Positions 1 to 64,000 of a DNA stretch of 64,000 nt are shown one piece after another. A model generated the notes under the pieces. It did no database searches. It worked only from the letters and a program-made list of their open reading frames with translations, and had not been told where the DNA came from. The translations under genes were made by a program, and so were the position numbers. The stretch spans positions 248,810,055 through 248,874,054 of the forward strand of contig NC_133622.1 in the NCBI RefSeq assembly GCF_048593235.1, read 5' to 3'. The DNA comes from Sminthopsis crassicaudata. Taxonomy: Eukaryota. Within the stretch, counting starts at the first letter, position 1. Each line of letters starts with the position of its first letter.

Positions 1-11
1 GCCCCGTGCAG

Positions 12-161
12 GAAATCCCGGAGGGGAGCCCCCAGCGGTGGGACGAGGCGACAAAGACCAAAAGGCTGTTGCTGGACACGCTCCGGGAGGCCGTCGAGAC
101 GCACGAGAACGTGGCCTGGAGGAAGGACTGGAACCGGCCGGAGGGCGGCCGGGGGGCCTGA
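12..161 (+). CDS. UQCC3: UQCC3 (C11orf83) last coding exon, partial gene
   Basis: After CAG at 9-11 the frame reads EIPEGSPQRWDEATKTKRLLLDTLREAVETHENVAWRKDWNRPEGGRGA* (TGA 159-161), matching the UQCC3 C-terminal ENVAWRKxW motif. AATAAA at 279-284. Position next to UBXN1 as in human. Confidence 0.9.
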   Translation, partial: EIPEGSPQRWDEATKTKRLLLDTLREAVETHENVAWRKDWNRPEGGRGA

Positions 162-837
162 CGCCTGCCCGGGATCCCTCCCCACCCCCCAACGTCGCCG
201 GGCCGCCTCCCCTGATACCTGAGGGGCCTACCAAGGCCGCCGCCTCCTCGTTCCCCAGTGCGCTATAAACTCTGGCTTAATAAACGGGACTCATGGCTGA
301 ATGTAATAGCCATTTTATCCTCCCCACTTCCGGCACCTGCCAAGTCTGTGATGGAGATGCCCCTGCCTGGCGCTCAAGGCTCTGATCCCAGCCCGGAAGC
401 GTTTGTGGCGCGGGCCAAGAGAACATCATCTTCAATATGGGGTTCCCGTTGTATTTGCATGCCGGAAGGGAAAGAAAGAAGGCTCGGGGATGTTCAGGTG
501 ATGGGACCTGGGCTTCCCTCCAAGCATTGGGGAGCCCGGCCTTGGGTTGTACAGGAGGGTCCTCTCCTGCTGGGGGGTCGGACATGAAGGTGTCCCTGGG
601 TTTTCTGCCACCCTTGTAGGGCAGAGCTCAAGGGCCAGGCCCAACTGCAGGGTGCTGCCATTTGACCCCTCTCTACAGCCAAGTAAAAACTGCCCCACCC
701 CCTCATCCACCCTCCCTGCCCTCAGGAAGGAGCCTGACATACATGACTCAGGACGTGTTTATTAGGGAGGGATGTCAGTGCTCTGTCAGAGGTGGGGGGA
801 GTTTTGAGGGGAAAAAGTGAGGAGGCTGGAGAGCCCT

Positions 838-3699
838 TCAGCTGGCACACTTCTTGGCTACGATGAGGACAGCAGAAGGCACAAGTCCTGTAGGAAGAGA
901 GGAGATTCAGCTCCCTTTCTGCCCGTTCTTAACAGCCCACATTGAAACCTCTTCCCACTTCAGGCAGTCTCCACCCCTCCCCCACCTTGTTAGGCCCATA
1001 CCCAGCTCCTGCAGTGGTCTCTCCATATCAGCTTCAGAAAAGGCCCGCCGGGGGAAGCCACTGAGCAGCTGTACGGGGTCCTGGCCACCCCCGAGTTCCT
1101 CCCCTCGATGTAGCTCCACATAGAGTCTCACTGCCGCCAGCTGTTCTCTGGCCTTGAAGGTCTGTGTCAGGGAGGTGCCATCAGGCAGCCGAACCTGGAA
1201 GGACAGAGAGAGTCTGGTATTGGGGGAAATGTGGCGTAAAGGCTTGTCTGATAACATCGCTCATATAGTGCTTATTAAGTGCTTTACAACTGTCTGTTTT
1301 GATCCTCAAGACCCCAGAAAGGGATTCTATACTAGTCCCATTTTACAGTGAAAAAACTGGGGCAAACAGAAGTTAAGTGACTTGCCCAGCAAAGCTAGTG
1401 AATGCCTTTCCATTCTGCCACAGGGCTGCCTCCACTTGCTTAAGTAAAAATAGAAGAAAAGAACATGAGGCTATCACTGGCAAATTATAACCACGATAGG
1501 AAACTTTTATGAAGCCGCTTTCTTTGGTGGCGCCGATTGCCGTACGTATGCTAAAAAGGCCCATTCACGGTTGTCTGGGAGTTTACAATATAGTAAGAGA
1601 TGTAACAGACTGAACCCAGGGGCCCAGGATGCTAAAATTGTAAACAAGTAGCACGTGTCGTAGGCCCACAAGTCATATTATGGGGGTTGGCGTTCACACA
1701 GAATAAGGGTCAGGCAGCTGAACTCACCAATAAGTTGTTAAAAGTCACGCTGAGAAAGTAAGGATTTCACTTGGGAAGGAAGAATACAGACAGCCAAGGG
1801 GAGGGATCCCTGAATGTGGGACAGCGGGAGCAGCAGCACCTCAACATGGCTTTTGATTTGGAGGAAAGCCCGTAGCCTCCAAGGGACCATCACCCACCCA
1901 TACCTGTATTCGACACTGATCATACTCTCTCTTGGTGGGAGGCTCCTGACTGGGAGAAGAAGGAACGGGGCCTGGCTCTGTTGCAGGGGAGGTCATCTGT
2001 GATCCAGTGCCACCAAACTAGGAGTCAAGGGAAAACAGATAGGGAGCCACCCTACACCCGGTGGCCCCCTCCCACACTTATGCCTCCCAGCCACCATTTA
2101 CGATCCTCTGCAATGGAGATGTCCTGTGACTGACCATACCCTGTATTTCCTAATTTGCCCCTGCGACTGACACCCACCTTCTTGGCTCTCTCTACTTTAT
2201 CCCTCTCAATCTTCTCCCGGACTCGCTGTCTGGAAGAGAGTGCAAGAGATGGAGAATCTATGGTGAGTGACACAGGCCCCCCGCCAACCTTTCCTCCCTG
2301 CCCTGCCCCATCCCTAGGGCCTCCGACCTGGCCGCCGTCTCTTCGGCCTTCTCCCTCCTGCGCTCCTCGGCTGCCCGGCGCATCTCATCCTCCTGTAGCC
2401 GCTGCCGGGCGGCCGACAGCTCCTGGCCCTGCCGTCTACGCTGCCTCTCACGCTCCACTGCCTCCCGCTGCTCTCTTTCTCCCCGTTCCTTTTGTTTCTG
2501 GGCTACCAGCTCCAACATCCTGGATCAGAGACAAGGAAGTCCTCAACACCGAGGAAAAAGAGGGTAGTAACTGAAACTTTCAGGGGGAGACTTTGAAAAG
2601 AGAATGTGACGGTAATTCAGAAAAAGGAAAATAATATTCAGCTATTTCTGACGCTTATTAAGCAATTATTGTGTGTACAACATTGTTTCTTCCGGAAAAG
2701 ACCAGAAGACATTTAGTTTGCCGCCCTGGAGTGAGCAGAAGGGGCCCGGGCACAAAGCAGCGTTCGGTCCGGGCGTCAGTGAGAAAAGCAGGCCCTGCCC
2801 CAGGGAGAAGACCCGGGGCCCGGTACCTCTTGGTCTGCTCCCGCTTCTCCTCTTCACTCAGAGGTGGCTTCTCCTCCACCTTGGCTGACCCAGGCCCTGT
2901 GAAGAGGTAACCCAATCGTGTCCCTGGGGCTGTGGCCTGGGGGACTCCTCCCCAGTCCCCATCCCTTCCCTAAAGGGAAGGTGCCACTCCTCCACCTATT
3001 CCTTTGGCTCTGACCTTCAGGGCTGCCTCCCCCATAGGACGGGGGTTCATGCCCCAAGGAGTGTCCCAGGGGGGAAGCTGGGGGCTCATCCACATCCGGG
3101 TCATCTTCATGTTCCATCAACCTAGATGAGTGGGGCAACCCAGTGAGCGGGGAATCCTGCACCTGCCCTACAACTCCTCTCTCCCAGGCCCCTCCCGCCC
3201 CCCAGGCCCCCCAGTCTCCCCACGATTCCCAAGCCCCCAGCCGTGGGCCTCCCTCTGCTCTCACCAGTCCATAGCAGCCTCGATGCCCTGGTTCCCCGTG
3301 AGAGCCAGAGCCTTCTCCCTGGGGACAGAAACCAGGGCCGGGTTCAATGCACATAATATAGGCAGGGCAGGCCATGGGGGGGGGGGGGGGAACTCCCAAG
3401 TTTTGCACAGGACGCCCGGGTCACCTCCACCTGGGACACTCGTGGCCTCAGAAGGCCTACAGAGGGGCTTGGGGGCGAGTCCGGGTTCCGGGGTGGGCAG
3501 TCCGCCCCTGAGGACCCGAAAGGCAGGGTCTGTACAGAGGGGGAGGGGCGTGGAAACTCCTTGGGGACCCAAAGCTGGGGGAGGGGCGGAAAGAGCGGGG
3601 GACGTTCGGCTAAGCTGGGGGCGGGGACGGGTTCCCTTACGCGCGCCCCCGCGGGAAGCCCATCTCGATGAGGCTCTCCAGAGCCGTCCGCTCCGCCAT
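838..3699 (-). CDS. UBXN1: UBX domain-containing protein 1 (UBA - coiled coil - UBX), 296 aa, 9 coding exons
   Basis: Exons 3699-3641, 3318-3265, 3121-3015, 2896-2827, 2519-2328, 2229-2178, 2017-1904, 1194-1002, 887-838, all GT-AG and phase-consistent, total 891 nt. [24 protein letters not shown]...FPRRAF...[16 protein letters not shown]. Minus-strand AATAAA at 758-763. Confidence 0.97.
1260..1435 (-). mobile_element. MIR/CORE-SINE fragment in UBXN1 intron
   Basis: cccattttacagtgaaaaaactgggg...aagttaagtgacttgcccagc is the CORE-SINE motif in reverse orientation. Confidence 0.7.
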
Positions 3700-4560
3700 G
3701 GCGCCGCCTCCGCCTCCACCAGGACCTGGGGAGGAAGGCGGGGGCGGGGGCGGGGTCAGGGCGGCGGCCACGCGCACCTCCTCTCCTTTCCCGGAAGGGG
3801 GCGGAGCAAGGAGCGAGCCGCCCACGTGCCGCCCCGGCTCCTCCCCCTTTACGCTTCTCCACCAAGTCCTCGGGGCCGCGCGCGCATCCAGGAAGATAGG
3901 CGGGGACAGAGGGCGCCCCACCTCCCCCGCCCGGCGCTAAGCCGAACTGCACGCGCCTCCGGGCCCATGGAGGAGGCGGGGCCAGCCTGCGCGCCTCCTC
4001 GGCGTTCCCTCCTCTCCCTAAACTCCAAGCCACGGGCCCATCAGAGCACGCGCGCCTCCTCCCCTCCCCAATATCAGGGCGGGAGCCCTCTCCCAGCTGG
4101 GCGCGCCTCCTCGAACCTCCTCCCGCCTCCGCCCCGGCCTGCGGGCCTCGCGCCCTCACCCTGACTCGGTGGCTCCGGACAAACTGGGGCGCTGGTGGGG
4201 GCCGAGGGTGGTCGAGGAGGAAGCGGAGGAAGTCGGAAGTGCCGGTGTTTTTATCACGTGGTGCTCTGGGACGGAGGCGGGGCGGTCTACGAGAGCTGCT
4301 GAGGGACAAAGTAGTGGAGGCAACTTCGCTTTTCAAGGGCACGTGGTCGCGCTGCTGGGAGGGAGCGGAATTTCCCTTGGTTTCCCAGGCAACGCTTTCC
4401 GCCTCCCTGGAGTAGTCCAGCGCAGGGAGTGAATCCCTTAGAAGTGGAAAAGCCGGGAGAGAACTTTCCATGAGCCACTCCAGTGCGACCGGGGAAGAAG
4501 CTGCGGGACGCGGCTGAGGCCGCTTCCTCCTCAGTGCTCAGGAACTCTCCAATCCCCGTA
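3400..4560 (-). promoter_or_regulatory. UBXN1 CpG-island promoter and probable non-coding exon 1 (donor near 4159)
   Basis: High CpG density, CGGAAGT ETS motif near 4233-4240, CACGTG at 4255-4260, minus-strand donor (forward ctcac at 4156-4159). Confidence 0.65.
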
Positions 4561-4573
4561 TCCGATCACGATG

Positions 4574-4602
4574 TGACGTCATTCTGCTCTGCTGTGACGT
4601 CA
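4574..4602. promoter_or_regulatory. Two perfect CRE palindromes (TGACGTCA) 21 bp apart
   Basis: TGACGTCA at 4574-4581 and 4595-4602, each within tgtgacgtcattc. Confidence 0.7.
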
Positions 4603-4619
4603 TTCCTCCTGCTGTGCTG

Positions 4620-4720
4620 AGTCGGTCTAGGAATTTAAGCACCTACTGTGTGCAGGACACTGTTCTGGCGCTACAAAAAGGAAAAAAGTCAGTCCCTGCC
4701 CTCAGAGAGCTTACAGTCCA
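4620..4720 (-). mobile_element. LINE2 3'-end fragment
   Basis: aagcacctactgtgtgcaggacactgttct...gtccctgccctcagagagcttacagtc is typical of the L2 3' end. Confidence 0.65.
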
Positions 4721-6273
4721 TGGGGAAGGCAGCGTGGAATCGTATATAAAAGCAAACTGTACAAGCGAGCAAGAGGAGGCGCATTAAAGTGAAAGGCGCG
4801 GGGGAGACTTCCGGCGGGAGTTGGGTTGGGATTTAAAGGAAGCCAGGGAGGTTCCTCGCTGGGACCCTCAGCGGCCCCGCCCTTCCCGGCCCTTTGCCCC
4901 GCTATCTTAACCAATCCTCGCCCTGCCTGGGCCCTGCTCACCCTGGGGAACGAGGTGGGAGCAAAGCCCCGAGTCCTTCCCACGGACCGCTTACCTCCCG
5001 TGCTCCCAGTCGGTGCATTTACATACACCGCTGACCGGCTCCCCTTTTAGGCCTCCTCTCGCCTCGCACAGCTTCCCTCCTCCCCATTTCAATGGCGAAC
5101 CCCCAGCTCCGTCTCCTCTCCTCACTGTTTCCCCTTCGCCCCGGTCAGCTGTCCTCCCGTCTCCCGCTCCCCTCAGAGTGACATCCAGTCTCGCAGCTCC
5201 CCGTACGCGGCTCCTCCGGGAGCTGATTCCGACCTGTTGCAATGGTCTTGTGACCGAGGCCTGTGGGGGCTGGGGGCGGAGCACAACGCAGCATTCTCAC
5301 TCTGTTGTTTGCTTGTTTTTTATTTTCTTTCTCATTTTTTCTGCGCAGCAAAATAATTGTATAAATATATGTGTGTGCACTGGATGTAACTTGTTTCTAC
5401 GTGTTTAACAGCAAGAGAAGCTCTCATAGCTTGGCGCGGGTTCCAATCTTCTCGAGGCTCGCAGGGCCCTCCCCCGCTTTCTCGGAGCTGGCAGAGCTGG
5501 CGCGCTTGCCCAGGACGCTTCCAGGAGTCTCTTCCTCCTCATCGCCGCTTCCAGGGCTCCGCCAAAGCTCGCTGTTGCCCAAGCCTTTTTTCGGTCTTTA
5601 ATCTCAGTACCTTCCCTTGTGGTCCGGCCCAGGCCGTCCCGTCTCCTCAGTACAGAGCTGTGTCCGCTGTCTCCCTCATTAGACCGCGAGCGCCCCGTCT
5701 TTGCCCCTCCCCCCAGTGCCAGAACCTTGTGCCCCTTACTCTTGTTGACTTGTACCTTTCACCTTCAGCGGGACCCGAGCTTTGGGCCTGGCCCGGCGCC
5801 TCCTGGGCTCGGTCCGGAGCCCCCGGGCCCTGCCGAGGCAACATCCGCTCTCCCAGCCTCCAGTGGCTTCAGGCAGAGGCTGAGGGCACTTCTCTCTCAG
5901 GGATGAGCGCGTGGGCGGACAGCAAGAACTGCGGGAGCTCAGGGCCCAAAAGGGAAGTCAGGGGCCTTCAGAACCCATCCCCTCATTTTCCCGGTGGGAA
6001 AGAGAGGCCATAAAGCTCGGCGCAGACCAGCAAGGGACCCAGCTGGGGAAAGGGGGCGGGGCGGAAGGCCGGGCCCAGCAGCTGAGCCCATTATCTGATC
6101 TTTTTGAAAATAATGGGAGCAGAAAGTTACAGCAAAGAACTGTGGCATGTGAGCTCCGGAGAATGAGCTCATTTCCTTGTTCCAGATACTTTGCAAGTCT
6201 CCCAAATGGTTACACAAGGAGCTGCCTCAGGCCTGTTTGTCCACCTGTGAAAGGGGGAGAAGTGTCTTTGTAT

Positions 6274-7095
6274 CCCAGAGCCACACAGCCGTTCTCGGTG
6301 CAGCGGCGGGCACCCCAGAGCCACACAGCCGTTCTCGGCGCAGCGGCGGGCACCCCAGGGCCACACAGCCGGTCCGGTGCAGCGGCGGGCACCCCAGAGC
6401 CACACAGCTGGTCCGGTGCAGCGGCGGGCACCCCAGGGCCACACAGCCGGTCCGGTGCAGCGGCGGGCACCCCAGAGCCACACAGCTGGTCCGGTGCAGC
6501 GGCGGGCACCCCAGAGCCACACAGCCGGTCCGGTGCAGCGGCGGGCACCCCAGAGCCACACAGCCGGTCCGGTGCAGTGGCGGGCACCCCAGAGCCACAC
6601 AGCCGGTCCGGTGCAGCGGCGGGCACCCCAGAGCCACACAGCTGGTCCGGTGCAGTGGCGGGCACCCCAGGGCCACACAGCCGGTCCGGTGCAGCGGCGG
6701 GCACCCCAGAGCCACACAGCTGGTCCGGTGCAGTGGCGGGCACCCCAGAGCCACACAGCTGGTCCGGCGCAGCGGCGGGCACCCCAGGGCCACACAGCCG
6801 TTCTCGGCGCAGCGGCGGGCACCCCAGGGCCACACAGCCGTTCTCGGTGCAGTGGCGGGCACCCCAGAGCCACACAGCCGTTCTCGGTGCAGCGGCGGGC
6901 ACCCCAGGGCCACACAGCCGTTCTCGGTGCAGCGGCGGGCACCCCAGGGCCACACAGCCGTTCTCGGTGCAGCGGCGGGCACCCCAGGGCCACACAGCCG
7001 GTCCGGTGCAGCGGCGGGCACCCCAGAGCCACACAGCTGGTCCGGTGCAGTGGCGGGCACCCCAGAGCCACACAGCTGGTCCGGTGCAGTGGCGG
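6274..7095. repeat. GC-rich minisatellite, 39/40-bp unit, about 21 copies, probably in LRRN4CL 3' UTR
   Basis: Unit cccagagccacacagccggtccggtgcagcggcgggcac (39 bp) with a 40-bp gttctcgg variant; explains the repetitive ORFs in all six frames. Confidence 0.97.
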
Positions 7096-7516
7096 CCATG
7101 ACCAGTCGGCTCTCTGGATGTCCCTGCCCTGGCACAGGTCCCAGGAGCAGTTTCCTTCCCTCTTGGCCGTGGCCATGCGGACACAAAAGCCTACTGACGA
7201 GGATCTGGCTCCATTACAGTATCTTTATTCATCAGCAAGAAGCAGAGTAGTGGAGAAAAGCCGCCTTCTCCCTCCAGAAGGGTTCTTCTACAGCCCAGAC
7301 CCCCAGTCCCATGAAGTGACCTCCCTGATGCAGCTTTTAGCCATTACCTGGGAGAGAGGTGGAAGCCCCATCCCGCAGGCTGGGGTGCGGAGCCCCGTCA
7401 CCTTGCCCTCTGGGGAGAGCTCCCTCCTCCACGAAACTAAAGCCATTTTCTTGGCAGCTCTGAAGGTTAACCTCCCTTCCCCCATCTCTGTGCTCCTGAA
7501 GCCCGGGGCTGGGACA

Positions 7517-8245
7517 CTAGAGTTCTTCCCCGACTCTGGAAGCAGCTGGACCTGTGGGCCTGTGGGGACAGCCCCAGCGGTCCCTGAGACAGAAATGCCA
7601 TAGCAAGGCAGCAGAGCTTACACAGACCAGGACTATTCCCATCCCCACTGCTACATGTACCAGGGTTTGGGGGTTAGGGGGAATGGAAAGATGGCGGCAG
7701 GGCCCAAACAATGGGAAGGTTACCCTCTCTGCCCCACCCCCCTCCGGAACATAACTTGTCCCAGCATCGTTTGAGGCAATCACACAGAGGGTGTAAGTCC
7801 CTCCAGGCTTCAGTCCTTCCAGTTCCGCCCTCCGGACGCTGGTGTTGTACAGAACCGGGGGGCCTGTTCGAACAAGGGCCCCTCCTTCCCAGAGCTCAAG
7901 CCAGTATTTGTCCACGTGGGAATAGGGGGCACACCAGTGGACCGCTGCCCGGCCCTGGTCTGCCCAGATGTGCACTTCTCCGAGACGGGGAGGGTCTGGA
8001 GGTTGGTGGGCGCTGGAGATAGCCACGCAGAGGCAATCCGTGCCCTTGGGACCCTGGAGTTCTCTACAGGGCACCTGCAGATGTCTACATCGGTCATAAT
8101 CACACAGACTACTATTAGGAGGGGGGGTCTTCTCTTCCTCCTCCTCATCCTCTTCTTCATACTCCTCTGAAGAGAAAGACCAAGCCAGGTGTGATAAAAA
8201 GAAAACAACAGTCACAAACTGCAGGAAACAGGCTGAACTCAGCAT
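7517..8245 (-). CDS. LRRN4CL: LRRN4 C-terminal-like protein (signal peptide, acidic tract, FN3, TM), 242 aa, single coding exon
   Basis: ATG at 8245 just after acceptor (exon begins 8250). MLSSACFLQF...CDYDRCRHLQVPC...HWCAPYS...WHFCLRDRWGCP matches the family. Candidate minus-strand AATAAA at 5318-5323. Confidence 0.93.
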   Translation of the reverse strand: MLSSACFLQFVTVVFFLSHLAWSFSSEEYEEEDEEEEEKTPPPNSSLCDYDRCRHLQVPCRELQGPKGTDCLCVAISSAHQPPDPPRLGEVHIWADQGRAAVHWCAPYSHVDKYWLELWEGGALVRTGPPVLYNTSVRRAELEGLKPGGTYTLCVIASNDAGTSYVPEGGGAERVTFPLFGPCRHLSIPPNPQTLVHVAVGMGIVLVCVSSAALLWHFCLRDRWGCPHRPTGPAASRVGEEL

Positions 8246-8339
8246 GGTACCTGAAAGAAAAAAGGTAGTTAGGTAATCCTTCAAGAAGAGAGAGTGAGCT
8301 ATCCACCTAAAGTAACCGTACACAGTATAAAATACCTGG

Positions 8340-10330
8340 GTGTAGAGCTCTCAAAAACCGAGGAATTACATGAACAAAATTATGAAAAACTTTTTATACC
8401 AAAAAAAAAAAAAATCAAGATTTAAATGACTGAAGAAATATTGTTCATGAGTAGGTAGGGCCAATGTAATAAAAATAAGAATCAACCTAAATGAATCTAT
8501 TCAGTCAATGCCATCCAATTAAATTACCAAAAATTTTATTTTACTGAGTTAAATAACAAAAATTCATTTGGAAGGACAAAACGAGCATATAAGGAAATAA
8601 ATTTTTAAAAAGTAAAACAAGGGTAGCAGTACCAAATCTCAACTATATTATAAGGCAGTAATTATCAAAACTATCTGATTCTGGCTAAGAAATGGAAAGG
8701 TGGATCAACGGAATAGAGCTATAATTTGCAGCAGTAAATGATCATGGTAATCTTGTGTTTGACAAGGGTAAAGACAAATTTTGGGGATAAGAATTCGGCA
8801 TTTGGTAAACTTTAAAAAAAGCTAAAAAACAGTCTGGCAGAAATTGGGTACAGATCTATTTTATACCATTTACCAAGATAAGGTCAAAATGGATATGTGA
8901 CCTACATATAAAGAGAGCTATTAGGAAAAAGTTGGAAGAATGTTACCTTTCAGATTTATGGTCAGGAGAATTTATGAATAAAAGATAGAAAGCATTGTGC
9001 AGTGTAAAATAGATTATTATTATTATTTTTTTTTGGCTGAGGTGATTGGGTTAAGTGACTTGCCCAGGGCCACACAGCTAGGAAGTGTTAAGTGTCTGAG
9101 ATCAGTTTTGAACTCAGGTCCTTCTGTCTTCAGGGCTGGTGCTCTACCCACTGAGCTATCTAGCTGCCCCAAATAGATAATTTTAATTAAGTTAAAAAGC
9201 TTTTGTACAAATAAAATCAATGTAACCAAAATCAGAAGGAAAGCAGAAAACTGGGAGAAAAAAAATTTCATAGACAGGTTCTTAGGTAAAAATCTCATAT
9301 CGGAAACATAGAAGGAACTTTATTGAAGGTATAATATGCATGCTTCCCCAATGGATAAATGGTCAAAGGATATGAACCGTCAGTTTTCCAATGAAGAAAT
9401 CGAAACGATTTGAAAAAATGTTCCAAATCATTATTGATTAGAGAACTGCAAATTAAAATCTTGGGGTATCATTTTATGCCTACCAAATTGGCTAAAAGGA
9501 TAAAAGGGGAAACAAATACTGAAGGGAATGTGGAAAAATTGGGACACTAATTCATAATTGTTCATAGAACTGTGAACCAATCCAAATATTTTGGAGAGCA
9601 ATCTAGAATTATGGACAAGGAGATATTTATTAAACTTCCTATACCCTTTGGCCCAGCGACTCCGGGTCTGTTTCCCAAGATGATCAAGGAGAAAAAAATC
9701 TGGGTTCTCCTTTTGTGGGCAAAGAACTAGAAATCGTGTGGATTCCCATCAACTGAGGAGTAACAAGCTGTGGTACAGATGATTTTGATGGAATACTACT
9801 GTGCTGTTAAAGAGAATAAGCTGTGGAAAAAAACAAATCAAAAAGGAAAAAAGAATGAGAAAACAAATAAAAGAATAAGCTGGTTAATTTTAGAAAATGC
9901 AAAAAACTTACATGAAATAATGGAAAATGAAATGAGCAGAACCAAAAGAACATTGTATAAAGAAAGTAACAGCATTAAAAAAGAAATAACAGAGCAGCTA
10001 AGTCATTTTGAGGATTGTAAAAAGACCCACATGAAATACCAAGGCCTTAGCAAGGGAGGTGCCCTAGAGGATCAATGAAGTGTACTTGGTTTATACTCTC
10101 TCACACACATACACACTGACACACACATAGCCTGCTCTAAGGCAAGGAGGGGAGAGGGAAAATATTAAAAAGTGAAAATAAGAGCAGACAATGCAGGACC
10201 AGAAAAGCATCGAAAATGACTAGTACTTGGGAGTTTGAGTTTTTAAAGTAAACTGTGAAATGTCAATTCATGGTTTTATATAGTGAAACTTCCTTTTAGG
10301 CTGTGCCGTGTATGTGGAAATGTTCTTTTT
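8340..10330 (+). mobile_element. Degraded marsupial LINE-1, 3' part of ORF2 and 3' UTR
   Basis: A-rich; aatgccatccaattaaattacc (NAIPIKLP-like) and MEYYCAVK (L1 MEYYAAIK-like); many stops and frameshifts. Confidence 0.85.
9013..9170 (-). mobile_element. Young tRNA-derived marsupial SINE (WSINE1-like) nested in the L1
   Basis: Minus strand reads ggggcagctagatagctcagtgggtagagc...cctgagttcaaa...gggcaagtcacttaacc plus A tail; flanking direct repeat aaatagat at 9007-9014 and 9171-9178. Confidence 0.9.
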
Positions 10331-10483
10331 TTGTCTTTATATATTTCATTTCGGAATGAATAAAAGCAAAAGATCGTCAAGGAGAGCTGTCCCTTTTATA
10401 GGAGGGGCATTGGTGAATAGAGGAAAACTGCCATTTCCAATATGAGGAAGCAAAAGCTGAGCTGAACAAGAGGGTCCCAGCTC

Positions 10484-10624
10484 NNNNNNNNNNNNNNNNN
10501 NNNNNNNNNNNNNNNNNNNNNNNNNNNNNNNNNNNNNNNNNNNNNNNNNNNNNNNNNNNNNNNNNNNNNNNNNNNNNNNNNNNNNNNNNNNNNNNNNNNN
10601 NNNNNNNNNNNNNNNNNNNNNNNN
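10484..10624. other. Assembly gap (141 N)
   Basis: Run of N. Confidence 1.
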
Positions 10625-10781
10625 ACCTGTATCAATTGACTTGGACAGAATCTCACAGGACTTGGAGCTGGCTTACAGTCAATATGAGCATTGAAGCCCG
10701 GAACCTGACGCCACATCCAGAGTTCTTTCACTCTGGTACAACACAAAGGTTCAGGTAGCTAGGGACCTTCCAGGGTCCTGG

Positions 10782-11010
10782 CCGATACAGTGGGTAGTGT
10801 GTGTGATCAGTGTGGAGTCAGAAAGACTCGAGTTCAAATGCAGGCTCAGACACTGACTAGCTGGGTGACCCAGAGTGAGTCACTTCACCCCACCTGCCTC
10901 AGTTTCCTCATCTGTCAAATGAGCTGGAGAAGGGAATGACCAACCCCTTCAGTGCCTCTGCCAAGAAAACCCCCAGTGAGGTCTCAGAGAGCCAGCCGTG
11001 ACCAACAAGG
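10782..11010 (+). mobile_element. MAR1/MIR-type CORE-SINE
   Basis: gagtcagaaagactcgagttcaaat...gcctcagtttcctcatctgtcaaatgagctggagaagggaatgaccaacc...ctgccaagaaaacccc. Confidence 0.85.
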
Positions 11011-11924
11011 CAAGTGCTAGGGCCCCCACTTGCTGCCTGGTCTTCACCCCAGCCCAGCCACCAGCTCTCAGCTCCGGCCCAGCCTCACTCACCAGCTTGC
11101 GCTTCTGGACAAGGTGCTGGGGATCAGGTGATCAGCCGGTGGGAGTTCTCATGGCAGCCCTGGGGGGAATCTGTGGCCTTCGAGCTCCGCTGCCGATTTG
11201 GTCAGGAGCCTCCAATTTTATAAGCTGGGGCAGTGATGTCATTATGTGCTCCCCCCACCCTCATCCACGGTCTGCAGAAGGGCTGGTCCCATTTCAGGGT
11301 CTGAGTCACGGGACGAGGGATGGGGAAACCACATTCATCTGGCTCAGTTGGAGGCCAGGCTTCCAGGGTCCTGGAAAGGGAGGGGAACATGGCCAGCAGC
11401 CAGCAGCTTGAGCGTGGAATGTCAGGCCTGTGAGCAGTCAGTGGGGTTCTGGATGGACAGCACATCTGTGACAGTACCGGGGGGCCTAGAACCCAGGCTA
11501 GGATGCCAGGAACGCGCACACCCTGATCAGCTCATTTCCTGTTTTACTTCTCCCAGTAGATAGAGGGGTGGAACAGAAGTGCTCTCCATCAGCCCCTCCA
11601 GGCTCAGGGCCACATGAGTCTCCACGTGAGATGGAAAGATTAATAGCTTCCAGAAGAGCCCACAACAGGCTGGGCCCGCAGGACTGTCCTGGTCCGTGTC
11701 CAGGTCCCCCAGCCCCCAGCATGTGAGCAGCTCTGACCCTGAGAGGTTAAGAAGGGAGGGCCCCAGGGGCAGCCACTTTTCCATTCCTTGCTTGGTGACC
11801 CTCCCAAACTGGCCCAAAAAAGGGAGGAAACCAGATGGTGTGAAAAAAGTTTATTGTGGGGAAAAGCATTAAGGATGGAGAGCAAAGGAAAAGTGCTGGA
11901 CATCTGAGGACCAGGGCCCCCCCC

Positions 11925-14900
11925 TCAAGAACTAGAGCAGGCTGAGCGGAGGCGGGGGGTGCCTGACGGGCTCTCGGTGCTGCCTGCAGGGTCTGCACTG
12001 CCCAGGGTTTCTGGGCAGGGGGAGGGCAGGTTGGCTTCCGTCAGCAGGGCCGCATCCTCCCAGGAGCCAGAACCTGAGCAGGAGGAAGGGGGACAAAGGG
12101 AGTATGAAATAGCATCACCCCCACACCCTCCCCCCCCCCCAGTCGGCCAGCAGGACCCCTCACCGTCACTGGTCTCCTGATCTAGGCCCTCCTCATTAAG
12201 CGGCTGCAGTTCTGGCCCTTTCTCTTCTGGCAGCTGACTCCCTGCAGAGAACAAAGCAGGCCATCACACTTGGCTGGGTATGGCTTAGAAGGGGAATGAG
12301 AAAGGCCAGCAGTGGGGAGACGGGCCTGTCCCTCTGCCCCTGGCACGTACCTGGCCCAAGGGTAGCTGCATGGTCCCCATCATCCTGAGATTTCTCGGGA
12401 AGCCTGGTTAGCTCTGCTCGGCTTCTGGGCCCCAGCCCTGCAGAGGGGGAGAGGCTGCAGGAAGCTGTTCCCACAGACATGTGGGCTCCTTCCCCCCTCC
12501 TCCCAGGGGAGGGGCTGAACCCTAAAGCTGGACTCGGGAGGCCTGGCTCCACTGGTAAAAAGCAGCTAAGCCTGGGGCCTCCACCCGAGTCACCATGGCC
12601 ACTAGGGCCGAGCTCCCAGGGAGCACGCTCTGCACAGAGACCTGCTTGGGCCTTAGCACAGGCCACGACGTCCAGGCCGTTCGTTAGCACCCCAGGAACC
12701 TCTCCTGGCTGGATGCAGGAGACTACTCCTGCCGGGGTCATGACAAGGATGTGTGTGAGCAGAAAGTCAACGAGCCAGCTAATAAGAAAGGCAGCAGGAT
12801 CCCCGGCAAGGAGTCCCCCCATTGAGGGAATGGGGAGAGGAACCCCCAGGAGATCACTGAACCCCTCCCTGCCACTCTACTGCCCGACAAACCTGGTCGT
12901 CTGGAAGCGACCCTTCTCTGGCCTTCTGATTGCGAGCCGTCCTTATCTCGACTGGGCCCCTAGGACAGGGAGAGGAGGAGGGACCTCAAAGCACTCCCTG
13001 GAGGCCCAAGTCCCCGGTCCCCTCCGGTGGCTCCGGCCCTCGACGCCCCACAATACCTGCAAGGTGAGGCGGTGCCGGGGCCAGATGCCGCCCCACACCC
13101 ACTGCAAGTAGCTGAAGAGCACAATGACGCTGAGGAAGGTAAAGTTGCTGGCGATGCCGATGACGGCGGAGGTGACGGGGAAATTGTACAACAGATACCT
13201 GAGACCGGGGACACTTGGCGTCACAGGGGGCAGGGACGCGGGCTTGCCCTACAGCTCCCAATGACCAGCACATGGGCTTAGTCAGAGAGTCAGATCTCAT
13301 GCTATCTCGAGAGCCCCAAGGGACCGGGGGGGGGGGGGGGTGCAGACCTGGCAAGCGCTGTGACCTGTGTGACTTCTCTGTAGCTGACGCCTTCACCCTC
13401 ACGTCCCACCCAGACTGAAAGCTAGTCCTGCCCATCCCCCAGAGGAGTGCCCCACCAGGGGTTAAGGGGCCCCTCAGTAAAGGCCCAAGGTGCTGTGTTC
13501 CCTTCCTGAGAAGGCTTCCCAATTCTGCTTCGGCCGGGCCCCTCTACCTGAGCCCCGTGAAATGGGCGTGGATCCGCAGCTGAGCCCCATAGAGCTGAAT
13601 TCGAGTGCTGTGGATCTCAATCACTGCGCCGGTGGTGGGCATGTACTGGGGAGGAGGGCTGCAGTCAGTGCCAGGAACCCCTCGGTGCTCCCACTCTCTC
13701 CCTCCTCTCCCCCCCTTCACCAGCTGCTCCCCACCCTTCCCCTTTCCTCAGCAGCTCCAGCTAACAGACAGGAACTTCCTTTCAGGAGAAGGGGCCAGGG
13801 CCCCCCAGTTTTCCGCTCATGCACCCTGACCCCAGGGGCTCCTCTCACCGAGTCCTCCCTGTAGTCCGCATATAATTCCACCTCCAGGAGCTGCTTTTGC
13901 TCGGCAAAGCCCGATAAGAAGAGGCCAGAGAAGACAAGTGTGTCCAGCAGTCGCAGCAGGGTTGAGCGGTAGTGCAACATGGCCTGGAGAGCCAGAGACG
14001 GACCCTAGCTCTAGGCTCAGCCCCTGCCCTCTGCCCTCTAATGTTCTGTTGTCTCCAGAACTTAACACTGCCCGGCCCCAGTCCCTCTTTAGAAGCCTGC
14101 GCTCCTCCACAGCCAGGCCCTGCTCCCAGCCCCTTCACACCTCAAGGGCTCTCCTGCCTTTTGTTTGTTCACATTTTCCTTTTTATGAAAGCTCAGGGGT
14201 CACCAACTTTTTTTAATATTTTAAATTAATTTTATAATTATATATTTTTTGACAGTACATATGCATGGGTAATTTTTTTTAACATTATTCCTTGTATTCA
14301 TTTTTCCAAATTTTCCCCTCCCTCCCTCTACTCCTTCCCCTAGATGACAGGCAATCCCACACATGTTAAATGGGTCACCAACTTCTGACGTTCAGGACAA
14401 TCCATTACATTAGCCCATCAAACCTGTCCTAACCCACTCCCCTTTTAACATTACAGTCTGGACAGTCCTTGTTTAGGGGTTCTTAACCCGAGATCTCAGT
14501 CCTTGAGTACATTTCAGAGGATCCATGACAATGGACAGAGAAAAGTCATTACATCCTTCAAATGCTTCGATATAATGTGATTAAAAACTTGATTCTGAGG
14601 AGAGGGGGCAGAGGCACCTCTCCTCAGACTAAGGGACCCAGGCCACAAAAATGGTGAAGAACCTCCGATCTGAGCCAAGTGGGGGCTTGAGATCACCCAG
14701 TACAAGTGGAAGAGATACTAAGGACCTAACACGTGCCAAGTCCCTGTTGCTAGATGCTGGGGAGACTATCTGGGTCAAGAGAGAGTGCTCCTTAAGGTCA
14801 GGCTCAGTCCCCAAGTTCCTGCTTCAGCGTGGACAGGTGCCCCACGCCAAGCCCACCGAGAAGGCCTGAACTTGGCAGCTCCCTCCCAAGGCCCTTCCTC

Positions 14901-17900
14901 CCAAGGCTCCTAGGGTTGTCATGCCCGCCATATGCCCCTCTCCCTCCAAGACTCACAGAACGGGCAGAAGAGGAAATGACTCGGCCTCCTCGGGTGTAGC
15001 AAGCAATGGTGACCATGAACATGCCCAATTCTTGGTTCACCGGGGACTCGGGCATCTCCAACTCCAGGGAAATTTGATAGGGTTGTCCATACATCAGCAC
15101 CTGCACACATGGCGGGGGGGGGGGGGGGGGAGATTAACATCAGCCTTCCTAACCCCAAGCTCTGCAAAAATACTTTTTCTCCTCTGTCATTTCCAAATCC
15201 ATCTCTCCCCACCTACTAGGGAGCCATTGCTTGTAAAAGAATTTAAAAAGAAAAAACCAGCAATTGAGTAAAACAACAGCCTAAGAAGCACTCCAAGCCC
15301 AAACACCCCCTTGGCCCCCCCTTCCCAGCCCCCACTGCAGGCACCGCTGCCGCAGCCAGGGAGGGCCAGAATCCCACTCCCAGCTCCCAGGCCGAGCCTC
15401 ACTCCCCAGGGAAACGTCTGCCCCACGTCACTGACTCTCCTTTCTCGGAAAGCGAGCTTGCAGGTGCCAAATGGGTCATCCGTGACTAAGGCTAAAGAGT
15501 GTGCTAAAGAGACCATCCCCCTGGACTGGCTTGACACCATTTCTGTCGTTAATTAACCAGCAGCCAGCCAGCAATTCCTAATTCAGGAGGCACTCAAAAG
15601 CTCTTCGTCACCCTCCGTCCCGTCTCATTTGGAACTCATTCCACCTTCTCGGGGGCGTCTCCTGCTCTAGGAGATGCCGGCTCGCTTTAGCTGTGAAGAT
15701 CTCTACCCTGACCACCGTGGTATCTGCAGCATCTCCAGGTTGATAAAAACTCTTTGTAGAAGACCAAATTTGGTCACTCTCGGGATGATCAATTTCCCAA
15801 GAATTCTACCCATTGTGTAAAACTTCGGTGTGTCATTCTAGTTTTTGATGTTTCCAAGAGTTTATTAGAGATGACAAGACTTTAGGATCTTGGGAGGACA
15901 TCTGGCTTTTATCGTTGGCAGAAATCCCCACACTACTTCACCCCTGCAACAGGCCTTAGTCATCCATCCCGCCTCGAGACTCCCCCTTTTCCCTGCCGAG
16001 CCTCGCCTGGGCCACAGTGACCTTCCCAGCGCTCCTAGGGCTGGGATACACAGGCTTCTCTCAGCCTGTGCTGTGCTGCAGCCCTCAGGGACTCATCTCC
16101 CACCCGATCAAGGCTGACTGAATTGAATGTCATCGGTTCCCAGCTAAGCGACGTCTTTCCTGATTCTTTGTCCTCTCTGCCCGAGCCTGTCCCGTGAGAG
16201 CTGCCCACAAGCCCTCGGGAGCCAGGCACTCTAGGAAAGGGCTCGGCTTCAGCTTTTCACACTCAGGCCAAACCTCCCCTTTGGGGTTACGTTCACACAA
16301 CTCTGCAGAGATCATCTCGGCTGCTCTTCTCTGAGACAGAGGCCACCGTCAGAAAGGATGACTCCGCCATCCCCAACGGTCACAGCCACAACTCGGGCCT
16401 CTCCCCGAGTCCAGGGACAGAAGTACTGCATCTGGAGGGGAGCACCTGTTCCCCGAAGTACATCATACACGAAACAAATTCACCTGTCTACTGTCCCCTC
16501 ACTGGTGAAATCAAAATGTACCTTTTATCATCTTGGCATTTCACTATCCACAAGAAATGAGTGGGCCCTAAGGATGTGAATATTTTACATATGCTTCTAC
16601 CAAGCCTCCTTATTTAGGCAGAGGGAGGAAATTAGTATTTGTTAGCATCTGCTATGTGATGACATTATGCTAAACATTTTACAAATACCAATCTCATTGA
16701 TCTTCATAAGCACAATGGAAGGTAAGTGCTATTGTTACCTCCATTTTACAGCTGAGAAAACTGAGGAAATTTTAAGGAGTGACTTGCCCAACGTCACACA
16801 ACTAAAAAACTCAGGTCTTCCTTACTCAGGTCTGGCACTGCCTACTAAGTCACTGTTGCTTCTAACCCTCTCATTTAAATAATGAGTTAAGATGGCTCCT
16901 GGCAGAAAAGTCCGGGGAGGATCCCTTGGCTTTTACTTTCATCCTTTGGCTAAAATGCTCTCCGATCTCTAGTCTGTCTTTCACCTATTCCTGGTAAAAT
17001 ATTCACATTCCTCCATTTTTTAACTTTTTGGGATAAAAACTTGCAAAAGGCTTTTTGAAGTTCTAAATAAATCCCACCCACTGATCAGCAGCATAGAGGA
17101 GAGCTGGAAGGGCCCGGGAGGCCAGCAATCTTACTGAAAGCAGCAGACCGGGGGTGAAACAAGGTAGCAGGAAGCCAAAGCGGGCCTCAATCGCAAGCTC
17201 CCAGACATTGTCCAAAACGAGGGCCTGCCTCTGCTCAGAATACGACTAGTGGACAATTTGCTGCCTTTCTGTGAGTCGGCTTCTTTGCTTACGTGTTCCA
17301 GTCCCCCTCCTCCCTAGCTAGCCCAGCTGGAGGTGGACAGGCTGGTCTGCACCTTCTAGCCGTCGTCCGCAGCCATGGAGACACCTGACAGGCCCTTTCG
17401 TCCAGCGGCTGTTTCTGACGAGCTTCCACAGCGTTTGACCCTTCAATCCATCGCCCCGTGGGTGAATGCCACCCCAGTCCAGTGATTTCTCTCACTACTC
17501 ATAAAAATGCCTGCGCAGTCAGCAGCGTCACACACGGGAGCCGAGGCCTTCCAGAAGGAGGCTCCTCACCCTCGTTAGGCCAAAGACACATGGGTTACTC
17601 ACCCTCTCAATGCCCAGCATCTTTCACTGGAGCTCCCCCCGCAAGCTTTCCCACCTTCTCTTCCTACTCACCCGATCACGTCCACCTTTAACCAGGGAGA
17701 CGTTGGCCACAGGAAAGGAGCAGAGAACAGGTCCAGCAGAACCGCAGTCTGTCCTAGAGTGGGAAGGAAGTCACACCATTTACCTTAAACCCCCTCAAAC
17801 CCTGGGGGGGGGGTCACAAGGTGATGGCATCTCACTCTCACTCCCTTTTCCTGCTGCCTCATAATCTGTATCACAGAAGGAAAATGGTGTCACTCCTGCT

Positions 17901-18720
17901 TTGACAGGTAATAAGAGCCAAGTCCCTAGAACTGAAAATGAACAGGGGAGGGGGGAGGACAGAGGAAAATGGGTCCCCAAAGTGGGAAGAACTGTTATCC
18001 CCAAGAGGAAGAAGGCTCAAGGGAGGTTTCCATGATCCTACGTTGGGTTCCTTTGGTTGTCAATCATATTCACTCAATTAGGGATGAGTAAGGGCTGATG
18101 GCAAAGGTGCGAATGGAAAAGGGTGTTGGAAAATACGTAGAACAGATAACAAAGTGTCGCTCTCCTTTCTTGGCAGAGGACTGCCAGAACATGAGGTCAC
18201 GCAATACTCCATCGTGCTGAAATGGTTTTCTTTGTTACAGGGGAAAGGTTCAACTCCAAAAAATATAGGTAGGAGAATTCCCAGAAATGACTATGATGGG
18301 AAAATAAAAAGCCAACATCAACAAAACGTATAATCATATAAATATATACACACATATACCTATATGTGATTTAAAATAAAAAGTTACATGGAGGCAGCGG
18401 TGGGGTGTCAGGACCGGGCAGACAGCAGTTCCGAAGGGGACCACGAGGGTCTTTTGCTAGTCTGAGCGCGCCTCCCTCCCTCCCCAGGCCAGCCTCGTAG
18501 CGGCCCCTCACCTGTAGGACACATGGACCGGGCTGAGGTGGCTGACTGTCGGCATGTAGGAATAGTAGAAGGAGGCATAAAGGAAGACGGACACCCAGAG
18601 GAGGAGGAGGATGGTGCAGAATGCCACTCCAAACCGAAGCAGGAGCTTGCGGGCTCGCCCCACCACCATCTGGCCCACTTCCTGGGCCCAGAGCAGGGCT
18701 GGCACTGGGTCACTGGCCAT
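11925..18720 (-). CDS. BSCL2: Seipin, 396 aa (short-isoform length), 10 coding exons
   Basis: Exons 18720-18512, 17753-17672, 15100-14957, 13983-13849, 13645-13548, 13198-13057, 12959-12893, 12437-12351, 12241-12164, 12073-11925, all GT-AG, total 1191 nt. [24 protein letters not shown] (glycosylation site kept), [17 protein letters not shown]. Minus-strand AATAAA at 11850-11855. Confidence 0.96.
14210..14371 (-). mobile_element. 5'-truncated L1 3'-end insertion with 13-bp target-site duplication
   Basis: T-rich tail then marsupial L1 3' UTR (gacagtacatatgcatgggtaattt...cccctagatg); gggtcaccaactt at 14197-14209 and 14372-14384. Confidence 0.8.
16680..16850 (-). mobile_element. MIR fragment
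   Basis: ccattttacagctgagaaaactgagg...gtgacttgcccaacgtcacacaact. Confidence 0.7.
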
Positions 18721-19479
18721 AGCGGGAGCCGTGGGGGGCAGCCAGGACCTGGCTAGGCCCAGGTGTCAGGCCGCCTTGTCCAATCTGCTCCGTCACCTGG
18801 ACGCTACCCCTGGCCATGAGACAGCATAGGCCGCAGTTCCTAGAACGAGACGAGAGGGCAGAGTGGCGGCAAGGGGACTGGAAAGCATCCACCCCTCTTG
18901 GGCCCCAGCTGCGATCATTTGAAAACCCTCTTTGCTCTAGGCTTCCCTGCCCCCACGCACATGCAGTGCGGGCTCAGCTGCAAGGGGAAGCCTGTCTCCC
19001 TCCACACCTGCCCACCTCACAGCCCCCACCTGCTCTAGGGGTCACGTACTGTTTTTCCACCTGCACGAGGCCCGTAACCTCCCCCTCCCCATTCAGAGAG
19101 AGGGAATTAGAGGGGGAGGGGGAACTACATAATCTCTGGGCCCCCTCCCCGGTGACCCCTGCAGTGAGCCGGTCTGGGGAAGGGCCTTACCTGAAGGGCG
19201 GGGCAACTCTCGGGCTCCTTACCCTGGCAGGGGTTACCGTGGGCAAAGAGCTTTACCAACTCCCCAATTGGGAAAACCTGAGTTAGCATCCCTTACTTCG
19301 AACCTGCCGGAGTCCAAGGGCCTGCCCTCCCCCCAATCCCAGCCGCCCCTGGGGCGACCTCGGGGTCTCCTGCAGGCCACCTTTCACCTCTGACACCTCT
19401 CCCTAGGAGGAGGGCCGGGACTTTCTCCCCTGGCTAAGGGGGCTGGACTTCCCGGGGCTACCTGTCAAGTGCGCAGCCG

Positions 19480-20420
19480 CTTCTGGGCCTAAATAGCGAC
19501 CGTCCCCCTCCCCAAAGGCCGCCGGGGCCGCCCTCGCCCACCTTCCTCACGAGCGCAGAGGCTCTGCCCAAGAGGGGAGGGGGTGCCCAAGACCCCCGCG
19601 GTAACGGCCCCGGGGCCCCCTCCAAGCTCGAGCTCGGCCTCGGCGGCTCTACCTCGGAGATGACCCGGGCCTGGGGATGGGGGCGGCACTCCTCCCCCGC
19701 GTCCCCGCGGCCCGAAGAGCCCGAGCCCGGCCCAGCCCAACGACGCCACCCCCCCGCCCCGCCCCAGCCCGGGCCTCACAAAGGCCCCGTGAGGTAAGCG
19801 CCACGGGGATGGGGGTGGGGGCGGGGGCGGACGCCAAGGCCGGAGGGGAGGGCGCAAGGCCGGGGTGGGGGGGCTGCGGCTTCCCTCTGACCCCCGCCTC
19901 CCGACAACACTTGGGGCCGCCCGTCCGCTCCCCACGCCTAGGCCTCTGCGGACGGCCAGCCCCTACCTAACCGGGTCACCATGGAAACCATGCCCGCTGG
20001 CGGGGCCCCGCCGCCTCGCCGCCGCCGCCTCCTTCACTCACCGGCCTCTGCCGCTGCCCCGGCAACGCCGACAGAAGACTTCCGCCTCGCGCGGAAGCCC
20101 CGCCCCCTCCTCGGGCCCGCCTTTGTACTGCCGCCGAGAGGCGGTGCCGAGCCGCGAGGCCCGGGAATGAGGCCCGGCGATTGGAGGAGACGCCGCGAGA
20201 GGGGCGGGGCCCGAGAGGCTAAGGGGTGAAAGGAGACGCGGCCCCACCCCTTGGCGTCTAGCGGCACGTGCACAGACCAACGGCTGCGGCTCCGTTGCCG
20301 TGGTAACAGGAATTGTGGCGAGACCTTCCAGCTCTCCCGCCCCCCCCCCCACTCCAGAGACCACCTCTCCCCCCCTTCTCGTGGCTTCCTTCCCTTCCCT
20401 CCTTCCGACCCTAGGCTTCC
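19480..20420 (-). promoter_or_regulatory. BSCL2 CpG-island promoter and probable 5' UTR exon (donor AG/GTAGGG at 19967/19966)
   Basis: CpG island upstream of the exon 2 acceptor (18839); X-box-like motifs at 19975-19988 and 20294-20307. Confidence 0.6.
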
Positions 20421-20805
20421 TGGGAGGTGTGGAATAAAATCTGAGCCGCCCTCTCCGGTTTCCCCTCTGAACTGTGGAAGGATCTCGCCAGCCCCGCCTC
20501 CTCGGTGAAAGTGACTAGAAGAGAAAGTGTAACAAAGCCGGGCTGCGTCATTGCTTCCTCCCTTTTCCGCGGGCCTCAGTTTCCCCATCAGTGAAATTGG
20601 GCCCATAACACTGCGCCACCTACGTTATTTACGATGTGGTAAATACACAGTGAGGTCTCGGGCGCGGCTGGTGAAGCGCCCAGGGAAGGAAGCATTTCCC
20701 TGCCTCCGGGAAGCTTAATTGTATTCCGGGAACCGGGTTCTGCGTTCCTCGGTACAAAACATGGACAAAGCCAGTTCGGGCATTAGGGCTTTATAATCCC
20801 TCCGC

Positions 20806-21178
20806 CTCTGGGATCGGGCCGACGCCCCCCCTCTGGGATCGGGCAGACTCCCCCCCTCTGGGATCGGGCAGACTCCCCCCCTCTGGGATCGGGCGGACGC
20901 CCCCCCTCTGGGATCGGGCAGACTCCCCCCCTCTGGGATCGGGCCGACGCCCCCCCTCTGGGATCGGGCAGACTCCCCCCCTCTGGGATCGGGCCGACGC
21001 CCTCTCTGGGATCGGGCCGACGCCCCCCTCTGGGATCGGGCAGACTCCCCCCCTCTGGGATCGGGCCGACGCCCCCTCTGGGATCGGGCAGACTCCCCCC
21101 TCTGGGATCGGGCCGACGCCCCCCTCTGGGATCGGGCAGACTCCCCCCCTCTGGGATCGGGCCGATGCCCCCTCTGGG
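20806..21178. repeat. Minisatellite, ~24-25-bp unit, 15 copies plus a partial, two alternating variants
   Basis: ctctgggatcggg(ccgacg|cagact)c(5-7) repeated. Confidence 0.95.
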
Positions 21179-21639
21179 CCTTTCCCCACTTGTAGAGCCG
21201 GGAGGGTCTCTATGAACCCCCCTCCCCCTCACCCCCACCCCCTGTCGCAGCGGGTCCCGCAGGGCCCCCTCGGGCAGTCCGTTGTACAGAGTTGGCGGAC
21301 CTCCAGCGTGCTGGGATCGCTGGGCCTCTCCGGGCCTTGCCCCAAGTTCAACGATGCCCTAGATTTGGGCAGCCGAGGGCTCTCATGTATGTAATCCTCT
21401 GGGGCTGATTGAGCAAACCGGCACCTTCCTGCTCCGGCCGCCTCTCCCAGATGCTCTCCCCTCTGTCCCTTCTCCTCCCACTCCCAGGGGCCTCCGCGGC
21501 TCCTCAGCCCGGCCGCTCCTGGTGCAGAGGTATATGAAAACAGGTTCACAAACCCAACACTTGCCGCTGGGCCACAATTTGGAGATTCCCAGTTCAGCTC
21601 TGAGAGGGGTCACAACCCAGCTTAGTGACGTTGCTGCAG

Positions 21640-22685
21640 GTCTTCAGCTCTCTGGGATTTAGGACGCCCCTCTGTCTCTCCCTCCTACCTCTCCGACAGC
21701 CCCCATCTCCTTCGCTATATTCTCCTCCAGAGATCCTCTAGATGCTAGTGATTCTCCCATCTCTCTCACCTGCCCCAGTTTCTCTGCTGACTTCACTCTC
21801 CCGTGGTCAACAGCCTTTCAGACGGCTCCAATTGGCCGTCAATGACAACTTGTCCAAAGCGAGTTTCATTCTCTCCCCCTTTGCCTCATGTTACCTGTCT
21901 TTCTCCAGAGGTAACCCTGTCCTCCCTGCCCCGCAGGCTCACAGCCCCCAGTCACCTTTGACTCCCCTTTCCTTCCCCGCTCTACCTCCAGTCATTTGTC
22001 AAGTCCCGGTGCTATCTTGCTAACATCTCTCACCCACCATATCCGAGCTGTTGCCAAGACCTGCCGACTTCACCTTTGCAACATTTCTCAGCTACATCCC
22101 CTCCTCCCTCCGGACGCTGCCCACATCACCTCATACCTGCATGGTTGCACCCTCTTATTTTATAAACACTGCCGGCCGCCTATTGCTTCTAGGAACAAAC
22201 GAAAAATTCTCTGCTTGGCATTCGAAGCCCTTCAGAAGCTGGTCATTCCCTCCCTTTCCAGCTTCTGGCTCTTCACTCCCCACAGTGTACCCTTTGGCCC
22301 AGTGAAACTGACCTCCTGGCTGATCTCCCAACAAGACTCTCCATCTCTCAGCTCTGGGCTCTCCAGCGGTCCCTTAAGCCTGAAATGCTCTCTACTCTAT
22401 TCTGACTACTGGCCTTCCTGGCTTCTTCCAAGGGCCCAAGTCCCCTCTTTTTATAGGAAGCCTTCTTAGCCCCTCCTAATTTTTTCTTTCCTTTTTACTA
22501 TTTTTTTTTCCTTTTAACTATTTCCTATTTGTCTTATACCTTTGTGCATATTTATCTGTATGTTGTCTCTCCCATTAAATTGTAAGTTTCTTGAGAACAG
22601 GGACTGATTTTTGCCTCTTTTTATATTCCCAGCACTTATCAAAGTACCTGGCACATAGTAGGTGCTTAATATGCATTTATTGAAT
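21640..22685 (+). mobile_element. LINE2 remnant including 3' end
   Basis: C/T-rich L2 body ending ttgagaacagggactg...cctggcacatagtaggtgcttaat. Confidence 0.8.
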
Positions 22686-23764
22686 TCAAATCTTGGCTTT
22701 TATTAAGTCAGTCACTAAGGTCACATGATCAGCCAGGGGCCAAGTTCCCTCCTCTACAGCTAAGACCCCAACCCCTCACTTACCTGTCCATCATACAATG
22801 TGGATCCTTGAAAGGGGTGACAGTGGAATTTCTTGGGCATGCTAGCCTCTGGATTCCAGTTTGACTCTGGGTGAATCTCAAATGAGGATTGATGAGCTTA
22901 ATAAACCTCGGTGGTTCTGACTAACCTGTCTCTCCACTTTGCCACATGTAAAGCAATCTCTACAGAATAGAATCTCCAGGAGAAAAGGGAGTTTTTGACC
23001 TAGTATTCCAAGCTCCAAGGCAGAGCCCCGTTTATGCTTCAAAAATATTTGTTAAATTGAATTGATGCAAAACCTGTAACCTCACCCAGTGCAGAGGGGT
23101 GTGAGTAGGAAGGAACACAGAGGCCCCTGGACATAAGAATAAGGGATGACAATGCTGAGGCAGAAGGAAGAGGGGAGGACGAGGGAGGGGGGAGTAAACG
23201 CCCAGCTGATGTCAGATTTCCAAATGAGCAGGGTCCCCTGCAGCCCAGCACAGACTCCACTGCAGCAGATGCCATGGGCCCAGACCACCACAGGGCGATA
23301 GGGGAGGTCGGTTTGGCCTCGGCTTCTTCAAGGCCCTCTCGGACACATCCTGACTCTCCTCTCACTGTGCCGATGACAGGGGAGGGCAGGGAGTTAGTCA
23401 TTAGCTGGTGCGAGGTGCCCACCCAGGCAGGAGCTGGCTGTCAGCTTCCCCCACTGGCTGCACGATTGGTACATTCCGGGATGGGAGCAACTCCTTCTAG
23501 CATCCTTCATCCTTCAGGTAGTAGTGGTCCAGAGAGGCAGTGGTAACACTGTGTCACTTGGGACCAGCCCTTGAAGGACCCGAGCCCAGTCCCCGCTCCC
23601 TTGTGGAGGATTGCCGTTACTCTTCTCCGAGCCTGCTATTTCTATCATTTGCATCCGAAAGCACCAGGCGACAGGGTGAGACGCCCACCCCAGCCAGAAG
23701 GTCTCCTTTTCCCTCAGAACCCCAGGATCTGCAGGCACCTAAAGCTTGAGGTCAGTCGTTCAGT

Positions 23765-23765
<1 letters not shown>

Positions 23766-23795
<30 letters not shown>
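23766..23795. repeat. (GT)15 microsatellite
   Basis: Direct reading. Confidence 0.95.
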
Positions 23796-23796
<1 letters not shown>

Positions 23797-24453
23797 GGGG
23801 GGACAGGTTTCACCCATTGGGTGGGGGCTAATGTACTTTCTTGGGGTACACTCCCCATGTCCCTCATAATATCCTCCAGCTCAAGAGAATTCCAGGATGC
23901 TGGGGGGGGGGGGGCAGGATTACAATTTATCTTGACTGAAAAGACCCATCGTTCATTTGCTGAATTTTAACAGGTCTGGGGAAGGGTAGCTCTGGGAAGG
24001 CAATCGGTTCATACCCTTCATATTCCCTTCTCACAACCATTCCCACTATGGAGGACAGGGCGGTGGGAAAGCTCCTGGACTAGGATGGGGGTTATCTTAA
24101 CTAGCCAGGTCCCACCCTAACGGCAAGCCCCCTCACTGATAGAGAGTTCAGAAAGGAATCGGGGAGCAGGACAAATGTCCTTAGTTTCCTCCAGAGCGGC
24201 TTTTATGCCCTGGCAGAGGGTCGCTTGTCCAAAAGCTGTGGGGAATGATTCGGGTCAGCTCTGGTTCGCACTAGCGCCTCCTCGGAGGACCCTCCTAGTC
24301 CAGAGACCCCGGTTTTGCAAGGAACAGGAGAGGGTCTGTCTGGCGAGGGGGATGGCGTTCATCTGGGGCTTTGCGGCTTTCTCAGCGCAGCGAGTCCAGC
24401 CCCCCACCTCCCCTCCCTGCTCTGAGCTGTCCTCCTGCTCTCTCAGAGCCAGG

Positions 24454-24918
24454 ATGAAAGGAGAGACCCCCGTGAACAGCACCATGAGCATCGGGCAAGC
24501 CCGAAAGCTGGTGGAGCAGCTCAAGATAGAGGCCAGCATGTGCCGGATCAAGGTGGGTGCGACCCTCCGCCTGCAACCGTGCGGCCGGGGGCGAGGTCCC
24601 TGGCCCTCGAGAGCCTTTCTTCCTTGGGGGGTGCCGGCCACTCTCGGCTTGGCTCTGGGAGGGGGGAGCTCCGTCCAGAAAGCTGGGGGAGGGATTGGCT
24701 GGCATTCCGGCCCGGGGAGCAGCCCTGGGGGGGCTTCGTGCCCTGGGGACCCCTGGCTCAGTCCGACCCCCTGCCGTGCCGGTGCCCAGGTGTCCAAGGC
24801 AGCTGCGGACCTGATGACATACTGCGATGCTCACGCCTGTGAGGACCCCCTCATCACTCCTGTGCCCACCTCGGAGAATCCCTTCCGGGAGAAGAAGTTC
24901 TTCTGCGCCCTCCTGTGA
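24454..24918 (+). CDS. GNG3: G protein gamma-3 subunit, 75 aa, exons 24454-24552 and 24790-24918
   Basis: [33 protein letters not shown] / [42 protein letters not shown]; CaaX; AATAAA at 25089-25094. Confidence 0.98.
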
Positions 24919-25299
24919 ACGCGCCCCCGCCCCGCCCGGACCCCCTGCGAACCCCGGCCCCTCCCCCAGGCTCTAGAAGCACGAGGGCCGAGCCGCCCGC
25001 CCCGCCTCTGCTCCCAGCCAGGACCGCTCCGAGGAGGGCCGGGCGCCTGAGGGAGGCTCGCGCCTGGTGGGGGGTCATTGGGAGGCGGAATAAAAGCACT
25101 CGCTCTCGGAGGGGCTCTGGCGTCGCCTTTATTCAACCCAACCAGACGAGCCCCGACTGCGGGGGCCCCGAGCCGCGGGAGGGGCCGGGGCGGGATGGGA
25201 GCCGCCGGACAGACCCCCCCCCCCCCCGCAGAGAGAGGGCGTGGAGGAGGCGGGGCAGGGGAGTGCGGGGGCGGGGCGAGCCCCCGAGAAGGGAGGAGC

Positions 25300-25760
25300 A
25301 GGGAGTCCCCCCACCGCGGAACTGCGAAGCGGGCGGGGCGACCCACCGATGGGGGGAAAGGGGCGGGCACAACATGGCCGCCCCCATAGCGCGCCTTCTC
25401 CCAAAATGGCCGCCGCCACATGGCCCCGCCCGAGCGTGCAGAGCGCGTTCCCGGACGACTCCATTCTTAAAATGGCAGCGCCCAAGCTAGCTTCCCTGTC
25501 CCCGACAAGGTCCACCCCGCGTCCGTGCTCAAAATGGCGGCCCTCCGCCCCCACCCCCGCGGACTGCGGCAAGAAGGCCATGGGCGGGGCCGCCCGCAGG
25601 GAGTGGCCCCGCCCCTTCTGCGGAAAACTGCGGCGAGGCCGCGCGTGCGCATTACGCAGTCTGCGCTGGCAGTCAGCCGCCGGTGGTCCTTCGGTTTCCT
25701 TGGAGACCGGAGATCGAGCCCCGAAGGGAAGCGGCATCCAAGGGGACCACACAGAACACG
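25300..25760. promoter_or_regulatory. CpG-rich element with four YY1-type motifs and GC boxes
   Basis: AACATGGCCGCC 25371, AAAATGGCCGCC 25403, AAAATGGCAGCG 25469, AAAATGGCGGCC 25531; possibly equivalent to the human upstream BSCL2 promoter. Confidence 0.55.
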
Positions 25761-28076
25761 AGTCCCGAAAAGGAAATACTGAGGGTGGGGGTCTTAGTCT
25801 GGGCGCCAAGTCCTCCCCCTGCCTCTCCCTTTCTTCCCTCATTTCCCCGCTGGGGCCCAGAGGCAAGCACCAGGTTGACCTCCCAAGGACTCCGGGGTCT
25901 GTGCCTGGAGTCTCGGGGGCACCGACCCCCCAAACGATGCTGCCCATTTCTGGAGTGACCGACGGTCAGGATCTGATTTAAAAGCCTGCCCCCCCTGCAG
26001 ATCCCGAGGAGGGGGGCAGGGAGGCTGGGGGCTCACCCCTCCTCCCCCTCGCCCTGATGATCTGGCAAGGTCTGCCCCCGGGCTGGCTAGGTGGGGCTCA
26101 GAACCTGGGGGGGGCTGGGGGCTGGGCCCCGGGGGCCATCCAGTGAAGAGCAAGTCGGGCGGCCAAGAGCCGGGGAATTCATTCCAGTGACTGATTGTAA
26201 CGCCAGAACCCGGTAAAGAACGGAGGGAAAGTTAACAGCTGCAAGCGACGACACATGACATTTTTTCCTTCGTTTACTGGCCGTGTCCAGGAACATTTTA
26301 CAGGTTCTGGGAAACGATTCACAGGCTGTTATTTTTCTCACAAGCTTTTCCATCTACAGCAACCACGACATTCAGAACAAAACACAAACGTTCTGGAACG
26401 AACAAGGCCCAGATGCCTTCTGTTACCATTATCTGCGGGGGTTGGTTTCCCTTAGAATTAATATTTTTACATCAGACATTTACTGTTTTGCCAAAGGTTC
26501 CTGGGCTCTGAACTGACATGGGGGCAGGGGTTATTTTCCTCTCCAGAAGCTTTTGCACAAATAGCCTTTTTCCTGGCTTTCCCCTTGAATCCCCTCAGTC
26601 CCCGCCAGCCCTCAGATCCCATTCCTTCCCCCGGCGCTTCACAAAGGACACAGATAAAGAAAAGCAAGGTGGGGATCAGAACTTGGGGTCAGTGCAGCCA
26701 GCGTGGCCGCCAGGCTCCGTCACCAACTCTTACGTAGCAGTATCTAGGGACCAGGTGCCCCTTCAGCAGCTCCTGACTGACGCCGGGTTGGGGGCACAGG
26801 GTCTGCCGAGGACAAATGGGAAGAACTAAGCCAGGGCTCGGCTTCATGCCAACGGTCTTAGTGCAACAGAAGGAGATGGGAAGACAAAGCCTTTCCCCTA
26901 TAACTATGCAGACAGGGCAGCGCCGGGGGAGTGGGAGGGAACCCACAGCCCCCACACCAGCCTCGGCAGCTGAACAGGAAGGGAGCCTCAGGCTAGCCCT
27001 CCACAATCTCCAACAGCTTTATCCCTTTTTATAAAGAGCCAACGGACAAGGGAAAATCAACAATAAATTGCTGCCCACTGAAATCTCCCACATGCACACT
27101 CTACTCATCTCAGCCTGGCAGCCCACTTCCTCCCCGAGCCCCTTTCCTGGGTCGGCTGTGCCTCGATGGGAGAGAATGACCTTTTCCACAGAGTACTGAA
27201 TGGGAGCTGGCTGCTCACACAAGATTCCTTCTGGCCACCTCATGCACCAACGGACTCGAGAATCCCGCTGCATTTGCTTGGGACACCCTGAGAAAAGTCC
27301 CTGCCTCCGACTACTCCAGAAGGTGGACACTGCCCCGGAGTGACTTCTAAGGGCACCCCGGCATCACCTTGGAAGACAGAGATGGGCACGGGCAATCTGG
27401 ACTCTCCATGCTAGCCCAGCATCCCCACTCACCAAGCTTTCCAGAAAATTCAGTGACAGACATAAAGAACCAAACACCTCTGCTGCAGACCCAAGCAGGC
27501 CTTGCCCACCTCTGTAAGTCACCTAACGGACACTTTCTGTGCCATGGCCAACGGCACAAAGACAAGAGACGGAGAGGACGTGCTGGCCTCCGGCCCACCG
27601 GGCCGGACATCCCAAGAGGAAAAGGTCGGTAAAGAAAATACAAGCGGTTAGTGGTGCGAATGATTGACAAGATCCAATCGTTTATTTTCACTGCCCCCGT
27701 CCCAACCTCTCCCTCCGTCCCCAGTGCCAGCCCTCAGGATCTCTCCCCTGCCTCACTGCCAGCCCAGCTGCCTCAGGATGTCAGGAGCCAGGGGAACCCA
27801 TCACCTGTCTAGTCCCATTCCTTACAAGGGCAAGACAGGCATCCCTAGGGCTGTATTATGCGCAAAGGTTTTTGATTACAAATGTCTAACTAAGTTTGAA
27901 ATGTTTTATAGAATAAGACAATATTCTTTTCAACAAACTTTTTTAAAAAAATGTACAGTTTTTCTTGGTTTGCCTTCTCCCCCTTCCTTCCCCCCCCAGC
28001 CCATTTCTCATTGGTTGTGTCTCGGGGGGGCCCGAGGCTGCGGTCCTTGTGGCCAGTGGCGCCTGGGGCTGGGACT

Positions 28077-31000
28077 TCACCGATACCCTTGGTAGCCATA
28101 GTAGTTCCTGTAGTATCGGTCTCGGTCCTGGTAGTAGTAGCTCTGCCACTGGAAGAGAGGGAAGAGCCCAGTCAGCCAGGGTCGGTCGCCGAGCCTCTCC
28201 CTCCTGGATCTAGGCTCCCCTCGCCCACTCACCTCCCGGTTGTACTGCCTGTAGTAATCCCTGTATCGGTTGTAGTCGTAGTCCCGGCCGTAGAATCGAT
28301 CGTAATCTCCTCGGTATCGGTCATAGAAGTTACGGTAACCCTGAGGGAGTGGAGAGGGCGGAAGGGTAAGGAGCGCTCGGGGCCGCCCGGCACCTCGGCC
28401 GGAGCAGAGATGGCCGTTTCCCAGCTAGCCCCCCCAAAGCAGCAGAAATCCCATCGGCACACGCAGCCAGCAGGCGATACAGATGCACGGGAGCTCGCCC
28501 TCGAGGAGCTTAGCCCACGGTCCTGCCAGGAGGGAGCAGCTGGAGGAGAGCTACACTCACCCCTCTGCTTCCAGACTGCCCCCAGTACTGCTGCCCATAG
28601 GCCCGGTTGTCGTAGCCCCGGCGCTGCCCGCCGACTGGAAGAGAAACGGACAACAGCTCTCAGACAGGCGCCCGGGGCTCTTGGCTGGGGTCAGCCCCCC
28701 GAAGGACCCCCTGGCCCTGGAAAGCTCCTCCCTAACTTGTACCAGTCTCGGGAGGGCAGAGCAATGGCCTGGCGGGCCGAGGGATCAACTCCTTCACTTA
28801 GAGAAAAACGAGTGAGAGGCAGCCGGGCAGGGCGTCCATTCCAGTCGCCAATGAATCTTCAAACCCTTCTTCCCCAACCTCGGTTTCCTCCAAGAGCAGA
28901 GAAGCCCTTCCTGACCCCCGGGGGCAGGTGAGACCAGCAGAGTCCCTTTCCCTGGAGCCTCCTCATGCAAGGAGGAGCAGAGAGCACTCCCGGACTGGGC
29001 CCGCGCCCCTCCTTCCTTTCTGCCCCGTGGCCCAGCCATCCGGCTGCCGGCAGCGGCCCCTGCTCACCGTATCCTTGGCCGCGACTGCGGCTCTGCCGGT
29101 TGCGCTTGTTGCGGTTGTTGCGGCGGTTTGTCCGCTTCTCAGAAGGGGGCAGCAGCTTCCTCGCCTCCTCTTTGTATCTGGTGACCAGAGGCTGGGCCTC
29201 CTCCTTCTCCAGTTCCCCAAAGGTCACCTCCTCCATATAGTCACATTTTTCAGGCAGAGAGAAGTTGGCTACAAGTATTTACAAAAGGGGGGTGGGAGGC
29301 TCAGAGTAGAGAATGTGATCTGGGTCTTTTTTTCTTCCCAGAAAATCTTCTTGAAAATCCCAGAATACAGCGGGCTCCTCCCCACCAGCCTGGCACCTAT
29401 AAAACTCCCCCGACTCAACACATACTCAACGTTATCCACGGTTGGCCCTCAATTTGAGTTAGCCACGAGGAAGGCCCTGTGCAAGGCGAGCACGACCTCA
29501 AACCTCGGCCCCCGGCTTCCTCCTGCCATCTGGGACTCCCATCTCTAGCTCCAACAAAGCTGGGACTTCTGTGCTTTTAGGAATAAAGTGACCTAAACTG
29601 CCCCGCAGCCAGAAGCTGCATCGACTCTTGGAAGGCCAACCTTCCAAGAAGGGCCCTTGGCTCCAGCCAGGCCGCCCAGGGCAGGCAGGGCCCCTCTTCG
29701 AGGGCAGCGCAGCCACTGTTTTTAGGCCAACTCCCTTTCATGCCTCTTCCTCAACATCTTGACAGACTGAGACAGACATCCCACTAAGAAGATAAACTGA
29801 TCGAGGCCTCGGCCACGGCCTTGCTCCGGGAACAAAGACCCAGGTCCTTTAGGGAGCGTGCCGTTAGAGGGAAGCCCTACAGCGACCACCTGAGCGTTCT
29901 TATTTGCCCATCTCAGTTTAACATAACCTAACCTCCCATCGTTCCACGTCCTGCTGACCACTTTCTTCAGAACCACAATCGGGCTCAGAAAGACACCTAA
30001 GCCCGGGGCTCTCTGGACCCAAGCGGCAGAAACACTCACCGTGGCTGCAGTTCCCTGAGACCATCCGTCGGCCTGGCTGGAGGCTCCCAGGAAGGGCTGG
30101 GGCTGTTTCAGCTCTCAGCCAAACAGCAGAAGCCCTAACGAGCAGCCTCAAGGCTGCCTCCAGGCCGGAGCTTCCCCTCATTTCAATTACTGCCACCTAC
30201 TAAGCTCATCCCCAGGAAACCCGTCCAGGCCGGGGCCTGCCTGCCGCCTGGCTCTTCTCCCTTCGGCTCCATTCTGGGTTTCCGGAGCTCCTTCGGCCGC
30301 TAAGTTGGTGGGAGCCCACCAGGGAGGACGGAACCCCAGTGCACACCTTTCATCTCCAGCATTACAGTGTCCGGCACGTCGTCTCCCTCCGCCTCCTTCC
30401 TCAGCTCCAGCCTCTTTTTCCAGTCCTCTTCGTTGGGGACGATCACCACGACTTTCCGGGAGAAGGTCTTAAAGAGCAGCAGCTTCCGCCGCTGGCCGGA
30501 GTTGTACACGTTACACTGGGGACGTGAGCACAAGGCACGCCTGCTTACTCGGGCTTTCTGGCAGCGGCTGCCCAGCAGACCGGCCTGAAGCTCAGGAACC
30601 TGCTCCTTGCCCAGACAGCTCAGGGACGGGGGCGGGCACATGACGAGGGTCTTGGAGCCGGGCCCAGGAAGGCCGAAAAGGGCTCGCAGGGGAATACCTG
30701 ATCCAGGATGATGTTTCTCTTTGTCCTTGAAGCCACCTGGACCAGCTTGCTAAGGCACTGGGAGGCTTGCTGCACTAAAAGGTCCCGGCTCTTGGGGTCC
30801 ATCTCTGGCTCCTCAGGCCCCTTCATCTGACAAGGAAACAAACACAACAGGTCTTCCTCTCCACCACGGCCCTTCAGACCTGCTCCCAGGCTCCCAGGAA
30901 CAGGAGCAGTCTGGGCTTCTCGAGGCTGTGGGGCACTGCTGCCCAAGCCCACCGGGGGTACTCCCCACTTACCCGCATCTGATTGAGCACAGTCTCAGCT

Positions 31001-34000
31001 CCCAGGACGTTGTATCTTTTCTCAGGGTTATCTTGTGCATATTTCAACGCCCATTGGGTCTTTCCAGATCCAGGTAGTCCCACCATCAGTAACACCTGTG
31101 AGGTTACAGCACCAAGTTTGGAGGGGGAAGACAAAGCCCAGAAGGGAAGTGTTCCCTGGGTGTGGATGGGCCCAATCCCCCCCCCCTGGAGTAGCTAAGC
31201 TCAAGGACACTGGGTGCCATCCCCGGGGCCCCCCTGCTCCCACCTCGCACTCCTGCGTGGTCTTGGGCGGCAGCACCGTCCGAACCCGCTCTTCCACGGG
31301 CACAGCATGGATGAACACAAACTCCTCAGGAGGGGGGAAGAAGGGCTCCTCCTTCTGGCCAAAGTTGAGCTCCACCACACAGTTTTTGCAGAGGACGTGA
31401 GGCAGGAGGGCCCGCTCGCTCAGGGACTCCTTGCTGACCCGGAAAGCCACACCCAAATCATCTCCGTTTTTAGAGAAAGAGAGCTCCACTTCCTCGCTCC
31501 CAAAATTCTGTGATGGACAAGGACAAGCAACAGAGCACGGCTTGAGCTACTTGCTCAGCGTCCCAGGACAAGGAGGAAAAACGCTTCTGCAGCTGCGCTC
31601 TCCCTTTGTCAACTTGTGGCACAAAGCCCCTCATTAGCAGCGCAGGGGCTGGCAGGGAGCAAGCCCCCTGGCAGTCGGGAGGACGGGCACCCCGCAGAGA
31701 GGGAGCGCACTGCCCGGCGTCCTTCCCCCGGCACCATGCCCTTGTGGCCTACAGCCTTCAATCAATGGACTGCTCTCACAAAGACTTACAGCAAAGCAGC
31801 CAATGACATCATTTTCCCCAAAGGCCTGGCCATATTCCTCAAACTGCCCATTTTCTGCCTTTAGCCCCCGGCCATCGAAGCCATAAGAAAATTCATCTTC
31901 ACCTAGAACAGAGGAGCAGAGTTACCTCCCCGGAAGATGCCCTCCCCCTCCAACGTCCCACACGGGAGACTTGCTCCAGTTACGAGGGGAAGGGAAAAGG
32001 GATTTTACCAAGTTGTGGACAGGAGAAGTCAACAGACCATCCGACTCGAAGAAGAGAAGCCTCAGTGCAGCCTTCCTTCAGGGGCAGGTTCTGGGTCACC
32101 TGTGCGGGCCAAAAAGGGAAGCCTCAGCTACCTGGAGCCCCGCCCCCAGGGCCGGCTCCCCACCCTGCCAACTGCTGCCCGCCAGCTCTGGCGCCAGAGG
32201 GGAGCCGGCGGGCACACGGGGAAGGGGAGAGGAGGAGGAACGATCCTCACGAGCTGCCGCCCCACCTTGGCCTCAAAACAGACTTTGCCCTTTGTGACTC
32301 CATAGGTGCTCCTGGCTCCCGACCAGAGGGTGGGGAATTTCTCGGAGAAGAGCGGCTGGCCCCCGTAACGGTCCTTGCTGACTTGGAAATGGAGGTCCGA
32401 GGTATCTGTGGGGAAGGAGGAGATGGCGTAACTCCAGCAGCACAGGCCGCCCCCGATCCCGCCGCCCCTCCAAGGCCGAGCCTCCTGAGCCCCTCGGGGC
32501 CCGGCGACAGTGCACTCCTGAAGCCAGAGAGGAGACCGGAGGTCCCGGGGCCACCGCCTCCTACGTACACGTGTCTAGGTTCACGAGGGTCGGGTCCTCT
32601 TCCTCATCTCTGGCCTCTTCTTCAGGGGGCGGGGGAGACTTTGAACTACACGAGAGAAAAACAGCACCCCGTGACCCACCACGTCCACGTCTCCGACGGG
32701 TCTTGAGCTCGAGTCCATTTCAAGGGGAGCATGCGAAATCTCGGCAGGAGGAGCCAGTGAAGCCCCTCAGATCCAACTCGTTCAGTCAGCAGCCCCTCTA
32801 GGTCTCGTGGCCAAGGCAGGAATGCCAGGGGCTCAAAGGGGAGCTCCCTCTTACCGACTGTGATAAGCCTCTTCTCGAAACTCATAGTAAGCCCTGCCGT
32901 GCTCTTCCTTCTCGTCCCGCTGCCTCTTTACCCCACGACGCTCTCCCTCTGAACCCGTGGGTTTTGACTTCTCACTCTGCTCATCTCCTACAGAAAGGAT
33001 GGAAAAGGAACAATTTTCACTGAAAAAAAAAACCAAGCCTCCTAATTCTACCCACCAATCAATCCCCCGGAAGTCGCCTCAGTGCCTCCCCAATGAAAGG
33101 ACACCTTGTCACCACTGTCTAGAACGTGATGACTTTATGTGCTAGAGACTGATGATAAAATAAAAAAGGAAGTTGAGAATTCTTGGTCTTTTTATTTTTT
33201 TCACCCATCTGCCCAAATTAACTCGGACAGAAATGCATGTCTTTAAACTTGGGACAGTACAAACTGTCCAGAGCAGCACAGCAAAGGTCAAGGGCTCGGA
33301 CAACTGATTGGGTTGAACTCTACTCGGGATTCTAGCCGGACAGGTTAGTTCTAACAGCTTACCGACGAGCTAGCCTCAATTAAATACAAAATCCCTTCCC
33401 CCAATTCCAAAATGTGTGGCCACAGCTTCCCTACAAATAGCAGGTGGATCCAGGTGCACGAGACAAGGCTGTATTTTTAACATGGTTTTTTAGTCAATGT
33501 TGTGAGGGCAAAGCCTAAGTCACAAGAAACCCATAAATAATCCTGCAGATTTGGTGCCCACAATCTGGGGCAGGAAGATGCTTTTTCAACTTTAGCACCC
33601 GATTATTAATTTTTTTTAATGATAAACTAGATTTTTAAAAAATCCCCGATGACACATCAGTCCGATAGAACCTCATTTACGCTCTATTAATTGGACTGCA
33701 GGTACCTGAGCCTTCCTATGACTGCTGGAAACTAAATAATTTATGTTCCGGCCCCTGAGTGTTGATCGACCACGCCATGGTGCTTTTTCTTTATTTGTCT
33801 TATCTCTAGTGCAGAGGGCAGAATACCACAAATAGCAGCTGCTTAATTAGTCCGTCCCCTGGACCCTGTTTTTATTTAGAAAGGCTCCACATCACGATAA
33901 CCACCGAGAGATCGGCCGCGTCAAAGAGCTGGCCCTGGCTCAGAGGCATTTCCGACCCCAAGTCCACCTTGCACGGCCCACTTGGAGTTAGCTCCCACAT

Positions 34001-35872
34001 CCTGCTGGACTCTGACATGTTGACAGAACCAGCCAATCACCTCCGATGCTGAAAGGTCGTCACCTCCCGGGGAAAACCTGCCCGCTCCTCCCGTCGGCCA
34101 CCCCCGGGCACCTCGATCAGCTACGTTTCAAGGAGCTTTCAGAAACCCCCATCATTTAAAAGAAAACCTCACTGGCGTGAACCCACCATGAACACGCTCA
34201 TCTGCTATCTCGATGCAAAGGTTGGCAGGTGAAGGGGAGGGGAGGTAAAGCTCAAAGTCAGTAACAGTAACTACCCTGCCCCCGAGCAATCCATCCAGTC
34301 CCTCTCTTAACTATTAAACCCGATACCCCCGTTGGGAGGCGCCCGGCAGAGGCGCTGCTGCCGCCCCGTTGCCATGGGTTTCCTGACTGCCCAGATGCCG
34401 GGCTCCGTAGGGACCTGAGGGATGAGCTGGTCAGGGAAACCCCATTTCCCCCAATAAACCTCCCCGCCCGGGGACTCCAGAAGGCCGGGAGCTCCACAGG
34501 TGTCCAGGCAGTTCCAGGACAGCAGCACCCACCCCAGGGTGGGAGGAGGGCCCTCAGAGGCCCAGCTGGGCCCTGCAACGGCCTCCTGGGGAGACCAGGC
34601 CCGAGAGGCTGTCCCTCGGCACCCGGAAGCTCCGAGACCTCCCGGGAGGAGGACGGCTCTGGTCCAGCCCACTGCCTGACTTACAGGAGATCCAGAGGGG
34701 CCGGGCTTGCCCGTCAAACTGCAGGATGCAGCACGGAGGGAAGGGAAATTGAGATCAGAGACCAAGAGACTTGCTGGTACAAGCACAAACTACTCCCAGA
34801 AAATGCAGGCCCTCCTCCCGGGGGAAATCAAGGCTGACAGAAGGATGGCCCCCAAATAGGCCCCAAACCACCTTCCCACCGAGTGTTTGTGGGATGAGGA
34901 CGTCGTAAAAGGGAAAGGGGGCTTAAAGACCACCCCGAGTTGCCTACAGGAAAACGAATGAACACCCCCACTGCCCAGCGCCCTCCCCGCGTTCTAGAAC
35001 AAGGAAGAGAGAGCTTCGACCTTGTGAGTCCCCCCAGCCCAGAGCCCCCTTTTGCAACAAGGTAACCAGATGCACATTTGGGATCAACCTTGCAAAACCA
35101 GTACAGCGCCCCCCTTACAACAAGGGAGACTGAGGTTCGAAAAGGCTCGACCTTGCAAAGCCCACCCCCTTTTACAGCCAAGAAACCGGGCGCGACCTTG
35201 CAAGCCCCCCAGCCCAGCGCCCCCCTTTCCATGTTCGGGGCCGACCTTGCAAGCCTCCCCCTCGCCGGCCCAGCGCGGGGTCACGGCGGGGACCCCGAGG
35301 CCCGCACGCAAACGGCTGCAGGGCTCTGCTCACCCGGCTCCTCGTCGCCTCCGGCCTTGGGGGCGGGCGCTGGGTCGAGCAGGCTGTCCGGGGCCGAGGC
35401 CGCGTCGGGCTCGGGCTCGGGTTCGGCGTCCGCGTCGCCCTGGCCGTGGCCCGGCGCGGGCTGCGGCGGTGCCGGGGACTCCGGGGGCTGCGGCTCGGGC
35501 GCTGCCATGGCCGGCGAGGCGGCTGCTGGCGGCCGGGGCTGCGCCGAGGCCCGGCCGGAGGGCTGGGGCTGAGACGCGGCGGCGGCGGCGGCGGGGGGCG
35601 GATCCTCGGCCTCGTCCTCGTCCTCCAGCAGCAGCAGCGCCGCCGCCGCGTCCTCCTCGGCCGCCCCCGCCCCCCGCTCCCCCTCCTCCCGCCGCTCGGC
35701 CCCCTCCTCCCCCTCCGCGGCGGCCGCCGCCGCGTCCTCGTCCGCGTCCTCGTCCTCGTCCGCGTCCGCGTCCTCGTCCTCGTTCGCCTCGTCGCCGCCC
35801 GGGCTCCGCACGGCCGCCGCCTCTGCCGCCACCCCCGGCCTCCCGGGCCGCGCCGCCGCCGCCGCCCCGCCC
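28077..35872 (-). CDS. HNRNPUL2: hnRNP U-like 2 (SPRY, P-loop, RG/Y-rich tail), 14 exons; start codon and SAP domain in the N gap
   Basis: Exons: gap-35334, 32987-32855, 32645-32569, 32405-32266, 32099-32009, 31902-31790, 31507-31244, 31095-30973, 30826-30698, 30515-30347, 29268-29068, 28634-28561, 28340-28233, 28148-28077, all GT-AG in phase. Walker A GLPGSGKT; C-terminus YYRNYYGYQGYR*. Confidence 0.96.
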
Positions 35873-36047
35873 NNNNNNNNNNNNNNNNNNNNNNNNNNNN
35901 NNNNNNNNNNNNNNNNNNNNNNNNNNNNNNNNNNNNNNNNNNNNNNNNNNNNNNNNNNNNNNNNNNNNNNNNNNNNNNNNNNNNNNNNNNNNNNNNNNNN
36001 NNNNNNNNNNNNNNNNNNNNNNNNNNNNNNNNNNNNNNNNNNNNNNN
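35873..36047. other. Assembly gap (175 N) covering the HNRNPUL2 ATG
   Basis: Run of N inside very GC-rich exon 1. Confidence 1.
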
Positions 36048-36049
36048 CC

Positions 36050-37440
36050 GCCTCCTCCCTCCTCCTCCTCCCCCCTTTTCGCCCCCCCGCGAACCGTCGG
36101 CCCTGTCCCAGCGCGCAGGCGCAGGGCCTGCCGCCGCCGGGGCCGGCCGCCTCCCGCGCGCCGGGGCCGGGGCCCGTTCGGGCACGCGCTCCCGGGAAAC
36201 TGGGGGCCGGCGGCTCGACGCCGGGTACTCCCGGCCGGCGACCATCCCGGCCGTGCCCCCGACCCTCCTTTCTCTCTCCGGGCCTATCCTGGGACCTCCG
36301 AGGGGATTCTTTTTCCACCCCTCCCTTCACGCCCCCCAAACCGCGCGCCTCCCAGGATAGGTCGGCTTTCCTCGCTTTTCCCGCCCCCTTTTCCTTCTCC
36401 ACCAATCACTGCAACGGGGTCTCTTGCCGATTTGTTTGGGTCTTGTTTTTATTGCGGCCCCTGGGAGCGGGATTAAGCCGGTTTCTACTACGGGGCTGCG
36501 GCCCTTCCTCTCCCCCACCTCCTAGCTTCTTACGTCGAGGGAAGGCTTCGGCAGCCCCTGCCCCTTGCCGCAAGGAGGAGCGGGGGCGGAGAAAATGTCA
36601 TTTTCTAGTTACAAAACTAGGGTGCGGGCCTAGCCGGTCCCCGTCTCACCCTCAGTCTGCAGGCCGGCGACACGCCCTCTGGGTTTCCCCTTTCTCCCGC
36701 CCCAAGCCCCTCTTATTGGGTGGCTCGAATCGTTCAGCCTTCATTCCCATTGGTCGGCCGGCACCGCCGGGGTTTCTTTTTTCCTCTGATTGGGTTATTC
36801 AGGCGGAGACGGTTTGTGGATTGGTCCGCGCGGAGCGCCGGCCCAGAGAAGCAGGCAGAAGGAAGGCGGCGATGCTCGAGGTTTTTAGCCCCCGGCGCGC
36901 GTGCCTCAGCTCGCGGCCGTGAGGTGATTGGACGACGGGAGCGCGCGCGCGGAGGCGCTCGGTAATCGGGCCCTCTCTGGGATCCCTGCGGGATAGGGCC
37001 GGGCCCGGTTTTTCGCGTGTGGGGTCCCACGGGAGCCCGGCCATCGCGTCTCGGCCACGTTCAGGACCTGGACGCCAGTGCCCAGGTGCCGCCTCTCTGG
37101 ACGGACGGTGGGGCCCAGTGGGGTCGCGGTGAGAGGCGAGGGGCGGTCTGTGGGGGCAGGGGCTCTGTAAGGTGGGTGCACTCCGGGCACCCAGGGCCGC
37201 TTGCTCGGCCTGAAACCCATTTAAAGTAAAGAGCGAACCACCCGCCCCCCTCTCGGTAGTCTGTCTGCCCGCTTAAGGGGGGGAGGGACTGTGTGTCCCT
37301 CGGGAGTTTCGGGGAGGAAGCCCCGCCCCCCCCCCAGGGTCGGGCGGCCGCGGGCTAGCCCCGGTGCCCCAGGGTCTCCTCCGGCCGCGGCTTCTGCAGC
37401 GTCGCCCTCTCCCCCAGTCCCGGCTGCAGCCCCAGAGCCA
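36050..37440. promoter_or_regulatory. Bidirectional CpG-island promoter HNRNPUL2/TTC9C with CCAAT-box array
   Basis: Head-to-head genes; ATTGG at 36715, 36749, 36789, 36820, 36927 and CCAAT near 36402. Confidence 0.8.
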
Positions 37441-40400
37441 TGGAGAGGCGGCTGCGGGAGGCGCAGCAGTACAAAGAGGAGGGGAACCAGCGCTACCGCG
37501 AAGGGCGCTACCGGGATGCGGTGAGCCGCTACCACCGGGCGCTGCTTCAGCTGCGGGGCCTCGATCCCAGCCTGCCGGCCCCGCTGCCGCCCCTGGGAGC
37601 CCGAGGCCCCGCGCTCTCGGCCGAGCAGCAGAAGGTGCTGGAGAGCACGCAGACGGACTGCTACAACAACCTGGCCGGTAAGGGCTTCCCATCCTCCAAC
37701 CGCGCCCACTGAGGGGCCTGGGGGCCTGGGGGCGGGAGATGGTCTTTCCCTTTCCTCTGACTGCCTGGAGGAGCACAGGTGGCCGAGCTAACAGCTTTAG
37801 AATCCTCTTGCTGGAAGAAAAAGGCTTTTTAGGCCAGTTCATTTTAGACTGGCCGAGGCAGGTCCATCTAACGAAGTTCCCGAGCAGCCGCGCACTGACC
37901 CTCAGCCGAAGCCCCGCGGGGCCAGGCCGCAGAGTGGGGGGCAATTGGAGCTGCCGGCGGTTTCCAGGACCCGAGCTCGGGAAGGGGGGCCCGACCGGGG
38001 AACCCAGTCCTGCCTCTCCCGCTGCACTGCTCGGACCAGGCAAGCAGGAGGCTAACCATTAAGCGGATTCCTGAGGATGCCAAGTGGCCAGAGATAGCCT
38101 TAGGACCACTAGAACGAGGGTTCCTGAGCAAACTCCGGGATCTAGAGCAGAGAAGGAAACGCTCCCTGCCCCCTAAAGTAACTAGTTGGAAGGGAGGCCG
38201 TTGTGGTAACTAGGACAGGACCCTGACCGCTTCTGGTCCCGGCGCACTAGCGCTGCTACCACTGCCCTGGGGGCCACGCCTGACATCGTCCGGCTGAGGC
38301 TGTGGCCTCCCAGAAGGAGGCAGGCCCTGAGCCCCTCGGCCCCTGGGAGCTCAGAGCTGGAAGGACCTGGCCCGGATTCCTGAGGCCAATTTCCTGGCCG
38401 CCTCACTAGTCTCAGCCCCGCTGTGTAAGTTCTGTGTGGTGCGCCTCCATGCGGGAGCACGTGGCCACTTGTGAGTCAAAGGAACAAAAGTTGTTAAAAA
38501 CCCGGGACGGGAGAGGAACGAGCAGAGGAAAAACGCAGAGGAAAAAGCCAGAGGACGTTTAGCTGGAGGGATGCTGCCCGGCCGCCGCCGCACGTCCAAA
38601 TCTGTTTCCTCTCACTCCAGATTCGGTGTGGGCGGTATTTACGAGCGGCGATTAGCTCTGTGACCAGTACTGGGCCAGAAGCCCTGGGCACTTCACAGTC
38701 CCAGCCTTCAGGACTGTTCAAGAGCTAATTGAGCAGGTAAATACCCCCAGAAATGCCCGTAGAATCACATATAGCAAAGCTTTTTAACACAGGGGTCACG
38801 GAGTTGTGATGTGTTATCAATCAGCGTCACATAGAAATTCCTTGAGCTAAAAGAGGTCGTGGTTGGGCAGCCAAGCCCGTCCTTCCGGAGAGGAGGCCGG
38901 GAGCTGCATCTCGGGCTGCCTGACTCAGGGGCAGGGAAGCGCTGCACTGTGAGCCTTGACACGAAGTGATAGGAGCAGGATCGGCTCAGAAGAGGGAGAG
39001 GTCATTGGAGGGGTCAGGGAAGACTTTAGTAAGCGGGACCTCGCGTAGTCGCTCGTTTGGACTGGCCAAGGAGAAGGCTGGAGGCTGACGAGCCGCAGAA
39101 GCCAGGCCTCTGTGCAGGGACTTGTGGGAGAGAGATAGAGGTTGGCATACTGCCTGAGCCTTGAGAAGAATGGACAGTTTGTGCAGGACAGGGCTATCGT
39201 TAGATTAAGCTAGAAAGATAGGGGGCAGAGATCGAAAAACAACGCAGGAACTTAAATTGTATCCCAGAAAAATGGAGAGCCAGGGTCAAGAAACCTGAAG
39301 CACCAGCTACTTCCCAGGAAAGCCAGGAGATCCTGAAATCTCTTTTCACAGCAGGGTAAGGTGCCCCATCTTGCTCAAGGCGGGGTTATGAACTTAATTG
39401 TTCTTAGAAGATCAGGTCCCCCCCTTTTTACAGAGGCCAGGAGGTAAACGGGCACTTGTGGGTCCGACCCCATGCTGATGTCACTCGTGGGCTGGTTCTG
39501 TGCTGCTGCCAAGCTCCACCTTTCTGAAACTCCCCAGCGCGCGCTTCCTGGGGCGCCTGCGTCCTCCACCCCTGAGAGCTGGCCAGAAGCGGGACACCGG
39601 CTTTAGCTCTACTACCGCCGCTACCGTTTATAAAGCACCTACTACATGCCAGGCTGAGGAGATAAAAAGACAAACTACATCTCCCATCCTCAGGGAGCTC
39701 CCAGTCCTGTGGCGGAGGCTACAAGCAATGCTTCTGTGCAAAGAATAGAAAAATAGTCAGAATCAATTGGGGAGAGTCTCCAAAGGAAGGCTCTCCGATT
39801 AAGGAGATCTGGGGAAAGCTTCTTGCCCACAGTAGGACTTTGGCTGGGACTTGAGGGAGGATTGGGGAAGTAAGAAAAGGGCAGGTTATTGAAAAGCCAA
39901 ACAGAAGATTTTATATCTGGTTCTTGAAGTAATTGGGAGCCACTGCAGTTGATTGGATGGGAGGAGAGAGATCATTTTGGCCTGTAAGTGCAGGACAGAT
40001 TAGAGAGGGACAGGGTGGGAAGAGACTTGAGGCTGAGGCCTTCTCCCAAGTTAGAGTCTTATATGACATGATGAGGGGACTGGGTCCCAGGAGAAAGGAA
40101 AGCACATGGGAGACCACATTTGGCAAATGATTGGCTATAGAGGCTGAGCAAGGAGTCAAGGGTGGCTGGTGTGTGAGCCTCCGGGACTGGAACAATGAAC
40201 AACCCTAACCCTCAACACTAAAGATAGGAGGAAGTAGTTTTGGGAGAAAGATAATGAGTTGTGTGAAGTCATCAGAGAAGTTTGGGCAGAAAAGGCAGGT
40301 TTGGGAATCGTTTGCATCAAGGTTGTCATTAAGTCCGTGGCAGCCAATGAGATCCCCAACTGAGAGAGTACGGAGGAAGAAGAGCAGAGGGCCCGGGAGC

Positions 40401-42641
40401 TCCCCACTGAAGCCACTGACTACCCTGGGGACACCACAAGAGACATACATTGGTATGGCCCTTGATACTTTTTTGGAGCTTCTGCAATTCATTTAAATCA
40501 GTGACCTGTAAGGAAGATGGAGTGCACACCTGATGCCTTCGAGACAGGGATTACATACTTGGCCACATCGCCCAGGGATTCCAGAGCTTGGTCCATAGCC
40601 CACAGGCTGTCCTTTGTTAGGATATGTTAGAAACAGTCCCCGACATTGAGACACCCTGGCCCCAAGGCTGCCCTTTTTCTCCCTTGCTTTCCTTCCCAAC
40701 GAGACTCTCTTGCCCGGCGTCTGCAGACCCTTGGCCAGGATGCTTTGTGATCTGACCATCTGCACTGGTCATGCTGCAAGGGCACAGTCAAGTCCCTTGA
40801 GGCCTAGATGACCTTTCACCCTCAGCTCTGGAATCCAAGAATCCTTTGCTTTCACGAGAAGAGCTTATGGGAAAGGCAGCAGGTTCCCGCCTCCTTCCCA
40901 GTTCCAGAACACCCCCATGCGATGTGTGTGAGAATCTAGGGCCGGGCTCACTCAGGATGCAAAGGCCAGAGTGCGGGGCCAGGGGGAACCTGAGGAGTGT
41001 TAGAGCAGGGGAGGCCCCAGGACACGTCCTTCTCCAGCTCCTTTTACAGATCAGGGAACTGAGGCAAACGGAGGCTGAGTGCCTTGCTCACCAGCCCCCG
41101 AGTCAGCCAGCTGCCTTTGCTGTTTCTGAGACCACCCTTCATGTTTTCAGATGGGGGTGGGTATTAAAGCCTTGTCCAGAAATTCACCAGGTGGTCCTCA
41201 CGCCTCTTTTCTCGGCCCCTTTAGCCTGTCTGCTTCAGATGGAGCCTGTGAACTATGAGCGAGTGAGAGAGTACAGTCAGAAGGTCTTAGAGCGCCAGCC
41301 TTCCAACGCCAAGGCCCTGTACCGGGCAGGGGTGGCCTCCTTCCACCTGCAGGACTACGACCGGGCCCGACGCTACCTTCAGGCCGCCACTGACCGGCAG
41401 CCAAAAGGTGAGCCAGAAGGAGCTGGGTGTGGGGGTGTGCAGTCGTGGGGCTCAAATGGCATCTGCCCAAAGGGAAAGTGAAGAGGATTTGAAGTCCTTG
41501 AGGCCCTGAATGGGGGGAGACTTGCATTCTCAAGGTGGATCAGTTTCCACTGTGCTTTCCTCTCCCCTTTCCCATCTGCCTTTGGGCAGTCTTATGGGCC
41601 TCTTGGTGACCATAGGAATGACCTCAAAAGAGGGTAGCCTTCCCAACAGCCAGCTTCTGTCGCTGGCGTCCGAGAGGGACCTCAGTACCGGTATCAGACT
41701 TTGGGCTCCGGGCCCGAGGGCTTTTCTTGACTTGAACCTCAGAGTTCGTCGGTGTAGGGAATGTCACTCCCCAGAGAGCAGATTTTCTCTTTCAACTATG
41801 ACCTGCAATCCAAAGTCTGAGACTTGCAGGGAAAGTAAAGTGACTTGACCAGGGTCACTCAACCAGGCAGGGCCAAAGGCTCAAAGCAGGGCTTCTGGAA
41901 TCCTGGGTTTGTCCTTTATCTACTACTCTGGTCTTTCTCTTTCTCTGAGAAACATAGGGAGAGGCTAGAACTCTGCTAACTCAGGGCTCTTTTGAAAGAT
42001 CTAGTCTGAATTAATGAAAAAGCAAACTAGAGGGCGTTCTTCAGATGAAGAGTTACTGTTTCAGAGGGAGGCCTCTAAATCTCTCAGACAAGCTCTCTTA
42101 GAAGGTCTGTTTCCCTGAATCTTACCTTGTACATAAAGGAAGCATCTAAGGTGTTTTAAAAGCTGTTTGCTTTTACATAATGAAAATATCTAGGAGATGT
42201 TCTTGCTTCCAAAACAAAGATCCAGCCTTCAGTCCTTAAAAAAATAAATAAATAAACAAACCTCCAGATTGATGAATTTGAATCCGATTTTTCTGGGCCC
42301 TACACAATCAGGATGCTCTTCTCTCTTAGAGCAGGGATGGGGACCTTTGTCCTGCCACGGTCCAGCTGGTTACCTCGAGCAGTGGGAGGTTTTATACCAG
42401 CTTCAGCTCATCTTCTAGGTTTGTCTCAGGCCTTGCAAGTTCCCTAGCCATCCTAGAGGACTGTAGGAAAGTTTGGGATTATTCAGATCTGCTCCCTCCT
42501 CCCTGGAGACTTGGATTACTTCATTTCTTTTTTTCTTCTTCCCAAGATGCCAACGTCCGGCGATACCTGCAGCGGACAGAATCAGAACTAAGCAGCTACC
42601 ACCAAAAGGAAAAACAGCTTTACATGGGCATGTTTGGTTAG
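37440..42641 (+). CDS. TTC9C: Tetratricopeptide repeat protein 9C, 171 aa, exons 37440-37677, 41225-41407, 42547-42641
   Basis: MERRLREAQQYKEEGNQRY...CYNNLA / ACLLQMEPVNYERV...RQPK / DANVRRYLQ...KQLYMGMFG*; 516 nt; AATAAA at 42910-42915. Confidence 0.97.
39625..40440 (-). mobile_element. LINE2 remnant in TTC9C intron 1
   Basis: aagcacctactacatgccagg...cctcagggagctcccagtc at the left end, purine-rich L2 body. Confidence 0.7.
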
Positions 42642-45199
42642 CCCAGCAACAGAGCCTTCTTCAGCCCTCCTTGGAGTCCCCATACCCTCCTCCCCAGCCT
42701 CCCCAACCCAGAAGTGGGGGCTTCAAGCAGTCCACCTGTGACGTACCTCGGCTGGCCTTTGGTTCCCAGCCCTGCACAAACCCATCCTCTTACACAGTCC
42801 GGATCTTCCTCTTCCTCACCATCTCTGTGTTTCCATCCAGCATCACTGTTGTAGCCTTGAGGAGTTTTACTGTGGGGAACCCCAGAACAAGCCTCCTAAA
42901 TGAAGGTGGAATAAATGATCTCAGCCAACCACACATTCCAGGAAATAGATGGCGGAGACCCATCCATCCGCAGGCTTTCACAGGGCTGGCAAAAGGTGGT
43001 GTAAGGAAGGCTGGCCCAGAACCAGGCTTCCCTAAAGATCCAAGGCAGCAGAATCCTGTTGGACAGTTGGGGATTATGGGTATTTGGATGGTGTCAAGGG
43101 TCGCCTGATAGGCTGCAACGCTCTTTCTGGGTCACAGTCATTCTTTTTACATGATAATTGGAATCAGAGATTAGACCCAGTTGTATTAAAACTTAACATT
43201 AGGACGATCATTTTTTTCCCCCTGGGTCACACTGATGCAACTCTCTGATGCCCCAGGACTAATGATTGTTTACCCGACTGTGACATCTGAGCCCTGCTTT
43301 TCCCTTCTGCTCTCTGCTTCTGCTTTCTACACAAGAAGCATTTCTTGCTGAACTGTGTGTGAGCCTCAGAAATGAACCCCATTCATTTGACTACAATAGC
43401 AAAGTGACCAAACAATGCTGGCCTCTAGGGAAATGGCTGAAGCAGTCTCAGTCCATCCCCAGCCTTCCAGAACATTGTTCTCTGTCCTCTAGTAGTCCCT
43501 GTATTTTTTTCAAGTGCCTCTCTCCCTCCAAGGACTTGAATGACAGAAAAAGGGGATGAGAAGCCCCCAAGATACTGGGGATGCACAAAGGGCGGGCTGC
43601 TGTGGCCCTCAGACAGTGCTTCTCTGATCAGGTCGTCGGCCTGTTGTTGTTTTTTTTTTTTTTCTCATAACTGACTGAATACAATTGGTTTCCTTTGTAA
43701 TCCTGTGTATTTTGTGTATTTAAAAACATTATTTCAAGTTAGTGTCTTTGCTCTGTGGTTGGGGGCGGGAAGGGGGGTTATCAGGCCCATACACTGTTGA
43801 TTAGGTCCTGTGCGAAGCCAGAGCAGACAGCTGTTTGTGGCAAGGCTCTTATGGGCCAGGGGGATGTCATCTCCCACATCACACAATCTACACTCATCCT
43901 CGTGCTTGGAAAGACTCGCACTCCTGATGCTAATGTAGGTGACCGCCTTTACACACCTGCTGAAAGCGTTTGGCCCAAAGATTCACCCACTAGCAGCCAG
44001 ACTCGTGACGGAAGCGTGGCTGGGCCCAAGCTCGGTCTACAATCATCAGCCGAGGGATCCTTCCATATTATGGCACAGTCAGAAAATAAATCCTGGGAAA
44101 TGTGCCTGGTCTGTGTCAGTCGTTTCCTTTGTCAGTAATGCTCCTTTCTCCCCACCCTTCCTCTTATATCATGAGAACACTAGGTCACACTGGCCATGAA
44201 AACGTGTTTCTGCCCAAAGGAGTTTTGGGGGAAATTTAGAAAGGGAAGTCAGTCCAGATATTTCCTTTTAAACTGGCTGAGTGTGGCAATTCATGTTTAA
44301 CAGTGGCTACAGTGATAGCGTTTAATTTCTCTTCCTATTTTTTAAATTCTATAGATATGACAACCTCTTACCTGATTTATAAAGAAATTCACATATAATG
44401 AAAATGTACATTTTTACTTGAGCCTTTTGAGACTACTCGAAGAACCTAAGACTAGGAAGAGCCTTAGAAATCACCTAGTCCCACGTTCCCCGTCAACGGA
44501 AAGGAAGTGGGCCTGGAAGGCAGATGTTTGCCCAGATCCAAATAGGATTGCCACCAAGACCTGATTGTGAGTATTTGGGCGTCCTCTTCCTCACATGGCC
44601 TTTCCTTCCAGGCTGCCAAGAAGTAACATGGAGATATAGGTGGTATTGACATGGCACAAAGGGAAGCTGGCATGTGGAGAAGGAAAAATCGGGAAGCATG
44701 TGGCCTGACTGGGCCGAGGGGCCAGAAAGCCAAGCACTGGAATCTTAGAGGCCAGGTTCCTCATCAACTGACTGAGCTGTGGGGGGAATTAAATAACTTG
44801 GGGCTGCTGGGTCAAAGACTCTAATGAATGACGTGGAGCATCTGAAAAGAGACTGTGAGAAAAAAGGAAAGGGATCGAGATGTTTCCTAAGCAGGAATGG
44901 AAAAGAAACAAGGAATAAGCAGTTGAAAGGACATGGAAAATGTCAGTGAAAAAACTGCCTCCAACATTACAATTCTATCACAGCTAGAACTAATTGGAGC
45001 TAAAGGGGAAAGGAAAGGAAGGTCTAAGAAAGGGCATTCTGAGCCTTTCCCTCCTTTGGTGAAACCTGGGAAGTTGCTCAATGCCGACAAACTTCTGTTC
45101 CAGTTCCTATTGTATCCTGGGTCAGAACAGGAATTGAAACGTGTTAGCAATTTCCAAGATGGAAATAATCAGGTTATTAAAGGGAGGTAATGTAATGCT

Positions 45200-45330
45200 T
45201 CAACTCTATAAGGCGGGAAGATTTTGGCTCAACCCAAGGCCCTTTTTAGCCATTGGGACGGTCCAAAAACAGAATGGTATACCTTGTAATTACAAGTGGC
45301 TCGTTAGTGGTCATCAGGTGATAACTAGAC
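45200..45330 (+). mobile_element. L3/CR1-like 3' fragment
   Basis: agattttggctcaa...gtccaaaaacagaatgg resembles the L3 3' end. Confidence 0.45.
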
Positions 45331-47008
45331 AGGATCTTCAGTCTCACTCCCATGAAAACTTGAGATGAGGAAACAGGCAGAGATTGGAAACGACTTGTCC
45401 AGGGCCAAGGACCGAATGGTGTCACAACGGAAATTCAAGTCCAGAACCTGAGACTAGATCTTTTACTCGCCCATCCCTCATCCCACCATTTAAGCAGAGG
45501 CTTAATGCCTCCCTTTTGGTTTTGGCAATGTGACAGAAAGGACTCCTTCAGTGGGCAGAATATTGGACAAGAAAACCAAGTCCAAAGAGTCTAGGACTTC
45601 GGAGTCTCTAAGTGGGGATGTTTCAGATGCACAGGAAGCTCTCCATCACCCAGATGTAGACTGGCCCCTCCCTTCACAAAGTGAAAGGCATTTCCCTCCC
45701 TGCCTCCTCCCAAGTGTCCTGGCACCCCAGCAAGAACCTCTTTAGGTCACCCGAGTTGGACAGCTGGTGGGTACTTTGAAATGAAAGATGTCAGCCACTT
45801 GTCATGGAGAACTTTAGAATTTAAGCTCTTTAAATGTAAATAAGGTCCCCTGGGCTGCCTCCCAACATTCCAGCTCCTCCCCAGATACAGAAAGCCAAAG
45901 GAGCTGGCTTTGAGAAGTGGACATTGTGAGACAAACCTCAAGATGCTCTAGGGAGAAGTCAGAAAGCAGAGTCTCCTCCACCTGGTGGGGAACTCTCAAG
46001 CAGACAGGAAAGGAGACTAGGTATAAGATCTCGGCGTCCCCTCTCCCTTGCAAGTCTTCGGTCACGGGGCATGTCCCTCCCTCTTTGCCCCCCATTTCCT
46101 TCTCTGACAGATTCTGGCTCACGTCATCTTGTACAAACCTGAAAACATTCTGTGAATCTAAGCTGTTATTAATTACCCTGGGTGTCCCAAGCCTCCGTCC
46201 TCGAGCAACAGCCCTCCTCGACTGCATCCGAGGGTTAACAGGCTGGGCCTCAGGCCCAGAGTCCTCAACTGACTTGTCTGACCCCAGCCCCAGGCGTCAC
46301 CTAGGAGCTGTCTGCTGCACAAATGGAGCCATGTGCACAGACTGACCCATTAGCTGCAGCCCACGTGGGGTTCAGTGCCGTGTCCTAATTAGGCTGTATT
46401 TTTTCTAGCTAAAACTCGCTTTGCAGCTGCTGTCCCTTGCTGACCACCCGACTCCCCCTCAGCCACCCCTCCTCCCCCAGGCCAGATTCTTGGAAGGTCT
46501 TAGGAGCAATTAACATTAGGCCCATTTGTCCAGGGTGGGGAAAAAACCAGCCAAGACCACTTCATAGAAAGGGTTTCACTTTCACATTTATGGCCCAGGC
46601 AATAAGACAATACTTGGAGTGGCAAGTGACAGCTTCAAGGGAACTTTCCGAAGGCCATGGTGCTCTCTGATCGCTAATGAAATGGGCCTCTGTGCCTAAC
46701 CCAGGGAGGGAAGTAGAGAGCCGCTTGGGAGAAATGGGAGAGCAAGACCCAGCCCAAGCTGGTGACGTGGCTCTCCCACCGCAGGGCAGAATTAAGCCAA
46801 TGCTGCCCTTTCACCTGTGGCCGAGCATGGGCACTACAGCAGCCCAACCCCCACACCCATCTTCCCCAGCAGCATCGGGGATGACCTCCCAGCCTTCCCT
46901 CCTCTCAAAGGGGACTCCGCTCCCCAGACAGTCCCAGGGGCCGAGTCCGGGGCTCTTGGGGCGCCCCCTCCCACTCCCCAGGCTGAAGTCAGAGCCAGGG
47001 GCGCAGGC

Positions 47009-48418
47009 CTAGGAGGGGGCCGCCTCGGCGTCGGGCTTGCTGCGCTTGGCCAAGTCCTCGTTGTGGGCCTTGCGGATGTGGCGGTACAGGTCTCCCGACT
47101 GCGTATAGCTCCGCAGGCAGTAGCGGCACTCATAGGGCCGCTCCCTGGTGTGCACAGTCGCATGGCGCCTCAGGGTGTAGGAACAGGAGAAGGTCTTCCC
47201 ACACATCTTGCACGTGGGGACATCCTCCATGAAAACCCCGAAGCCCCCGGAGGCCACCTCGTACTCGGGGGGCAAGTAGAGAGACTCGGGCAGGCCGCTG
47301 TGTGCTGAGGCTGGAGGCGGGGTCACCAGCCCGGGGTGATAGTGCCCGGGGCCGGCTAACAGGTGGTAGGGAAGGTGAGCGTCAGGGGCCAGAAAGTGCT
47401 CAGCCAGGCCCCCCTCCTCGAGCCCAGGGCCCCCCGCAGCCGTGGCCTCTTCCGGTGCTTCAGGAGGGGCATAGCGGTTCCGACTGGCTACTCCCAGCAA
47501 GAAAAATCCCTCGGATGCCCGCGGCCTCTCCTCCGGCCCCTCGGCCTCCTCGTCGGAGATCACGATGGCCTCCACCTTCACCTGCACGGGCTCCGCCTCT
47601 CCCGGAGCTGGGGCTGGCACGGGAGGGTAGAAGCCCTCTACCGGCCCACTAGGTTCTCGTGGACCCCCGATCCCTGTGTTCTCAGGATCCACCTCCAGGG
47701 ACCCCGCGGGCTCCCCAGGGGCAGCCCCGACACTGAGGTTAAAGTAGGTGGGGGGCACTGCTTCCGTGGAGCTGGTGGGGCTGGAAAGGGAGCCATCCAC
47801 CGCGGGAGCCTCCATGCCAGGCTGGGTGGTGTCCGCCCCGTCGGGCCCTGGGGGCTCTTCGGCGTGAGGGGCGGCGGGCGGGGCAGGGGCCGGGGCGGGC
47901 CCTTTCCACTGGTCCTGGTCCCTCCAGCTGGGCGCGTCGGGGGGCGGGGGCACGGGCGCCAGGCCGCGGGAGGTGCTGGGCAGTGGCTCGGGGGTGGCCG
48001 GCTGCCCCCAGGGCTCCTCCTCCTTCTTGGTGCTGTCAGCCTCGGCCAGGGCCCTGGCCTGCAGCCGCCGCTTGCAGACCTTGACGATGTCATTCATGTG
48101 CAGGTAGCTGGCGGCGGCCAGCACGTCCTCCACGGGCGTGTCCCCGCGCAGGGCCAGCTGGCCGGCGTACATGAAGTCCAGCAGCAGCCCGAAGGCGGGC
48201 GCCGTGACGATCTCGTTGTGGATGCACACCAGGTCCCACTTGTCCAGGTCCCGCTCCTTGTAGAAGAGCTGGAAGAAGGGGCTGCACGAGGCCAGCACGG
48301 CCCGGTGCGCCTGGAACGGCGTGCTGCCCACCAGCACCGTGCAGTCGCACAGGAAGCCCTGGGAGCGCTGCTCCCGGAGGCTCTGCAACAGCTGCTCGCT
48401 GTGCCCGGGGAACTCCAT
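47009..48418 (-). CDS. ZBTB3: Zinc finger and BTB domain protein 3, 469 aa, single coding exon
   Basis: [29 protein letters not shown] domain; two C2H2 fingers [21 protein letters not shown] and [22 protein letters not shown]; acceptor at 48424 just upstream of ATG; probable upstream exon donor near 49030. Confidence 0.96.
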
Positions 48419-48479
48419 GGAACCTGGCGGGGGGACCCCGGGGCCCTGGGGAGAGAGGGAAGCCACAGGCCATGAGCAC

Positions 48480-50360
48480 GGGCATGGCCCATCGGAGCCC
48501 TAGCTCTAGCCACTTCCCAGCCAGGCCAGCCCACCCACGGCCCAGGATCGGCTCCCGGCTCCCCAAAGCCCCGCCCCCCGCCCACCAGGAAAGCCGCGAA
48601 GCCCCGCCCCCCGCCGGGAACCACCACGCCCGGAAAACCCGGCCCCCCGGAAGTCCCGCCCCCCCGCCGGGCCCCTCACTCCTCGGCTATGCCCAACCCG
48701 TAGCCCCCCCCACCTCCCCGATCGGGAGTTTTCTGTGCTCCCGGACCCTTTCCCCGAGGCGCTCCTCCAACCCAGACCAGGAACTCCCCAAGGCCCCCTC
48801 CTCTCGCATCCCGGTGGGAATGGGGAGTCCCGGGGGTGGGAACGAGCAGAAGAAACTGATCCCTCACCCACCACCGAGCAGCGGCCTGGAGAACCCCGCC
48901 CCTTTCCCCACCCCCTTCGTTATTATTGGTCGAGGTTCGCCGTTCTTCGATTCTGATTGGTCGGCACGCCCCCGCCCTCGAGGCGGCAGCGGCCTCCAGA
49001 TGGGCGCGAGGCGACATCGCTCACGCTTACCCGTCACCTGATTGCCCCCACCCGCTGTCAATTCTCTGCTTCCTCATCCCGCCCCGTTTCCTCAATGCCT
49101 CCCTTGATTAGCGGAGGGAGCAGGGGCGGGGTTGTGTGGGGGGAAGGCTCGAAGCCGCGGGGGCGGCACCCGCGTGGGACGAGTTTACACTCCCCCAGCT
49201 CCGCCCCGCCGCTTGCAGCTTATTGGCTCCTGAGCCTCCCCACAGGCTCCTAAAAACTGCACCCTCGCCGGCTTTTGGCGGGGTCGGCGTTATTTCCCCC
49301 ACACCCCCCGCCCGCGACCTCCGTGTGTGATGCAAAGGCCGCTTTCCCCGTAACTCGGCCCTCTTCCTCCGAGGGCGGCTTTGCTTTGAAAGGTAGTGAG
49401 GTCCCCAGCGCCAGAGGTGCCCAAACACAGGCAGGGAAACGCAGGCTGGGGTTCGAATCTCGGCTTGCACTTATGCGGCCGGGTCACTTCTCCGCCTCAC
49501 TCAGCTCCCGCCTCCGATAAATGAGCGTGAGACAGAAATTGACCAGAGCCCTAGGAGCTTGGCGCCCCGCCCCCTCGCAGAGCCTGACTGAAGCCCTCCC
49601 ACCCGGAGAGGCTCGCCCCCGAGACCGTGCACTGGGTTCTGGGGGAGGCCGTAAAGTGGCTCCCCCTCCCCCTTCTCACCTCCCGGGGGTCCACTCAAAG
49701 TAGGCTCCACTCTTAAGAAACCTCATTTGTGGTTTTTTTACCAGGGGTTGGGGAGGGGGGCAAGGGAGAGAATCTGGAACTCAAAAATGTAAAGAACAAA
49801 TGTAAAAAAAGTGTTTTAAACGAGCCTGGGGAAAATATTTAATTAAACCGCAAACAAAAGTTAATTTCTTGAAGAAAAAATTAGTGCTTGTTATTCCCCA
49901 GGTCCGTGGAAAAGCAGTTTTTAGCATTTGTCTTTAAAACTTTTGAGTTGCAGATTCCTTCCCTGGCTCCCTCCACCTCTCACCCCCGGGGAGAAAGCCA
50001 GCAGCCTAAGTTATTCGGGGTATGGACGTTCCACATCCCGCCGGTGGCGAAGGGACGCTCCGCCCTTTCTGGTCCGGAAGGAAGCCGCTGGTTACTATCC
50101 CTCGATTAATTTCAGTCAATTGATGCTTGTTGACCGCCAGGCCTGAGTAAATAGCAACAGCTGAGGAAGGAGGCGGTCGCTGATTGCGGAGCCGGGCGGG
50201 CACGAGGGAGGCGCCGCCGGCCCCGCTCCGACTTCGGCCTGGGGCAGGATTTCCTCGAGGACCCACTGGCGGAAGGAACTGGGAGACCGAGGTTCATTTT
50301 TGTATTTGATGACTGATTGTTCCAGAACCTCTGAGGAAAGGGCCAGACCCGGTAACAGAA
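48480..50360. promoter_or_regulatory. CpG-rich promoter region shared head-to-head by ZBTB3 and the PLD-family gene
   Basis: CpG and GC-box rich, ATTGG near 48925, 48956, 49222; plus-strand donor candidates near 50146 and 50352. Confidence 0.5.
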
Positions 50361-50880
50361 GTCAAAATAATGGGAAGAATCAGGGTTTGCCTCCCCCCCC
50401 CAAAGCAACCCCCTTTTAGAGACTTCCTGGACCAAATCCAAGGAAAAAGTCTCGTTGCTGCAGAGGGACACAGAGGGCCTCGTGGGTACCGGGGAAGGCT
50501 TTGGCCAGGAGGGGGAGAGCCAGAGCGGGTGAGCTTGGGGTCCGGGTCTCCTGGGGAGAGCCATCCTAGCGGCGCCAAGGAAGCCTAGTGAGGCAGGAGA
50601 GAGTCCAGAAAGTACCAAGGGCGGGGCCTGGAACCACCAGCCCCCGGCCGTGACCCTGGGCCAGGCACTTTCTGTCCACCTCAGTCTCCCTAGCTGTAAA
50701 ATGAGGACGAGAGCCGCTGCCCCGAAGGTTGCTTTGGTTTTTCAGATCGGGTAATATTTGTGAAATGCTTGCAAAGCAGGAAAGGACTATGGACACGTTA
50801 CCCGTTCTTTTGTTGCCCAATCATCACCAGGGTCTGCTGCCTCCTGTGCACCCGGAGGAACCTGGAAGACGGGCCTCGCT

Positions 50881-53800
50881 ATGGCCACTGACCCACCACT
50901 GCAAGACTCGGAGGAGCTCCCATCAGAGGACCTGGCCCAAGGGGAGCTAAGTGTAAGAGTTGCCTCCCACCATCCACAGGGGCTGCTCCCCGGGGCTGCA
51001 GAGAGTGAGGTCCCCAAACTGAATGCGGACGGGGCTGGGACGTTTTAAAGCAAACACCTCTATTTTACAGAACGAGTCATAGACCGAGACGCTTCCTAGC
51101 TGCATAACCCTCCGTTATCTCATCTGTAGAATGAAGGGCTTGGGCCTTCAAGGTCCCTTCCAGTTCTAAATCCATGCCCTCTTGAGGCATTCATGACCCA
51201 CGACCCCCAGGGCAGCCCCCAGATCCCTGCGGACTAAAACGATTAGTACTAAAGCAAAGAAGTCCAGGGCAAAGGCAGGATTCAGGTCCTGTGACTCTAC
51301 CTCCAAGTCAGATCAAGCCAACAGGTCTTTAGAGGTCTGCCGCCCTACTGTGTGCCAGGCCCTGGGGACGCAAGGAAAGGCAAAAAAGATCTGTCCTCAG
51401 AAACCTCAGATGTAGAGACAACAAGCAAACAATTTGAGACAAACAAGTGATCTCCCCAATGAACTGGGAAGCCTCAATGGAGAGGGTCCTAAGACAAACA
51501 CACTGGGGCCTTTCGCAAGGAGAGTGCTCTTACACTTCCAAGTTCAGCATCCTTCATTACTGAGCCTTATTTTAAATTCCAACCGAGTATTTTGCAATTG
51601 AAATTGTTTTTCTTTCTTCCGTGGGGGGAAAAAAGAAAAGAAAAAAATGATGCCAGACAGTCTGTAGAGGGTAGCAGATAGTGGGGGAACTCTGGCTAAG
51701 GCATAAGCCCAGAAGAAACCCACTAACAATATCTGAACTTCGTGCTACCCCCTTGAGGTGGAAATTTGAAGATTTTGTAGTTTAAAAAAAATCCCCATCA
51801 ATCTATGGGAAAGAGACACCTTAAAACGGTTAGGGTTCCCATTGAGTATTTCGGCTTTGTTGAAGGCCTGCCTGCTCCCTCACCTGTTCTCACTTAATGG
51901 AAATGTGATCCACCGGTGTGGGTGGAACAGCGGCCCTTAGCAAGTGATAGAATTCAGGCCTTATTAGATATAGTGCAAGAGCAACTAAACCAAGGACACT
52001 TACAACCTTCTCTAAGTCCTTGGGATTCCCCTAAAAAGAGACCAGAGGGAAAGCCAAACCAGATCTTGTCAGCGGGGTTCCTCTGGGCTAAAGGGTCTTA
52101 TGCCTTACCCAGCATTCCCCCACTCTCTGCAGCCTCTACAACATTGACCAAAACAAACTGTCCTACTGGCCGTAGACCAGATGTGTCCTTCTGCCCCGAG
52201 TTCATCACCTGTCGGGCAGTAGGGAGGGGCACGTTTGTAGAGCTACGGCTGGTCCCTGCTGTGATCAGAATTCTTTCAAAGTTGTTTTTCTTTATAATCT
52301 TATATAAATGTTCTGCCGTGGTTGAAGCAGAAGGTAATCAGGGCCCGCACCTGGGTAAGGGTTGGGAAGGCGGACAGGTAGAACAGCAAGACCTGGTGGC
52401 AGGTTGACCCCTGGCTGTGGGGTTGGGGATGAAGGAAATTTGGGAAGAGTCCAGGATGAGCCTGGGAGTCCCCCCATGTCCTGACCCAACAGGAGAGCTG
52501 GAACTGAGGGGAAAGAGCAGGAGGAACTCTTCTCTGCTCAAGCCTTGCTTTTCTAGTCTCCAGACCCCCAGTTTGGCTTCAAGAGTTCTTGTCCCTCCTT
52601 TGCAAGATCCCTCAATGACTTAGGAAAGGAGATAGCAGCAAAAATCCCTCTCCATCGGCCAGGCTTTTCCCTTTCAGCCTAAATCTCCAACAGGAGGGAG
52701 ATGGCTAACCCAACAGGAGTCCATTCAGAGAGCAATGAAGATGGACAAGGGCGTGGATGACCACCCTTTGATCTTTGAGGCCTTCCCCCGCTGCCCCCAC
52801 GGCTCTCTTCACACCCTCCCTCCCTCCCAATCATGTTCTCAGTGATCTGTGTAGATGGTATGTTTTCTGCTAGAATATAAACTCCTTGAGGGCAGGGACC
52901 GTGCAGAGGACCTGACCCACCGAAGGTATCTGCTAAATGTTTGTTCCTTTGGATCGGATGCATGAGAATTGTTTGAGGGGTTAGTTTCCAGAGTTATAAG
53001 AATTAAGTTAGAGAAATGCAGGGAAATGAAAATTAAATTAGAAAAATGAAACTGAAACTTAAGAAATAGAGGCTGAGGAAGGAAACAAAACTACTAAAAG
53101 GACTGAACTAAGTCCAAACAAGATGAAGGCCGAGGGAAGAGGTAATGCTGTGACTGAAGGAAGAGACTCCAGACTAGTGTGGAAGAATTAGCCTCTCCAG
53201 ATAGGTTGTAAGCCTTGTAGTGCTCGGCCAAAGGGGAATCTGGAGGGACTTGCGTTTTGGATGGTAAAAAGACCACGTGTCTGTTGATAGCAAGTGTTCA
53301 AATTCTATAGGCTGGCCACCTCTGCAGTTGTGTAACTAAAGACTTCACCCCCTCCTAAGCCCAGCAGACTTATTTCTCACCAGTGTAGTTGGGGCAAAGA
53401 ACCTTCCTGACAATAGGAGCCATCAGAAAATAAGAAGCTGCCCTTTGCTTGAGAAGTAGCTGATTTCTCTTGACTTGAAGTCTTTAAGCAAAGACTGGAA
53501 GGCTCCTTGTTCACGGCCGGATGAGCCATCTCTGAGGTCCCTTGGGATTCTGGGAGTCTTGAGGGATGGCGAGTGGGGCCCCCGCTGCTCTTCAGAACAC
53601 AGGGACGGAGCTTTGCTCAGTCAAACAGACTCCTCTGGAGCCTCTTCAGTAACAGGGACCCATGTCTATCCTTCCCTGATATAATTTTAAAATATTTTAC
53701 CACCTCTTTTTCTACTTCTTTCCTAGCCCAGATATCCATCCATGCACCTACGAAGGCCGAAGGGATTGGAGTCTGAAAAGAGAAATCCACACTTGCCCTA

Positions 53801-56800
53801 TGACCCCGGTGCTCTGGAGAAGAGGGTAAGAGCCCCTGAGAACTCCCCTTCACCTCCCCCCCCCCCATGACTCCAGTAAGGTCGTCTTCTCAAGCTACAG
53901 GAACCTGGCCTGGGGAACGTTCTACCCAAACCCTAATAGAACCTAGCAGCCTCCAAGGTCCAGAAGAAGCTTGCAGTCTGATGGGGAAGGCAACATGTAT
54001 ACAAAACGGGCTGGATACAGGATAAATAGGAAACTATTAAGGTGCCAGGGTTAAGCAGGTGCCAGGGTTAAGCAGGGACCAGGGAAGGCCTCCCGTGGAA
54101 GGTAGGATCTTAACTGAGCTTAAAGGCTGAGGAGTCAGCAGTTGGGAGCAGAGAAGGGAGAGCCTTCTAGACCCAGGACTAGGGGACAGAGGTGGAGTCC
54201 TCAGTGGGGACTGGAGAGGCAAGGGGGCCTGGATTACTCTGAAGCACTTTGAACATTTTCTCTTTGATCCTGGAGACAGTAGGGAGTCTCTGGACTTTGA
54301 GGGGGAGGCGGGGATGGAGTGATGGGCCCTGGGCTCTAAGAAGCTCACTGATGGCAGTGGGGAATGTGCCAGGTGACCTGCCACAGCTCTTGCAGGGTGC
54401 GCCGGAGGGGCCGCGGGGGGCACGGCTAGGAGTTGGTCTGGGAGTTGAGACCATAATCTCCACTTGTGCCCGACACCGGCCGTGATGGCCCAATCACATG
54501 GTGGCAGAAGGACAGCTGAGCGGCTCCTAGGAAGAAGGCTCTCCCATTAGAGGAACTCACAAGTCCTGACCCCGCTTCCTCCTCTGGAAAACATTCCAGC
54601 CATCTTGTCCGGTGCTGGGGACACAGTCAGATAAAACGGCCCTGACCTCGGGGTCACACTAGAGGCAGAGATAGACATCCCACCCTATTGGCCCCGTCTG
54701 TCCTCCTGGGCCCTCTGGCCCCTGCCCGGCTCTGACTTGCAGGCTCTCCAGGGGCTTCCTCTGGCAGCCTTGTCGTCCTGGTCATGTGCCCTCCTGCTTG
54801 GGTTTCTCGGCATTGGGGCCCATGAGTCTTCCCAGACTTCTGAGTGAGGCTCCCACGTTCCCGTCCGGGCTTTGTCCATCTGTCCCCTTGGTTTCCAGCT
54901 CTTTGCCGCCATGAGTGCTTTTGTACAGATTGTCTTTTGTCTTTCTTGTGTCACCTCTCTGGGGCTCAGGCCTAGGGGGGCCGGTGGGAGGGCCTTTCCC
55001 TCAGTCCTGGCTGCTCTTCTGTGGCCCACAGCCCTCCCAGGGTCCCTCCACCGTCCAGCTCCTGCTCTCTGCCCTCTTCCTGCTGCTCCTGGGATTGGCC
55101 GTTTTGGGATTCTTGTCATCAGAGTTGCTGTGGCCCCCTTGGGCGGACAAGGCCAAGCCGGCGGCCTGGGACAGCCCTGCAGCCTGCAGGTGAGAGGCCC
55201 CTTGGGGAGGGGGGGATTTACCTTAAAAGCCTTACTGGAATACCTGCTAAAGAGGCTGCTTCCTGCCCCCTGGGACTCATGGATGATTGGGGGAATGGAG
55301 GGGCGATCCATGGAGGTGGTTTTTAAAAGTAGAGCATGATGGGAACCAGGGAAAAGTTCCAGAGAAGATGATCTAGGGCAAGGAAGGGGATGAGCATTTA
55401 TAAAGCACCTGCTGTGTGGCAGGCATTGTGCCGAGCACTTTACAAATATTACCTCACTGCACCTGGGAGGTAGGGGCCGGAATTATTCCCATTTTATAGC
55501 CGAGGACACTGAGGTAAAGCTGGAGTGGCTTGTCACGGCTGTGCCCAGCACAACACAAATGGGCTAGTGGCGGTTGGAGAGGAGGAGACGGGCTCATTGA
55601 GAGGAATCCTGCTGCTTCTGGATCGATCCCTCTGGGAGCCCGTTTTCTGGGAGCTAACTCTGAGGCTCTGCGAGCGCCCAGGGGCTCCATGGTGCGTAAA
55701 GCTCCAGTGCCCCAGAGGTGGTCGCAAGCTTAAATGCGCCTCGATTAGTCTTGGAGGAGGGGAACGTCCCGTTACCGGAGCCTCCGCACTCAGCCTGCTA
55801 GGAAGGGTCTGAGGCGGTTCTGGACCCAGGGCTTCCTGCCTCCCGGCGCGCTCTGTCCCCAAGCAGCAGGTTGAATCCTGCCTCGGACACAAACCTCCTC
55901 GGCTCTGTGGGCCCGTTTCCTCGCCCGTAAAATGAAGGGGCTGTGATCAGCTGGCGGATGGCCCCTTGGTGCGAAGGGCTGGGGGGGGGGGGGTGGCGAT
56001 GGCCCGTCCTGGGCAGGGGGCGGCAAGCGGCTCACTGTGGCCGTCATACGGAAGGCATGATGGGCATCCGCACTCCAGGAGGTGGGAGAGTGGGCCAGCT
56101 ATCGGGAAGAAGGAAGACTCGGCCAGGCAGTGCAGGGAGAAGGCGAGGGGGGGTGGGAGCACTAAATGGGGGAGGGAGAGGAGGGTGCCTTCTCTTGTCC
56201 TCCTCCTCATCCTGGCCCTCCCTGACTCTGCAGTCTGGTGCTGGCTGAGAGCATCCCAGAGGGCATGAGCTTCAGCCCGGGCAGCCCCCAGCATATCTCC
56301 ACCCACCGGGCCTGGCTCCAGCTGATCCAAAGAGCCCAGAGCCAAGTTGACATCGCAGCCTACAACTTCACTTTGCGGTCCAGAGCCACTGGCAGTGCCC
56401 ACCCCTCAGGCTGGCAGGTGAGGAGTTATCAAAAGAGAACGGGGGCAAAAGAATCGCATCGGAACGGGCGAGGAAGGAGGCCAGGCTGAAAGGAGCGGGG
56501 CCGCTGAACGGCTCTGGAGGGCACTGCACCCTCCTGCCAGCTCGGGCTTTTGCTGCCAGCCTCCGCCCTTTGCAGTCCTCCCTCCCCCTGCCCCGTTCTG
56601 CTCATCCACCGTCTCTCCGGCCACACGCTCATTCCCAGTTCCCTCTTCCCCCCTTCTGGGGTCCGGGTCTCCTAGTGCTCCCCCCAGCCCCCAGCTCCAT
56701 GGCCAGTCACTGCCTGTTCTCCTTTCTCCTCCCCTGGAAGACACTTGATTTTTTTCTGTACTTAGTCTCCCCCCCTCCCCCCAAGACCTTTCCTCAAGGC

Positions 56801-59800
56801 TGGTACAGTGTAGAAAGCCTGGTCAGGAAGACTTCCCTTCATTGGGCCCTCACACTCAGGAGGGGGGAGTGTGTCAGAGAGACAGAGACAGAGAGAGACA
56901 CACGGAGACGGGGAGAGACAGAGACACGCTTCAGCACATAGTAGCCACTTAATAAATGCTTTTCCCTTCTCTTTTCTCTTGTCAAAGGTTGAATGTCTAA
57001 TAAGTGGCAGAACTCGCATCCCTGACCTGAAGGAAAGGAGGAAGGGAGGGAAAGGAAGACGGGGAAGGAAGGGGAAAGGGAGGGAGGAGGGAATTTCACT
57101 CTGTCTGACTTAACATAGTATAGGCCCCACCTCTGAGAGTTGTTGCGGGCCCCAAATGAGGTATTTGCCCCTGGCACACAGTAGGTACTATATAAGTTCT
57201 TGTTTCTTTCCCTCCCCCCTCCCCTTTCCCCTTCTCCCCCCTCCCCCCTCCGCTTCTCCTCCTCTCTGCGCACTCAGGACTGGAGTGTTGGGCTGCCCTG
57301 CCCTCCCTGCCATTTTGGGCTCCTCCTTCCTGAGCAGTGAAGGTGCTCCCTCGGACTCTTGCCCCCTGCCTCTGGAGGACCAGAGGCTGCTAACTGTCTC
57401 CATTCCTCATCGCCTTCGCCCTCTCCTTTACCAAAGCTGCCCCTCTGTCTCCCCAGTTTCTCCCTTTCCATCACGGGCGGCGCTCCGCAGGATGCTGTAG
57501 GTCCCGTGCCTGGTGCTCACCTTGGCAGCCTCCCTTCTTCCTCGGGGCCTGCCCTGACTGGCACCCACGCCCATGGCTTGCCATAGCATAAAACTGCCAA
57601 GTGGTGTCTCTCCTGGCATCCTGTGTGGCTCCGAGTCCGGACCTGGCCAGGAAATCCTGACCCGACTTTGGAAGCTCGCCCATGTGGCGGAGGCTCCTGT
57701 GAGGGGGCCCTCGGTTGCCTCGCTCTCTAGAACCATCCACTAAGGTGGCGAGGGGCGACCATCCCCGGTAGGAGGAGGACCCCGGGATCCTTGAAGAGGT
57801 TGCAGCCCAGAGGGGCGCAAGAGGAGGCTGCGCCAGGCAGGAGCCCTGGACACGCTCTGGGGAGGCCTGGCTTCCGGCAACAGACCGAATCTCCTTTCTT
57901 TGTCCTGGACTGCAGGGCCAAGAGATCTTGGATCGCCTGCTGTCCCTGCCCGGCCGGGGGGTTCGGTTACACGTGGCCATGAACAGTCCCCAGCCCTCGG
58001 ACATTGACGCGGATGAGCTGGGCAGGCATGGTGAGCGGGGGGAGGGGCCGGCCCTGGAGAAGAGGGGGAGAGAGACTGGAGAAGCTCTAACTGACCCCCC
58101 CCCCCCCCTGTGCAGGAGCCAAAGTGACCCCAGTGCAGCTGGAGCAGCTGACAGGAGGCATCGTCCACTCCAAGTTCTGGGTGGTGGATGGCCGGGATGT
58201 CTATGTGGGCAGCGCCAACGCGGATTGGCGGGCCCTCACCCAGGTAGGGGGTGGCAGAGAGGGGGAGGCGGAGGCAGGCCAGGTCACAAGGCCTCGGGCA
58301 CAGCGCCCCCTCACCTTCCGTTCAGATCAAGGAGCTAGGAGCTGTCCTGTACGACTGCAGCCCCGTAGCCCAAGACCTGCTCTCCATCTTCAACATGTAC
58401 CAGGCCCTCGGAGGGCCCAGGGCCGTCCTGCCCACCTCCTGGCCGCCTCACTTCTCTGCTGGCTCCAGCCTCCAGAAGCCCATCCGCCTCCATCTCGATG
58501 GTCACCCAGCTGATGTGTACCTCTCAGTGAGACACCTGCCTCCCCTCCCCCCACCCCAGCCATACTGGGAGGCCGGTTCTGTCCTGCTGATACAATGGGG
58601 GGGGGCCCAGGGAGCTCTGGAAACCCCTCCCGTACTTAGCACCCGGGGGATCCTAGGCGGGTCATCGCCTCTCCACAGGCCTCGGTGTTCTCATCTGTAG
58701 AATGAGGGGTTGGCCCCCGAGGCCTCTGAGGGCCCCCGGGCTGAGGCAACAAAAGGTCTGAAACACTAGACATGAAGGCCAGGGCACAAGTGCAGAATTC
58801 GCCGGGGCCTTTATTGACAACTAGAGGTTTTAGACCAAATGAAGCCGTAAAATAGGCCCCAGGAGTGGCTGAGGTGAACCGGCTTTGTGGGAGCACAAAA
58901 GGAGTCAGGAAAAGGGGTTTTAACAGTTAACAGGGGAAAGGCGAGTCCCTCGGTGACGCTCCCAGGTAGCCAGGAGAAAGGCTCCATGAGGCGGCTCAGC
59001 ACTGATTGGCTGCTCGCTAAATCCGTAGAGAAGTTTAATCCCCCAAAAGGGTTACCTGGAACAAGGGGAAAGACACGGGCAGAGCAGCACCAAGACCCAC
59101 TAACCCACAAGGGAGAACAAGTGCCCAGAGGCTAAACTCTGAGTCTCCTGCAGATAGGCCCCTGGCTGTAGCACGCAGTATGTGGGGATCCACGGCAGGG
59201 AGGCCGGATGCAGGGGACAGCAGAGGAGCCGGCATCTTCCCCAGACAGCCGTGGGGGAACAGCAGTGAGTGACTGGCCAGTTGGGCAGCCACAGGGAGGG
59301 AGAGGGGAGAGCTGGGAGAACAGTTAGATGGGGATGAGGGCTACCTGGGGCCGGCAGCTGTGGAGCGAGGGAGAATTAGTAACAGCCTCAAGAGACCGCT
59401 TCCGAGGTTACAAAATACTTCTAGGAAACAGACCCTCAGACCAAGCCTGTGGGACAGGTGATTTTACAGATGGGGCAACTGAAGCTGGGAGGGTCAATGA
59501 CTTATCTGGGATCACACAGCTAATACGTGTCCAAGGCAGAATGTGAAAAGCCAGTGTGGGCAGGGCGTTGGCCAGCCAGGATCACTGGGCGTCACCAGGG
59601 GCCCCAGAGAGACTGCGGCTTCTGCCAGGCCTTCCTCTCTCTGCCCGGCAGCTTCGGGGGAAAGTGGGAAGCAGGGTGGCTGCCCTTGTCCATGGTTGGG
59701 GCTGGAAAGGGACCAGCAGGGAGAGGCGCCAGCAAGGATCACTGGAGGGCTGAGGCCGGGGAAGGGGGCCAGAGAGCCCAGGAAGGATGGGCTGGGGGCA

Positions 59801-62757
59801 CCAGCAGGCAAAGGGGAAGATGGGGCAGTTCTGACTGCGGACGATCTGGGGATCTGCTTCGTTTGAGGGAGAGCAGTATAGATGGGAATCCTTTCCTATG
59901 AGGGCAAGCACAGAGTGGGACAGGGAATGACCTGGGGGCCGGTGACAAACAGCTTGCAGGCACCTGAGGCTAGTACCTCACAGAGGAGGCATCCTGAGTA
60001 AAGGGGGTTCAGGTTAGGAGGCCATGGGAAGCCGGAGCATGCTGGCTCCTAGTGCCACCCTGCCTTTGCCCCCCAGTCGTTTCTCCCCCCCCAGTCGTTT
60101 CTCCCCCCCCAGTCGTTTCTCCCCCCCCAGTCGTTTCTCCCCCCCCAGTCGTTTCTCCCCCCCCCAGTCGTTTCTCCCCCCCCCAGTCGTTTCTCCCCCC
60201 CCCAGTCGTTTCTCCCCCCCCCAGTCGTTTCTCCCCCTCCCAGTCGTTTCTCCCCCCCCCCATGAGCTCACATGCTGTACCCAACTTTGTGGCTACAGAG
60301 CTCCCCCCCAGCCCTGTGTGGCCCTGGCCGCACGTCGGACCTCCAGGCCATCCTCAGCACCATAAGCCAGGCTCGCAAGTTCATCAAGGTCTCTGTCATG
60401 GATCTGATGCCTCAGTGCATGTTTTGCCAGCCCAAGAGGTGAGGAGACCCGGGCCTGGAGCCGCCCTTTTCACGCCGGCCTCCCTGGCCCGAGATCTTAG
60501 TCTGTCCTGAACCTGCTGTTCCTGCAGCTCCTGGGCCTCTGCCCTGTCATTGCTCCTCTGCCACCCCCGGAAAGCAGGCCTTTGTGCCTTTGTCCTTGGA
60601 GTGGGAGGGTCTGGGAGCTCCTGGTCTCGAGGGCTTCTCCCGAGCCCTCCAGCGACGTCCCCCGTGCCCCTCCCAGGTTCTGGCCAGAGCTGGACTCGGC
60701 CCTGCGGGCCGCGGCCTGTGACCGGCGGCTTCCTATCCAGCTGCTGATCAGCTGCTGGCGTCAGTCGGATCCAAATATGTTCATCTTTCTGGAGTCCCTG
60801 AACATCCTGGCCCAGCCGCCTCTGTCCTGCCCTCTCCGTGTGGTGAGTTTCCTTTACAGAAGCACTTTGTAGCCTTGTCAGCCCCCCCCCCCCCAACCCT
60901 GGGAGGAAGGGGCTCACTTAGCTAGTAAATGAGTTTCAAGGCCGGGCAGTCCAATAAACGCTTCTAAATGCCCACCGTGTCCCGGGCTGGGAAGCTCCGG
61001 GGCTCTGCAGTCGGCAAAGGGCCAGGCCTAGAGTCAGGAAGACTCCCCTTCTGAATTCCAATGCAGCCTCGGACACCCTGTCTGTCTTAGTTTCCCCATC
61101 GGTCGAATGAGCTGGAAAAGGAAATGGCAAATCACCCCAGAATCTCTGCCAAGAAAACCCCATGGGGGGAGTCACAGGGAGATTTGGGCCAGACTGAAAA
61201 CAATGAACTGCACGTCTTGGGCCCTGTGCTAAGCACTGGGGATACAAGAGGCAAAGGCAGCCGCTGCCTCAGGGAGGTTACGGTGGGGCTGGGGAAGAGA
61301 ACGGGTGAAGGGCCACTTGTTCTCCTTCTGGCGACCGAGGCACAGAGCGGGGGTAACCCCTCGGGCTGCATCTGCACTCCGGCCAAATGAATTCCTAGTT
61401 GTCTCCTTCTGCATATTCGGTCCACGGTCTCCTTCATCTTCAGACTTTTGGTTTCTCTCGGCACTGATCACAGGTCTAAAGCTACTCTGAGTTTCAACCA
61501 GCATCTATTAAGCACCTACTATTTGTGGTGTAGGAACCCAGAACATAAAACTCTGGGAAAGTGGCCTCGGTTTTAAGGGGAGAGGGGACGGGGAGCAATT
61601 ACAGGGGTGCCGTCGCCTCTTCCGGCCCCAGGAAGCCCTCCGTGGCCAAGGGGCCGCTCCGATCTGAATCGGGAATGGATTTTGATAATGGGTGTGCCCG
61701 GCACTGGACACCCCCCCCCCCCAAAGATGGAAAGCCCTCTCTAGGCTCCTTCAGAAGGCGGGTGCCAGCTTAATAGGGAGGGCTCAGAGGCGCTTCGGAG
61801 CTCCCTTTTACAACGGGGTCTCCAGAAACAGCTGTCTGTTATATCGGCTGAAAACCCAGGGCTGTGCCAAGAGTGATCAAGGAGCAGTGCCAGCCGGGCA
61901 GCAGGGTGGTACAGTGGTCAGAGCACCAGCCCAAAGTTGGTCTTGGGCACTTCACATTTCCTGGCTGTGGGACCCTGGGGAAGTCACTTATGGGCAGTGC
62001 CAGCCTGGAGGGAGTTTCCTCTCTATTAGAGGAACTCCACAGAGCAAATATAAGGGGATTTCATGGTGGAGGCACGAGCGCCGAGGGGAAGGAGTGATGG
62101 AACAGCCGGTCCACGAGCATTTATTAAGCGCCGACTGTGTGCAGACTTTGTGAGAGGGCGGCCGGTGGAGAGTCTGGAAAACCTGACATGAGGCCCTTCC
62201 TTGGCGGACTCCCTGGGGCCATTTCTTCAGCGGCAGATGACGGTCCCGTGGGTCCTCCAGAAAACCAGAGTGTGTGCACTAACAACCCCCCCCCCCCCCC
62301 CCACAGAAGCTGTTCTCGGTGCCCGTGAGCCGGGACCAAAGGCAGATCCCGTTTGCCCGGATGAATCACAACAAGTTCATGGTCACTGACCAGGCTGCCT
62401 ACATCGGTGAGTGGGCCGGGCTCTGGGCTCCTGGGGGGTTCTTGGGCGGGCAGGGGCCGCGCCTCCAGAGCCAGCCCCGCCGGACGTGCCCCCGCCGCCC
62501 CGGGCCTGCTGGGGTCTGCGGGAAGCGCTCGCCGTCAGCCTCCTCTCGTCCCCCCAGGAACCTCCAACTGGTCCCACGACTACTTCCTTCGCACCACGGG
62601 CGTGGCGCTGGTGATCGCGCGGCCCCCAGGAGCCCAGATGCTGCCGGTGCAGCGGGAGCTTCAGGCGGTCTTTGAGCGAGACTGGGCCTCTCCCTACGCC
62701 CTGCCCCTGAGCCCGCGCCCCCCCTGCGCTGCCCCGGGCCCGGAGGGGACCAGCTAG
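50881..62757 (+). CDS. PLD3/PLD4/PLD5-family phospholipase D / 5'-3' exonuclease-like type II membrane protein, ~484 aa, 10 coding exons
   Basis: Exons 50881-50952 (inferred first coding exon), 55041-55189 (TM), 56234-56417, 57916-58030, 58116-58243 (HSKFWVVD...GSAN), 58326-58526, 60299-60438, 60677-60842, 62307-62406 (HNKFMVTD), 62558-62757 (GTSNWS...RDWASPY); all GT-AG, phases concordant, 1455 nt, no internal stop; AATAAA at 62889-62894. Confidence 0.93.
51090..51180 (+). mobile_element. MIR3-like SINE fragment
   Basis: ctcatctgtagaatgaaggg...aaggtcccttccagttctaaatccatg. Confidence 0.6.
51700..52035 (+). mobile_element. Betaretrovirus-like ERV pro-pol junction fragment
   Basis: IPINLWERDTLKRLG at 51791-51835 (protease C-terminal NLWGRD motif) and WVEQRPLASDRIQALLDIVQEQLNQGHLQPSLSPWDSP from ~51919 (RT N-terminus); no LTR seen. 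Confidence 0.8.
53985..54500 (-). mobile_element. LINE2 remnant
   Basis: Purine-rich L2-like text (ctttgatcctggagacagtagggagtctctgg); contains a 17-bp tandem duplication at 54040-54073. Confidence 0.55.
55380..55560 (-). mobile_element. L2 end / MIR fragment
   Basis: aagcacctgctgtgtggcaggcattgtg...cccattttatagccgaggacactgagg...gctgtgcccagc. Confidence 0.6.
60068..60260. repeat. 18-19-bp C-rich minisatellite, 10 copies, ending ~40 nt upstream of a PLD-like acceptor
   Basis: (cagtcgtttctc(7-9)) x10; agtcg at 60075, 60093, 60111, 60129, 60147, 60166, 60185, 60204, 60223, 60242. Confidence 0.97.
61060..61210 (+). mobile_element. MAR1/MIR 3' fragment
   Basis: gagctggaaaaggaaatggcaaatcaccccagaatctctgccaagaaaacccc. 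Confidence 0.75.
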
Positions 62758-63379
62758 TTGGGGATCGAGCCTCGGGGACTGGCCGGACTCGTTTTAGCGC
62801 CCCGGCCAGCCTGGAACTGGGGGGAGGGAGGGGCCGGTCCCTCCCTCGGGACCCTCCCCTGCCAAGCGGGGAAAGCCACAGATACCGCAATAAAGATGCC
62901 CGCGGCCAGGCGGATGCGGAGCAGTGGGGGCTCCCGGCCGGCTCCGGGGGGAGCACAGAGGGAAAGGGGAGGAGGGGGAGGAGAGACCGGCGGTGAGACC
63001 GAAGCCCTCGGGGCCGCCCTCCCCGGGGGCACTCGGCCGGGAGCCGGGGAGAAGTCGGGCAGACCGAGCCAGGTGCAAACGCAGAGACTTGGGCTTGGCC
63101 AATAATGAAAACTCTTGTGACTGAAGTTTGGTGTTTTCTTCTCCTGGGGGGGGACAGACGGAAAACGAGGAGTCCCGGGAGACTAGCTGCCTGAGGAGTT
63201 TGTAGGTGTAATCCCAAAGGAGTAGGGAGGCGTGGGAGTAGTTAGAACCGGCATCTGGCCCTGGGATTGGAGGACTGGCCGGAGCACGTGCCCCGCCCAC
63301 TGGCGGGTTTCTTTAGGCCCCACAGAAGTCCACACACCCACCCAAAATAATCCTGCACGTGCACAGGGGAGGGGGCTGG

Positions 63380-63815
63380 GGCTAGGAGCTAGGGCGGGCT
63401 ATGTAAAATGAACCAATCAGCAGCCGCGAAGAGAAGCCCGGGAGAGTCCAGATTGGCCGTTTAAGCCCTGCGCCGTAGCCCCGCCTTAGGAGGCGGGCTG
63501 GAGGGGGCCGGATTGACATAGTAGCCAATGGGCTGCAGCAGAGTGGGCGGGAGGCGAGGATAGGGGGCGGAGTCACCCTGAAGAGACCCTCCATTGCGTG
63601 AGGGTGGGACCAGCGCTAGTCGCCTGGAGATATCCTTTAGCCAATCAGGTGACCCAAAAGTAAGAAAAGTAGTGAGGTGGTTGTGGGCGGAGCCAGGAGG
63701 GGCGGGCACGTTGTGGAGGAGGGTCTCATTACACCGGAAGCTCGGGTGCTTCCGGTAGGTCCAGCGGATTCCGGGCTGTGGAGTTAATTCTTCCCGCCCT
63801 CCGGTCCCAGAGACG
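63380..63815 (+). promoter_or_regulatory. POLR2G promoter (CCAAT boxes, GC boxes, inverted ETS pair)
   Basis: CCAAT near 63413, 63527, 63641; ACCGGAAGC at 63733-63741 and GCTTCCGGT at 63748-63756. Confidence 0.75.

Positions 63816-64000
<185 letters not shown>

What the first reader, a model, noticed from the sequence alone, without database searches (positions are those of the whole stretch)
50881..62757. Intact PLD3/4/5-family gene between ZBTB3 and POLR2G: candidate fourth ohnologue absent from the human locus
Seen: ten GT-AG exons splice into an uninterrupted ~484-aa type II membrane protein with a poly(A) signal. Exon sizes 184, 128, 201, 140, 166 and 100 nt and their phases match human PLD3 as I recall them, so this is an intron-bearing paralogue, not a retrocopy. 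Known: human PLD3 is on 19q13, PLD4 on 14q32, PLD5 on 1q43, and to my knowledge no PLD gene lies between ZBTB3 and POLR2G. Neighbouring genes belong to the same 1q/11q/14q/19q paralogon (HNRNPU/UL1/UL2, TTC9/9B/9C, ZBTB18/42/3, GNG4/2/8/3). Inference: this is the missing fourth 2R copy, perhaps orthologous to teleost pld7, kept in marsupials and lost in the human lineage. PLD3/PLD4 degrade ssDNA/RNA in endolysosomes to tune TLR9/TLR7 and make BMP lipid, so marsupials may have an extra nucleic-acid-sensing regulator.
Basis: partly seen in the sequence, partly recalled or inferred. Interest (0 to 1): 0.92.

Follow-up and report, generated by a model that had tools for sequence, protein, structure and literature searches.

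The report
Marsupial copy of vertebrate PLD7 gene
The fat-tailed dunnart keeps an intact, selectively constrained gene of the PLD3/PLD4 lysosomal nuclease family next to POLR2G; it is the marsupial counterpart of the little-studied fish gene pld7, which placental mammals appear to have lost, and databases already list it as "PLD3-like".

Summary
A GT-AG spliced PLD3/PLD4-type gene lies on the + strand at 50881-62757, between a BTB-zinc-finger ORF (ZBTB3-like) and the POLR2G start. It has two complete HxKxxxxD motifs.

The window matches Sminthopsis crassicaudata. NCBI already annotates this gene as "5'-3' exonuclease PLD3-like" (520 aa, 11 coding exons).

ML trees place it, with devil, opossum and monito del monte orthologues, inside a 100/99-supported clade. 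That clade holds reptile, caecilian, newt, coelacanth, shark and gar genes and teleost "pld7". It is separate from true PLD3, which marsupials also have, and from eutherian PLD4 (AU test p = 0.00013).

The position just upstream of POLR2G is shared by devil, monito del monte, opossum, tortoise, gar and tarpon. Exon sizes 115 and 100 nt match PLD7, not PLD4.

dN/dS among four marsupials is 0.11-0.21. The predicted fold matches PLD3/PLD4 structures (TM 0.92-0.94).

No eutherian, monotreme, bird, crocodilian or frog member appeared in the protein search.

Orthology to pld7 and retention in marsupials are supported. A 2R origin and nuclease function remain inferred.

This is a new member of a known kind, of moderate interest.

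Other readers of this scan noted the same stretch twice (s1-181925, s1-192246).

The parts
50881..50952 (+). Coding exon 1 (72 nt, start ATG; acidic cytosolic N-terminus)
   Evidence: exact match to P0001; donor GT. Devil exon 1 is also 72 nt.
53727..53825 (+). It encodes the cytosolic 'LRRP' motif.
   Evidence: AG/GT borders. A 99-nt exon is also in the devil and monito del monte models. The motif is in all four marsupials. It resembles the conserved [YF]V[RK]L[KR]RL motif of non-mammalian PLD7 tails; the homology is inferred.
55032..55189 (+). Coding exon 3 (158 nt): transmembrane anchor and start of the luminal part
   Evidence: AF2 helix at residues 64-88. Hydrophobic core at 55047-55115.
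56234..56417 (+). Coding exon 4 (184 nt). It holds the marsupial-specific Y-to-N change at the human PLD3 Tyr126 position (codon 56364-56366, N-F-T sequon).
57916..58030 (+). Coding exon 5 (115 nt, the PLD7-typical size)
   Evidence: 115 nt in tortoise, catshark, gar and tarpon PLD7; 121 nt in marmot PLD4.
58116..58243 (+). Coding exon 6 (128 nt) with the first HxKxxxxD motif (58166-58189)
   Evidence: Pfam PLDc E = 1.4e-8; translation.
58326..58526 (+). Coding exon 7 (201 nt), PLDc_3 region
60299..60438 (+). Coding exon 8 (140 nt)
60677..60842 (+). Coding exon 9 (166 nt)
   Evidence: PLDc_3 E = 3.7e-8.
62307..62406 (+). Coding exon 10 (100 nt, the PLD7-typical size) with the second HxKxxxxD motif (62367-62390)
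   Evidence: 97 nt in marmot PLD4.
62558..62757 (+). Coding exon 11 (197 nt + TAG stop)
62889..62894 (+). AATAAA poly(A) signal, 132 nt after the stop
47009..48466 (-). Upstream neighbour: BTB + C2H2 zinc-finger ORF (ZBTB3-like), divergently oriented
   Evidence: Pfam BTB E = 2.6e-24. Same neighbour in devil, monito del monte and tortoise.
63816..63827 (+). Downstream neighbour: start codon of POLR2G ('MFYH')
   Evidence: An Rpb7-domain gene of 172 aa follows the PLD gene in devil, opossum, monito del monte, tortoise, gar and tarpon.

Best explanation
This is the dunnart orthologue of vertebrate PLD7, the gene that fish annotation calls pld7 and that other annotations call 'PLD3-like' or 'PLD4-like'. 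PLD7 is an old paralogue of PLD3 and PLD4 whose ancestral place is immediately upstream of POLR2G. Shown: the gene is intact, has 11 GT-AG coding exons, has evolved under purifying selection in four marsupials, and encodes a protein with one N-terminal membrane helix. The rest of the protein folds like the PLD3/PLD4 luminal domain and keeps both catalytic His/Lys pairs, the Glu229-equivalent proton relay, and most phosphate- and base-contacting residues. Inferred: like PLD3 and PLD4, it is a type II glycoprotein of endolysosomes whose luminal domain uses a phosphohistidine intermediate. It would remove nucleotides from the 5' end of single-stranded DNA or RNA, and perhaps carry out the transphosphatidylation that makes BMP lipid. 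Marsupials carry a derived form. The long disordered cytosolic tail of other vertebrates is cut down to about 60 residues. The tyrosine that holds the substrate 5'-OH in human PLD3 is replaced by asparagine in an N-x-T sequon, so 5'-end specificity may differ. The lineage leading to placental mammals appears to have lost the gene.
For: Identity: P0001, NCBI 'PLD3-like' of Sminthopsis crassicaudata, is identical over all shared exons. Phylogeny: the PLD7 clade has 100/99 support and contains teleost pld7; the marsupial group (100/100) sits in its amniote part (96/84 and 97/89). An AU test rejects a clade of marsupial gene plus eutherian PLD4 (delta lnL 45.9, p = 0.00013). True PLD3 of bilby, possum, devil and platypus falls in the PLD3 clade. 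Synteny: ZBTB3(-)/PLD/POLR2G(+) in devil, monito del monte and tortoise. PLD/POLR2G in opossum. GPR137(-)/PLD7/POLR2G/EEF1G in gar and tarpon. A pompano GWAS block lists gpr137, pld7 and syvn1 together (PMC12903247). Exon sizes 184/115/128/201/140/166/100 are identical to tortoise and catshark PLD7; tarpon differs only at 204 for 201, and gar also fuses 140 and 166 into one 306-nt exon. Constraint: NG86 dN/dS is 0.11-0.21 over 409 luminal codons in six marsupial pairs. Fold: AF2 pLDDT 85.4; Foldseek TM 0.92-0.94 and rmsd 1.3-2.0 A to PLD3 and PLD4 structures. Residues: H201, K203, D208, N218, E229, F335, H416, K418, N432, Y437 and T441 equivalents are kept (roles from PMC12749308). Expression hint: the Antechinus 'PLD3' is 520 aa, transcript-supported, and has human PLD4 as its best hit (PMC9631953). 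It is probably this gene (inference).
Against: No enzymatic, localisation or RNA-seq data exist for any PLD7. The marsupial stem branch is long (0.82-0.88 substitutions per site). Eight positions that are otherwise at least 92% conserved are changed in all four marsupials, including Y126N and H211D in human PLD3 numbering. The dunnart alone has H369Q, and the devil alone W367S, at residues whose mutation lowers PLD3 activity. Activity or specificity may therefore have shifted. Membrane orientation is assumed from PLD3/PLD4. Absence from eutherians rests on annotated proteins only, not on genome searches. PLD5 and non-eutherian PLD4 are missing from the trees, and eutherian PLD4 sits on a long branch that joins hagfish (long-branch warning).
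Confidence: 0.8

Rival explanations
1. The marsupial gene is the orthologue of eutherian PLD4. On this view PLD4 is simply the eutherian PLD7, moved to a new locus and fast-evolving, so nothing was lost in the human lineage.
For: Human PLD4 scores slightly higher than PLD3 against the protein (402.9 versus 384-391 bits; exon 7: 54.7 versus 44 bits). NCBI names several fish and turtle PLD7 genes 'PLD4' or 'PLD4-like'. No clearly non-eutherian PLD4 turned up in any search. No marsupial PLD4 could be fetched.
Against: An AU test rejects marsupial gene plus eutherian PLD4 as a clade (p = 0.00013). PLD4 stays outside the 100/99 PLD7 clade with or without hagfish. PLD4 has exons of 121 and 97 nt where every PLD7 has 115 and 100. 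Marmot PLD4 lies beside a 5855-aa giant gene, not POLR2G. From recalled human maps, that neighbour is AHNAK2, a paralogue of AHNAK, which I recall lying beside EEF1G near POLR2G. That pattern fits duplication of a block rather than a jump.
Confidence: 0.07
2. It is a recent marsupial duplicate, or a relocated copy, of PLD3.
For: Databases call it 'PLD3-like'. The antechinus genome paper treated what is probably this gene as PLD3.
Against: It falls in the PLD7 clade, not the PLD3 clade (99/93). The PLD3 clade contains bilby, possum, devil and platypus PLD3, so the devil has both genes. Identity to PLD3 is only 44-50%. The locus is shared with tortoise, gar and tarpon PLD7.
Confidence: 0.02
3. 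The gene is intact by chance but is decaying or unexpressed, like the copies presumably lost in other lineages.
For: Long marsupial stem branch. Lineage-specific changes at substrate-contact residues. The N-terminal part evolves nearly neutrally (dN/dS 0.6-0.75). No hits came from diprotodont marsupials or the bilby.
Against: Open frames and all splice sites are kept in four marsupials whose pairwise dS reaches 0.69, with luminal dN/dS of 0.11-0.21. All catalytic residues are kept. A transcript-supported 520-aa model in Antechinus is probably the same gene.
Confidence: 0.03
4. The protein is expressed and constrained, but in marsupials it has moved to a different substrate or role. Examples are 5'-phosphorylated nucleic acids, a lipid-only transphosphatidylase, or a non-catalytic binder.
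For: Tyr126 is universally conserved and contacts the substrate 5'-OH in PLD3. It is Asn in all four marsupials, within an N-x-T sequon. The marsupial group has eight group-specific changes at conserved columns, more than any other four-sequence group compared (0-5). The cytosolic tail is truncated.
Against: The nucleophile and acid histidines, both lysines, the Glu229 equivalent, both asparagines and the stacking aromatic residues are intact. The fold is indistinguishable from PLD3/PLD4.
Confidence: 0.15

Closest known systems
Teleost pld7 (phospholipase D family member 7) and its unnamed orthologues in gar, sturgeon, bichir, sharks and rays, coelacanth, caecilian, newt, tuatara, squamates and turtles
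   Same: Same clade (100/99 support). Same position directly upstream of POLR2G. Same core exon sizes, including the diagnostic 115 and 100 nt. Both motifs are HxKxxxxD.
   Different: Non-mammalian PLD7 proteins are 600-930 aa, with a 200-450 aa disordered cytosolic extension that carries short conserved motifs and has no Pfam match. Marsupials have about 60 cytosolic residues and keep only one of those motifs. Marsupials also have a long stem branch and the Y126N change.
PLD3 (lysosomal 5'-3' exonuclease; structures 8V5T, 8Q1K, 8V05)
   Same: Type II architecture, PLDc/PLDc_3 domains, fold TM 0.91-0.94, 44-45% identity, same catalytic and most substrate-contact residues.
   Different: A separate clade, and marsupials have their own PLD3. 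In motif 2, mammalian and bird PLD3 end in Glu while this protein ends in Asp. Asp is the ancestral state, seen in all PLD7, in fish and squamate PLD3 and one of the two frog PLD3 examined, in hagfish and in a snail. It is a structural residue, not a catalytic one. Tyr126 is replaced.
PLD4 (5'-3' exonuclease of dendritic cells and other immune cells; structures 8V08, 9VBJ)
   Same: Fold TM 0.93, 46-48% identity, and the highest sequence score of any solved protein. Phe at the Tyr411 stacking position, as in PLD4.
   Different: An AU test rejects orthology. Exons of 121 and 97 nt instead of 115 and 100, and a different locus.
Poxvirus K4 nicking-joining enzyme and F13 (viral members of the same fold)
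   Same: Detected by sequence (271 bits) and by fold (TM 0.86-0.89).
   Different: 21-25% identity for F13; viral proteins with other roles. They are only distant relatives.

Membership tests
PLD3/PLD4-type PLD-superfamily proteins | Two HxKxxxxD/E motifs in one chain | tested here: met
   H-S-K-x4-D at 58166-58189 and H-N-K-x4-D at 62367-62390.
PLD3/PLD4-type PLD-superfamily proteins | PLDc_3 / PLDc_2 domain architecture | tested here: met
   Exon-wise Pfam hits. PF13918, PF13091 and PF00614 are precomputed for P0001.
PLD3/PLD4-type PLD-superfamily proteins | Bilobal luminal fold superposable on solved PLD3/PLD4 | tested here: met
   AF2 pLDDT 85.4; Foldseek E = 5e-58, TM 0.92-0.94, rmsd 1.3-2.0 A.
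PLD3/PLD4-type PLD-superfamily proteins | Single N-terminal membrane anchor (type II) | tested here: inconclusive
   One hydrophobic helix at residues 64-88, ahead of the catalytic domain. Orientation and lysosomal cleavage are not testable here.
PLD3/PLD4-type PLD-superfamily proteins | Substrate-contact residues of the 5' exonuclease site (human PLD3 Y126, N218, E229, N328, F335, W367, H369, Y411, N432, Y437, T441) | tested here: inconclusive
   N218, E229, F335, W367, Y411 (as Phe), N432, Y437 and T441 are kept. Y126 is Asn in all marsupials. H369 is Gln in the dunnart. N328 is Asp, as in most PLD7 (roles).
PLD3/PLD4-type PLD-superfamily proteins | Acid 5'-3' exonuclease activity on ssDNA/ssRNA, or BMP synthase activity | not testable with these tools
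   Needs the recombinant protein.
PLD7 orthologue group | Groups with named teleost pld7 to the exclusion of PLD3 and PLD4 | tested here: met
   100/99 support in two careful ML trees; AU test against PLD4.
PLD7 orthologue group | Located directly upstream of POLR2G on the same strand | tested here: met
   Window, devil, opossum, monito del monte, tortoise, gar and tarpon.
PLD7 orthologue group | Core exon sizes 184/115/128/201/140/166/100 | tested here: met
PLD7 orthologue group | Long disordered cytosolic N-terminal extension with conserved short motifs | tested here: not met
   The marsupial tail is about 60 aa. tblastn found no trace of the upstream motifs between 48 and 56 kb. Only the LRRP-type motif exon remains. 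This is a derived state inside the clade and does not count against orthology.
PLD4 orthologue | Clade with eutherian PLD4, at the PLD4 locus | tested here: not met
PLD3 orthologue | Clade with mammalian PLD3 | tested here: not met
Processed retrocopy or pseudogene | No introns, or a disrupted frame, or neutral evolution | tested here: not met
   Ten introns, open frame, dN/dS 0.11-0.21.

The most novel reading that the evidence does not exclude
PLD7 is a third catalytically active endolysosomal PLD-type nuclease or BMP synthase of most jawed vertebrates. Its long cytosolic tail would give it separate trafficking or regulation. Marsupials, the only mammals seen here to keep it, have remodelled it: a short tail, and Asn (possibly glycosylated) in place of the 5'-OH-binding tyrosine. 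It would then accept different 5' ends and give marsupials a nucleic-acid-clearing or TLR-tuning activity that placental mammals lack.
Probability: 0.15. Interest if true: 0.65.

Novelty: new member of a known kind. Interest (0 to 1): 0.45.

Why it matters
PLD3 and PLD4 are under intense study as the lysosomal 5' exonucleases that limit TLR9 and TLR7 ligands, and as BMP synthases, with links to Alzheimer's disease and autoimmunity. All of that work uses human and mouse, which lack this gene.

A third paralogue with an intact active site has sat beside POLR2G from teleosts to marsupials and is conserved from sharks to marsupials. It is unstudied and inconsistently named: PLD3-like, PLD4, PLD4-like, pld7.

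Recognising it matters in three ways:
- It fixes annotation. The antechinus Alzheimer-gene survey probably analysed this gene in place of PLD3.
- It gives a natural comparison for what PLD3 and PLD4 had to take over after the loss.
- It points to a mammalian model, dunnart or opossum, in which the gene can be knocked out.

It is an ordinary case of differential paralogue loss, not a new kind of system.

Tried and rejected
- PLD5 could not be retrieved. The "fourth of four" claim is therefore untested.
- I looked for non-eutherian or marsupial PLD4 among the exon-search representatives. The candidates were mis-spliced eutherian PLD4 models or unnamed fragments.
- A frog PLD3 query did not bring up marsupial PLD3. 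A mole-rat PLD3 query did.
- Isoform X2 proteins of opossum, monito del monte and gar were not on record for contig look-up. Isoform X1 proteins worked.
- The catshark and caecilian loci showed no neighbours within 10 kb, or gave no DNA.
- Literature searches for PLD7 or "family member 7" found only one gene-list mention. No paper on PLD3/4/5 phylogeny covered it.
- Pfam found nothing in the cytosolic tails. It also found nothing in the long antisense or intronic ORFs at 51898-52404, 54685-55311 and 62399-63217, which I treat as chance ORFs in GC-rich DNA.
- N-terminal dN/dS is unreliable. The opossum X1 model starts with a 531-nt exon and aligns poorly there, and one pair saturated.
- The IQ-TREE codon-model estimate was not obtained, because the script stopped at that error.
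Full report
**What is in the sequence**

Three-frame translation of 50.5-63 kb on the + strand shows a colinear series of open segments resembling PLD3. The exon sizes are 184, 115, 128, 201, 140, 166, 100 and 200 nt.

These are preceded by an exon encoding a hydrophobic helix (55032-55189) and a start exon (50881-50952). Joined, they give an open frame of 487 aa with a TAG at 62755-62757. An AATAAA lies at 62889. Exon-wise Pfam scans hit PLDc, PLDc_2 and PLDc_3. There are no N runs in the gene.

**Whose gene it is, and the true model**

I searched the 201-nt exon against 1.84 billion representative proteins. It returned one 100% match, P0001 of 520 aa. The word-indexed search names P0001 as NCBI "5'-3' exonuclease PLD3-like [Sminthopsis crassicaudata]". 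The window is therefore fat-tailed dunnart, and the gene is already annotated.

P0001 equals my model except for 33 extra residues. An exact protein-to-genome mapping places them in a 99-nt AG/GT exon at 53727-53825. The devil and monito del monte models have a 99-nt exon at the same place. The peptide motif it encodes is present in all four marsupials, including the shorter opossum isoform.

**Neighbours**

- A BTB + C2H2 ORF lies at 47009-48466 on the - strand.
- A TPR ORF lies at 40846-41481, and a G-gamma ORF at 24175-24918.
- "MFYH" at 63816 fits a GNG3 - TTC9C - ZBTB3 - PLD - POLR2G order.
- In the devil, the annotated genes around the orthologue are TPR, BTB-ZF(-), PLD(+) and an Rpb7-domain gene(+).

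**Orthology**

The best hits to P0001 are:

| Species or group | Identity |
|---|---|
| Devil | 83% |
| Monito del monte | 77% |
| Opossum | 76% |
| Turtles | 53-60% |

Next come tuatara, squamates, a caecilian, sharks and rays, coelacanth, gar and sturgeon, and teleost proteins named pld7. True PLD3 of birds, frogs and fish, and eutherian PLD4, score lower. A newt PLD7 turned up among the representatives.

A careful ML tree (68 rows, LG+C20+F+G4) puts the four marsupial proteins (100/100) inside a 41-row clade with 100/99 support. That clade holds all of these "-like" proteins and pld7. The marsupials are sister to the sauropsid members (96/84).

I then added true mammalian PLD3: bilby, brushtail possum, devil, platypus, rat, leopard and elephant. 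These fall in the PLD3 clade (99/93). The window protein stays in the PLD7 clade (100/99; amniote part 97/89). The devil thus has both PLD3 and this gene.

An AU test rejects a clade of the marsupial gene plus eutherian PLD4 (delta lnL 45.9, p = 0.00013). With hagfish removed, PLD4 remains on the PLD3 side of the 99% split.

Many species have one member in each clade: gar, bichir, tarpon, a caecilian, an electric ray, several turtles and a gecko.

**Synteny and gene structure**

| Species | Gene order |
|---|---|
| Tortoise | ATG8-family gene, BTB-ZF(-), PLD7(+), POLR2G(+), EEF1G(+) |
| Gar | SYVN1, GPR137(-), PLD7(+), POLR2G(+), EEF1G(+) |
| Tarpon (gene named pld7) | Same order as gar |
| Opossum, monito del monte | POLR2G directly downstream |

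A fish review lists gpr137, pld7 and syvn1 together in one pompano association block (PMC12903247).

Marmot PLD4 instead lies next to a 5855-aa giant gene.

Tortoise and catshark PLD7 share the core exon sizes 184/115/128/201/140/166/100 with the window. Tarpon has 204 in place of 201. Gar has 204 and a single 306-nt exon in place of 140 and 166. Marmot PLD4 has 121 and 97 where PLD7 has 115 and 100.

Tree, locus and exon structure agree.

**Is it functional?**

I extracted the four marsupial coding sequences by exact mapping. Over 409 ungapped luminal codons, pairwise dN/dS (Nei-Gojobori) is 0.11-0.21, with dS up to 0.69. The short N-terminal part gives 0.6-0.75, but it aligns poorly.

An AlphaFold2 model built on a 43-sequence alignment has pLDDT 85.4 and pTM 0.80. 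It shows a helix at residues 64-88 and a confident domain from residue 103 onward. Foldseek matches PLD3 and PLD4 structures at E of about 1e-56, TM 0.92-0.94 and rmsd 1.3-2.0 A. Poxvirus F13 and classical PLDs lie far behind. By sequence, human PLD4 (403 bits) and PLD3 (384-391 bits) are about equally close.

I took residue roles from the cryo-EM study of PLD3 and PLD4 (PMC12749308) and mapped them onto the alignment.

- **Kept:** H201, K203, D208, N218, E229, F335, H416, K418, N432, Y437 and T441 equivalents are all present. Y411 is Phe, as in PLD4.
- **Motif 2 acidic residue:** it is Asp here and Glu in mammalian and bird PLD3 and in PLD4. Asp is also found in every PLD7, in fish and squamate PLD3 and one of the two frog PLD3 examined, in hagfish and in a snail. 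It is the ancestral state, and that paper describes the residue as structural. The other scan note that stresses "two full HKD motifs" (s1-192246) is correct but not distinctive.

**What is derived in marsupials**

- The marsupial stem branch is long (0.82-0.88 substitutions per site).
- Eight columns that are at least 92% conserved elsewhere are changed in all four marsupials. Other four-sequence groups have 0-5 such changes.
- The most notable change is at human PLD3 Tyr126, which bonds the substrate 5'-OH in a tight pocket. It is Asn in all four marsupials, within Y-N-[F/V]-T, an N-glycosylation sequon. The window codon is 56364-56366.
- The dunnart alone has Gln at H369, and the devil alone Ser at W367.
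- Non-mammalian PLD7 proteins carry a 200-450 aa disordered cytosolic extension. It has a few conserved short motifs and no Pfam match. Marsupials keep only about 60 residues. tblastn found no remnant of the other motifs between ZBTB3 and the membrane-anchor exon.

**Distribution**

In the search with P0001, no eutherian, monotreme, bird, crocodilian or frog protein fell in the PLD7 score range or clade. PLD3 of those groups was found readily. No diprotodont marsupial or bilby PLD7 appeared either, although their PLD3 did.

This is absence from annotated proteins, not from genomes.

**Literature**

The held library has no study of PLD7.

The antechinus genome paper reports a transcript-supported "PLD3" of 520 aa. 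Its best human hit was PLD4, and it failed the reciprocal-best-hit test (PMC9631953). True marsupial PLD3 is 486 aa, and the dunnart PLD7 is 520 aa. That entry is therefore probably PLD7. This is an inference, because I could not compare the sequences.

**Not settled**

- The 2R claim is untested. I could fetch no PLD5 and no non-eutherian PLD4. Eutherian PLD4 sits on a long branch that pairs with hagfish (flagged by the tree tool). The rooting relies on one snail sequence.
- The paralogon argument fits my recollection of human maps, but only the window's own genes and the marmot PLD4 neighbour were checked here. I recall HNRNPU/UL1/UL2, TTC9/9B/9C and ZBTB18/42/3, plus AHNAK near EEF1G, AHNAK2 beside PLD4 and PRX near PLD3.
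- Activity, localisation and expression in the dunnart are inferred.

**Verdict**

The gene is real, intact and constrained. It is the marsupial orthologue of PLD7. It is already present in public annotation under misleading names. It is worth a note for people who work on PLD3 and PLD4 and for marsupial genome annotation, but it is not a new kind of system.

Noticed in passing
window 56361-56372: In all four marsupial orthologues the otherwise invariant Phe-Tyr pair (human PLD3 F125-Y126; Tyr126 binds the substrate 5'-OH) reads Tyr-Asn. This creates an N-x-T glycosylation sequon at the mouth of the active site.
   Followed up: partly
window 60069-60260: A tandem array of a 19-bp C-rich unit (10.3 copies, 98% matches) lies in the intron, ending 39 bp before the 140-nt exon.
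   Followed up: no
P0163, P0005, P0301, P0029 (N-terminal 200-400 residues): Non-mammalian PLD7 proteins carry a long disordered cytosolic extension with three short conserved motifs: an R-R-S-[ST]-R-L type, a Q-P-R-x-S-I-[KR]-[AT]-H-[KR] type, and a [YF]-V-[RK]-L-[KR]-R-L type. There is no Pfam match. Marsupials retain only the last, in the 99-nt exon.
   Followed up: partly
PMC9631953, Table 3: The Antechinus stuartii 'PLD3' used in an Alzheimer-gene survey is 520 aa, has a Trinity transcript, and has human PLD4 as its best hit. It is probably PLD7 rather than PLD3, since true marsupial PLD3 is 486 aa.
   Followed up: partly
one search hit list: PLD7-clade hits came from dasyurids, opossums and Dromiciops only. 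None came from koala, wombat, possum, kangaroo or bilby, although possum and bilby PLD3 are in the same database. This may reflect further losses inside marsupials, or annotation gaps.
   Followed up: no
alignment A1, human PLD3 positions 367 and 369: The dunnart alone has Gln for His369, and the devil alone has Ser for Trp367. Both residues contact substrate phosphate in PLD3, and mutating them lowers activity.
   Followed up: no
Public names for one orthologue group are inconsistent: PLD3-like, PLD3, PLD4, PLD4-like, pld7 and 'uncharacterized'. Sometimes different names are given to isoforms of one gene, as in Salvelinus alpinus and Acipenser ruthenus.
   Followed up: no
window 51898-52404 (+), 54685-55311 (-), 62399-63217 (-): Long ORFs lie inside introns or antisense to exons of this GC-rich gene. 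None has a Pfam match, so they are treated as chance ORFs.
   Followed up: yes
window 24175-24918 (+), 40846-41481 (+): Upstream of ZBTB3 there is a G-protein gamma (GGL) ORF and a TPR ORF.
   Followed up: partly
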